From positions 30,070,001 through 30,134,000 of the forward strand of contig OX597825.1 in NCBI GenBank assembly GCA_951406725.2: 64,000 bases of DNA. The letters run 5' to 3'. Below the pieces are notes generated by a model. The model worked only from the letters and a program-made list of their open reading frames with translations. It made no database searches and was not told where the DNA came from. This document shows positions 1-64,000 of the stretch, one piece after another. Made by a program: the position numbers and the translations under genes. This DNA comes from Octopus vulgaris. Taxonomy: Eukaryota. How positions within the stretch are numbered: the stretch's first letter is position 1; each line of letters opens with the position of its first letter.

Positions 1-399
1 TGTAATACTTGTTTGAAATTTAAAACTTCAAGAAAAGACTGAAAGAAAATTATGCCAAAATTTGTGAATCTTCTGTTGTATATTATATTTAATATTCTAC
101 AAAAATGGATATTTCCTAGTCAATCTTATTAGTTATTTAGATAAACTGTAATGTTTCTTTTCTTTCATGGCATTATTTCCAGAATTATACTTCATGTGAA
201 ATCTTGTTGAATTAGGTAGCTGTATGCATTGCATTAAGGTTTTGCATATTCTCAGACCATGCTATTTCTGCCATACAATAACTTCAGATAATTATTATGT
301 ATGTATCCATGTATTTAAAATTGTTCAGCTTATCCAACAAAAGGCATGTTTCTGATATATGTGCATGTGTCTGTGTGTGTGTTTGTCTGTGTGTGTTTG

Positions 400-840
400 T
401 ATGTGTGTGTGCACGCATGTGTGTATGTACATACTTGTATATGCATGTGTGTATGTGAATATGCGTATATATGTATGTATACATATTTGTAGTATAATAT
501 ATGGATTCATAGAATCTATATACAAATATGTGTCTGTATATATATGTAAATATATATATATGTATGTATATATATGTATTCATACATGTATATGTGTGTG
601 TATGTGTGTGTGTATATAAATACTTGTATATGCATGTGTGTATGTGAATGTGTGTATATATATATATGCATACATATTGTAGTATAATATATGGATTCAT
701 AGAATCTATATACAAATATGTGTCTGTATATATATATGTAAATATATATATGTATGTATATATATGTATTCATACATGTATATGTGTGTGTGTACGCGTG
801 TGTGTATATAAATACTTGTATATGCATGTGTGTATGTGAA

Positions 841-870
<30 letters not shown>
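400..870. repeat. ~190-bp tandem duplication built from TA/TG microsatellite
   Basis: Unique core gtagtataatatatggattcatagaatc at ~489 and ~679. tacttgtatatgcatg occurs 3 times. Confidence 0.8.
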
Positions 871-871
<1 letters not shown>

Positions 872-914
872 TCATATATGTAGATATGTGTTAGTGTGTG
901 TGTGTCTGGGTATG

Positions 915-953
<39 letters not shown>

Positions 954-1187
954 CATATATATATTCATACATAAATATATATGCACACATATATGTAAAT
1001 ATATATATATAAATACATACATATATATGCATATACACACACGCACACACACATATATATATGTGCAGCTTGTTGCCTTTGTCAGACAATCTGACGAAGG
1101 CAAGAAAGCAAAAATTTAATGAATCTAAAAATTATTATGTAATCCTTCAGTTTAATATTAAATATATATAAACACAAACATACTCGT

Positions 1188-1238
<51 letters not shown>

Positions 1239-1460
1239 GTATATATAGTTGAAATTTACAGAAAAACAAAAGACAAACACAGGTGTATGAATAACAAGCG
1301 GGTGTATTTGTTTAACACTTGGGAAAGTGGAGGAGTCATTTATGTTTCAAACCTATGCTCCTCAACAGAGAGGAATAAAAGAAAATAAACAGGGAGTGTA
1401 TATATATATATATATATTCATATATGTAGATATGTGTTAGTGTGTGTGTGTCTGGGTATG

Positions 1461-1497
<37 letters not shown>

Positions 1498-1529
1498 CAT
1501 ATATATATTCATACATATATATATATATT

Positions 1530-1720
1530 CGCCATGATAGATCACTAGCCACTACACATTCTTTATTTTCTCTCCTTGTTTCTTTCTGTGTTCCTTTCTG
1601 TGGAAGAGCGTAGGCTCGAAATGTTAAAGACTTTTTCACTTCCTGAGCGTTATACTAATACATCTGTTTGTTGTCTACACCACCTGTCTTTGTCTTTTGT
1701 TTTTTGGTGAATTCTCCGTC
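1530..1720 (+). mobile_element. ~190-bp (TA)n-embedded repeat with a hammerhead-like remnant (other copies 1250-1395 and 39704-39897, both opposite strand)
   Basis: ctgtggaa-gagc-gtag-gctc-gaaa. Three homologous copies, all flanked by TA runs. Confidence 0.6.
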
Positions 1721-1754
<34 letters not shown>

Positions 1755-2402
1755 CACACATATGCACGTCTGTGTTTATGTGTGTGTACCTTTATTGTAG
1801 AAGATTAAATTTATGCTATTCCTGCCAATATAAAATGTAGAACAACTATGTCCAAAGTCTACTTACCTTTGGTAGGAGGTGTCCACTGGAAAACGTAAGT
1901 TAAATGGTATTTTGTATTCCGACCATTTACAGAATACACATAAAAAATAAAAAAGTTTTTGTTATATTCCTTGGTTCAGTATTTTATGTTTATTTATTAT
2001 TTTTTTCATTTCCACAATGGTCAATTCTTCTTCTCAGTACTAAGAAAACCTTATAAATAGGAGGGTGTATGGTTATTTGAATTCACTGTAGTATTATATT
2101 GGTAATGACGGAAAGTCAGACAAACTGTCTAATACCATTTTCATTTGATTAAATATCTAAATATCTAAGATTAGTTTTTGGTAATAAGATTATAATTTTT
2201 CAGACTATTAGCTTCCTTTTTAGAGATTACAATTTTTTTTTATAAATATTTATTTGTTCTTTTTTATTTTCATTTATTTTTTTATTTCATTTTATTTATT
2301 TATTTTTTGTCAGAATTTACTTCTACACTTCATTTCATTGTCATTGGATATCTTATTCCAGGACTGGTACATAGAACCAAACTGGATTTGAAACCATCAT
2401 CA

Positions 2403-2441
<39 letters not shown>

Positions 2442-3019
2442 TATCATCATCATCAGCATCATCACATGTCATCCGTTCTCAGCAGATTGAATATCAAGAA
2501 TCTCCACTTTTGGTTTTTTTTTCTCTGCCAATTCTTACACATTCACTGCATGACATTTAAGTCCAATCTTTAATGTTATCAAACCAGCTTGTTCTTGCTC
2601 TTCCTTTTCTTTTTATCTATCTTTCCTCCTAGTGACAGTACTTCTATATCTTGTGCTCTTATTATGTAACCAAAGTACTTTATTTACCTTTTTTTAATAG
2701 TTTAGAGTGATGATTCTTTTGTATTTGTTAGCCGTAGCACTTAGTGTTATGTTTTGTTCAACATATTCTAAATATTCTTCTGCATGTCCACATCTAAAAT
2801 TCTTTAGTGTATCAGATAAGGTTTCCGTCAGTGTTCACATTTTAGTACCTTATTATATTGTGGACCATATGTAATAATTATACAGCATTTCTTTTTTCTT
2901 ATTATTGTATGAATGTTTCTTGATGTTAAAGCTTTTGACAAGTTTCAGAATAGTAATCTACAATTTTAAACAAAGAGTAACAACACAGATACTTAACTTT
3001 ATAACCTCTTTTTATTATT

Positions 3020-3450
3020 CTTTTCTACTCTTGGCACAAGGCCCAAAATTTTTGGGGAGGGGGGGCCAATCGATTAGATTGACTCCAGTACACGACTGGT
3101 ACTTAATTTATCGACCCTGAAAGGATGAAAGGTAAAGTTGACCTTGGCTGAATTTCAACTCAGAACGTAAAGACAGACAAAATACCACTAAGTATTATGT
3201 TTGGTGTGCAACGTTTCTTATTTCTTTATTGCCCACAAAGGGAAAACATAGAGGGGACAGACAAGGACAGGCAAATGGATTAAGTCAATTACATCGACCC
3301 CAGTGCGTAACTGGTGCTTGATTTATTAACGCCAAAAGGATGAAAGGCAAAGTCGATTTTGGCGGAATTTGAACTCAGAACGTAATGGCAGATGAAATAC
3401 CACTAAGCATTTCACCCAGCATGCTAACATTTCTGCCAGCTCACTACCTT
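3020..3450 (-). mobile_element. Two nested SINE family D copies (Nin/Deu-like core gtcgactttgcctttcatcc..aagtacc)
   Basis: Core motif seen twice on -. Related copies at 3473-3690 (+), 3985-4265 (-), 7650-7885 (+), 25065-25190 (+), 41600-41820 (-) and 58655-58865 (-). Confidence 0.75.
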
Positions 3451-4275
3451 CCTCTTTTTATTATCATTGAAGTAAGGTGGTGAGCTGGTAAGATCGTTAA
3501 CATGCAGGACAAATGCTTAGGGGAATTTCTCCAGGTTTTACATTCTGAGTTCAAATTCTGTCAAAATCGACTTTACATGTTATCCGTTTGGGGTTAATAT
3601 AATAAATACAAGTTGTGCACTGATGTTGATATAACCAACTGGCCCCTTTCCCCAAAAGTTCAGGCCCTGTCCCTAGGGTAGAAATAAATAAATTAGTCAA
3701 CTAGTTCAGTAATTAAACAATTAACTAGTAGATAACTTGCCTAACGTTTGTTATCAGCCAATCAGTTGGCTTATTAGAGTCTGTTCCCCACCACTTGCAA
3801 TCTCCTCAGTAGAATACCCTCATTGCTTCAAATCCATCATGATGCATCTAAACATTAATAGCAGGTCATTGATGAGATCACAAATGGCAATGGAAGTGTT
3901 CTAACAAATCAAAGAATTTATTGGCTGACCAAAAGTTCACTCAAGCCATCAATTAGTTATTTTATTAATTCCTTACTAGTGATGTTGGTTTCAAATTTTG
4001 GCACAAGGCCAACAGTTGTAGGGGAAGGGGTATGTTAACTACTTTGACCTCCGCATACAACTGGTATTTATTTTATCGACCCTAAAAAGATAAAAGGCAA
4101 AGTCGACCTTGGTGGCATTTGAACTCAGACCATGAAGATGGACAAAATGCTACTAATAATTTTGCCCAGCATTCCAATGGTGACTCCTAAAGGTCCCAGA
4201 CGGTGCTCTACTCTTACACCTACAGAGCAGGAGAGATTCCAATGATTCTGCTAGCTCTCTGCCTTAGTTGGCAAA

Positions 4276-4664
4276 TCTATATATATAAAGCTGAAGTTGT
4301 CTGTGTATGGCAGGTTTGGTAGCCTTCAACTAACACTATCTCCTCTGAGACCCTGTGGCGCAAGTTGGCCAAAATTGAGAGTATGATAGAAGAAGGCTTG
4401 CTTTTCCTTCCGTAGAAAAAAACTTCAAATCGAACTATGTTAACACCAAAAATTATTTACATCAAAAAGGTGCTTTTTTTCTATGAAAATCCCTATTTCT
4501 TACGATCTTTTGACTGCTGTGTTGCCATTTTATGGTGTATTTCAACCAGAAAAATGTTCGCTTAAAGAGAATAACAAGTTACATAATGCAAAGTTTTTAC
4601 TTTTCAAAAATTCCAATTCTGAAGGGTTGAAACAAACCCAAGCAACGCCGGGCGATACTGTTAG
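4276..4664 (+). mobile_element. Non-autonomous Helitron
   Basis: 5' TCtatatatataaag. 3' gcaacgccgggcgatactgTTAG (CTAG variant). Inserted between A4275 and T4665 with no TSD. Confidence 0.75.
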
Positions 4665-5254
4665 TAATTGTAAAAAGTAAGTGGTTTTTTTTTTTATTAA
4701 TGTCATCGCCTCTCTCTCGTTAAGACCACATATGTTACAACACACAATTTCAAATCAAAATTCTTCCAAAACAAATATAAAATGAAAAACATTGTTAGCT
4801 TTGGTTTAGAAATAGATGCCCCAAGTTTTAATCCAGTCTGCTATTATATACATATATCCAAGAATAAGTTATTCACTAACACTTGAAACATAGTGTAGAA
4901 GTAAATATAATTTTTTTTTTATATAGCTAAAAGGTAAGATTAACAGTCTGAAATGTATTACTGTCTTATTATTTTATTTTCTTCCTCTAAACTGAGATTT
5001 GTCTGGAGTAGACATTGTATTCTATTTTTTATACATTTATTTTTTATGTTTTCTTTTCTCATTGCTTTTCTTTAAATTTTTGCTTTTTGTTATTTTATTC
5101 TGGAGAGCAGGATCAGTTCTCTTGCTCGTTCTTAGTTCTACCCGATCTGGTGAAGTTGAGAGTGTGGTAGATGAAGAAGTAATGGAAGAGACACAATTAT
5201 AGCAGGAACCATGTACATATATATGCGTAATGTGTGTGTGTGTGTGTGTGTGTA

Positions 5255-5955
5255 AGAATAGCCTGGGCAAAGTTCAGAGAGCTCTTTCCTCTGCTAGTGA
5301 TAAAGGTCCTCTCACTCAGAGTAAAAGGTAGACTGTATGACGCATGTGTACGAGCAGCCATGCTACATGGCAGTGAAACATGGGCTGTGACTGCTGAGGA
5401 CATGCATAAGCTCACAAGGAATGAAGCCAGTATGATCCGATGGATGTGTACTGTCAGTGTGCATACTCAACAGAGTGTAAGTACCTTGAGAGAAAAGTTG
5501 GATCTAAGAAGCATCAGATGTGGTGTGCAAGAGAGACGACTGTGCTGGCATAGTCATGTGGCAAGAATGGATGAGGATAGCTATGTGAAAAAGTGCCACA
5601 CCCTAACGGTTGAGGGATCCTGTGGAAGAGGTAGACCCAGGAAGACCTGGGATGAAGTGGGGAAGCATGACCTTCGAACATTAGGCCACACCGAGGCAAT
5701 GACTAGGGACCGAGACTTTTGGAAATATGGTGTGCTTGAGAAGACACGGCAAGCCAAATGAGACCATAACCACGGGGCCTATGCCAGGAGTGTAACCAGC
5801 CCACTTATGCATACCTTTCCTTCACTGGACACTAAACTCTGCTTTCAAAGACCTGTTGAGTCAAGTGAAATCGAAATCGAAATCAAATTTGATGACTGGC
5901 ATCTGTGTTAGTGGAGTGCTAAGAGCACCATCCAAGCATGAAAGTTGCCAGAGCA
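5255..5955 (+). mobile_element. RTE LINE 3' fragment (same family as the 13-16 kb copy)
   Basis: RIAWAKFRELFPLL..GRGRPRKTWDEV is nearly identical to the ORF at 13972-14481. Starts right after (TG)n. Confidence 0.92.
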
Positions 5956-6607
5956 GTAAAAGGTAAAGTAGATGGCTCAAAGGACTAGAAATATTGTAGT
6001 AGTTGTGAGAAAGACAGATGAAAGATACGTACAGTATATCAGTGTACAAATAGCAGCATGTTTGTGAAGGTTTGCCAGTTACCTGGAGAGGCTTTTGTGA
6101 ATGCAATTGAGAATGTTTTGCTAATGTAGCAAGGTCTAAAATAAAAATAACAACTTTGTACTAGAAGAAGTTCACTGGTCTTTAAATCTGCAATCTCTTG
6201 ATAGGGAGTAAAATCAATGCCATGTTAATCTTTAATCTGTGGGAATTCGACATTCTATTCAAATCTTTCTTCTAATGCATGCATTGAATGATCTTCATAA
6301 TGTTAAAGATTTCAATTATGTCTTTAATTATGTTCCATTGTTGTGATTGTTAAAAGTATAACCTTCAAACATATCTCATGACATCCTGGCTGATATAATA
6401 TGTTTTAGAATCTCTTTTACCCTCCTGATAAAAGTGACATTCTTTCTAAATTTGACACAAGGCCAGCAATTTTGACAGCATTTGCAAGTCGATTAAATCA
6501 ATCCTAGTGCTCAGTTGATACTTATTTTATTAATCTTCCAAAAGGAGGAAAAGTGAAGTAGATCTTGATTGAATTTGAACTGAGAATGTAAAGATCTTGA
6601 AGATCTA

Positions 6608-7013
6608 GGCACAGGAGTGGCTGTGTGGTAAGTAGCTTGCTTACCAACCACATGATTCCAGGTTCAGTTCTACTGCATAGCACTTTGTGCAAGTGTCTTC
6701 TATTATAGCCTTGGGCCGACCAAAGCCTTGTGAATGGATTTGGAAGATGGAAACTGAAAGAAGCCCGTCGTATATATGTATATATATATGTATGTATATG
6801 TTTGTGTGTCTGTGTTTGTCCCCCCAGCATTGCTTGACAACCAATGGTGGTGTGTTTACATCCCTGTAACTTGGCAGTTCGGCAAAAAAGACTGATAGAA
6901 TAAGTACTAGGCTTACAAAGAATAAGTTCTGGGGTCGATTTGCTTGACTAAAGGCAGTGCTCCAGAATGGCCACAATCAAATGACTGAAACAAGTAAAAG
7001 AGTAAAAGAGTAA
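6608..7013 (+). mobile_element. tRNA-derived SINE family A (internal TA/TG microsatellite)
   Basis: Head ggagtggctgtgtggtaag..ggttcagt. Tail tgactgaaacaagtaaaagag. At least 8 similar copies in the window. Confidence 0.85.
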
Positions 7014-7649
7014 ATGCTTCTAGGCTTTTTATCCAATGCACTGACAATGCCACCAGCTCATCATGGCATGGGAAAAAATAGGCTCAGAAGAGGCGGGGGC
7101 GAGGGACGTTATACACATGTAGAAGGATTGTAGTGGGATTTCAAATCACACCAAAGGCGACTTTGCCTTTCATTGTTCCAGTGACTGAAATATAAAGTAC
7201 CAGTTTAGGGCAGTGGATGGTGGGCAGATCTATTAGAGTACAGGCAAAATGATTTCTGGGATTTGTTCCTGCTCTTTACATTCTGATTTAGGAAACTTGT
7301 CTGGATCATACTGACAGTATGGCATCTTGTAAGGTGCCTTGTTAAAGAAATAAGTGAAGGAAGGCAATGGAAACCATCTCCGTATTCTTTTATGAAAATT
7401 CCATAACACCCAGCACTTGTCAACAGAGTCAACGCAAAGTTACTCTCTTACATGAGCGTGAAAGCATCACCATGGGGTTGCAAAACAAACCCCAAAATAA
7501 CACAACTATGTTCTGCATTAGAAATGTATAATTTCTGGGGGAAGGGGTTTTTTCTTCTTTCTTTTCTTTTTTTTCCGTTTTTTTCTTTTCCATCAGAGTC
7601 AGAAAAGTTTTACCCTCATTGATGTTAGAGATTGGAATCATTTCATCAT

Positions 7650-7885
7650 TTGGCAAGCTGGCAGAAACATTAGCACGCCAGGCGAAATGCTTAGCGGTAT
7701 TTCATATGCGGTTATGTTCTGAGTACAAATTCCCCCAAGGTCGACTTTGCCTTTCATCCTTTTGGGGGTTGATAAATTAAGTACCACTTATGCACTGGGG
7801 TCAATGTAATTGACTTAATTCCTTTTTGTCTGTACTTGTTTGTCCCCACTGTATTTAGCCCCTTGTGGGCAATAAAGAAATAAGA
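7650..7885 (+). mobile_element. SINE family D
   Basis: ggcaagctggcagaaacattagcacgcc..gtcgactttgcctttcatcc..aataaagaaataag. Confidence 0.75.
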
Positions 7886-7914
7886 AATGTATAATTTCCC
7901 AGCAATAGTTGTAG

Positions 7915-8082
7915 GGCTGTAGAGTTAAGGAGCTCACTTTGTAACCATGTGGTTCTGATTTCAGTCCCTCCACACAGCATTTTGGAAAAGTGTCTTCTAC
8001 AATAGCCCCAGGTTGAACAATGTCTTGTGAGTGAATTTGGTGGACAGAACCTGTGTGGTGGAAGCCCATTGTGTGTGTGTGT

Positions 8083-8144
<62 letters not shown>

Positions 8145-8380
8145 GAGAAAGAGAAACAGTGTCTTTGTGTTAGTTTTTGTCCCCACTCACTACTTGAAAG
8201 ATGGTGCTGGTTTGTTAACATTCCAGTAGCTCAGCAGTTTGGTATCAGATCAATTAAATATGAATCAGACTTGAGAAAAGAAACAAGTTCTGGCATCAGT
8301 TTGTTCAATTAAACCGCTCCAAGATGATGCCTCAGCATGGCGACAGTCAAAAATCTAAGACAACTAAAAAAGATAAAGAA
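7915..8380 (+). mobile_element. Diverged SINE family A copy with (GA)n
   Basis: aagtgtcttctacaatagcc..gtgaatttgg..cagcatggcgacagtcaa. Confidence 0.7.
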
Positions 8381-8860
8381 TATTAGATGTATTTACATTA
8401 TTTTATAAACACTTTCCTAAAAATAGTGGATTATTATACAGGAAACATAAACATCTTTTATAAAATTTCAATAAATAAATGCAAAAACACTTTGTAGAGG
8501 GAGGTAAAATCACTGACTGCTTCGGGTGGCACACACTCTAAACACAGCACTGGCACCAACATGGCAGAATGGCCACAGTCTTATGACTGAAATAAGTAAA
8601 AGATTGAAAATATAGAACCATCGTTAAAATACATGGCTGACTGCTGTTCCTGCAGCTGAAGGGGAAACAGTCACTTTTAGCTTTAAGCATGTTGAGGAAT
8701 TTGTAATCACATTAAACAATAAAGAGCATCTATATCTTTCTCCATACTCTTTTACTCTTTTACTTGTTTCAGTCATTTGACTGTGGCCATGCTGGAGCAA
8801 TTCATTTGTTATTCATTTCCATGAGATAGAGTTTTTAAAGTCACTGATACTCATGAATAG

Positions 8861-9151
8861 TGTGGTGTTAGCGGTGTTATGGGCTGTGATGAGCTATGTG
8901 GTGTTGGTGGAGAGGATTGCAGATGAGGTAAAAGAGAAGTGAAGACTGCAGGGGCCAGTGGAAGAGCCACAGGGGCATGCGTGGGCAGGAAGTACGTGTG
9001 GTCAGTTCGAGCAGAGATGGCAGCGAGCAAAAGATGTGTTTATTTCTTGAGAGTGATCGCTCCTTCCGCCGAGGCCAACAGGTAAGGCCCTTTGTATTTC
9101 TTTCTCTTGTTTGCTTCTTTTTCTGTTGTCCTTTTCCTCCTTCACACTACA
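8861..9151 (+). mobile_element. Solo LTR
   Basis: Ends TGtggtgt..acactaCA (7/8 inverted). 5-bp TSD aatag at 8856-60 and 9152-56. Orientation is tentative. Confidence 0.7.
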
Positions 9152-9592
9152 AATAGCATTATTTCATCCACCTTTTGGACATCACTAAAATGTTACAGCT
9201 GAATTGCTTTAACCAGTATTTTAGAAAATAAATATCTCTTTTAATCTGAAATACAAGAAAGAAAAATGGATTGACAGAACTGGACATGTTGTTCTTATAA
9301 GCTAAGCTAAGCAATTTGCAAACAGCACACTAAAGATTAGTTGCTTAAAATAATGCAGTAATTAATGACTATACTTAAAACTAATTAAAACTTTCTGAAT
9401 TTTGATTTAATAAAAATTTACAAAAATTCACTAAATTTCCTTTGATAATATTCTTAAATATCTTTAAATCTAGAGTAGTTTTGTTAAGTTTATCTTAATA
9501 AAATTCTCAGAAAACTTTTAATAAGCTCCCTTAAAAGTAATTTTTGTGAATGAGGGCAGTAAGGTTGTTGGTATGCAGGAGTTATTATCAAA

Positions 9593-10000
9593 GGCATATG
9601 AGTGATTGTGTGGTAAGTAGCTTGCTTACAAACCACATAGTTCTGGGTTCAGTCCCACTGCATAGCACCTTGGGCAAGTATCTTCTACTACAACGTCGGG
9701 CTAACCAAAGCCTTGTGAGTGTATTTGGTAGATGGAAACTGTAAGAAGCCTGTCGTATATATGTATATATATAGATGTGTGTATGTGTTTATGTGTCTGT
9801 GTTTGTCCCCCCCCCCCCCCAACATTGTTTGACAACTGTTGCTGGTGTGTTTACATCTCTGTAACTTAGCGGTTCAGCAAAAGAGACTGATAGAATAAGT
9901 ACTAGGCTTACAAAGAATACATCCTGGGGTCGATTTGCTCTATTAAAGGCAGTGATCCAGCATGGCCACAGTCAAATGACTGAAACAAGCAAAAGAGTAA
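9593..10000 (+). mobile_element. SINE family A
   Basis: Full-length similarity to 6608-7013. Confidence 0.85.
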
Positions 10001-10303
10001 ACCCTTGATACAGTTTTACTAACAATGAAAGATAGGATGTGTCAACTTATCCTGAAATAATTTCAAACTGTGTACAATGAAATCTGGAATGAATATTTAT
10101 ATAATTACACTATGTATAAGCAAGTTCAAACACAAAATATGCTAGTTGCTGCTGAGTAAGTCAAAGGAGTTCTCTTTTTTATAATGACAGTGCGTTCAAC
10201 ACACTCAACTCATTAGTGTAGAAGATTCTGGAACACTGGTGTTTCAACATGTTCCAGCTCATCAGTCAAAACACTGGAATCTAGCAAACCACTTGGTTCT
10301 TAT

Positions 10304-10707
10304 TCTCTTTGCTCTCTTTTACTTGTTTCAGTCATTTGACTGCGGCCATGCTGGAGCACCGCCTTTTAGTCGAGCACATCGACCCCAGAACTTATTCTTT
10401 GTAAGCCTAGTACTTATTTTATTGGTCTCTTTTACCGAACCGCTAAGTTACGGGGATCTAAACACACCAGCATCGGTTATCAGGTGATGTTGGGGGGACA
10501 AACATAGACACAAACACACACACATATATATATATAGATATATACGACAGGCTTCTTTTAGTTTCCGTCTACCAAATCCACTCACAAGGCTTTGGTCGGC
10601 CCGAGGCTATAGTAGAAGACACTTGCCCAAGGTGCCACGCAGTGGGACTGAACCCAGAACCATGTGGTAGGTAAGCAAGCTACTTACCACACAGCCACTC
10701 CTGCACC
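10304..10707 (-). mobile_element. SINE family A
   Basis: Reverse complement of family A. Confidence 0.85.
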
Positions 10708-11477
10708 TTGTCAATACTTTCAGCAAATTGTTTGCCGATTGGTGCTTCTACCTGCCAAAGTTTGCATAAGTAGTCAATGCACTCATGCTTTGTACAGGGA
10801 AATAATTTTTGCAGTATCAGATTTTTGCACACACTGATAACCAAGACTTAGAATCACCATCGCTTGGAGCCACTATCAGAGCATATTTTACACACATATT
10901 AGGTCTTCATACAGCACCTGTTTAACAGTTAAACAGCCATGATTATTATGTTGCTTTCTTAAAAGGCCATGCATATTTAACCTGTGTTTCTTCTGTAATT
11001 TTAAAATATCTTTGGTTATTGTATTTTTGTTATGTTCGTTAACAACTGCTTGCTAGAGAGTTATAGCTAGAAGGGAAGTAACTGCCACAAATTCGTTGAT
11101 CCAGCAACCAATAATTCTGTGCATGACAAATCTCTCACAATTATATTTTCACGTTTGTATTAAATCTTTCCAATATCTCTCAAATCATTCCCCCAAAACA
11201 AGAAGCTTGAGGATTTGGGATTGTTGCTTCAGAAATTAGAAAACCGTTTTGAAAGAGTGAGAAAAATGTTGCCAAAATTTACAGAAAATATCATAATATG
11301 AACTCTTGTACTGTGACTACTATGGATCTCATGATATACAGCATAGACGATGCTTGCAAGTTAGAGTAGGCACCCCTGATTGTAGCACTCTATCACAGAT
11401 CATAGCCAGTGGAGTGATGACTAAATGAACAGAGGAAATACCAAAAAGATTATCAAATGGAAATTGTAGTTAAGATA

Positions 11478-11783
11478 CTCATGCTGGTGACAGGTTAAAA
11501 GCAGTGTCCAAAAGTGGCAGATGCCAGCGCCGCCTGTCTGGCATCCGTGTCGGTGATACGTAAAAGTACCAACCGATCATGGCCATTTGCCAGCCTCCTC
11601 TGGCCCCTGTGCCAGTGGCACGCAAAAAGCACCCACTACACTCATGGAGTGGTTGGCGTTAGGAAGGGCATCCAGCTGTAGAAACACTGCCAGATCAGAC
11701 TGGAGCCTGGTGCAGCATCCTGGCTTCCCAGACCCCAGTCGAACCATCCAACCCATGCTAGCATGGAAAACGGACGTTAAACT

Positions 11784-11815
<32 letters not shown>
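11478..11815 (+). mobile_element. RTE 3'-UTR/tail-derived repeat (family E) with (GAT)n tail
   Basis: gagtggttggcgttaggaagggcatccagctg..ccatgctagcatggaaa..gatgatgat matches the LINE 3' end. Further copies at 12425-12630 (-), 43390-43750 (-), 60500-60760 (+) and 63230-63560 (+). Confidence 0.8.
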
Positions 11816-11816
<1 letters not shown>

Positions 11817-12768
11817 AAAACCATCTCCAGACAGCATCTTTCACAATCATAAACATCATCCAAGAAGAGGAAATATTTTTGCTGTCATACGATTAACAAA
11901 ATGGCTAAATTAGAATTACATCATAGATCCTGACATGAAGAAGTATTTCAGAATTAATAGAATATATGAAAATGACAAGGTATAATAAAAATATTTCTCA
12001 ATAATACAATATAAGTCAATTATTCAGAATTAAGTAGATTTTGTTAAGCTATTTTAGTCTAATTAAGAGTGTTCAAATCACTTTAAGTCTCTCAAATTAG
12101 ATTAAATTCTTAAGCACACTTACTTAATTTGTTTTCTTTATTTTATTTAGTATTTATTTGTTTTCTATTTATCCTGAAAGTGGTTTTTCATTTTTAATAA
12201 TTTTCTTTTAGGCACAGGAACGGCTGTGTTGTTAAGAAAAAATGTTAGCTTCTTGGCCACAAAGTTTTAGCTTCAGACCCACTGCACAACTGCAGAAGAC
12301 CAATATCTTGAGAAAGTGTCTTTTACCATAGACCTCACCTGACCAATGACTGGTAAGGGAATTTGGTAGAGAGGAACTGAAAGAAGCCCATCATATTTAC
12401 ACACACACACAAATACACACAAATATCATCCTCCTCCTCCTCATCATCATCATCATTTTAGCATCCATTTTCCATGGTGGCATGGATTGGATGGCTTGGC
12501 AGGAACTGTCCAACCAGGAAGGTGGCCAACCAGGGAGCTGCTCAGCCAGGGAGATGGCCAAACTCCATTTGCCAGTTGTGGTATGGTTTCTATGGCTGGA
12601 TGCCCTTCCTAATGCCAACCACTTCTACAGGTTCTCTCCATGGTTAAAGCTCAGCACTTCTTTATGCAGCTGTCCTCATCCATATGCATGTATGTACATA
12701 TATATATATACATATATGTATACACACATACATACATACATACATACATACATACATACATACATACA

Positions 12769-12804
<36 letters not shown>

Positions 12805-13371
12805 TATCTTGTTATATTTGAGGATGGTGATATTTTTTGCCAATTATGTTAATATATATATATACAGCAACAGGAGAGAAGACAAAAAGACAAAATAAAC
12901 TAGCAAAATGTTTACTGGATTTCTGGCTCTGCATAAGAAATGCTTTGCCTCATCAGTGGAATATACACAGATAGCAACATAAATACACATATATATACAT
13001 ATAACATATGAATACTTACATATACAAATGTATACGTACATATATATGCATGTATGCACATGACCAGTTTAAATTGCCTGCCTAAAACTGTCTTCTCTCT
13101 TGGTGCTGTATGAGCATTTAATGTGGTTTTAGAGTCAAGTTTTGGCTGCTATTTCCAGCGAAGATACCCTAAATTATAATTTATATATATATATATATCA
13201 TCATCATCATCATCATCGTTTAACGTCCGCTTTCCATGCTAGCATGGGTTGGACGGTTCAACTGGGGTCTGGGAAGCCCGAAGGCTGCACCAGGCCAGTC
13301 AGATGTGGCAGTGTTTCTACAGCTGGATGCCCTTCCTAACGCCAACCACTCCGAGAGTGTAGTGGGGGATT

Positions 13372-13640
13372 TTATGTGCCACCGACACAGGTGCCAGACG
13401 AGGCTGGCAGACGGCCACGCTCGGATGGTGTTTTTTATGTGCCACCGACACAGGTGCCAGACGAGGCTGGCAGACGGCCACGCTCGGATGGTGTTTTCTT
13501 ATGTGTCACCGACACAGGTGCCAGACGAGGCTGGCGGACGGTCACGCTCGGATGGTGTTTGTTACGTGCCCTCAGCACGGAGGCAGTCATTGCGGTACTG
13601 GCTACGGTCACGTTCGGATGGTTTTCTTATGTGCCACCGG
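13372..13640. repeat. ~64-bp GC-rich tandem repeat in the RTE 3' UTR
   Basis: tatgtgccaccgacacaggtgccagacgaggctggcagacggccacgctcggatggtg x3 plus degenerate copies. Confidence 0.9.
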
Positions 13641-13819
13641 CACTGGTACCACAAGGATACAAATTCCATTGATGTTCATCTATTTTGATTTGGTTCGATT
13701 TGATTCAATACGATTCGATTCTCACTTGCCTCAACAGGTCTTCACAAGTGTCACAAGAAGGAAGGTATGCACAGGTGGACTGACTACGTCCCAGGTAGGG
13801 GCCACGGATTATGGCTTCA

Positions 13820-15955
13820 CTAGTCTTGCCGGGTCTTCTCACGCACAGCATACTTCCATAGGTCTCGGTCTCTAGTCATTTCCATGGTGAGACCTAACGT
13901 CCGAAGGTCGTGCTTCACCACCTCGTCCCAGGTTTTCCTGGGTCTACCTCTTCCACGGGTTCCCTCAACTGCTAGGGATTGCACTTTCTCACACACCTAT
14001 CTTCATCCATTCTCGCCACATGACCATACCAGCGCAATCGTCTCTCTTGCACACAACAACTGATGCTTCTTAGGTACAACATTTCTCTCAAGGTACTAAC
14101 GCTCTGTCGAGTAAGTACACTGACATTACACATCCATCGGAGCATACTGGCTTCGTTCCTCACGAGCTTACACATGTCCTCAGCAGTCACGGCCCATGTT
14201 TCACTGCCATGTAGCATAGCTGTTCGTACACATGCATCATACAGTCTGCCTTTTACTCTGAGCGAGAGGCCTTTAGTCACCAGCAGAGGTAGGAGCTCCC
14301 TAAACTTTGCCCAGGCTATTCTTATTCTAGCAGTTACACTTTCAGCGCACCCACCCCCACTACTGACTTGGTCACCTAGATAGCGGAAGCTATCAACTAC
14401 TTCTAGTTTTTCCCCCGGAAAGTGACAGAAGTTGTTTTCTGCAGATTTTCGGAGGTCAATGCTCCAGAGCACCTGCCACATACAAAAACTATCTTCCCAG
14501 TTAGCCTACCTTTGACATTGCTGCACCTCTTATGTGTCCATAGCTTACACTGGGTACATCTTATAGAGTTTCTACCTACACCTTTTCTACAGATCGAGCA
14601 GGGCCATCTTCCTGAGGATATTTGTGGGTTTTCTACCTTTCTACTTATTAGTACTTTGGTTTTAGCTAGGTTGACTCTAAGGCCCCTCGATTCTAAACCC
14701 TCCTTCCACACCTGGAACTTCTCCTCCAGTTCTGATAGTGACTCAGCGATTAGAGCGAGGTCGTCAGCATAGAGGAGCTCCCAGGGGCAACCTGTCTTGA
14801 ATTCCTCCGTTATTGCCTGGAGGACTATGATAAATAGGAGGGGGCTGAGTACTGAACCCTGGTGGACCCCAACCTCTACTTTGAATTCTTCTGTGTACAT
14901 GTTGCCAACTCTAACCTTACTTACGGCATCTCTGTACATGGCTTGCACAGCCCTCACCAGCCATTCATCTATCCCTAGTTTCCTCATTGACCACCAGATG
15001 AGGGATCGGGGGACCCTATCAAAGGCTTTCTCCATGTCAACGAAAGCCAGGTACAGGGGCTTATCCTTGGCTAGGTATTTCTCCTGCAGCTGCCTTACCA
15101 GGAATATAGCATCAGTGGTGCTTTTCCCTGGGACAAACCCAAACTGCATCTCATCTAAACTAACTCTCTCTCTAATTAGTTGGGCTATGACCCTCTCCGT
15201 AACCTTCATTACCTGATCCAACAGCTTGATACCTCTGTAATTATTTGTATCCAGGGCATCACCTTTACCTTTGTAGCAGTTGACTAGTATGCTGCTACAC
15301 CAGTCATTGGGTATGACTCCTTCGTGTATCACCTGGTTGACTATTCGGGTGACTAGGTTATAGCCGACACTGCCAGATATTTTGAGCATCTCTGCAGTAA
15401 TTCCTGATGGGCCTGGGGCTTTCCCTGTCTTCATGCTTCTAATTGCCTTAGCTACCACGGAACTATCAACTCAGATAGCTGGTCCCTCTGTTGGGTCAAC
15501 ATTTGGCAGACTCTCTTTATCCCATTCATTTTCTTTATTCAGCAAACTTTCATAGTGGCATCTCCAAACCTCTCTCTTCGCATCCTCATTTAGCGCAAGT
15601 GAACCATCATCCATGCGAACACACTTCTCTCCTACCACATCACGATTCTCTCTCACACACTGTCTTGCAACACGAAATACCTCAAGTCTTTCATCCTCAC
15701 GGCTCAGAACATTGGCAAATTTTTTCTTATCCGCTTCCCCTCTGGCTAAATAAACCTGTCTCCTAGCTTCCCTTTTGGCTGTCTGATACAATTCCCTGCT
15801 ACCACCATTCTTCCAGTCCTTCCAAGCCTGTCTCTTTTGTCTAATAGCCCCGTCAACCACCGTGTTCCACCACCATGTAACTCTGGGTCGAGATGGTACT
15901 TTGCTCCATCCACAGATCTGGTCAGTGGCTGTCAGCAGATTGTCCCGTAGGAATC
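13820..15955 (-). pseudogene. RTE ORF2 (RT + PHD-like finger), broken by one in-frame stop and two frameshifts
   Basis: ORFs 15471-15860 and 14403-15458 are in the same frame, separated by a TGA (likely from CGA). Frameshifts at ~14410 and ~13975. Natural stop at ~13820. Confidence 0.9.
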
Positions 15956-16470
15956 TCAGTTGTCTTCCACATTAAGTGAAGCTATATCCCCTTCTATATA
16001 TATCCCCTTCTATATATATATATATATATATATATCACAATCAAGGAACGGCCATAATAGGCCATTCACCCACTAGAAATAACAGCCAAAAGCTTTAACC
16101 GCAAAATAACATCAATTCCGTAAACCAGGAGAAAATTAAAAAACATTTACCCTGTAATTTCTTATACGATGCACCGTTTCATCTACTGTTTAATGGTAAA
16201 CTAACCTGATGTTGAACTTAAAAATGGTTTATGACTATTTAATTTTTTCCCACTAGGCCGCTGGTGGCAAAAGAATTCTACAAAATTTTTTTGCCACCCT
16301 ATATTGATTAATTATGAATTTTCTGGTTAATTCCGTAATGGAATCGGCGGCTTATATTTATTTGCTGCCGATAAATTTGGCGCGAGTGCGACGATTTGAA
16401 AATTTTAGGTCAGATATTGCCGAGGCAGCAACGGGAATGCCTCGTGAAAAATATCTGTTCCGACTTGGCT

Positions 16471-16577
16471 ATTTCTTACTGATGAATCTAAGGGCCTATG
16501 GTAGATTGGCTTGATTTAATTTAATCAGGTTAGTTTACCATTCAACAGTAGATGAAACGGTGCATCGTATAAGAAAT
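16471..16577 (+). ncRNA. Type I hammerhead ribozyme, copy 1
   Basis: Stem I atttctta(16471-78)/taagaaat(16570-77). CTGATGA at 16479-85. Stem II atcta/tagat enclosing a long hairpin. GAAA at 16554-57. Stem III ACGG-tgca-TCGT. Cleavage triplet GTA at 16567-69. Confidence 0.85.
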
Positions 16578-16960
16578 TACAGGGTAAATGTTTTTTAATT
16601 TTCTCCTGGTTTACGGAATTGATGTTATTTTGCGGTTAAAGCTTTTGGCTGTTATTTCTAGTGGGTGAATGGCCTATTATGGCCGTTCCTTGATTGTGAT
16701 GTTGAACTTAAAAATGGTTTATGACTATTTAATTTTTTCCCACTAGGCCGCTGGTGGCAAAAGAATTCTACAAAATTTTTTTGCCACCCTATATTGATTA
16801 ATTATGAATTTTCTGGTTAATTCCGTAATGGAATCGGCGGCTTATATTTATTTGCTGCCGATAAATTTGGCGCGAGTGCGACGATTTGAAAATTTTAGGT
16901 CAGATATTGCCGAGGCAGCAACGGGAATGCCTCGTGAAAAATATCTGTTCCGACTTGGCT

Positions 16961-17067
16961 ATTTCTTACTGATGAATCTAAGGGCCTATGGTAGATTGGC
17001 TTGATTTAATTTAATCAGGTTAGTTTACCATTAAACAGTAGATGAAACGGTGCATCGTATAAGAAAT
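16961..17067 (+). ncRNA. Type I hammerhead ribozyme, copy 2
   Basis: Same as copy 1 (offset 490) except one substitution in the stem II extension (ttcaac > ttaaac). Confidence 0.85.
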
Positions 17068-17262
17068 TACAGGGTAAATGTTTTTTAATTTTCTCCTGGT
17101 TTACGGAATTGATGTTATTTCTAGTGGGTGAATGGCCTATTATGGCCGTTCCTTGATTGCGATGTTGAACTTAAAAATGGTTTATGACTATTTAATTTTT
17201 TCCCACTAGGCCGCTGGTGGCAAAAGAATTCTACAAAATTTTTTTTTGCCACCCTATATTGA

Positions 17263-17310
<48 letters not shown>

Positions 17311-17339
17311 TCACACAACAGGCACACACACATAAATAT

Positions 17340-20300
17340 GTCTGAGTACCCAGGCAACGACTTGATTTGCAGCTATGACTAATTAAGAATAAAATTAAAC
17401 TATATTGGATAAAAATGTTTTTATTGATAATTTTATTATCGTACTGCCCCCTTCCTAACTTGACTCTTTGGCTTATGTCATGCAGAAATGCCTCAATCTG
17501 ATAAACCCCCTTAGTCCACCATAATTCTTGTTAAGTCCTTTACAGCCAGGACAATTAATTTCTTGGCATCCTCAGTTCTGGAAGCCGTCATATATAATTG
17601 CACATGAGAGAAACACTGAATTGAGTGATCCAAGCTGATTGCTTTAAAGGTCTGCTGTTGTGCCTTTTTCATTGTTATATCACAACACTGCTTGTGTGGA
17701 AACTGGAGACACCCAAACTTATTAAATGATGGAGACAATGGAATTTTTGGTAGGAAGGCATTATTGAATTTTATAGCGACCAGTGGCATCAGCATGGAAC
17801 CATGAGACGATGCACTTGGTTCCATTTACTGCTTTTGAAGGATCCATATTCCTCAGAATCTTGATGAAGGCCTAAACTTTAAATTTCACGATGTTAGAGG
17901 ATGTTGCTAAAAGCTCAATTGAGACTAAGAGCTTCATTGGATAAGTCACAACATCTTCATCCCTAACATTATCCACTGCCTTGTAGGTTCTCTTCACCTG
18001 GAAATTCTTCAAGTAGCTTATTATTGAGCTGATTGTTATCGGTATTTAAAGGAGACAGTTTTGCTTTTCCAGCCAACCACTCAGACTTGATTTCAATGGT
18101 AACGATGCAAAAAAGACATCACTTTTTGAGCTGCTCTATTGATGAGACAGTTTACCTCAATTTCTGAGGAATATTAATGGTTTCATGTTCTGCCACCATG
18201 GAGATCTGTACATCTCCAATTTCTATTAACAACCTTGCAAAGCGGCAGCTTCCTCCTCACCTGATAGGTGAGCTTTCATGTCAGTGGTCAAGTGCTTGAT
18301 GGTTATATTACACCACAGGTAAGGATTTCTCAGGTTCACATTGATTATATTAGATCTTGTACCATCCTCTATCACTGGGAAGATCTGTCTGAAGTCTCCA
18401 CAGAGAAGTTTGGGGACGTCTCCTAATGGTTTATTAACTGTAACGATGTCTTCAATATTGCCCTCTATTGCTTCATAAACTGGCTCTGTTCATTGCTGGT
18501 ACTTCATCTATAACTATATGAGCTCTGTCCTTGAGATAACTCTTGCACAAGTTTGATACATATTCTATGCCACATGTAAATGGGTGTTGAGTGGAATCTT
18601 GAATGTGTTATGAATTGTTCATCCTCCTTGAAGCAGTGTTGCTGTATTGCTCAGGGATGCTGTAGCTAGGGCAATTTGGGGAGTTCTTGGAACTCATCTT
18701 TTTCTTTCGTGTAGTCTTCATGTAAGGACTGTTATTGTTGAAAAGTTCACAGAGGCCATGCATTATGTGAGACATAATTGCCTTGTGGAATTCAGGATCT
18801 TTATCCTTGTCAGGAACCTCTACCCTAGAAAACTTGTCTACAACACCAGGCTTGATATTGTTCTCTTCTGATGCTACCCATAGAAGAATGTGAGCATGGT
18901 GTAGACAATGCTTCAGGTAGTCAACCATGTAAAGGAAAGCTCACATCATCTCAAAAGTGTTTTGTTTTAGAATCCTCATAATTTTCTTCAGCTTCTGGCT
19001 AAACACTTGAGAGATGAGATCATGTATATCATGAGGATCCTATCACAGCAGGAGGATTACCTGTAATCTTCCATTTTGGGTTGCAGGTCATAATTATGAA
19101 GTAATCATATTTTACCATGAAGTGAACATATGCTATGGCATTATTCTGTCTTGTATGCATTTATCATGGGTCCTCCAGTGAATTTTACTGGAAGTACAAC
19201 TTTCTCCCACACATTTCTGGGATCATCATCACCAGATAAAAGTTATGGCTTGTATTGTTGATAGCATGAGTTCTTTTTGTTGCAACAAAAGTAACCTAGT
19301 CTTTCAATTTCTGTCTTGTAACACATCGACCAGAAACTGCTGAAGAAGGCAGCAAATTTACAAACTTCCATTGCTGCCCTCTCCCCCAACATTAGATACT
19401 GGCCACAGTACATATTTTGTAAAAATTATGCCCTAGTTCTCCAGAAGCTGTTTTGGTTCAAAGGTAGATATGGCAGCCATCTGGTCCATATGGGAATATA
19501 AATGGATATTACAGTGCATCATAGGAAGAATGCAATTCACAGAACTTTATCTCTTAGTTTTTGGTTCATTATCTGTAAAAATGGCAACTTCTGGAGCTGT
19601 AAGCTCAATTGAAACACTGTTTGTGCTCTCTCAATGTTTTTTTGTCTTCCTTTTCTGATAATCTGTCATTCCCCAATACTTACTTCTTGAAATGCTTCCC
19701 ATAATGTTTTCAATACACTAACCAGGCGATTATTTACTTGAAAGCACTTCCTAAGTTTTTTTTAAGAAATGCTGGTTTTAGGCTGCAGCTGCTTTTGCCT
19801 AGCAGCTGGATGTTCTTCAAGTGTGTCAAGAAAACAGATTGGAGATATTTAGCATAACTTTCTTCTGTTGGAAGTAGGGAACCCACCATGAGAAAAATCT
19901 TCCCAAGTTCACCAAAGTGTGAATCCCATACCTCCAATCTCATCTCCTTGTGGTAAATATTCATTAACAAAATGAAACTGGACTGGTAACGACCCCAAAA
20001 TGACTTTGCCATCATAACAGCATAGTCCTGATGTCTCTTCCTTGAATTAGAACACACAATTCCTAACTTGCAATTCATCAAATCAACATTGGAGTGGGTT
20101 GGTACATCAGTAGTGTTGTAAATATTTCAGCTAATTGGCAGAGTGTTGCCCTATTTATTCTATCCTTGGTTGCCTTTCTTCCGAGCCCACCTTTAATCAG
20201 TGCAATTGAATAACTTACCTCTTTAACCTTGGCTTTTTTATTTTGATTTTAAGGCATCTATATAGACCTGGTGTGGTGAAGGCTTTATTTATCAGACACA

Positions 20301-20690
20301 TGCTTTTGATCCTATTCTATATCTGTTACTGAGGCCATCTACTTAATACCAATTTCACAGATTCCAACCTTATTTCTTTCTCTTCTGCAGTCTTTTGTTT
20401 CACTTTCAGTTTGTACCATACTATCTTTCTCTCTACTTTCCTTCACTCTCTCTCTCTCTCTCTGACTACTTTTGACATCCTTCTTTGGAATTCCATTAAG
20501 ACTTCAAAGCCCAGAAGGTTTTCTTTCTATGAATCATGGTTGAAAACATAACAAAATAGTTAAAAAATTTCATCTGATTTGCAGTTTCTAAATTTGGCTT
20601 CAATTTTTTTACCCTATGCTTCTGACTAGACACACACATGATTTCAGACATACAAACATGACTTTTAGATTATTGAAGAAGATATAGAAT
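17340..20690 (-). mobile_element. Decayed autonomous Helitron (Rep/PIF1 helicase remnants)
   Basis: Rep motifs DYFIIMTCNPKW (~19070-19110) and HHAHILLW (~18880-18900). Helicase motifs LLCGDFRQIFPV (~18375-18410) and QFP..ITMKKAQQQT..CFSHVQLY. Termini are approximate. Confidence 0.8.
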
Positions 20691-21339
20691 CTGAAAATTT
20701 TAAAAATTATATCACGTAAATTAATTGTACTTTATTCTATAGATTTAAAATTAAAACAAACTTTACACAGACTGAATTTAGTTATATGTACTCACAGAAT
20801 ATTTTTAAAAAACAATAAAATAATGCAATGAGAATTAAAAAATATTTATACTTGAAAAATAATGGAAAAGTAACTCATGATATCGACATAGTTTGAATTT
20901 TTTAACTTTATAAAAACAGTAAAATTTTTGCATAAAATTAGTATAAAGCATTAACATTCAAATAAATCAATAACTTTATTTACAACATCAGTATCAAAAT
21001 ATTATTTCTTTATACAAATTTGAGATTAAAACGTAAAAAATCTTCTGGCCCCTATAAAAGTTTTCTAATCCTCATAAAAATGTTTGTTTTCCTGAAAAAT
21101 TTCTACTCTTCAAAGAAATATTTCTCTACATAAAAATTCTTTGACACCTATAAAATTTTCAAAACCCTTAAAAACTTTTCCACTCCTCCTAAAAAATAAG
21201 AACCTTTTGAACACTTCTAAAAATTTTCTGTCCCTCTGCAAATTTCTGTGACCACTTCTCTTCCAACCCCACCTATAACCAGAACAGCTACATGGCTAAT
21301 AAAAAGTTAATAACTTATCAGTAAAATATTATCTAGTAG

Positions 21340-21903
21340 TGTATCAAATTTCACATTGATATCTTGAATACTTAGAAGTAAATCAATAAATACTTACCAT
21401 TACATTTTTAATCAACCAAATATGAACTATTTTGTTGCTCAATGTGTCTCCACCTTTCCTTTAACTTGAAAATACCCTCTTCTCAGAATTGAGGTGGTTT
21501 CATGGCAAAGAATTCATCAAGGTATTGTTTTACGTCATCCAAGGAATTGAAATTTTTACCATTAAGATTATTCTGTAGAGATCTGAATAAGTGGAAATCC
21601 AAAGGCGCAATATCTGGTGAATATGGAAGGTGGGGTAACACATCCCAGCTGAGCTGCAGCAATTTTTGTTTGGTTCCCAAAGCATCAAGTGCCAAAAATG
21701 AACTTTCTTATCTTCCATTTGAAGGGGTTACAGAATCAACACAGGTTATAGGAACATAAACCTTCTTCCACGAAAAGATAGCTTAAACTGTGGTCTAAAT
21801 GGAGGTGTAGTCAAATCCTATTTTAAGGACTCAACCATGTTCTAAAATAAATCGAAAGGCAAGCTACTATAAATCGGCACGAATTTTCCGGACAACTCAA
21901 TAA
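21340..21903 (-). mobile_element. Internally deleted mariner element
   Basis: WDVLPHLPYSPDIAPLDFHLFRSLQNNL (YSPDLAP motif). TIR-like aaatcggcacgaattttccggacaactcaata at 21871-21902. Confidence 0.85.
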
Positions 21904-22899
21904 ATGTTATCAATCAGTTATCATGTTATTTGTACTTCCTATACACAGGGAGTCCAATAATCATCTTGCTTACCAAGCAAACCTGGTGGAGTTTCCAGTT
22001 TAATCGCCAGCAACCCAACCATGTAACAGATTGTATTGGGTTATATGATAGCAAGTGGTAGCACTCAAGAACATCCTGACATGTCACTATATAAAGTATT
22101 CAGATTTTATTATCTGAAATATACTGGAAACCTAAAGTGTGTGTGTATTTGGGGACTTTTTTGCTTGAAGGAGTAAAGTTGTGTGGTTCAGTAAAAATTT
22201 CAAATAAAGCTAATGAAGAAGTTTAAGTATATTTCCATTTTTAATAACAAATTATGAATGGATCATAGTAAAAATGAACTTAGAAATAAGGGGAATACAG
22301 CTTTGCATTGTACTTCATATTTGTATGAAATTAAGTTAGCATTTTGCACCAACATGTCATTTTCCAGAACCCTTATTAATCAATATTGTTTCTGACTCTG
22401 AATGAAACACTCAAATACGTACTGAATCTTAATCCTCATTTTTCACCCAGAGGTCAAATTTTAGGATTCTTATTAACAAATATTGTTCCTGAATTCGTCA
22501 CTGATCAGTCCCATAATGAGGTCATATCGTCTATACTTCCTTTAGCAGTCACATATTTAAAAGTAATTTTGTAAACTAACAGAGTTCCTTTAAGCTACCT
22601 ACATCAACTATACTGAAATTTTCCTTTTTCGTTTCTGGTTTGATGAACATAATTCATTGGATTATTGCTAGCAAAAGTTTTACAAGAACCAAGCTTTATT
22701 AGTTATTGCTGTTCTTTTGAAGTATTTAAAATCTAAGTAAGCAAAGGAAAAGCTCTGCTCTTAGTTTCACCTGTGTTTATTATTTATTGAAATTGTGGTC
22801 AATATTTACCTGACCTGAGAGATGGGTGAGATCATTGGAGAGAAGAGTGTACATCAAGAAAAGACAACAACAGTAATGACAAAGTCGGCAACGGTGAGG

Positions 22900-23330
22900 A
22901 GGATGAGGAGGATAATGATGACGACAACGATGATGATGATGATAATGATGGTGATGGTGATGGTGATTATGATGATGATGGTGATTATGATGATGATGAT
23001 GACAATAATAACAACAACAGTGATGCTGACAATGACGATGATGATGATGATAATGATGTTAAGGATGATAATGGTGAAGATGATGATAATGATGAAGATG
23101 ATGATAACAATGATGATAATAATGAAGATGATGATGATAATGATGAAGATGATAATGATGAAGATGATAATGATGAAGATGATGATAACGATGATGATAA
23201 TGATGTCACTGATAATAATGATGAAGATGATGATAATGATGATAATGATGAAGATGATGATGATAATGATGATAATGATGATGATGAAGATGATAATGAT
23301 AATGATGATAATGATGAAGATGATCTTGAT
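22900..23330. repeat. Degenerate (GAT/AAT)n trinucleotide array
   Basis: gatgataat repeats. Confidence 0.9.
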
Positions 23331-24067
23331 GATTTTGCCAGTCCTGTTCACAATACAATGTCTTGTAAAAAAGATACTGCAACGAAGGGAACAGAAAAAA
23401 AAACCAAAAACATTTTTGTATTCTTCCAAGAAGGTTCCATGGCAGGCAGATAGCTCTTGCCAAAGAAATCCTCATGAAATCATTTCTTTGACTTTATGAC
23501 ATAAAGAAAGAAGGAAGAACATGAATTGATTTATGTAACATGTTTTGATTAAAGCCACACGTTTTGATTGAGATTTAAAGCTGATAGTCCTCATCACCCT
23601 TTTAACATCCACTTTTCAATGTCTGCAGGGGTCATCAGGAATTTAAGGGAGCAGATGTTCTATGGCTGGCTGTAATTCCTTTTGCCAATTCTCACCTGTT
23701 TCCAAGAAAAGTAATGTTTCCCTTTGGAAGGACAGGTTTCCATGGAAGACTGGAAATGTTTGGCAGTGTTTGTATGACAGTGAGACTTGTTTACGACTGT
23801 CATGTGATGTTAAGACAAGGACATGTAAACACAGCTACACACACACTCACACACACACAGAAACACACTCATGCAGACACACACACATGCATATATGATA
23901 GGTTTCTTTCTTTGTTATGTATATTCACAATTCCGGATGGTTTGGTGTATTTCCCTGCATGTTTTCATCTTACCTAAAGCACCTCTTATTAGAATTGGTT
24001 CTGTTGTGAGGTTCCATTCTATTTCCAGATTTTTGTATAGCAAATAGTTTATCCATTTCATTTTGAG

Positions 24068-24478
24068 ATGTGTTGTTGTTGTTGTTGCTGCTGCTGCTGC
24101 TGCTCTTCTTCTTCTTCTTTTTCTTCTTCTTCTTCTCCTCCTCCTCCTCCTCCTACGCCTACTCCTGCTATGCCTCCTCCTCCTTGTCCTCCTCCTCCTC
24201 CTCCTCCTCCTACGCCTACTCCTCCTATGCCTCCTCCTATGCCTACTCCTATGCCTACTCCTTCTTTTCCTCCTCCTCCTCCTCCTCTTCTGCCTCCTCC
24301 TCCCCTCCTCCTCCCCTGCCTCCTCATCCTCCCCTCCTCCTCCCCTCTTCCTCCCCTCCTCCTCCCCTCCTCCTCCTCCTACCGCTACATCTACTCCTCC
24401 TCCTACTTCACCTATGCCTACTCCCCCTCCCCCTCCTCCTCCTTCTTTTCCTTCTCCTCCTTCTCCTCCTTCTTGCCC

Positions 24479-24524
<46 letters not shown>

Positions 24525-24525
24525 C
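24068..24525. repeat. Compound trinucleotide microsatellite (TTG/CTG/CTT/CCT/ATT)
   Basis: Direct inspection. Confidence 0.95.
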
Positions 24526-24529
24526 ATTC

Positions 24530-24955
24530 AATAAAACCTATCACATGCTAATTAGCAGGGAGGTTTGATGACAACAAGTCTCTTTAAATCTTAAGAATTG
24601 TTCTAAAGATATTTTGCAAAATCCAGGATTGCACTTTTCTGCAGGTTGACACACTGTCTCAATTACAATATTCTTCAGCTTCATGGATAGCAAATTGGGT
24701 CCTATGCTCAGTGCGTCAATTGCCACAGAAATAATTGTCATCTTAATCTTCCATAATCTCTTCATATCTCTGACAAGTTCTCATGTTATTTCCCCAATTT
24801 CTTTTACATCCACTCAACTGTCAGATGGTATTCCAAACTCTATTATTTTACATTCCTTGTTTCTTTTCGGTTTTTTTTCCTCATCTTCTGCCATCATGTC
24901 CTAGTCTCCTTGCTTGAATAGTATGGTCAGCCCTTATTGATAAATTTCATAAAAT
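24530..24955 (-). mobile_element. Dong/R4-like RLE-domain fragment
   Basis: IIEFGIPSD..DMKRLWKIKMTIISVAIDAL. Flanked by (ATT)n. Confidence 0.7.
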
Positions 24956-24997
24956 CCTGTAATTATTATTATTATCATCATCATCATCACCATCTTC

Positions 24998-25059
<62 letters not shown>

Positions 25060-25227
25060 TATTCTGAGTTCAAATTCCACCAAGGTTGACTGTACCTTTC
25101 ATCCTTTCAGGGTCAATAAAATAAGAAGCAGTTGATATAATCAACACTCCTCTCTCCAAAAAAGGCTGCCCTGGTGGCAAAATTTGAAACCACCTCCACC
25201 ACCACCACCACTACCATCATCATCATC

Positions 25228-25259
<32 letters not shown>

Positions 25260-25309
25260 CATCATCTTAATCATCATTATCATTATTATTATTATTTTCA
25301 TATACACAG

Positions 25310-26845
25310 AACAGATTAGACAGCTGGAAAAGAGAAAATCCTAACATCGGGCTACAACAAGTAAGCTTGGATACCAAGAACCCTTCTAAGTATCCTAGCT
25401 GTCCCTAATAACACTATATTCTGGAGCTGTACTAAACTGGGTTTTATGCCTATTTCCTCTATCCATCATCAGATTTTTAGGTATATTTCCCACTGCACTT
25501 ATAATTACTGGTATACCTTTTACCCACACTTCCCATAGTCTCCGTAATTCAATGGCTAGGTTCTGATACTTTTCTATACCTCTCATGTTAATTTTTTCAT
25601 CATTTGGGACTGTAAAGTCAATTATCTGGCACTTTCTATTCTCTTTCTACTACTAAATCAGTCTTTCTGGCTTCTATAACTCTGTCAGTTTCAATGTTGA
25701 AGTCCCACATTTTATATTTCTTACTTTATAGTACTTTACTAGATTCATGTTCATACCATTTATCAGTTTGTTCAAATCCTAGCATTCTGCATAACTCCCA
25801 GCGGATCACTCTCCTGAGGTTGTCCTGTCTTTTCTTGCATTCTTTCTGTGCCAGCATGCTAGGTTCACTTACTATATGAATAACACTTTCCTCTTTTGAT
25901 TTGCATAACCTACATTGGGAATCTACTTAGTTTTGTCTATATTGGCTTTTATTCAATTAGTCCTTAATGCTTGATCTTGCGCAGCTACTAGCAAACTTTC
26001 TGTCTCCCTTTTCAGTTTTTCTGTCTGCAACCATAACCATGTCTCATTACTACTATTTGCTGCAATTATTTTCGTGAATCTACCATGCAACGCCTTCTCC
26101 GGCCAGTCAGATAACTTCTGTTCTTTTTTCTGGCTTTTAACTTTATTTGTGTTTTTGGATTCTCTACATCTTGCGGTGACTCTAGTAGCTTTTAGTAAAC
26201 TTTCTATTACCTGCATAGGAGTCTATATTTTAACCCTTTTCTGTCTTCCTTTCTAGGTAAGTATAATCTTGCTACTCCTGCTCTTGGGTGGAGTCTTACA
26301 TTTATATTGAATGCCTTCCTAATTCCTATGTTTAGCTTTGCTAATTTAGTTTTTGTTCAATCTACAAAAGCTGCTGAGTATCTAAGTAATGATACTGCCC
26401 AAGTATTAACAGCCTTCACTAAATTCAAATGACTTAGCTTTGACTTCATTTGCTTCCTCACCCTTCTGATGTACTCCTCAATTTTCGTTTTCATTTCTGC
26501 AGTTAGTAACCTGTCAAATTCTAATACTCCTAGATGCTAATAACTCTCTCCTTCTTTTAATGATTTTAATGCCTGTCCATCTAGTAACTGGATGCCTTCG
26601 CTGTTGACTACCTGTCTCCCTCTGATGACTAATATTACACACTTATCTATGCCAAATTCCATACCTGTATCTTTGCTGAAGAATCTTACAGTCTGTATTA
26701 AGGAATCTATCACTTTTTCATTCTTATAAAACTTCAGATCGTTCATGAAGAGCAAATGGTGAAGTTTTCCATTACTATTTCTGAACTGATATCCTGCCTT
26801 AGCCTCCCTTAACACCAAACTGAGTGGGCTCAAACATAAGACAAA
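25310..26845 (-). mobile_element. Dong/R4-like non-LTR retrotransposon fragment (RT C-terminus, zinc knuckle, restriction-like endonuclease)
   Basis: CLSPLSLVL, HLLFMNDLKFY, GMEFGIDKC, KRETESLLVAAQDQALRTN, CRLC..H, IDFTVP, EKYQNLAIELRRLW. Flanked by AAT/ATC repeats. Confidence 0.85.
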
Positions 26846-26866
26846 TATCATTATTACTATTATTAA

Positions 26867-26909
<43 letters not shown>

Positions 26910-27533
26910 GTTTTTATAATTGTTGTTATTATTAAGTTGGCATTTGGAATATAACTTAACAAAATACATTTGCATAGAATCATGACAGAATGTAGAAAAT
27001 CTGTGTGTTAAAGGTGATGACAATGTAGCTAGAATATCAAATATACATAATGATATTAACAAAGATATTGAAATGTCATCAAAGAAATATTTAATTAGTC
27101 CTGATATTTTGAGCTAAATGTGCCTTTAGAAAGGTATTAAAGAACTAGAGAAAGAGAAAGAAAGTGTGTGTGTGAGAGAGAAAGAGAGAGAGAGAGAGAG
27201 GGATACAGAGGTAGTAAAATTATATGTCCATTCTGTCAGGGTCAAATTCTGCAGACTATACCACTCTATCATGACAGAAAGAATTTATGTAATGTGAGCC
27301 CTTTCAAATAGACTGTTCTGTATCATAAAGCCAGAATCAACCTCATTCAATTTGATATTGAATGGGCTCATAGTTCTAATGTTTGGCATCTATTTTTTTT
27401 AAATATTTGCATGATTTTGAATTTTCTGCTGTTTTTATTTAGCATCACATTTTATATTTGGATGATGCCATTCTTACTTGTAACTCCTTCAATAATGAAG
27501 AAGAAATGAAATTTGTTTCATCAAACAAGTCAT

Positions 27534-27745
27534 TTATTCTTTTATTTGTTTCAGTCATTTGATTGCGGCCATGCTGAAGCACCGCCTTTAGTCGAGCAAA
27601 TCAATCCCTGGACTTATTCTTTGTAAGCCTAGTACTTATTCTATCGGTCCCTCTTGCTGAACTGCTAAGTGACGGGGACGTAAAGACACCAGCATCAGTT
27701 GTCAAGTGATGTTGGGGAGGGGGGCAAACGCAGACACACAAACAT

Positions 27746-27779
<34 letters not shown>

Positions 27780-27941
27780 GACGTGTGCTTTTCAGTTTCC
27801 GTCTACCAAATTCACTCACAAGGCTTTGGTCGGCCTGTGGCTATAGCAGAAGACACTTGCCCAAGATGCCACGCGGTGGGACTGAACCCGGAACCATGTG
27901 GTTGGTAATCAAGCTACTTACCACACAGCCACTCCAGCGCC
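27534..27941 (-). mobile_element. SINE family A
   Basis: Reverse complement of family A. Confidence 0.85.
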
Positions 27942-29279
27942 TTATGCATATAATGATGACACAACAATTATGTACCTTAATCAGAATAATAAATAAAAAG
28001 GTAGGATTTGAACATGTATCTCTGTTTTGACTAATGTAGCACTTTAATGTCACAATGAGATATTTTTTAAAGGTCCAGGTTCAGATGTGGGGGCATATCC
28101 CATTGCAGTGTATTCCTACATTGAACATTTATTAATATATTTCCAGGTCCTCCCAAGCAACCATGATCAGACCCCCCACTTTGCAAGATACCTCCTCATC
28201 TGCTGTGACTCTTTGGAATATAGTTGACCAGTCAAGGGCCATTACCCAGCTGGATCTTCAGTGAAGAAGAAACGGCAAGCAGGGTTTAACCTGGAAAATC
28301 AAGCAACGTGGCCCAACAGTTCTGAGTTGGTACTTTTAAATTATACAAGTAACAGGTTGCATTCCAGTTTCTCAGAAGAGTCCAATGACTTGTCTCAGAT
28401 ATTTATACAAACAAAAACAAAATTCCTGAAAATATTTCAAAACTGTAATAAACATTTTCATCAATAACACTGATATTTCAAAATAAATATAATAAAAGTT
28501 ATAAGAGAGACTATTTTCGTACACAAGTTACATAATTAATATCAAATTACTGCAATTTGGCTACATTTTAATCTATTTGGTGATGCCACAGTTTTCTGAA
28601 GAAACTGAGGGGGGGGGGAGAAAGAGATAGTATGAGAAACAGAGACAGAGAGAGACAAGAAGAAAGCAAGAGAGAAAGAGAGAAAATAGAAACCAGTGAA
28701 ATAAAATAGGTAATTGTAACAGTTTCTTTCCAAATTTTTTAATGGTTCCAACAATTTGGCTAATAGCTAGTTTTTAGCATCATCAATATCATTTCCATCG
28801 TCGTTATCATCACCATGACCACGTCAGAACCACACCATCATCATCACCATTATCATCAACATTACCATTATTTTTATGCTTGTTGTTGCTGTTGTTCTTG
28901 TGATTATCATCGACATCAACATTAAAGTAATTCATATTTTGTTTTTGTTTTTTTTTTACTTACTAAATCTAATTGGCTAATACTTTACCTACCTTAGTAG
29001 AAATTTCATGTGGCTATGAAAAATATTTTCTATTAGCCCCTTCTGAATATTTCCAATTTTCTCAACACTTTCCTTATTACAGAATGTTATAATGATATTG
29101 CCGATATGTGTATGCAGATGTGTGTGTCTGTGTCTGTGTGTACGTGTATGCACATATAAATATATATATGAGTATATATGCATATGAATATATGTAGATA
29201 TGTGTGTATATGCATGCACACAATATACACACATATATATACATATATATATAAATATGTACATATATATATATGTACA

Positions 29280-29328
<49 letters not shown>

Positions 29329-30568
29329 GTATATATATTCACACACACATACACACACTCAAGAAATTTCTTCTAACTTTCTATAAGAAATTATCTATGA
29401 AGAAAAAAAACACACATTTGGGACTACTTTGAAGAAATGTAGCTATAAGTTTGACAGGGGTTGGAAAAGCAATTAGCTTTTCTATCATTATTATTTCAGC
29501 TCAGATCTTCTTGTAAGATATTGGGGAGAAAACTAAGCATCGAAGTTATTTCATTGGTAAAATGCCCGAGTTTTTATGATCATGTTTCATTGGAGACATC
29601 AACGAAGTGTATTATGAATTGCTAGTTAAATGCCTGAGTTTGACAGGCAGAGAAAAGTTCAAGAATATCTAGACACCAATAGTTTTAAAAGAACCGAGCA
29701 TTGGTAGACATTTCTGTTCCTTTGAGAGATTTTAAAATCTAAGTAAAGAATCTATATGAAGTATGTTCGCTCATGGTTTTCAGCTACATTTAACATAGCA
29801 ATGATGTTTGGCAATAAAATATGCTTTGCAAACACAGTGCTAACCCCTTTAAAATTCCTAATGTATTTTGATGTATAAATAGTGAAAGCTTGACAAAGTT
29901 TTAGGATCATAAGCTAAGGAGAGAAGTTCAGTTCTAAAAACTGCTAGCATAAAACTCTTACTCTATGAAGATTGCCCCGTTGCTATCTACTGGTCAGGAA
30001 GAACAGGCAGTTTTCCCTGTTTAGAGTTTATGGTGAATGAGATAGAGCAGAGAATAAAATTGAATAAACTTTCCTCTTTGACCAATTCCTCATCAAATTC
30101 TTCAAGTTGAACTTGGAAGGGAAGGTGAAGGGAAAAAGTAAAGTCCATTGGTGGGATTTTAGTTATTCAAAGGTAACACCAGCAGAAAAAGAACAGTAGA
30201 CGTTTATATAATGTCAGTATTAATGAGATAGTGACAATGGAGGCTTTGGTAAATGTTACATTGTAACCATTGGTGACAATCCTATACAATAACGGTATGA
30301 TGCTCATTAGGTTTTATATTGGGACTCTTGATAGAGAAAAGGGTGAAAAATCAATCAATAAATTGATATTTGGTTGGGTATTTTCTTAATGAATAAAAGC
30401 AGTACATCAGAAGCCTGAATGAGTTTATGCAGAAGTGATGGCAGTTGAAACAATTAATCATCACCAGGCAAATGAATACCTTTAATAGGGTCGGCTTTGT
30501 TTGTAGGCATTCAGACCAAGTCTTCGATCTGAAGATAACATGATTTCTTGATGAAATAATCCCTACTG

Positions 30569-30873
30569 CTGTTTGTTCCTTCTCGAGCCATGCTTGGCTC
30601 ATAAGGGCTGGTTTCCCGGTTTCCTTGGTGTATAGGTTCCTCACCTGGATGGGACGCCAGGCCGTCGCAGGTGAGCTGCAAGGTGCAGGAGGAAATAGTG
30701 AGACAAAGTTGTGGTGAAAGAGTCAGCAGAAGTTCACCATTATCTTCAGCCGGAGCCATGTGGAGCATAGGTGTTTCGCTCATAAACACACACATCACCC
30801 AGTCTGAGATTCGAACCCATGATCCTTCGACCACGAGTCTGCTGCTCTAACCACTTGGCCATGTGCCTCCACC
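30569..30873 (-). mobile_element. tRNA-derived SINE family B
   Basis: tRNA-like head with A/B boxes. TSD aatccctactg at 30558-68 and 30874-84. Confidence 0.85.
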
Positions 30874-31361
30874 AATCCCTACTGTAGTGATCCATAAGTT
30901 TGTATTTTATTCCTCCTTTTTTTTATCAAACAGTCTCAGTTTTAGGCCTTTAGTTTGTGACAAGCTTACTATCTCATTGGGCTTGGACTTATTTCAGTTT
31001 CCATTCGGCTGGAACTTGTCCCATGTAAGTTATGGAGAGTGTAACACTGCCACGAGAAAGGGATGCCAATCCATTGCAAGAATTAATCTCTAGTTGTTGT
31101 GAACACTGACTTTTAGCTGAGTGGATTCAAGCAACGTAAGACAAAATGCTTTTTTATTCCAGGACACAATGTGTTGTCACTTGATCTGGGAATCTTGGAT
31201 ACATACCTGTAAGGTCATGGTTAAAACTTGTTTGAGAGTTGATAATTAAGTTAATAGACTCTCAGAATAATGTGGTTGCGGACACGGTCAGAATCTTGTG
31301 GTCGCCTCTGATGAAACCCAATAAAGTTCGAAAATCGATTAAGGTTGTTCATCATTTCTAT

Positions 31362-31782
31362 AGGTGCAGGAGAGAGTGGCTGTCTGGTAAGTAGCTTGCT
31401 TACTAACCACATGGTTTTGGGTTCAGTCCCACTGCATGTCACCTTGGGCAAGTGTCTTCTACTATAGCCTTGGGCTAACCAAAGCTTTGTGAGTAGATTT
31501 GGTAGACAGAAACTGAAAGAAGCCCGGCGTATATATGTATATGTGTATATATATGTGTGTGTGTTTGTGTGTTTGTGTTTGTCTCCCCAACATCGCTTGA
31601 CAACCAATTCTGGTGTATTTATGTCCCCGTAACTTAGCAGTTTGGCAAAAGAGACCAATAGAATAAACACTAGGCTTAGAAAGAATAAGTCCTGGGGTCA
31701 ATTTGCTCAACTAAAGGCGGTGCTCCAGCATGGCCGCAGTCAAATGACTGAAACAAGTAAAAGAGTAAAAAAGAGTAAAAGA
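31362..31782 (+). mobile_element. SINE family A
   Basis: Full-length similarity to 6608-7013. Confidence 0.85.
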
Positions 31783-32319
31783 GACTCGAATAGAGATGAG
31801 GTACCTTGTGGTATTTATTCTGGCCCTTTGTGTTCTAAATGCTATCACCTAATTTAACAGTCGCCTTTACCTGAATGTCTTTCGCTGAGTTCCATCAAGC
31901 AAGCATTCGGGCAGAGTCTCTTACTTGAAGGACTCTCCGCCTTAGACAAGCAGATAGATAAAGTCACATGACTGAAATTCGAGTCAATTTGATCTTTACA
32001 ATAAGTTTGACTCTACCCTTTTCAGCATAGAGTGACACTGTCAACAAATATTCTGTGGTTATCCTTACATTTACTTTAAAATATTAATTTTATATAAACA
32101 TTTTCTCTCTGTTTGTTTGTTTGTCAGTCTTTCCCTCTCTCTTCTCTTGCTCACTTCTCTCTCTCTCTACACACATATACATATATGTATATTTTATGTA
32201 TGTATGTGTGTATATATATATATATAACTTTCTAAGACATCTCAACGTTTCTAAAACAAACTTCGTTTGTTTACGTTGATCGTAATTTGAATTTAAAGAT
32301 ATATATGTATACACACACA

Positions 32320-32325
32320 CAGAGT

Positions 32326-32362
<37 letters not shown>

Positions 32363-32420
32363 TGTGTGTGTGAGAGAGAGAGAGTGTGTGTGAGAGAGAG
32401 AGAGTGTGTGTGAGAGAGAG

Positions 32421-32480
<60 letters not shown>

Positions 32481-32673
32481 TGATGGATGGATGGATGGAT
32501 GGATGGGTGGGTAGGTGGATGGATGGATGGATGGATAGACAGATGGATGGATGGATAGATAAATAGATAGACAAATAGATATGGAGAGAGAGAGATACAT
32601 ACATGCACACAAACACACACGCATATGTTCATACAAACACAGAGATATATATATGTGTGTGTGTGCTTGTGTA

Positions 32674-32720
<47 letters not shown>
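32320..32720. repeat. Compound GA/GT/GATA/GATG microsatellite
   Basis: Direct inspection. Confidence 0.95.
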
Positions 32721-32723
<3 letters not shown>

Positions 32724-33275
32724 CGTCTGCATGTGTGTATTACAGTGAATGTAATAACAGAATATCCTTTTAAGTTACAGACTTTCAGTTACATATCATT
32801 GGCATATACTCAGATACAAGAATATTTCCTGTTTCTTTGAGTGCTCTGCTAAAGTTAGTACACGAAGATTATTTTACAATTGTCTCTACAAAAATATATT
32901 TTTCCATGTTATATATAACTAAGTGATTTAGTATGCACATGCAGACGTGCACGTGTGTGCATGTGCATGCACATGAATCCCAGTCTTTTTTATCAGTATG
33001 TAGCATTCCTGTATGTTGTGAGAAGCAACTAAAAAAAACTTGGTAAGAAGAGAAGCATTCTGACTATAAAACACTACCTCAAGAAAACCATCCAACACAT
33101 ACCAGTATGAGGAAAGAGAAAACAGATTAAAAATACTCCTTCCGATATTATTGCTACACACACACACACACACACATACACACACACATACACACACACA
33201 CACACGAATATATAAATCATCGTCATCATCATTAGTAGAATTTTACTAAATCGTCCCAGTATACTAAGTTGTCAG

Positions 33276-33581
33276 TGGAGGCACATAGCCTAGTGGTTAG
33301 AGCAGCGGACATCACGGTCAAGGGATCGCAGGTTCGAATCTCAGACCGAGTGATGTGTGTGTTTATGAGCAAAACATCTAAGCTTCACGCAGCTCCGGCA
33401 GAAGGTAATGGTGAACTTTTACTGACTCTTTCACCACTACTTTCTCTCATTCTTTCCTCCTGCATCTTGCAGCTCACCTGCGACGGACCGGTGTCCCATC
33501 CAGGTGGGGAACCTATATGCCAAGGAAACCAGGAAACTGGCCCTTATGAGCCAGACATGGCTTGCAAAGGAACAAACAACA
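33276..33581 (+). mobile_element. SINE family B
   Basis: tagcctagtggttag..ggttcgaatc. TSD atactaagttgtcag at 33261-75 and 33582-96. Confidence 0.88.
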
Positions 33582-33664
33582 ATACTAAGTTGTCAGAAAA
33601 TGATTACCAGTTCATTGGGGAATGTTACCAAAGATGGGTTAGTACTCTATCCCAGTGTATGCAT

Positions 33665-34233
33665 ACTGTTTATATTAGTCAGACTGCTGTCCTCATCTTG
33701 GTTGTTACTTTCACTACATTCCAAATGTTGTATGCTCCTGTCTTCTTCAGGTGTCTTGTGTTGAATTCAGTTGTTGTATTGGAATTTCAGGCCCAACTTC
33801 TTATTTGATTTCCAGGGGTACACCGATCTCAAACCGTTCTCTGCATTTCATGATTTTTTTTTCTTTGCTTCAGATAAATCATGTGAATTACGTTAGTGTC
33901 TTGCCCGGGATTTAACTCAGAACCTATAGGTAGCTGCACTGCATTAACCAATGTCTTATTCTACTAAGCAGTGCAGTCACCTACAGCCTCTGAGTTCAAT
34001 CCTTACGTAATTCGCATAATTCAACTGAAGCAAAAAAAAAAAGGGTCACAAAATACAGAGAGCGGATTGAGAGCAGTGTACCCATAGAGATCAAATACAA
34101 TGTAAAGTTCAAAATTCCAATACAGCAAATGGATTGAACACAAGACACCTGAAGATGGCTGGAGCTTACAACAGCTGAAATGTTGTGAAAGCAACAATCA
34201 AGATGAGGAGACCAATCTAATTGATATACACAG
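33665..34233. mobile_element. Older palindromic element of the same architecture (tRNA-like heads at the centre, hammerhead-like tails outward)
   Basis: Inverted arms around a centre at ~33955. Right arm reads gacac-CTGAAGA-t-ggctg..cagct-GAAA-tgtt-gtg (34144-34187) followed by caagatgagga, as in the 62-kb element. Confidence 0.6.
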
Positions 34234-35027
34234 GAATTTCAACCGTGTTTCGTAGTCTGCTACCACAACAGCTCCTTTATAGGATCCAGTTAGCTCAAGA
34301 CATCATCAGGAGGAATCCTGTCCGGCTTCGGTCCTACTCCTCTACCATTTTGATGTGGCGGGGAGTGTCTTCAGCTCTGGTGTTGAGTGCATGTCTTCTT
34401 TCTTCTTTCTTCTGTTCCCTGGCCTCTTTGATGTAGTGTCAACGAGTGTCAGTGGGCGACACAGTATATATAGAATAGACTCCTTTCTGCAATATAGAAT
34501 TATATCCCAGACTATATACTTATAACACATTTATTGAACAACCTAAAGAATAGTTCAGTGCAGATTTTTAAAATGTTTCTTGGGCCTTAGAAAATATAGC
34601 AACTACATTATTTCTGTAATTATCAAACTGGTATTAATTTCTACATCAGCAGGACATCTCCCTGTAATAACAATAGCATGACAATAAAACAAAGATAAAT
34701 ATGGAATTCTTCTAAAATCTCTTTAATTGTTTAGAATTAGAATCATATTTCAATTTGAGTGATATTTTATACAGAGTTTTGTGTAAAATGTATAATGATA
34801 ATGATGATGATGTATTATATTTTGTGGAATGTTTTTACTGTTGTTTGCATTTATAAGAACCATTTTTTGTTAATTCTTTTTTTCCTTCCTTAATTAAACA
34901 TTTTATTTATTGAGTTCTTTGCAAACACTTTGTTCGTTTATTTGTACATCTGTACAGTTAATGCTCACTTCACAAGGTCTGTCTGCCTGCCTGTCTGTCT
35001 CTGTATCTCTCTCTGTCTCTTTTTCTA

Positions 35028-35264
<237 letters not shown>

Positions 35265-35510
35265 GAGAAAAAACACGATTATGCAATTCAAACAATGATA
35301 GACATAAACCAAATCATAAATAAAAAATAAAATATATTTTAAAACATATAACTAGATCACAAAGAGTACAAAAATGAATAAACAATATATAATAAGTAAA
35401 AAGGCTAGGTACATTTCATTGCTATAATTTAAATTCAAATTACAATCAAATTTATTGTTTATTCATTTTTGTACTTTTTGTGAACTAGTTATATGTTTTA
35501 AAATATATTT

Positions 35511-35566
<56 letters not shown>

Positions 35567-36099
35567 TCTGTACGACTCTTTAACTCTTTCATTTAGCCCC
35601 CTTCACACTTTCTTATTCCACTTTTCTTTTGCTCACTCCCACCCTCCCTTCAATCTCATTACCTTCCCTCCTCCTTTACCTTACTCTGCTCCTGTCCTTT
35701 TTTCTCGCTTTCTTGTCCCTCCCTAATTCTTCAATACCTCTACCCCTACCTCTCTCCTCTCCTTCCACGTGACCGGTGTTCCGCCAAGCCTGACCTTCCT
35801 TTCTTGATTTCATTACCATCCTTGTAGCATCTCTTATATTCCTTCCCATGATTTTCATCTATTACGTTCCTGCCATAAGGCTTCACTACCACACATGCCA
35901 GCTTAATTTAATTCGCCCTTAGTCAAAAGACACGTGTTTGTTGTTTGTATTTGTAATTGTGTAACATTTCTCCAATTTTTTCCGTCCTTGTTGTTGTATA
36001 CTTTCGCTTGCTTTCCTCCAAAGAATCTAGTGCTCTTAGCTTAGATTAGAGCAGTCTTGAGAGTAACCGGCCAAAACTGCAAAGATGATCTGGTACTCA

Positions 36100-36512
36100 A
36101 CTGAAGATTGAATGCTCCAAATGAAGCATCTTTGTTTTTCCTGTCCTTCTTCGTATCATCTAACTGTCCAAATGTTTTGTTGCCTGAACGCTTTTGGGTT
36201 GTACACATCCTTTTGTGTTTCCGCTTCACTATTTCCTGAGAAACAGTGGACCTAGAGACGTTCAGGAGAAGGGAAATCTTGAGCACAGGATTATTAGACA
36301 AGTGGCACTTGATCACCTGACCACATTGAAAGTCCATTAGTTCTACAGCATGTCCTATTCAGATGTCTAGTGCCGTCTACCAGCTACAGAGATTGCTGAC
36401 CATGTGTTCTACATGGTAAATGGTAGTACTGTGGCACCCTCTGCGATCTACTGTGTCTCCTTCTATGATAAACACACATATCCTGGGTTGTCCAGTTACT
36501 TTTGATCACATA

Positions 36513-36515
<3 letters not shown>
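36100..36515 (-). mobile_element. Tc1-like transposon 5' fragment
   Basis: DFQCGQVIKCHLSNNPVLKISLLLNVSRSTVS..RSG (Tc1 paired-like HTH). TIR cactatgtgatcaaaagta on the minus strand ending at ~36514. Confidence 0.75.
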
Positions 36516-36555
<40 letters not shown>

Positions 36556-36645
36556 CATCATCATCATCATCGTTTAGCGTCCGCTTTCCATGATGATGAT
36601 GATGATGATATATATCCATATATACATACATATATATATCCATAT

Positions 36646-36691
<46 letters not shown>

Positions 36692-36719
36692 GTATATATA
36701 TTTAGGTATGTACATATGC

Positions 36720-36751
<32 letters not shown>

Positions 36752-36857
36752 ATTTTAATGTGTGTATTTGTTTTTGTGCTTATATATACACAGAGAGATA
36801 GTGCATACTTTCCATGCTCTTATTCAATAATAATATGTGCTATATGTAAATATATAC

Positions 36858-36903
<46 letters not shown>

Positions 36904-37232
36904 CGCATACACTTATGTACATGTGTGTCCTCCAAATGTCCCCTTCCCCAATTAAATCTTTAAATCAACACAGATTTTTTTTTTTTTGCTTTTAATATTT
37001 GAAGAGCTTTCATCTCTTGCAGAAATTGAAATCTGTGTACGACACTTGAGGCCAGAGAGACACCATATTCTATGTAATGTCTAAGAGCATTGGGAAGAGA
37101 GAAGGAATAAGATGATGTAAAACAAAAACAAAAATAAAAATAAAAACATAAATAAAATCAATACCACATAGAGAAATTTAAGCCTCACAAAAATTCTGAC
37201 ACATGTTATTGACAAATAGATACTCTTCTTCT

Positions 37233-37264
<32 letters not shown>

Positions 37265-37449
37265 TTCTTCTCCTTCTGCTTCTTCTTCTTCTTCTTCTGC
37301 TTCTTCTTCTCCTCCTCCTTTTCCTCCTCCTCCTTCTTCTTCTTTGCTTCTTTCTCTTTCTTCTGCTACATATCTAAAAGCCATTTAAGATTCTTCCAAA
37401 ACTTAAGTTAAAAAGAAAACAACAACAACAACAATAACGACAAATAATA

Positions 37450-37512
<63 letters not shown>

Positions 37513-37801
37513 TAATAATGATAATCCACAATAGTATAAACAATAATAATACCCACAACACAAATACTATTTTCCTCTCCTATCTTTATAATTTCTATTA
37601 CTCCAATTAAACAGTTCTGTAAGGCATGTTTATTTTCTTTCTAAATCAATTTCTTTATTTCTTGCATTATTTGTTTTTTTTCTCCTTTTCACTTGATATC
37701 TTTTCTTCTGTTTTTGCCATCCTATTATTCACTGTATAATCCTACCACCAGCTCTTCAAATGAATAATATATATATATACACACATATATACTTATATAC
37801 A

Positions 37802-37881
<80 letters not shown>

Positions 37882-37884
37882 TAC

Positions 37885-37951
<67 letters not shown>

Positions 37952-37986
37952 TAGATAGATAGATAGATAGGTATATAGATATGTAC

Positions 37987-38045
<59 letters not shown>

Positions 38046-38734
38046 TATACATATACATATTTTAATGTATATAAAGATCAACACCCACAGGCAGATTATG
38101 TCTAATGTTTAGAAAACAATTATCATTCTTCAAGTGGTACTTAAAGAAGAAGGTGATGGTGAAAAGGGAGATGCTGCCCTGCAGTAAATTTTACAAATGG
38201 TGGATAAGAATGGTGAAAATTGGCACAGCCAAATTGGCCTCAGTCTTTCATTGTAGCCATAGTTTTGGCACACTTGGCATTACTACATCGAAGTAATCCA
38301 GAACAGCCCTCCACATGTGTGTCTCACATTTTATTTTCATGTTCTTTCTTGTTCTTGTAGTTTTATGCTTGTTATTGCTATTTATCATTATTTAGTTATG
38401 AAAGTGTCTTTATTGTTCTTGTTCGCATCCATTTATTCATTCTAAATCCCCTACTGTTTCACTTTTGCTATTTTTTTCTCTTTCATATATAGCTTTCCCA
38501 TTATTGTCCACAATATCTTGGACCCTTGTGGCTAATAAAAGAACTCATTATTATTGCTTGTGGTACTACCATTATTCTTGTTGTTACTGTTCTTATTCTT
38601 ATCATTATCATTGCATTGTTGTTTTTACTATTTACTGTAGCTATTTTCGTTATATTTGTACTATTACGATTTTTGTTATTACCAAAGGTATTATCTTAGT
38701 ATTTTTGTTACTTCCATTATTATTATTATTATTA

Positions 38735-38784
<50 letters not shown>

Positions 38785-39667
38785 TCTTATTATTCACACT
38801 TTCATAAATATTGAATTTGACCAAAAAATTTTTTAATGATAATAATAATAGTAACAACAACAATAAAGAAGAAAAAATTGTTAGAAAGCAAGAAATTATT
38901 TCAAGTTCTTCACTAATAGCAATTTTAGTGTGAATAATCAACATAATCAAGAGTGTTTAGAGGAGAATTTTATTGATGCTTAGAGTCGATGGCGGGAACA
39001 TACAAAAGGTGGCAGTGTTTTGTGAGCTTAGCTAATAAGAAGAAGAAAAAGATAGACGTTGATAGAATAACAGATAGACAGACAGTGCTAATATGAAAAC
39101 ATAAAGATAAAGCCAGAGGAGTAAAGCCAGGTTCAAGAAAGTGAGAGAGAAGCGGAGAGTGGAGAGGGTCGAAGATTATGCATTTTAAAAAGAATGGACA
39201 AAAATGTTAGCTTGCTGTAAGAAAAGAACTCAAAATATTTTGTGTAGAGACATGCCTGATATGAGATTAAATTTAGCAAAATTTAGCAACATTTGAAAAC
39301 ATCAAAATTTTAGTTTTTTTTTTATTGCTTGTTTTTAAGGACACACAGACACATGCACGTATATACATGTATATTTTATGCATATGTATATGTGCATGTA
39401 TGTTTATATATGAAGGTGTATGACTAAGTGGTTTGGTGTGTTGCACTCATCATTGTAAGAGTGTGGTTTCAATTCCTAGACCAGTTACACATTATGTAAC
39501 CAAAGCAAAGTACTTCATTTCATGTTATTCCATTCTATTCAGTTGAAAATGAGGTATGTTGGTCTGCTTCCCTAGCTGGAGGAGGGGTATCATTCAAAAC
39601 TTAAAATGATGTAAAGTGCATTGTGACCAGTGATATATAACAACAACCAATAGTCTGGTTAATCACT

Positions 39668-39703
<36 letters not shown>

Positions 39704-39707
<4 letters not shown>

Positions 39708-39897
39708 AGAGTTCACGAAAAAAATAAAAGACAAAGACAGGTGGTGTAGAAAACAAACAGATGTATTAGTATAATGCTCAGTAATTGAAAAAGTCTTTTA
39801 CGTTTTGAGCCTATGCTCTTCTACAGAAAGGGACACAAAAAAACAAGGAGAGAAACAAGGAGAGAAAAAATGTGTGTAGTGGCTACTGAGCTATCAT
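39704..39897 (-). mobile_element. Copy of the ~190-bp (TA)n-embedded repeat
   Basis: Reverse complement of 1535-1720. (TA)n on both sides. Confidence 0.7.
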
Positions 39898-40530
39898 ATA
39901 TATATATATGTATGTATATGTATATTAATAGGTAGATAAATAGTTAGGAGTAAATCTTCATATTCTTTTTATTCTTTTACTTGTAGGTATAAGAGCTTTT
40001 TGATCAGCTGTGTCAATAGTTTTAGTTATTTTTGGTTTTATGGATTTAATCTTCAGCTTTGACAATGTAAAAGCCAAAGGTTCAAATTTTAGTCCAGTAT
40101 TTAAAACTTTAATAATTGGGTGTGTCATCATTTTTGTAATGATAACTTTTAAGGGTTCATAAAATAATAGAAGTAGGTAGTATGTTTTAGCTGGTCAGCT
40201 TCTTTACTTGTTGTTGTTATTTAAGATATTTCCTGTTTGTATTTGGAAACTGAGGGTTACTAGTTAGGCATGTCATGGTGTTGTTAGTATAGGCATTTGT
40301 TTTACTTGTGCTTTGGTGTTCACAAGAAGATATGGGTAGGTGTAAAGGTTGTTGGTCAATATGTTGCTCTCTAGAGATTCATCGTTCTATTAGCAATTTA
40401 ATTAATATGTAGAAATTTTTACCTTTCAGTTAAATTTATTTTTATTCCCATTCTTATACATGAGTACAAACACACTTTTTAGAATTCCCTACCTTTGCAT
40501 ATAACAAAAGGCTTAAAATAATATATTTGT

Positions 40531-40773
40531 TGTGGGGAAATAGTAATAACGGTACTCCCCTCCCACGTGATGAGTAGTATGTGCTAGTTGCTATAAATAA
40601 GGTAACGTCGGTCAGTATAGGAGAGAGTACGAAGTAGACAGTTATAGATAGTTGCAGTCTTACTTGTCTTACTAACTATACTGTTATACCAGACAATAAG
40701 GATTACAGCAATATTATAAAATACCCACAGCTGAAACAGAATGGAAGTAATATTTATAAACAAATACCCCACA
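40531..40773 (+). mobile_element. Candidate solo LTR
   Basis: tgtgggg..ccccaca termini and an internal TATAAATA. No TSD found. Confidence 0.4.
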
Positions 40774-41599
40774 CACTTTGCCTTCATATATAACAAGATT
40801 AAAACCATATGAGTACATTGGCTAAGGCGTACATTTTATGTTTATAATGTTAGGCTGCATTTTGAAGGAAATTTGGATGCTATTTCTAGCATCTCAAGCA
40901 ACTACATTCTCAATCTTTTTTTTTTTTAATAAATATATTACCATGTGGTATGTAAGCATTACTAAGATGAATTCTACCAGTGAACGTTAAATGTTTTGAG
41001 CTGGGATTCAATCAGTGCTGGAGGCATGATAGAAACTATTGACTTTAATAGTTGTTAGAAACTTCCTTGGTTTTTGTCTCAGTTCTGGCAGTGATTGAAG
41101 AATTGGATACTGAGTCACCTGAGAATATTAGCTACCATAGATTAGCATCAAATGCAGAGATAAGAGATTAATTTTTCCTTTGCTTCATTGACAGCATGAA
41201 ACCAGACCTACATACCACTTTCAGAACATATCCCCTCAAAACATAAGCAAATCTTCGTTTTCTAAATAGGATGGTGAATGAGGTATCTAATATTAGTTAA
41301 TAATCATTACAACTTTATACCATTTTGGCAACTCTCTATATGATCCAGATCCAGTCTTCTATCAATGATGGATTCAATAATCAATGATAATTCATCTTAT
41401 TTCTGTAACTATCAATAGTTGATATTCTTCTGTTATTTTATAATTTACATTCATCTAAGCAGCATGCTATTCCTTGATCAAGTTTTGGATCTGATCTGTT
41501 TTAGTCTATGTACACCTGATCTTTCAAAAGATACTAGATTTCCTTGAGATTTGTTGTTTTTTAATTACTCTTTGGAATCTAGTACCAAAAGGGTTTAGA

Positions 41600-41820
41600 A
41601 TATTGGCATTAAATCTTAGCAGAAGGTCAGCAATTTTTTGGAAGGAGGAATGTCAATTACATTGACCCTAGTACTCAACTGGTGCTTATTTCATTGATAC
41701 TGAAAGGATGAATGGCAAAGTTGACCTCGGAAGAATTTGAATCCAGAACATAAAGATGGACAAAAATGCTGCCAAACACTTAGCCTGGCATGCTAACAAT
41801 TCTGCCAGCTTGCTGTCTTA
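41600..41820 (-). mobile_element. SINE family D
   Basis: Reverse complement of the family D core and head. Confidence 0.7.
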
Positions 41821-43158
41821 AAAGGAAAAAAAATTAGGCAGTAAAATAAAGCAATCACTAGCATAAAAGTTCAACACGTTCTGTGTTTTTGTTCCAATAA
41901 ACATGTAAAGCATTGGTAGCGATGTGGAAGTCGTTGAGTATGTCCTGTGGTATTTATTCCAGATTCTTACATTCTGAGTTCAAATTTTGTTGAGATCAAC
42001 TTTGTCTTTTGTCCTTCAGGAGTGAATAACTAAAGTACTTGTCAAGGGCAAGAGACAGGCTAGTAGAATCACTAGAATGTCAGACAAACTACCTTGTCTA
42101 TGGGATGCGTTGTTGTATTGTTCAGTTCCTTTGTACTCTGAATTCAAATCTTGCAATGGGATTTGAATTGCTTATGTAGTAAACTTAATCTATCATTTGG
42201 TTTCAGATAAGGGCCTAGTCCTTGAATGCCTTTAACAGAGTCTATTCTGGTGCAAGAATTTGAGCTAGAGCTGCAGTTTGAGGATACCCTCCTCCTTCCC
42301 AGTGAACATAGAGTGGCGTGGAATCTATAAGACCATGGATATTACCTTTCCCTCCTCACTAAGGGATAAACAAGAACTTTTAATGAGATACTCTTTATTC
42401 TAAACATCATACATAGCCAAACTGATGGGTAAAACTACAAACCTCAAACAGTTAAGAGATTCAATCATGTCTCTAGCACTTACTGAGTCCAAGATGAAAA
42501 TGACCAACTTTTAGTGGTACAGTTCACCTGAGAATTCCTTAGATATCAGAGAAATTTATTTTATCATGCAATGACAAAAAAATTTATCATATGTCTCTAG
42601 ATTTTAGAACAAATATACTGCATCTCTCTGTGTAAAAATAAAATTACTAAAAGGGTTGGTGACAGAAAAGTATCTAGGCATAAAAGATTGTATCAGAAAA
42701 AGAACTGTCCAATCCATGCCAGCATGGAAAAGTGGATGTAAATCTGTGATGATGTGTCAATGACAAGAAATGGCAGATAAGCGATTTTTTGGTTTGTAGT
42801 GTTCATACCATGTTCAAGAAGATTTATTTTATGTCTGCTTAGCACTGAAGAGGTTAGAGCTAATTGGCTTCATTGTTTTTCTGATTCAGAAAAAAAAATT
42901 AGGCCGTAAAATAAAGCAATCACTAGCATAAAAGTTTCTTCAACACGTTCTGTGTTTTTGTTCCAATATACAATAGTCTGTGACAATCTAGTTAATTAGA
43001 ATCTCTCATTATGTAACGGTCAGAAATTCTATTTGTGGCAGGCACCAACATTTATTGAAAATATGGATAGTGAATGTGACTATTTTGGTGCTGGATTTGA
43101 ACCTAGTGATAGGATAATAGCAATGGCTTTACAGGAAATAATAATCTTTCCTTCCCTA

Positions 43159-43198
<40 letters not shown>

Positions 43199-43389
43199 TT
43201 TCTTCTCTCTCTTTATAGCAAATGTAACAGGTATGATGTTATATTGTAGAAGAACATGAGAAGTATGAAAGATGTATGTAGATAATGTAAAGAGCAAACA
43301 GCAGGTGAGTCATGCAGAATTCGTTAAATGCATCACCTTAGTTTACATAAAGGACAAAGTCTAAATGAGTTGTGACAAAACAACTAATC

Positions 43390-43395
43390 ATCATC

Positions 43396-43427
<32 letters not shown>

Positions 43428-43752
43428 GGGTTGGACAATTTGGCTGAGGTCTGGTGAATCAGATGGCTGCACCAGACTCCAATCTGATCTGGCAGAGTTT
43501 CTATAGCTGGATGCCCTTCCTAACACCAACCACTTCGAGAGTGTAGTGGGTGCTTTTACGTGCGACCTGCACGAGGGCTAGTCAGGTGGTACTGGCAACG
43601 GCCATGCTCAAATGGTGCTTTTTTATGTGCAACCTGCACAGGATCCAGTCCAGCAGCACTGGCAACGGCCTCGCTCGAATGTTTTTCATGTGCCACCAGC
43701 ACAAGTGCTAGTAAGGTGATGCAGGTAACAATCACGCTCGAATGGTGTTTTT
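43390..43752 (-). mobile_element. RTE 3'-UTR/tail repeat (family E)
   Basis: Matches 13199-13640, including the UTR subrepeats. Confidence 0.8.
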
Positions 43753-45277
43753 AACTTGATGTCATTCGAGTGTGATCGTTACCTAAACATTACATATATT
43801 GGTGGATGATGGTCAGAGATTCTTTTTTATTGATATGGATATGTAATATGAATGGATAATGCATAGTATGTGTTTTATTATTAGTATCACAGAATCTGGG
43901 GGGTTTTTTTGTATTTCTTAAATCAGGTGAGAAAGCAGTGCTTGTGACTCTTTACGTGACCTCTGAGATTCATAGAAGAAACCTGAACAAAATGCTTACT
44001 GTATAAAAGATTCCAGTAAAGGTAGGAAATCTGCCAATCGGTGGTGTTAGATTAAATGATGGATCAAACCTACTTGAGTTACATCCTTTTTAATTCCCAC
44101 GTGGACTTTTCTTTAATCTGAATACAAATAATGTTTTTTAACACAGAATGCTAAGAAGACATAGAAAGCAAGTGATGTCAACTAAATCAACTTTCTACAG
44201 ACGATTAACACAGCATTAAAATGTCAGTCTTTGAGCTGCTGGCAGACATGAGGATAATAATCAAGAGATAACACTGGATTAAAATCTAGGAAAACATATC
44301 ACATTTTGGTGTTATATAAGCTTTACTAAACTCAAAGGTGTAAACAATATTGATGATGCTAATGAATATGATAAGAAAAACAATGATGATAATTATGAAG
44401 AGTAGATTGCTAAAATTCTTGAAATCTGGAATGTTTTCTCTTCAAGATTCTTGTAGTATCTGTATGCAATGCATGAATGCTACCACATTTCTAACATATA
44501 TTTATATATTCTTACACTGCCATCATGTTACACTTCTTGTAGTTAATTGCTCTTTTTGTTTTTCATTTTTCTTCCTTATTTATTTAGTACAAATTCTAGT
44601 TAATTGTTACGATCTATCTTACAGAATATTTATATAGTTTTTTTATTTCTAAATTTGGTCTCCAGGTAGAGGGTACTATGTGAAGAAAACAAAAAGAGGA
44701 AGAAAGAAAAAGAAAAAAGGAGACAAAATGAAAAGAGACAAAATTGTGAAAGAAGAAAAAAAGAAAATGAAATAAGAAAAAAGAAAGAAACAGAAAAAAG
44801 GATGCAAAAAAGGAGGAAAGTATAATGAAAACAGAGCAAAAGTGATAAAAATTTAATTTCCTGCTTCCAATGTAGACAAATTATAAAATTCAATGAACAG
44901 CTTGACCAAACTTCATACCAGGGTTGAGTAACCCTTTTCAAGAATTGTGCCACATGAGACATCACTCATCATCAGACATGTTCAATGCAACGTTTCTTTC
45001 GGTATGCCATTCAGAAAGTCTTGCAGGATGCAGGTTGACCATGAATACTTCAGTGTAAAATTGAAAATTGTTCAAGATTTAAATAAAGACCAGATTTACT
45101 ATTTGAATAAAATCCTGCTGAGATAAATAGAGTTGACTGTTGGTTTGCAAACACTAGGATGCAAGCTGAAACTTGCTCAGTCTTGGCTGAGACAACTGAG
45201 CAAGGGGATCTGATGATGAAAGGCCTAAAACTCCATGAAACCCTAGAAACATTTCTGGAGATGTATCTTGGAAATTC

Positions 45278-45615
45278 TGTAGTGTCTGGGGAGAGTCACT
45301 TTCTTTTTGTGCCTTATAATTTAACACACTCACTGGTAAAATTTCCACTTATTCCTTATTTTTATTTTCCTAAATTTTCGTTGGGTCTTGTAACCTTTTC
45401 AATAGTCTTGACTCTGTCCATTATTTACACTATGAAAGAAACGCAGTGTAAATAACAGACACTGTTATTTACCGTTGTCTGTTACCGGTGAGTGTGTTAA
45501 ATTATAAGGCACAAAAAGAAAATGACTCTCCCCAGACACAACAGAATATGCTTCAACACACGAACTCATAGAAAGAATCTTGCAAACCAAATCCCAAAAT
45601 GAAATATTTTGGAAA
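45278..45615. mobile_element. Foldback/MITE-like element with long inverted repeats
   Basis: gtgtctggggagagtca..cactggtaa is inverted at 45483-45540. A second copy lies at 50312-50545. Confidence 0.7.
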
Positions 45616-46434
45616 TATAAACTGAAATTGCTCAAAATTTAAATAAAAAGCAAAGGACTGAATTTATTAATTAAATATAATCCCAGCTAGATAAAAAGGA
45701 TAGAATGATGGTTTTGTTGCTATTGGAATGCAAGCTGGAACTTGATCAACTCTAGTTGGGTCGACTAGGTAATGGAGTCTGTTGCTGAAAGACCTAAAGT
45801 CCTCTGGAACCCCAAAAGCATCACTGATGATTCAACTCAGTGCATCCACAAGTTGTAACTTGGAACAATAAAACCAAAACCTATTAAAAAGTAAAAAAGA
45901 AAACTAAAGACCAGAATTATTATTGAAACAAAATCTTTCTTTAAATTACAATTAAAAATATTATAATTGAAGATTTTGTAATTACTTTTTTGTTTTCAAA
46001 TTTAAAATTTACTTATATTTACAAATTTTTATTTATTTCTCTAATGAAATTTAATTTTGCTAATATAAAAAAAATTATTATGAAATATTTTATTAATTAT
46101 AGAAAACTTTCTTCATTGTAGTTGTTTTTAATGATTATAGTTTCTGATTTTTATTAATTATTTTTGTTAGAACTCAACGTTTGAGTTAAAGTCAAACTTA
46201 TTGAACATAACCAGACAAGATTATAACCTTTAATCGAAAGAAATTATTTTAAAATTTTCTTTATAGATTTTCTGTCTCACTTTTGTCATTTTTTTTCTAT
46301 CACCCCTTTTATAAATTCTTTGAAATTAAATCTGAATATCAATTATATTTTTTACTGATATAACCTGTTTTTTAATTTTATCTTCTCTAAGATTTAATTT
46401 GCAGATTTTTTTTTTGTCCTTGTTTATTTTACAG

Positions 46435-46471
46435 AAGTTCGCACAGATGTGCAACTGGTCACAGTGTACAG
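46435..46471 (+). CDS. Candidate 37-nt host-gene exon (product unknown)
   Basis: Long polypyrimidine tract + tacAG acceptor. CAG|GTGAGT donor. All three frames are open. Preceded by TE-free AT-rich sequence. Confidence 0.55.
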
Positions 46472-46639
46472 GTGAGTTTCTTGCTATGTGACCCTGCAAT
46501 GCAATGTGATATACATATCACTATCATCATCATCATCATCATCGTCGTCGTCGTCATCGTTGTTATTATCATCGTTGTTGAAGTGATCATCATCTTCATC
46601 ATCGTTGTCATCATCGTTTTAACATCTACTTTCCAAGCT

Positions 46640-46850
46640 GTTGTTGTTGTTGTTAAGCGACAAGATGTGTAAGGGTGATTAGGTGATGGTCTAGGGTTTA
46701 GGGGCAGGAGACCCCAGACCTTGGAAAAAACAAAAAAAATTTTGGGGCCGTCTTGTAGTCGAGGGGTCTTCGTTGATGCCCGACACCACTGGGAGGTGGC
46801 CCTCGAAGTCGCTGGAAATGGAGATCTCCAGGTCCAAATTCTTGAATGAC
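46640..46850 (-). mobile_element. 5'-truncated non-LTR retroelement 3' end with (CAA)n tail
   Basis: 12-bp TSD actttccaagct at 46628-39 and 46851-62. GC-rich. (TTG)n at the left end. Nested in an RTE-tail repeat. Confidence 0.7.
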
Positions 46851-47082
46851 ACTTTCCAAGCTTGCATGAATTGGATGGAGCTATGGGATTTATTGAGGCA
46901 GATTGTTCTACAGCCAGATAACTTTCCTGTTGGCAACTTTTACCTCTTTCCAAGAAAGGTAAACAGTTCTCCATGGCCAGACATGCTTTTACAGAATAAG
47001 GCAAATAAATGATATTCATTTAGAACAATCACAGGATGTCAAGACAAGTAAACACAAGCACACAGAGTCTCACACACATATA

Positions 47083-47120
<38 letters not shown>

Positions 47121-47194
47121 TATATAAATGTGTATGCATGTGTGTGTTTGAACAGGGTATTTAGGCTAAATTTGACAGTTTGAATAAAAGAAAA

Positions 47195-48110
47195 AGATGG
47201 CTGTATAAAGATTTACTGCATCAAATTAAGTGATTATGTTATCCTCGTTAATCTTTTCTGGAAGATAACTTAATAGATCTAGGATGTCCCTTATGAAAAT
47301 TGGTATAAATTGTAAAAAAAAATGGTTTTTAACTGTTTGTCAAGGAAATTGCTGAGTCTATGAGTTTCAGGAACTGGGCCTGTCTCAGTTGGTCTTGATT
47401 TGAGATTTTTTCAGAATGGTTATGTTTTTGCAGACTGAGTGTGATTCTTTGCAGGCATCATTAATTGTTTGTCCGTAGAAGAAACTGATTGGGCTATAAG
47501 TATTGTTAGATAATCAATTTCTTTATTAGTTAAGCCTTTTCTGCGTTGGTTTATTGAGAATGTTAAGTTTAGACATTGTGATCGTTTGATGGTAGTTGTT
47601 TATCGTTTTATAGTGGGTGGTGTCATGAAGTAGTAATAATGCAGTGTTTTTTTGTATCATTCCATATTCATAATAACTACAGCAATTCCCTTATCAGCTT
47701 TTTTCATAACAATGTTACAATAGTTTTAGGTTGTATTTCGTTTTAGGTTTTATATCTATTCAGCTTGTGGTGGACATTGGTTTAGCAAGTGGAAGTTCAT
47801 TGTAAGGGAAGGTGGATATAAGCTCACATGATTTGTCATTTGTTTTGTTTCCCCTATTTTGGGGGTTGTAATTGCTTTCATTTTGCACAATGGATTGATC
47901 AGTGTTTTTTTGTTTTTTGTTTTTTTTTGTTTTTTTTTTGTTTTTTTTTGAAAGTTCTGTTAATCTACAAAAGTTTGAGATATCATCTCATGTTTCATTG
48001 ATGTTAGGATACTGTGATGTTGGGATAAATTTTTGACCTTTTGAAAGAATTTTTGGATTTGTTCTTTTGAGAGTTTTATGTTGGAAAGATTTATTATTTC
48101 AAATTTCCTT
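47195..48110 (-). pseudogene. Penelope-like element reverse transcriptase relic
   Basis: Minus-strand motifs in order, with frameshifts and stops: IINLSNIKLSKEQ..ILSKGQKFIPT, IVMKKADKGIAVVIMN, FFYGQ, RPTETGPVPETHRLSNFLDKQLKP, IRDILDLL, FDAVNLYTAI. These are the PLE N-terminal and RT motifs. Confidence 0.8.
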
Positions 48111-48688
48111 AACTTTATCTTGTACCACAAGTTGTCTTAAAATCTTTCTTCTGGGCTGAAAAAGTGGTCTGTGGCATTTGTTCTTTCGATGTGTTCCTAA
48201 GTCTGCTGTTATATACTCCATTTCTTTCCTGTTTTATGGAATAATTGTTATCCTTTGCATGTCTGGATAAAGGCTGGTCATGTTGAGGATAGTTTCTCCA
48301 TATACATGTTATATGCACACATACACACACATGCACACATACACGCAAACACATGCAAATATACTCACACACAAGCGCACACATACGTGCACACACAGAC
48401 ACGCACATTTATATGCATTGCCAGCATTGTTTTGCTGTGTCCTTTTTACATGATAGCAAGGTTAAGACAACACAGAAATGCAGTATGTTTTTCTAAATCC
48501 CAATCCAGTGTTATTCCTTCTTTGAATGCCAATGTTCTACTGTCCACCACCAATTCAATATTCATTTTAATGTAACAGACATCATCAAATAGAATATCAA
48601 TCAGTTGATATCACACAAGCACAGCTGTGCAATTAACAAGTTTGCTTCCCAACCACATTCTTTTTTCAGTCTCACTATATTGCACTTT

Positions 48689-48990
48689 GTGGAGGCAGAT
48701 GGCCTAGTGGTTAGAGCAGCAGACTCATGGTTGAGGGAACGCAGGTTCGAATCTCAGACCGGGCGATGAGTATGTTTATGAGTGAAACACTTAAACTTCA
48801 TGTGGCTCTGGCAGAAGGTAATGGCGAACTTCCACTGACTCTTTCACCACAAATTTCTCTCACTCTTTCCTCCTGCATCTTGCAGTTCACCTGTGATGGA
48901 CCGGTGTCCTGTCCAGGTTGGGAACCTGTATGCCAAGGAAACTAGGAAACTGGCCCTTATGAGCCAGGCATGGCTCAAGAAGGAACAAAC
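48689..48990 (+). mobile_element. SINE family B nested in an old family A copy
   Basis: Same head and tail as 33276. atattgcac repeated at 48677 and 48991. Confidence 0.85.
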
Positions 48991-50259
48991 ATATTGCACC
49001 TTGTGAAAATGTCGTCTACTATAATCCAAGGTGAGTATAGCCTTCTGCATAGATTTGGTGGCATTGAGAAAGCTGTAGCATATTGCACAAGCACTCAGCT
49101 TTGAGTTCACTGCATCTTAAAGCAGAAACTGCTGTAAGCTAATGGAGGTGATTGTGTTACTCCAGTTTTTTTGTTATCCATTAATTAATGATACACTATA
49201 AAAATGTATGTATGTATGTATGTATGCTTCATTTCTGTTCTTAATCATTTAAACTCCTCCTCTGAAGATGAAGCTGGTTTCTATCAAAGATACAAAGCTC
49301 CATCATTGAAATGTACATAATGAAAACAATGTCACATTTTAAACCTGAGAAAAGTCTTGCATAGTTTAGTTCTTCTGCTTATAGATTGTATCTGTAATGT
49401 GCAAATCTGTTGGTTCGTTTCTTTTTCTGAAAATCCAAGCATTACCAGGCTTACAGCTAGGAATTTGCTTACAAAATCAAGCATTCCAGTTAATATTGGT
49501 ATAAATGTAAATTTGTAAACTGAATATAGAAGCTGGAGGTTTTGAAGCAGTTGTCCATAATTATCTTCTTTCTCTTTCTATGTATATATGTATGCATGTA
49601 TGTATGTATGTGTGTATGTATGTATGTATGTATGTATGTATGTATGTATGCATGTATGTAATGTGTGTATGTGTGTGTGTGTGTGTGTGTATGTGACAAA
49701 TTACATCGTACTGTTACAGTTAACATGTAGTCCAGTGCAATCTGTTGCATGCTCAGGCCATTGGTGACTAAACTGGCCACCCTATCAAACCCACCTGGTA
49801 AGGAGGACGGTTTTCATTATTTACCCTGTACAACAAAAGACAAAACCTGTCAAGGAGCAGATGAACTCAATTGAGTCAAAGGTCAACCAACAGTCGAGAG
49901 TGAGAGACCCCTAGTCTTTGCTTAGACACCTCTCTAGGAGAAGAAAATCTGTGATGGAACACTTATGACTTTGCTTGCATCCAATGATATAGAGGAGTTC
50001 CTCTTGTTGTTTAGAGGAGAGGTCCTGTGCAAGGCTTTTCCTCTCTCCAAAAAGCTTCAAGTACAAGCATTCCTTGATTTTTAACATCTCTGTTAATATC
50101 TTTATTGTGCGTTTGCATATTTTGACTGGACATAGAAGAAACAAAATGCTCAAAGAAATAATTCTTCAATAGAATGAAGGCATATGTCAGCATGGGTTGA
50201 CAGCTTGCTCAACACCTGCAGCAAATGACACCCATCATTGCTTCATCTATGCAAAATAG

Positions 50260-51424
50260 GAGGTGGTATCAAAACGTTCCCAGTTATGTTCAATAGAAAA
50301 TAACTTATTTATCAAATATCTCGTTTTTGGATTTGTTTTGCAAGATTCTTTATATGAGTTTGTGTGTTGGAGCATATTCTATTGTGTATGGGGAGAGTCA
50401 TTTTCTGTTTGTGCCTTATAATGTAACACGCAAGATGCATCGAAAATTTTAGGAAAATAAAAATAAGAATTAAGGGGAAATTTTACTGGTGAGTGAGTTA
50501 CATTATAAGGCACAAAAAGAAAATTACTCTCCCCAGACACAACAAAATTATTGATCTAAGTTTTAGTGACATCTTTGAAAAAGTCACCTTGTGCAACAAT
50601 ACACCAGTCTCAGAATTTCTGCCACGTTTGGTACTTGGCCTAGAAGTCATTTTCCATAAGTGCATCAAGGAACTTCTGCGGTTCATTCTAGATCTCGACA
50701 AGTGTTAAATGGTGACCTTTGAGTTGCATTTTCACCTTAGGGAAGAGATGGAAGTCTACAGGTGCTAAATCTGGCAAACAGGGTCGGTGCAGAAGTGATA
50801 CCATGTTGTTTTAGCTGAGAAACTCATGAACGGGGAGAGCTTGGTGATAGGGTGCATTGTCTTTGTGAAGAATCCAATTCTTCATGCCCCACAGATCCAG
50901 TTCCTTTCTCTGAACGTCCTCCCTCGAACACTTCAAAACATCATTGATTGTTCTCCAACGATCCTCATGCGCTACCTGATGAATTTTGTCCATATTTCCA
51001 GGGGTGACACTCGTGGCAGGTCTTCCAAGGAGGTTCCTCTGCTTTTGTTCATCATCTTCCAGGGACATTCTTCCACTTTTGAAGTGCCTGTGACACTCAT
51101 AACATTGCTTATGACCCAATGCCTCATTGCCGTAAGTTTGCCAAAGCATGCTCAATATTTCTGTAGCAGACTTCCCAAGTTTAATGCAAAATTTCCTGTC
51201 AGCTCTTTGTTCTAACTTCCTGTCCATGACAAAAAATATCCCAGACTACAGCATACATGTGATCACAAAAACTCAAATTTCACAACTTGCTCAGTAAGCA
51301 CAGCGATGTCACTTGGTACACTGCTTCATGAAGTCCACTGGTATCTCTCATTGTGCACACAACTGTGTGCTGCCATCTGTTGGTGCACTACAGAACTAGT
51401 CCAGAAACTTTCTGATATCACCTC
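50260..51424 (-). mobile_element. Decayed mariner element with TIRs, interrupted by a foldback element
   Basis: ORF 50811-51227: EQRA..KFCIKLGKSATE..GRP..WILHKDNAPYH. Ends gaggtggtatcaaaacgttcc / gaaactttctgatatcacctc. Confidence 0.8.
50312..50545. mobile_element. Foldback/MITE-like element (same family as the 45.3 kb copy), nested in mariner
   Basis: ggggagagtcattttc..gtgccttataa / ttataaggcac..actctcccc inverted arms. Confidence 0.7.
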
Positions 51425-51921
51425 CTAGTGGTCCTGTGGAAGACTGGAAAGCCACGTCTATGCTACTCATGTTTAAGAGAATAACCAAGCAATGGCATTA
51501 CTCAAAATCAAGTTGCAACTGCCATGTATGTGTATATGTGTGGATAAAAGCTTAAACGTCATTCACAAAGAAGTATGACTTGGCAGATTATACGTCTTCA
51601 CTACATGTATTGTATTATGTGCTTGTATAGTAGAGGGGAGACTCAGTTACCCTTGACCTGGCAGTACATCAAGAAGGTGAGATCTAAAGGGGAAGAGAAG
51701 GAGAGTTGCTGACACATCAATTTCACCTTTCAGCTATCACATCCTTGATGTGACTGGAATCATGTGAAATGGTTAGCTTTGTTCAAGGACACAGTGCATA
51801 GCCTGCTCATGAATTAAACTCACAACCTCATAATGGTAAACCCCAAATTCTAATCACCTTCTGGAAATAGTAGCCAAATCTCTTTTAACTCACGCCCTGT
51901 TACATTTAAAACAAATTAGAA

Positions 51922-51960
<39 letters not shown>

Positions 51961-52869
51961 AAGGGAGATTGAATAATGTAGTTACATTATAAATACTCTT
52001 TAAAAAGCTGGGATGGTCATTCCTGGAATACTTTTGATCATTGATCTGCTTGGTCAGCTCTGAGTGGGGAAGGCTAAACATCCAGTCATCCAATCTACCG
52101 ATGAACCATCGTTAATAATAACCTGATGAATGATAGTCTTATAAGCCCCTTATTTATTTATTATTATCTTTTTTTCCCCACTGAAGACAAAAGCTTTCTG
52201 TGATATCTCCCCACCATCGCTACCAACCCTGTGACCCACTGTCCCACAGTTTAATGAATTACAACACATTGTTACACAGAATGTCATTGAAAGAAAACAA
52301 AAATATTGGTAAACTGGTATTTTATTTCCTGAAGATTTGACTGCCCACTTCTGTTTATTTTAAAGAAATATTTCAGTTATTGGAAATTTCCTGAAGACTT
52401 GACTGTCCACTTCTCTTTTATTTTCAAGAAATATTCCTGTTATTGGAAATTGGATTTCTCTTTTCTGAAATATTTTCCTCAATATTGATCACTGTCATCA
52501 TTTTCTCCTGGTCATAGTTGTTCAACTGTTCAATATCGATTCATTTCTGAGAACAAAAGAATCCCTGCCACTTATTCTTGTGTGATGCACGTGTGCATGA
52601 GTGAGTGTGTGTGTGTGTATGGTTTTGGTGGTGGGATGAGGTGTAAGCAGTGTACGTGGATAGAACTGGTTAAAGGATATGAATAGAGGGAAGCATGATG
52701 TGCAATTGGCTCACATACAATATGTTCCTTGGACCATATTTCAATACTCAAAGAGAAGAAGACTAAAAGTGGACTGCTGTTAGTTGCATTTGAACTCACA
52801 CTGTGCTGTGCAAGGAAAGGACTAAATAATGCAAGGTTGCTGTTATCGCTGTTGTTACTGATTGCTGCT

Positions 52870-52872
52870 GCA

Positions 52873-52903
<31 letters not shown>

Positions 52904-52972
52904 GTGATGATGATGGCGATGATGGTGATGATGATGATTGTTATGATGGTGGTGGTGGTGGTGGTGGTGATG

Positions 52973-53026
<54 letters not shown>

Positions 53027-53445
53027 GTGTTGATGATGATACTGCTGTTGTTGTTTTAACTCAGAATGTGTATTTAAGAAACTGATGATGTTGTTGTTTC
53101 TATTGTAATTGCTGATACAGTTATGCTGCTGCTGCTGCTGCTGTTAATAGTGCTGTTGCAGATGTTGTTGCTGCTGGCTTCTCCTTCTTCTTCTTCTTCT
53201 TCTTCTTCTTCTTCTTCTTCTTCTTCTTCTTCTTTTCTCCTCCTCCTCCTCCTTCTTCTTCTCCTTCTTCTTCTTCTTCTTATTCTTCGTCTCCTCCTTC
53301 TTCTTCATCTTCTTCTTCTCCTTCTTCTCCTTCCTCCTTCCTCTCCCTCCCCCCTCCTCTTCTTCTTCTTCTTCTTCTTCTCCTTCTTCTTCTTCTTCTT
53401 CTTCTTCTTCTTCTTCTTCTTCTTCTTCTTCTTCTTCTTCTTCTT
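52870..53445. repeat. (GAT)n and (CTT)n microsatellites
   Basis: Direct inspection. Confidence 0.95.
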
Positions 53446-53918
53446 CCAATCAGGACTCACGCCATTAGCCACAAAGAATAATCTCTAATTCGAGCCTACT
53501 CTAAGCTACTAAGAATGCGTGCGGCAACTTGAAGATCCACCCACCACACGCGATAGACTGGCGGTTGCACGGGCGCAAAAGCTACGCTGTTATCCTCATT
53601 CTGTAAACGGTGGCTTTTAACGGGTGGAGAGCTGAACCATCCTGAGGTACAGAGGATTCGCAATCTAGACTAGGGTCTGAAAGTTTACCACACCATAGTG
53701 AGTTACACCATGGTTTCTTTGTGGCAGAAGTAGGAAGAAAGAGTGAGAGAAAGTTGTGGTGAAAGAGTACAGTGGGATTCAACCCCCGACCGCTGGAGCC
53801 TCCTGGAGTTTAGGTGTTTTTGCTCAATAAACACTCACAATGCCCGGTCTGGGAATTGAAACCACGTTCTTACGACCACGAGTCTGCTGCCCTAACCACT
53901 GGGCCATTGCGCCTCCAC
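53380..53918 (-). mobile_element. SINE with a family C head, a different body and a (GAA)n tail
   Basis: 53740-53918 matches the head of 56214-56595. 53446-53730 is unrelated and ends in a (TTC)n tract. Confidence 0.65.
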
Positions 53919-54068
53919 TTGTTGCTGCTGTTGCATTGTTGTTGCTGCATCTAAAGCAACTGCTGTTGTAGCTGTTATTATCTCAACACTGCAGGCACAG
54001 AAATACAATCAAAAGCATTCCAGCCTTGACCAACCCATCTTTTTTAGTTGGGACTGAATGGGTAGATA

Positions 54069-54488
54069 CTCTCTTTTCTCTTTTTTACTCTCTTTTACTT
54101 GTTTCAGTCATTTGACTGCGGCCATGCTGGAGCGCCACCTTTAGTCGAGCAAATCGACCCCAGGACTTATTCTTTGTAAGCCCAGTACTTATTCTATTGG
54201 TCTCTTTGGCCGAACTGCTAGATGACGGGGATGTAAACACACCAGCATTGGTTGTCAAGCAATGCTAGGGGGACAACCACAGACACACAAACACACACAC
54301 ACATACATATATATATACATATATACGACAGGCTTCTTTCAGTTTCCATCTACCAAATCCACTCACAAGGCATTGGTCGGCCCGGGGCTATAGCAGAAGA
54401 CACTTGCCCAAGATGCCACGCAGCGGGACTGAACCCGGAACCATGTGGTTGGTTAGCAAGCTACTTACCACACAGCCACTCCTGCGCC
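54069..54488 (-). mobile_element. SINE family A
   Basis: Reverse complement of family A. Confidence 0.85.
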
Positions 54489-55511
54489 TTGATTTGAGAG
54501 AGAGATTTCACTGTTATTTCTAGCTAGGAGCTCAACAGACCACATAAAGTTTCCCTTGTTAGCTCCAAATAATATAAAGTCAGGCAGCAAAAATGTGAAT
54601 AAAATAATCCCAGATGAAAGACAAAGTCTCCACCCCACCCCATAAATATCCAATATTGAAATAGAATGAACAGATGACAATAAAGATGATTGGAGATCAA
54701 TAGGCCTAGGGGATAAATACATTATAGTTGCTAGTGTTGCTGCTGCGCCTGCTGCTGGTGCTGTTGCTCTTGTTGTTGTTGTTGTAGTTGTTGCTGCTTT
54801 TGTTACTGTCGCAACTGCTGCCACGGTTGCTGCTGTTGTTGTTTAATTCCAGGTCAGGCTTCATCGAAAATCTATATAAACAATGTTATTCCTACCTTGA
54901 CCATTTCATCTTTTTATATATCAGAATGACATTATCCAAAATGTCCAATTTTGTTTTGGTTTTTTTTTACCTTTTCTCTTGTTTTTTTTTTGGGGTGGGG
55001 CGGGTAGTAAAAGAGGGAAACAAGGTTGTCGTTTCTACCTGGTTGAAAAATCTATGTATAGAAATCCTCATTGGTCTGAAGAGATTTCTCAAAGTATTAC
55101 ATTGGTGTTACAACATTTTAGCTTTGCTCCTATACATCACTGGTTCTCGACTGGGGCCCACATGACTCTTCTCTTAGGGCCCATTCTGAAGTCACATGGC
55201 TTAGTGGTTAGGGTGTCAGACTCATGATCGTGCTGTGTTCTTGAGCAAAACACTTCATTTCATGTTGCTCCAGATCAATCAGCTAGCGAAATGAGTAATC
55301 CTGAGATGGACTGGCATCCCATCCCGGTGGAGAATTTATACACCAAGAAACTGAGAAACCAGCCCTTATGAGATGGTTTTGACTGGAGAAGGTAATTTGG
55401 TCGCGTCAATGTATAATTTTCTTGCTAAAATTTAAGTACAATAAAATTGGTTTTATTTCTAAAAAAACACTGAATATTTCAACAATTTTTCTTATACAAT
55501 TCTTAATAATA

Positions 55512-55922
55512 GGTGCTGGAGTGGCTGTGTGGTAAGTAGCTTGTTTACGAACCACATGGTTCTGGGTTCAGTCCCACTGCATGGCACCTAGGGCAAGTGT
55601 CTTCTACTATAGCCTCAGGCTGACCAAAGCCATGTGAGTGGATTTGGTAGATGGAAACTGAAAGAAGCCCGTCGTATATATGTATATGTATATATGTATA
55701 TGTGTGTATATGTTTGTGTATCTGTGTTTGTCCCCCCCAACATCGCATGAAAACCAATGCTGGTGTGTTTACATCCCTGTCACTTAGCGGTTTGGCAAAA
55801 GAGACCGATAGAATAAGTACTAGGCTGCCAAAGAATAAGTCCTGGGGTCGATTTGCTTGACTAAAGGTGGTGCTCCAGCATGGCCGCAGTCAAATGACCG
55901 AAACAAGTAAAAGAGTAAAAGA
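55512..55922 (+). mobile_element. SINE family A
   Basis: Full-length similarity to family A. Confidence 0.85.
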
Positions 55923-56213
55923 GAGAGAGAGTAATTAATTTTGAAAATAATAATAGGGTAGTTAAAACATTGAATGGCTTTCAGGCTCCATTCAAATAAA
56001 ATAGCAATCAAAGGCATCCATAGGTAAAAAAAATGGTTGAGAATCATTGCTCTAGGGTCTGAATTAGTATCCCAATGAGGCTGAGTTAGAATATTACCAT
56101 TCTTGGAATTGTAGTCAGTACCAGTAATTCACTGAGGGCATTAAAAATGACAATATCTATTCCTTTAGAATTTTATGACTTGTGCCCTCATAAGTAATCA
56201 CCAACATGCTTTA

Positions 56214-56595
56214 GTGGAAGCATTCCGTCGGTTACGACGATGAGGGTTCCGGTTGATCCGATCAACAGAACAGCCTGCTCGTGAAATTAACGTGTAAGTG
56301 GCTGAGCTCTCCACAGACACGTGTACCCTTAACGTAGTTTTCGGGGATATTCAGCGTGACACAGAGAGTGACAAGGCCGGCCCTTTGAAATACAGGTACA
56401 ACTGAAACAGGAAGTAAGAGTGAGAGAAAGTTGTGGTGAAAGAGTACAGCAGGGATCACCACCATCCCTGCCGGAGCCTCGTGGAGCTTTAGGTGTTTTC
56501 GCTCAATAAACACTCACAACGCCCGATCTGGGAATCGAAACCGCGATCCTACGACCGTGAGTCCGCTGCCCTAACCACTGGGCCATTGCGCCTCA
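56214..56595 (-). mobile_element. tRNA-derived SINE family C
   Basis: Head gaggcgcaatggcccagtggttagg..ggtttcgattccc. TSD accaacatgcttta at 56200-13 and 56596-609. Confidence 0.85.
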
Positions 56596-57283
56596 ACCAA
56601 CATGCTTTACTGGCACTGCTAGATAACCAAATTCTTTAATAATATTATGGAAGGTCAGTGAGGTTCCTACTAAGATGGTTCTTTTATCTTATCTGCATTG
56701 TTCCATGTTGTTTTGTCTTTGGATGGGGCCAGGATTTTAGGATTCCAAAAGCTTAAGTTTTTCAGTAAAGCAAGGTCACTAGACCCTCATTCGGTCTTTC
56801 TCCATTTTTAAAATTCTCCCATCACCTTTCTCAAGGCACAAGATAGCTGATCCTAAGAGTGAGAGAAAAAGAGAGAGAGAGAGGGGGGAGACAGAGACAG
56901 AGAGACAGACAGAAAGAGTGAAAGTGAGAGAGAGAGAGTTGAATAGATTCTGGAACTTGACTGATACATTTATTATTGATCCCAGAACAATGAAAGGCCA
57001 AAATTGACATGAGTATGAATTGAACTCAGAATGTAAAGAGATGAAATAAATGCGACAAAGCTTTGCTTTCACTCTAATGAGTGTATCAATTTGCCAGTAT
57101 TACTAGGTTGATTACAATGGGTTAAATCAATATATTGATTAGCATTAATATACATAAGAGAAAAGAAATCATACGTAAGTTTGAAATGTTGAGGAGAAGA
57201 CAAAAGTTGTGGGATCAAGAAATTACAATATGAATGAATGAAGTATCTTCTATCAGATTTCTTTGCTCTGCAACAACCACAAC

Positions 57284-57342
<59 letters not shown>

Positions 57343-57353
57343 TAACAAAACTA

Positions 57354-57387
<34 letters not shown>

Positions 57388-57388
57388 T

Positions 57389-57805
57389 AAAGAAATTAAG
57401 GCCAACAGACCAGATATAGTTGTCAGAGATCATGAAGAAAAAAAATGCTTTCTAATTGATGTATCAATACCGGCAGATGACAACGTGTCTCTAAAAGAAA
57501 TGGAGAAACTCTCAAAATACAAAGACTTGGAAATAGAGGTAACTAGAATGTGGAATCTGAAAACAGAAACAATTCCTATCATAGTAGGTGCATTAGGCAT
57601 GATAAAAAATATTCAGACAAATACATAACAAAAACACCAGGACTTACAAACACATATAACATACAGAAAATTGCACTACTAGGCACTGCACACATCCTAC
57701 GCAGAACACTTTCCATACAATAACCATCAGAGCATCACAACAAATCACAGCACATACCCAAGGCACACAGAGCTGCGCTCGGTAGTGAAGTGAAAGCATG
57801 CTAAA
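57389..57805 (+). mobile_element. Dong/R4-like RLE-domain 3' fragment with 3' UTR
   Basis: KEIKANRPDIVVRD..FLIDVSIPADDNV..KYKDLEIEVTRMWNL..IPIIVGALG (PD-(D/E)xK endonuclease). Lies within (AAT)n. Confidence 0.85.
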
Positions 57806-57818
57806 AAAAAAAGAGAGA

Positions 57819-57856
<38 letters not shown>

Positions 57857-57858
57857 TA

Positions 57859-58415
57859 AATGCCCTGATGCAGTACCAGGCAGTGGCTCTCATGGCTTCT
57901 GATCTTAACTGATTGGAAGTGTTATCATGTACATTGTTTTGTCTTGGTATAAAAGATGGGCTACAGCAAATATTCTGCTCAATACCACAGATTTGCTTGT
58001 CAGTTGTTTGACCTTAACGAGTTGAGCATGTCCTTTAGTGGCTGAATATATGTGCATCTCTGATCACGAGCAGAAGTAGTGGGGGAGCATCATAGCCATG
58101 TGTTGAGAGGGATTCTTTGGGGTTTGAATAATTCACCTCTGGAAACATGGGTGGTTCTTTCAACATCCTTAAACAACCCTTATTCAGAGACCTTTTGAGC
58201 GGGATGGGCTACTCAACCTGAAGAAAATTCTAACTGGGCTCCACCTGCAAGGTCATGTGCTGTTTATCTTGATATGAGATCACCATGTCGCGCACATATG
58301 GTTGTGATGCATGTGCCTAGTGTACCTTTATCAGACGGGTAGTCATGATGGGTATTTTGGGCTTCGTATATTTTACCCCAGTGTCACTTTGATGGCATGC
58401 TCTGCTCTCTCACTC
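57859..58415. mobile_element. ~560-bp unclassified insert in (AAT)n
   Basis: Balanced-composition block with sharp boundaries and (AAT)n on both sides. No recognisable ORF. Confidence 0.45.
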
Positions 58416-58462
<47 letters not shown>

Positions 58463-58482
58463 TAATAATAATGATAATAATG

Positions 58483-58519
<37 letters not shown>

Positions 58520-58521
58520 TG

Positions 58522-58603
<82 letters not shown>

Positions 58604-58620
58604 CAACAATAACAAAACTA

Positions 58621-58654
<34 letters not shown>

Positions 58655-58865
58655 GTTTCAAATTTTGCCACAAGGGCAGCAATTTTGGGGGAGGCAATAA
58701 GTCAATTTCATCGACCCCAGTATTTCACTGGTACTTAATTTATCGACCTGAAAGGATGAAAGGTAAAGTCGACCTCAGTGGAACTTGAACTTAGGATGTA
58801 AAGACAGACAAAATGCCACTAGGCGTTTTGCCCGGCATACTAATAATTCTGCCAGATCACTGCCT
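58655..58865 (-). mobile_element. SINE family D
   Basis: Reverse complement of the family D core and head. Confidence 0.7.
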
Positions 58866-59498
58866 TCATAATATTAATAATAATGATGATAATAATAATA
58901 ATAATAATAATAATAACTCATGCCAAAGAAGACATTGGAGCTTGGTACAATCATCTAGCACATTGGTGTCCATCAAACCAGCTAACCTATGCCAACATGA
59001 AAAATGAATGTTAGAAAAATGATGTGAGGATGATGATAAAGGTTTTAATGTTGATGATGAGGAAGACTCTGGGAAATTACTCAATTATATATACATTCTT
59101 AATCCTATTTTGGTGCAAAAATTCATAAATATACATTAAATTGTTTAAGTTAAAGATTTTATTTATGTCTTTGCTTCCATTCCAAAAATAAATTGTTTAA
59201 AGCAAAACAATTTCATGTATATCATTATAGTAATGATTTGAATTTATGCCTTGAATTTCTCCATAGTTAAGGGTGTTAAAGCACAACACACAAACTTGTT
59301 GCATTATGTTAAAAATATTTGATTGTTATGTGCAATTGTGACCATATGGCTTTTGGTTCAATACCACATTTGGTTCTTCTATTATAGTTTTAGGCTGATC
59401 AATAAGTTGTAAGTGAATTTGTTAGACAGAGACTGTGAAGAAGCCATTCATTTATGTGTGTGTGTGTGTGTGTGTGCGTGCATTTGTGTGTATGTATG

Positions 59499-59718
59499 TA
59501 CTCTTTTACTATTTTACTTCTTTCAGTCATTTGATTGTGGCCGTGCTGGAGCACTGCCTTTCAGTCGAGCAAATCGACCCCAGGACATATTCTTTGTAAG
59601 TCTAGTACTTATTCTATTGGTCTCTCTTGCTGAACCACTAAGTTATGGGGCCGTAAACACACCAGCATCGGTTGTCAAGCGATGTTGCGAGGACAAACAT
59701 AGACACACAAACATATAT

Positions 59719-59763
<45 letters not shown>

Positions 59764-59934
59764 AATATATACAACGAGGTTCTTTCAGTTTCTGCCTACC
59801 AAATTTACTCAAAAGGCTTTAGTCAGCCCGAGACTATAGCAGAAGACACTTGCCTAAGGTGCCACGCAGTGGGACTGAACCCGGAACCATGTGTTTCGTA
59901 AACAAGCTACTTACCACACAGCCACTCCTATGCC
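59499..59934 (-). mobile_element. SINE family A, nested in the microsatellite of an older + strand copy (~59310-60210)
   Basis: Reverse complement of family A. A decayed head lies upstream and a 3' half (60000-60210) downstream on +. Confidence 0.8.
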
Positions 59935-60324
59935 TATTATGTATGTATGTATGTATGTATGTATGTATGTATGTATGTATGTATGTATGTATGTATGTAT
60001 TTGTGTGTTTGTGTTTGTCCCCCACCATTGCTTGACAACTGATGTTGGTGTGCTTACGTCCCTGTAACTTAGCAGATCGGCAAAAGAGACTAATAGTAAA
60101 AGTACTACGCTTACAAAGAATACGTTCTGGGGTCAATTTGTTCGACTAAAGGTGATACTGCAGCATGGCCACAGTCAAATTACTGAACCAAATAAAAGAA
60201 TAAAAGAACATGTGTGTGTGTGTATGTCTGTGTTTTTGTGTATTTGGATGCATGTTTGTATGTATATATATATACACACACACACACATACACATTGACC
60301 AGACTATTGGATGTTGTTATACAT

Positions 60325-60445
60325 CACTGGAACCGCTGTTGACACTGGCTTATGCTTATTGTCCGTTCTCCAGATACTGCATTAATATTCCTTGCACTTT
60401 CCATTGCATTGTTGCTTTTATTGAATTCATAAACCAAAATATATA
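60325..60445 (-). mobile_element. Mariner N-terminal HTH fragment
   Basis: ILVYEFNKSNNAMESARNINAVSGERTISISQCQQRFQ. Confidence 0.7.
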
Positions 60446-60458
60446 TAGATGAATAAAC

Positions 60459-60497
<39 letters not shown>

Positions 60498-60501
<4 letters not shown>

Positions 60502-60760
60502 TGTCGGTGACATGTAAAAAGCACCTACCGATCGTGGTCGTTTGCCAGCCTCCTCTGGCCCCTGTGCCAGTGACATGTAAAAAGCACCCACTACACTCAT
60601 GGAGTGGTTGGTGTTAGGAAGGGCATCCAGCTGCAAAAGCATTGCCAAATAAGACTGGAGCCTGGCACAGCCTCCTGGCTTGCCAGACCCTGGTCGAACC
60701 ATCCAACCCATGCTAGCATGGAAAACGAACGTTAAACGATGATGATGATGATGATGATGA
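60498..60760 (+). mobile_element. RTE 3'-UTR/tail repeat (family E) in (TA)n
   Basis: Near-identical to 11550-11815. Confidence 0.8.
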
Positions 60761-61094
60761 TATATATAAGAAAAATATGAAAAATAAGAAAATAGAGATA
60801 AATCAATTAATAATTATATTTATTAATTACAAAAATTAATAGATACAATTATTAATTGATTTATCTCTATATTCTTATTTTTCTTTAAATATAAACCTCG
60901 GTTTATTTAATTACCTATTTTTGAGTATTAAAACTAATATTGAAAATAGATAATAGGTAAGTATCAAGTAAATTCTTGGGAAATAATTATCCCTTAATGA
61001 GGCTTATTTAACCTCTAATTGAACTTTTATATAAATATATAGAAAGATGGGGAGGAGGGAGGAAGAGAGAGAGATGGACAGATGTATAGATTGA

Positions 61095-61108
61095 CTGATA
61101 GATAGATT

Positions 61109-61147
<39 letters not shown>

Positions 61148-61148
61148 G

Positions 61149-61213
<65 letters not shown>

Positions 61214-61288
61214 ATAGATACATAGATACATAGGTAGATAGATAGATAGATAGATAGATGGATAGATGGATATATGGATAGATAGATG

Positions 61289-61352
<64 letters not shown>
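61095..61352. repeat. (GATA)n microsatellite
   Basis: Direct inspection. Confidence 0.95.
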
Positions 61353-61353
<1 letters not shown>

Positions 61354-62266
61354 CTTAGTATATGTATGGACATGCAAGTTGACCACAGTCCAGTGATGAA
61401 TACAAGGAAAAGAATAAAAAATAAAAGAATGTTATTGATTTTGTTAAATGTTGTTAAAAGTGTAACACTCAAGCACACATCATGACAAGCAGAATAATAT
61501 TATTGATTCATTTTGACAAGGGAACAGGTATGGCAAAATAAAACCATAAATAAGAAACTGGTGAAGGATTATCTGTAGAAGTAGTGGTGGCAGAATCGTT
61601 AGCATGTTGGACAAAATGCTTAACAGCATTTTATCTATTAGGTTTTGTTACATCATGACAGCTGAGGGGATGCAAAAAAAAAAAAAGATGGAAAATATTG
61701 AAAAAGATTGGTCAGAAGATTGAAACTCTCAGTTGTAGCATTAGCAAAACTCTGCTTAAAACACTTTAAAACCAGCGTTAATATTGATATTATAGAAACA
61801 TTTTGAAGGACTGAAAATAGTATTAGCACAATTTATTAGATTTTGCAAGGATCATACTGCCAATAAATACATACACTGGTAGTAGTTCACTTCAGGTTTT
61901 TGTTATATTGTCAGAAATTTTCATCACACATCTGTGGCCTTTTCAATTATTTTCAATTTTCCAGATATTTGATGAAAGTTTTGTGGCAATACAATTAAAA
62001 CTGAAGTAAACCACACCCTGTGTGTGTATGCATGTTTGGAGGCAGAATGACCCTCTCAAAGTATAGCAATATTTGTTTCAACACAGAGTGTTGAATTCTT
62101 GCAAAGCAAATTGAACAACGGTGGGCAGTAGAAGCTGAGAGAAAAAGAAAAAGGTTGCAGACACATGTCATCTACTATTTTGAGAATAAACTTCCATAAA
62201 ATTTTGGAGGATTTAGGTAACTAATCACAAAATAGTTACAATATTATTTTACTTGCTTCTGCTTAT

Positions 62267-62418
62267 TATTTACGTTTGACAGATATTTGTCCTCATCTTG
62301 TTTGTTGTTAACACAACATTTCAACTGATATACCCTCCAGTCTTTATCAGGTGTCTTGGTGAAATTTCGAACTTGGGTTCACATTCCTAAGGTATTTTTC
62401 GATGTTTTTATTATTATC

Positions 62419-62480
<62 letters not shown>

Positions 62481-62640
62481 TATTCTTCAGGTCACTGCCT
62501 GGAATCGAATTTGGAATCTTGGGGTTAGTAGCCCTCGCTCTTAACCACTACGCCATATGCCGTGGCATCGTAGTTAAGAGTGCAGACTACTAACCCCAAG
62601 ACTCTGAGTTCAATTCCAGGCAGTGACCTGAATAATAAAA

Positions 62641-62706
<66 letters not shown>

Positions 62707-62929
62707 GATAATAATAATATCAACAACAATAATGATAACATCAAAAAATACCTTAGGAATTCGAACCCATGTTCAAAATTTCCCCAAGACACCTGATGAA
62801 TGTTGGAGGGTATATCAGCCGAAAAGTGCTAACAACAAACAAAATGAGGACAAATATCCGTTAAATGTAAATAATGTAAGTAATGTAAATAATGTACATA
62901 TATCCTCATCTCTTAAATATAGAACTGTA
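62267..62929. mobile_element. Head-to-head palindromic tRNA-SINE dimer with minimal hammerhead-like tails
   Basis: Arms 62265-62560 and 62562-62875 are inverted. Each has an A/B-box tRNA-like head, (AAT)n, then gacac-CTGATGA-stemII-GAAA. 14-bp direct repeat ttgcttctgcttat at 62253-62266 and 62930-62943. Confidence 0.75.
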
Positions 62930-64000
62930 TTGCTTCTGCTTATATTTGTACATGTGCTCACCTTTTATGTCTTAAACACCTCAAATGAAACTGAAGACAT
63001 ACCATATATGCTTGTAGATAAGTCACATTTCTCTGTCATACTCTAACCTTTCATCATCCAACACAAGATCACTTCCTCTAGTGCCTTTCCACTATAGCAA
63101 GACACTTGTTTCTGCCTACTCTATCTTTCCATCAAACTCTAACCTTTCATCATCTGACACAAGATCCCCTCCTCCAATTCCCCTGCATCTCTCAAAATTC
63201 CTTGTCTTGCAAATTACTTGATGACCCAGCCAGTGCTGGTGCCACGTAAAAAAGCATCCAGTCCATATTGTAAAGTGGTTGGCATTTGGAAGGGCACCCA
63301 GCTGTAAAAACCATGCCAACACTGACCTCGCATGTGCTGGTGCCACATAATAAGCACTAAGTCCACTCTGTAGAGTGTTGGTGTTAGGAAGGGCATCCAG
63401 TTGTAAAAACCCTGCCAAAACAGACACAGTAGCCTGGGGTAGTCTTCTACCTGTCAGGCTCCTGTCAGTCATGCCACCCATGCATTCATGGAAGTCAGAT
63501 ATTAAACAATGATGATGATGATGATGTTGATGATGATGATGATGATGATGCTGATGATGATGATAGTTATGAAAATCTGCATATGATTTATTTACCAAAC
63601 CATGCTCTGGGTTAGAAATTTACTGCACACACGAACACTCACATGCACTCTTCCTTGCACACCACTTACACACACACGCATGCACACACAGACAAATGAT
63701 TTTGTAAGTTGATAATGTCACTACTATATAATCCAAATATCATTGTTATGAAACATGTACACTGATGATATCATGTACAAAAACAAAAATGACTGCTTAA
63801 ACAGAAATTGAATTCTGTTACAATCATACATGTAACGATATGTGGTTTTATGAATTTATATATCCATGCTTTCCGTGTGTACAAAACATAAACTTAGTTC
63901 TCTATTGGCCAACTATAAACCTAATTCCCATTAGATGCTGCTCATACTGTCAGTCAATCTGGAATGGTGATTTAAAAGCATCGGTTGGTCTGTTTGTTCT

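What the first reader, a model, noticed from the sequence alone, without database searches (positions are those of the whole stretch)
62253..62943. Palindromic tRNA-SINE dimer with hammerhead tails inserted as one unit (14-bp TSD)
Seen: two divergently oriented Pol III-type heads meet at ~62561. Each is followed by (AAT)n and a tail whose two-arm consensus is gacac-CTGATGA-a-stemII-GAAA-(c/t)gtt-gtgtt, a minimal type I hammerhead. Both copies are mutated. One TSD frames the whole palindrome, and the right arm has a ~55-bp 3' extension. Known: inverted arrangement, 3' extension and minimal HHR are PLE hallmarks, and Schistosoma Sm-alpha is a precedent for an HHR-bearing SINE-like repeat. Inference: a SINE family mobilised by Penelope machinery rather than by a LINE.
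Basis: partly seen in the sequence, partly recalled or inferred. Interest (0 to 1): 0.8.

Follow-up and report, generated by a model that had tools for sequence, protein, structure and literature searches.

The report
Penelope-driven hammerhead SINE inserted as palindromes
Two short repeats, each with a tRNA-like start and a hammerhead-ribozyme motif, sit head-to-head between one duplicated 14-base target, and they likely belong to a large octopus repeat family copied by Penelope-like jumping genes instead of the LINE elements that normally move such repeats.

Summary
An exact 14-bp duplication frames two inverted arms, each with a tRNA-like head, an (AAT)n array and a hammerhead tail. The arms are 82% (heads) and 87% (tails) identical. 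A second, older head-to-head pair with a related tail and a different head lies at 33.6-34.2 kb. All 4 tail copies in the window are in such pairs, against 0 of 13 ordinary SINE heads (Fisher p about 0.01).

The tail drew 1,419-2,141 contigs in each of 3 of 4 public runs. Their majority letters give an intact minimal hammerhead matching the published Penelope (PLE) consensus. Named Octopus bimaculoides records carry the tail. The one-sided extension is 38 nt once two extra 9-mers are removed, the size of the PLE tail.

Best reading (0.68): a Pol III SINE likely mobilised by a PLE reverse transcriptase-endonuclease that primes on both strands. Not shown: the partner PLE (none found), Pol III transcription, self-cleavage, tRNA ancestry by a formal test, or how often head and tail are linked genome-wide. 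Ten literature searches found no such element, but Repbase and Dfam could not be checked. Schistosome Sm-alpha and animal retrozymes are close precedents.

The parts
62253..62266 (+). Left target-site duplication (14 bp; 1-2 terminal bases could equally belong to the element)
   Evidence: exact copy at 62930-62943, only two copies in the window
62267..62405 (-). Left arm tail, ending at the short 3' end
   Evidence: 87% identical to the right tail
62310..62355 (-). Left minimal type I hammerhead motif, damaged (core 62344-62350 with G8 lost; GAAA 62319-62322)
62406..62487 (-). Left (AAT)n spacer; perfect run of 18 units at 62422-62475
62488..62561 (-). Left tRNA-like head, full length; A box 62545-62555 intact, B box 62501-62510 damaged
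   Evidence: first 25 nt 84-88% like the heads of three conventional SINE copies in the window
62562..62562 (.). Single base at the 5'-to-5' junction
   Evidence: sequence
62563..62630 (+). Right tRNA-like head lacking the first 6 nt; B box 62608-62617 intact, A box damaged
62631..62737 (+). Right (AAT)n spacer; perfect run of 21 units at 62641-62703, then degenerate AAT/AAC
62738..62873 (+). Right arm tail up to the point where the left arm stops
62788..62830 (+). Right minimal hammerhead motif (core 62793-62799, GAAA 62821-62824); stem II changed at 62801 and 62803, 3 nt missing after GAAA
   Evidence: family majority letters
62874..62929 (+). One-sided 3' extension, 56 nt (38 nt plus two extra 9-nt units); PLE-type tail. 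A possible hairpin 62844-62850 with 62903-62909 spans the short end
   Evidence: depth continues to 62932 and falls to zero in the flank in three runs; hairpin folds but is not significant (z -1.4)
62930..62943 (+). Right target-site duplication
33628..33965 (-). Second locus, left arm (ends approximate): different tRNA-like head, short A-run spacer, related hammerhead tail (motif 33744-33758)
33966..34233 (+). Second locus, right arm (ends approximate): head about 20 nt shorter, B box kept, hammerhead tail (motif 34141-34155); no target duplication recovered

Best explanation
This is one insertion of two head-to-head copies of a short non-coding repeat with a tRNA-like head and a minimal hammerhead tail, likely transcribed by RNA polymerase III and likely pasted in by the reverse transcriptase-endonuclease of a Penelope-like element (PLE). 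SHOWN: the anatomy, one shared target duplication, the intact hammerhead in the family majority, a one-sided 38-nt tail, a second pair in the window, and a large family in other data sets. INFERRED: (1) Pol III starts at the head and runs on to the next T4 in the flank; none of the four arms has an internal T4, and the first one lies about 35 nt beyond each arm here. (2) The hammerhead-containing tail is the piece the PLE protein recognises. (3) The protein cuts both strands about 14 nt apart in AT-rich DNA, and each 3' end primes its own cDNA internally, one at the distal start site and one 38 nt upstream. (4) The two cDNAs run to the RNA 5' end and are joined 5'-to-5', giving the palindrome. 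The hammerhead would cleave only as a dimer and is probably not needed for insertion. Both copies here are predicted inactive.
For: Duplication p 1.7e-5. 4 of 4 tail copies lie in 2 head-to-head pairs, while 0 of 13 other SINE heads found by BLAST are paired; Fisher p 0.0095 counted by locus. At both loci the junction falls at or within about 20 nt of the head's 5' end, as expected if the RNA starts there. In runs X1, X2 and X3 (2052, 2141, 1419 contigs laid), the only listed variants in CUGANGA are the free N7 position (13, 14, 5% of depth) and U4 (0.2, 0.7, 6%). Stem II is restored at 62801 and 62803 in 97-99.6%, and loose ends behind 62824 restore CG-UU (35, 48, 30 contigs). This matches the published min-HHR consensus, including the extra base before stem II and the palindromic zero-loop helix III. 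An annotated O. bimaculoides protein reads through an intact core and stem II (P0018). All 3 opposite-strand joints of the 6 joints listed must be 5'-to-5' from their side lengths (my inference from the table), and two further joints have head-to-tail geometry (tables 5 and 5c). A long 3' end at 62927 with unrelated flanks shows in 13 contigs of X3. One X2 contig joins 17 nt of the head to the tail, and 9 X2 contigs carry an AAC/AAT array before the tail. Published PLE traits: an inverted 5'-truncated copy and a 30-40 nt tail at one end. The anole PLE protein cuts and extends both strands, prefers AT-rich DNA, starts internally at two sites that define the tail, and does not need hammerhead cleavage.
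Against: No partner PLE was found. phmmer of the tail translation gave 13 hits with no RT or GIY-YIG domain, two further searches gave one short spurious protein and nothing, and four tail motifs are absent from the Naiad, Chlamys and Hydra supplement that holds three octopus PLEs. Head-tail linkage outside the window rests on one contig, and a protein-space test for it found nothing among 4552 candidates. Only 3 inversion joints appeared among 5612 contigs laid, each in one contig; short contigs and a tail-only stretch limit this count. Summed depth falls about 5-fold toward the 5' part of the tail in X1, so many copies may be headless or carry other heads. Loose ends at 62878 mix true short ends with copies that lack the extra 9-mers. 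G12 of GAAA is changed in 5-10% of depth (CpG decay). Covariation among the four window copies is not above shuffles (80% of cells paired, 89/500). The 3' hairpin is not significant (z -1.4 and -0.4). tRNA ancestry is not shown by Rfam or by relaxed ARAGORN, whose hits equal shuffles (30 versus 16-32). The second locus has no recoverable duplication. Run X13 gave 0 contigs.
Confidence: 0.68

Rival explanations
1. The family is an ordinary non-autonomous or 5'-truncated PLE end (pseudo-LTR or retrozyme-type). The tRNA-like head is a passenger picked up by insertion or template switching in a minority of copies and is not the promoter that drives the family.
For: Summed depth is about 5-fold higher at the 3' part than at the start of the tail in X1, and head linkage is seen in only one outside contig. 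Dual min-HHRs 100-700 bp apart on opposite strands are already described for truncated PLEs in S. mansoni. Earlier AI notes report such fragments and a one-off SINE-PLE join in other genomes (unchecked). Some translated copies follow unrelated sequence with no microsatellite run (P0004, P0006).
Against: All four arms at two independent loci begin at or near a head 5' end with promoter-box remnants, with two different heads on related tails. Random truncation of a longer Pol II transcript would not stop there four times. A microsatellite precedes the tail in 9 X2 contigs and in 3 of 10 translated relatives looked up (P0003, P0007, P0013).
Confidence: 0.17
2. It is a conventional LINE-mobilised tRNA SINE whose body happens to contain a hammerhead, and the palindrome arose by twin priming or by a second copy inserting beside the first.
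For: SINEs are defined as LINE-dependent. The window is rich in SINEs and LINE remnants. A 14-bp duplication also fits LINE endonucleases; a conventional SINE at 33280 has a 15-bp one.
Against: There is no poly(A) or simple-repeat 3' end; the microsatellite is internal. Both arms are near-complete with 3' ends outward and unequal by a 38-nt tail. LINE twin priming inverts an upstream part of one RNA and does not duplicate the 3' end (own knowledge). One duplication frames both arms. 0 of 13 conventional heads are paired.
Confidence: 0.07
3. The palindrome formed once and now moves as a unit, either as a fold-back or MITE-like DNA element or by retrotransposition of a read-through RNA that holds both arms.
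For: One duplication frames the whole 663-bp palindrome, which folds at -344.5 kcal/mol with 83% of bases paired. Palindromic repeat families exist (frog Harbinger).
Against: The ends are unequal, so there is no terminal inverted repeat at the boundaries. Junction positions vary: different truncations at the two loci and three different joints. Head-to-tail joints also occur.
Confidence: 0.05

Closest known systems
Minimal hammerheads in pseudo-LTRs of endonuclease-bearing Penelope-like elements and their inverted, truncated insertions (PMC4209133, PMC8557442, PMC11167929)
   Same: Min-HHR consensus; inverted 5'-truncated partner copy; 30-40 nt tail at one end; AT-rich target; traces of partial tandems.
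   Different: No ORF. The 5' end is a tRNA-like head with A and B box remnants and a microsatellite spacer, not a truncated PLE ORF. No partner element identified.
Schistosoma Sm-alpha and Sj-alpha SINE-like retroposons (seen through PMC6765202 and PMC8490949; the primary papers were not read)
   Same: Pol III-type promoter followed by a type I hammerhead in a short non-coding repeat.
   Different: Described as tandem repeats processed to monomers by cleavage, with no PLE partner, inverted pairs or PLE tail named in the passages read. The hammerhead here is the minimal PLE type.
Animal non-LTR retrozymes (PMC7229834; bioRxiv 10.64898/2026.07.22.740005), non-autonomous Chlamys such as MRC1 (PMC8557442), short non-autonomous Penelope elements of Heliconius (PMC6685494)
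   Same: Non-coding elements proposed to use PLE proteins; type I hammerhead in retrozymes.
   Different: Retrozymes are head-to-tail arrays that yield circular RNA. None is described with a tRNA-derived Pol III head in the text read.
tRNA-derived SINEs (SINEBase definition, PMC3531059; PMC5786205), including octopus OK, OR1 and OR2 of Ohshima and Okada 1994 (seen only as a citation; two of the names recalled)
   Same: Short, interspersed, tRNA-like head, target duplication, no internal T4.
   Different: The 3' end is a hammerhead plus PLE-type tail, not a LINE tail or simple repeat, and copies are paired head-to-head. Whether this family is one of the named octopus SINEs could not be tested; OR2 is listed as a CORE SINE.

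Membership tests
SINE (SINEBase) | Short (<1 kb), non-coding unit | tested here: met
   arms of 295 and 367 nt; no Pfam domain in the short translated relatives
SINE (SINEBase) | Interspersed, at least 100 copies | tested here: inconclusive
   the tail draws 1419-2141 distinct contigs in 3 of 4 runs, which is not a copy count and does not cover the head
SINE (SINEBase) | At least 60% identity to a tRNA over at least 60 nt | tested here: inconclusive
   no tRNA library on hand; Rfam no tRNA hit; relaxed ARAGORN at chance level; A and B boxes present across the two arms
SINE (SINEBase) | [quoted passage not shown] | not testable with these tools
   only box motifs and absence of internal T4; no raw RNA reads among the listed runs
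SINE (SINEBase) | 3' tail of simple repeats | tested here: not met
   both arms end in unique sequence; the microsatellite is internal
SINE (SINEBase) | Reverse transcription by a partner LINE | tested here: inconclusive
   no match of the tail to LINE remnants in the window; no LINE library searchable
Penelope-like element insertion | Minimal type I hammerhead near the 3' end | tested here: met
   family majority matches the consensus
Penelope-like element insertion | Inverted 5'-truncated copy at the 5' end | tested here: met
   2 of 2 loci in the window; 3 opposite-strand joints
Penelope-like element insertion | 30-40 nt tail at one end only | tested here: met
   38 nt after removing two extra 9-mers; it is family sequence in three runs
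Penelope-like element insertion | Partial head-to-tail tandems (pseudo-LTRs) | tested here: inconclusive
   two joints in X1 only (table 5c)
Autonomous PLE | ORF with RT and GIY-YIG endonuclease | tested here: not met
   none in the element, and none found among the window ORFs scanned
Non-autonomous PLE derivative | 3' end homologous to a known PLE pseudo-LTR | tested here: inconclusive
   not in the Naiad, Chlamys and Hydra supplement; Penelope/Poseidon, Neptune and Nematis elements of octopus were not available
Non-LTR retrozyme | Head-to-tail array with a hammerhead in each unit | tested here: not met
   both loci are inverted pairs
Non-LTR retrozyme | Self-cleavage and circular RNA | not testable with these tools
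   contigs only
Sm-alpha-type element | Pol III promoter followed by a hammerhead | tested here: met
   arrangement only; sequence kinship not tested
Sm-alpha-type element | Tandem repeats liberated by cleavage | tested here: not met
   no tandem array at either locus

The most novel reading that the evidence does not exclude
Octopus carries at least two families of true Pol III SINEs that parasitise Penelope-like elements, a SINE class outside the LINE-dependent definition. Because the PLE protein primes on both strands, most full copies arrive as ready-made 600-700 bp palindromes, and these supply a large share of the long double-stranded RNA behind the exceptional A-to-I hyper-editing of octopus.
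Probability: 0.3. Interest if true: 0.82.

Novelty: new variant of a known kind. Interest (0 to 1): 0.62.

Why it matters
SINEs are defined as depending on LINEs. A tRNA-headed family using PLE proteins would widen that rule, and it could give Sm-alpha a mechanism. A 300-nt RNA with two fixed 3' ends would be a compact natural substrate for studying how PLEs make inverted insertions and tails, which PMC8557442 calls still undefined. Octopus has one of the two highest hyper-editing signals and an exceptionally high fraction of loci able to form long dsRNA (4.4e-3). In the same paper the frog's level is partly explained by a palindromic repeat and Penelope is heavily edited in lizard; the passages read name no such source for octopus. 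An element that inserts as a palindrome is a testable candidate. That link is my speculation. Practically, such copies would be misfiled as unclassified SINEs or as genes (P0001, P0018).

Tried and rejected
No whole genome is held for this window, so no genome-wide consensus or junction count was possible. DNA pattern scans found 0 matches: viral contigs, genome contigs (26, 78), metagenome contigs (29, 77). These collections are not animal genomes, so the blanks say nothing. Rfam gave no family at gathering score, and only sub-threshold matches, mostly microRNA hairpins reflecting the palindrome. Relaxed ARAGORN drew cloverleafs on the heads, but its hit count equals shuffled DNA, so I dropped it as evidence. 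No RNA holder listed. Partner search in protein space used three readings of the tail and head: 13 hits, 1 hit, none. P0005, P0011 and P0012 are low-complexity or repetitive matches and were set aside. The idea that the ATG in the hammerhead opens a PLE ORF, as in the anole element, was rejected because stops fall within about 26 codons in all four arms. Hydra-1_Obim was rejected as partner because its hammerhead and 3' end differ; a 14-nt match to the second locus is probably chance. A joint landing at 62826, next to the predicted cleavage site, was not used, because this copy's own deletion breaks alignments there. One search used a structure string out of register; one search is the corrected count. 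Earlier-scan look-ups by sequence and place found nothing relevant. Lunse 2017 and Albertin 2015 are not held. SINEBase supplements could not be read, one supplement file of PMC4209133 was not searched, and the preprint's supplements are closed; any of these could name this family.

Full report
OBSERVATION. The sequence at 62253-62943 is as described. A 14-mer occurs exactly twice in the window, at 62253 and 62930. The chance of such a match over 3600 registers is 1.7e-5 from local composition. Between the two copies lie a left arm on the minus strand (62267-62561), one extra base, and a right arm on the plus strand (62563-62929). Each arm reads head, (AAT)n, tail. Heads are 56/68 identical and tails 118/136. 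The right head lacks the first 6 nt. The left head keeps an A box and the right head a B box. The first 25 nt of the head are 84-88% like the heads of three conventional SINE copies in the window. tRNA ancestry is not formally shown: Rfam gives no tRNA, and relaxed ARAGORN finds 30 hits in the window against 16-32 in ten shuffles. The right arm runs 56 nt past the left arm's end; 18 of these are two extra 9-nt units, leaving 38 nt.

A SECOND LOCUS. BLAST of the tail found two more copies, at 33688-33758 (-) and 34141-34209 (+), 79-81% identical to the left tail over about 70 nt. They form a second head-to-head pair whose arms align over about 280 nt, with a different tRNA-like head and no microsatellite. 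No target duplication could be recovered there. A motif search gives exactly these 4 copies against 0.01 expected, and a profile search finds no fifth. So 4 of 4 tail copies are in inverted pairs. As a control, 13 heads of two conventional SINE families found by BLAST (4 and 9 copies) include no head-to-head pair. Counted by locus, 2/2 against 0/13 gives p = 0.0095. This is a small sample from one window.

THE FAMILY ELSEWHERE. No genome is held, and six pattern scans of non-animal collections were blank. One search listed 24 runs of 7 coded organisms, all with small shares. I laid 4 of them on the tail (62735-62975). X1, X2 and X3 gave 2052, 2141 and 1419 contigs; X13 gave 0. These are contigs, so they give neither copy number nor expression. 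In CUGANGA the only variants listed are the free N7 position (13, 14 and 5% of depth) and U4 (0.2, 0.7 and 6%). The two stem II changes of this copy are reversed in 97-99.6% of depth. Loose ends behind 62824 (35, 48, 30 contigs) supply the three bases this copy lost, so the majority reads GAAA-CG-UU followed by the 3' strand of stem I. G12 is changed in 5-10%, next to a C changed in 13-16%, the pattern of CpG decay. The majority fits the published minimal hammerhead of metazoan PLEs: a short helix I, an extra base before stem II, G10.1-C11.1, and a palindromic helix III without loop. Among the four window copies alone, 80% of cells pair but covariation is not above shuffles. Depth continues to 62932 and is zero in the flank, so the extension is family sequence. 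A long 3' end at 62927 with unrelated flanks shows in 13 contigs of X3. Loose ends at 62876-62878 mix short ends with copies lacking the extra 9-mers. Of 6 joints listed, 3 switch strand (62745/62873, 62751/62794, 62765/62882), each in one contig; their side lengths allow only 5'-to-5' geometry (my inference). Two joints in X1 have head-to-tail geometry. One X2 contig joins 17 nt of the head to the tail, and nine carry an AAC/AAT array before it. Against a simple picture, inversion joints are only 3 among 5612 contigs, and summed depth drops about 5-fold toward the start of the tail in X1.

HOST AND PARTNER. phmmer of the tail's open frame against 1.84 billion representatives gave 13 hits. The best is a 51-aa uncharacterised O. 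bimaculoides protein at 71% identity; the other nine looked up are short ORFs from unnamed contigs. Three of these ten have microsatellite-coded runs upstream. A second frame found an annotated O. bimaculoides protein whose first 25 residues read through an intact core and stem II. The family is therefore in octopus; that the window is octopus DNA is my inference. No hit has an RT or GIY-YIG domain (for the 13). The tail motifs are absent from the supplement holding Naiad_Obim, Naiad_Ovul and Hydra-1_Obim. A search for translated head-plus-tail copies found none among 4552 candidates. The partner is unknown. It would most likely be a hammerhead-bearing clade not covered there.

MECHANISM. PLE insertions often have an inverted 5'-truncated copy at the 5' end and a 30-40 nt tail at one end. 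The purified anole PLE protein cuts and extends both strands, prefers AT-rich DNA, and starts reverse transcription inside the RNA at two sites whose spacing is the tail. Its hammerhead cleaves only with protein, and cleavage is not needed for insertion. This accounts for each feature here: one staggered double cut gives one duplication, two primed cDNAs give two arms with 3' ends outward, the two start sites give the 38-nt difference, and 5'-to-5' joining gives the junction. Internal initiation would also let a Pol III transcript with a ragged 3' end give precise ends; no arm has an internal T4 and the first one lies about 35 nt beyond each arm (weak evidence). That junctions sit at the head's 5' end at both loci argues that the RNA begins there. 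The two hammerheads of a palindrome are on opposite strands and cannot form a dimer in one transcript, so any cleavage would need a second RNA or a tandem copy. A hairpin spans the short end but is not significant against shuffles. All steps in this paragraph beyond the cited anatomy are inference.

RIVALS. The main rival is a headless PLE-end family in which the head is a minority passenger (0.17). Earlier AI notes describe that outcome in other genomes; here the second locus and the junction positions argue against it, but only a genome-wide count can settle it. A LINE-driven SINE with secondary inversion (0.07) and a palindrome moving as a unit (0.05) fit worse.

COMPARISON AND NOVELTY. It works like a non-autonomous PLE and is built like a SINE. 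It fails the SINE definition on the simple-repeat tail, and it fails the retrozyme and Sm-alpha descriptions on tandem organisation. Ten full-text searches found no paper describing a tRNA-headed, PLE-mobilised SINE or hammerhead SINEs in octopus. Repbase, Dfam and most subscription papers were not searchable, so the family may already carry a name. What I read: bioRxiv 10.64898/2026.07.22.740005 parts 1-3 of 5; PMC4209133 parts 1-2 of 4 and supplement passages; PMC11167929 parts 1-2 of 4; passages only of PMC8557442 (24, 49, and supplement searches), PMC13282606, PMC7229834, PMC5786205, PMC6765202, PMC8490949, PMC8967140, PMC6962438, PMC5625713, PMC3531059, PMC4758252, PMC6685494. Ferbeyre 1998, Laha 2000, Lunse 2017 and Ohshima and Okada 1994 were seen only as citations.

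VERDICT. Real, well supported in anatomy and family consensus, mechanism inferred. New variant of a known kind. Interest 0.62.

Noticed in passing
window 33628-34233: Second head-to-head pair with a related hammerhead tail (CUGAAGA core) and a different tRNA-like head; probably an older sister family.
   Followed up: partly
window 33264-33597: Conventional tRNA SINE with a 15-bp target duplication and a short AAC tail, about 30 bp from the second locus; three more heads of this family at 30867, 48694 and 56586.
   Followed up: partly
window 13972-15971 (-): Frameshifted LINE remnant with an RT domain (RVT_1 E 2.4e-32) followed by a weak PHD/C1-like finger; a shorter piece at 5231-5761.
   Followed up: no
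window 50811-51245 (-): Mariner transposase remnant (HTH_48, E 5e-6).
   Followed up: no
P0018: An annotated O. bimaculoides gene model starts at the ATG inside the hammerhead core and leaves the repeat after 25 codons, apparently an exonised copy.
   Followed up: no
P0006: A tail copy follows a peptide that looks, by recall, like part of a LINE reverse transcriptase region; Pfam gave no match. Probably an insertion into a LINE remnant.
   Followed up: no
window about 33830-33845 (-): 14-nt exact match to the 3' UTR of Hydra-1_Obim just upstream of that element's hammerhead; flanks do not match. Probably chance.
   Followed up: partly
window 31308, 49262, 10265 (-): Further CUGANGA...GAAA spacings from a regex scan that gave 21 hits in all; none matches the family profile.
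   Followed up: partly
window 63222-63425: Repeat with internal 100-bp duplications, with relatives at 11608, 12576, 13306, 43490 and 60563.
   Followed up: no
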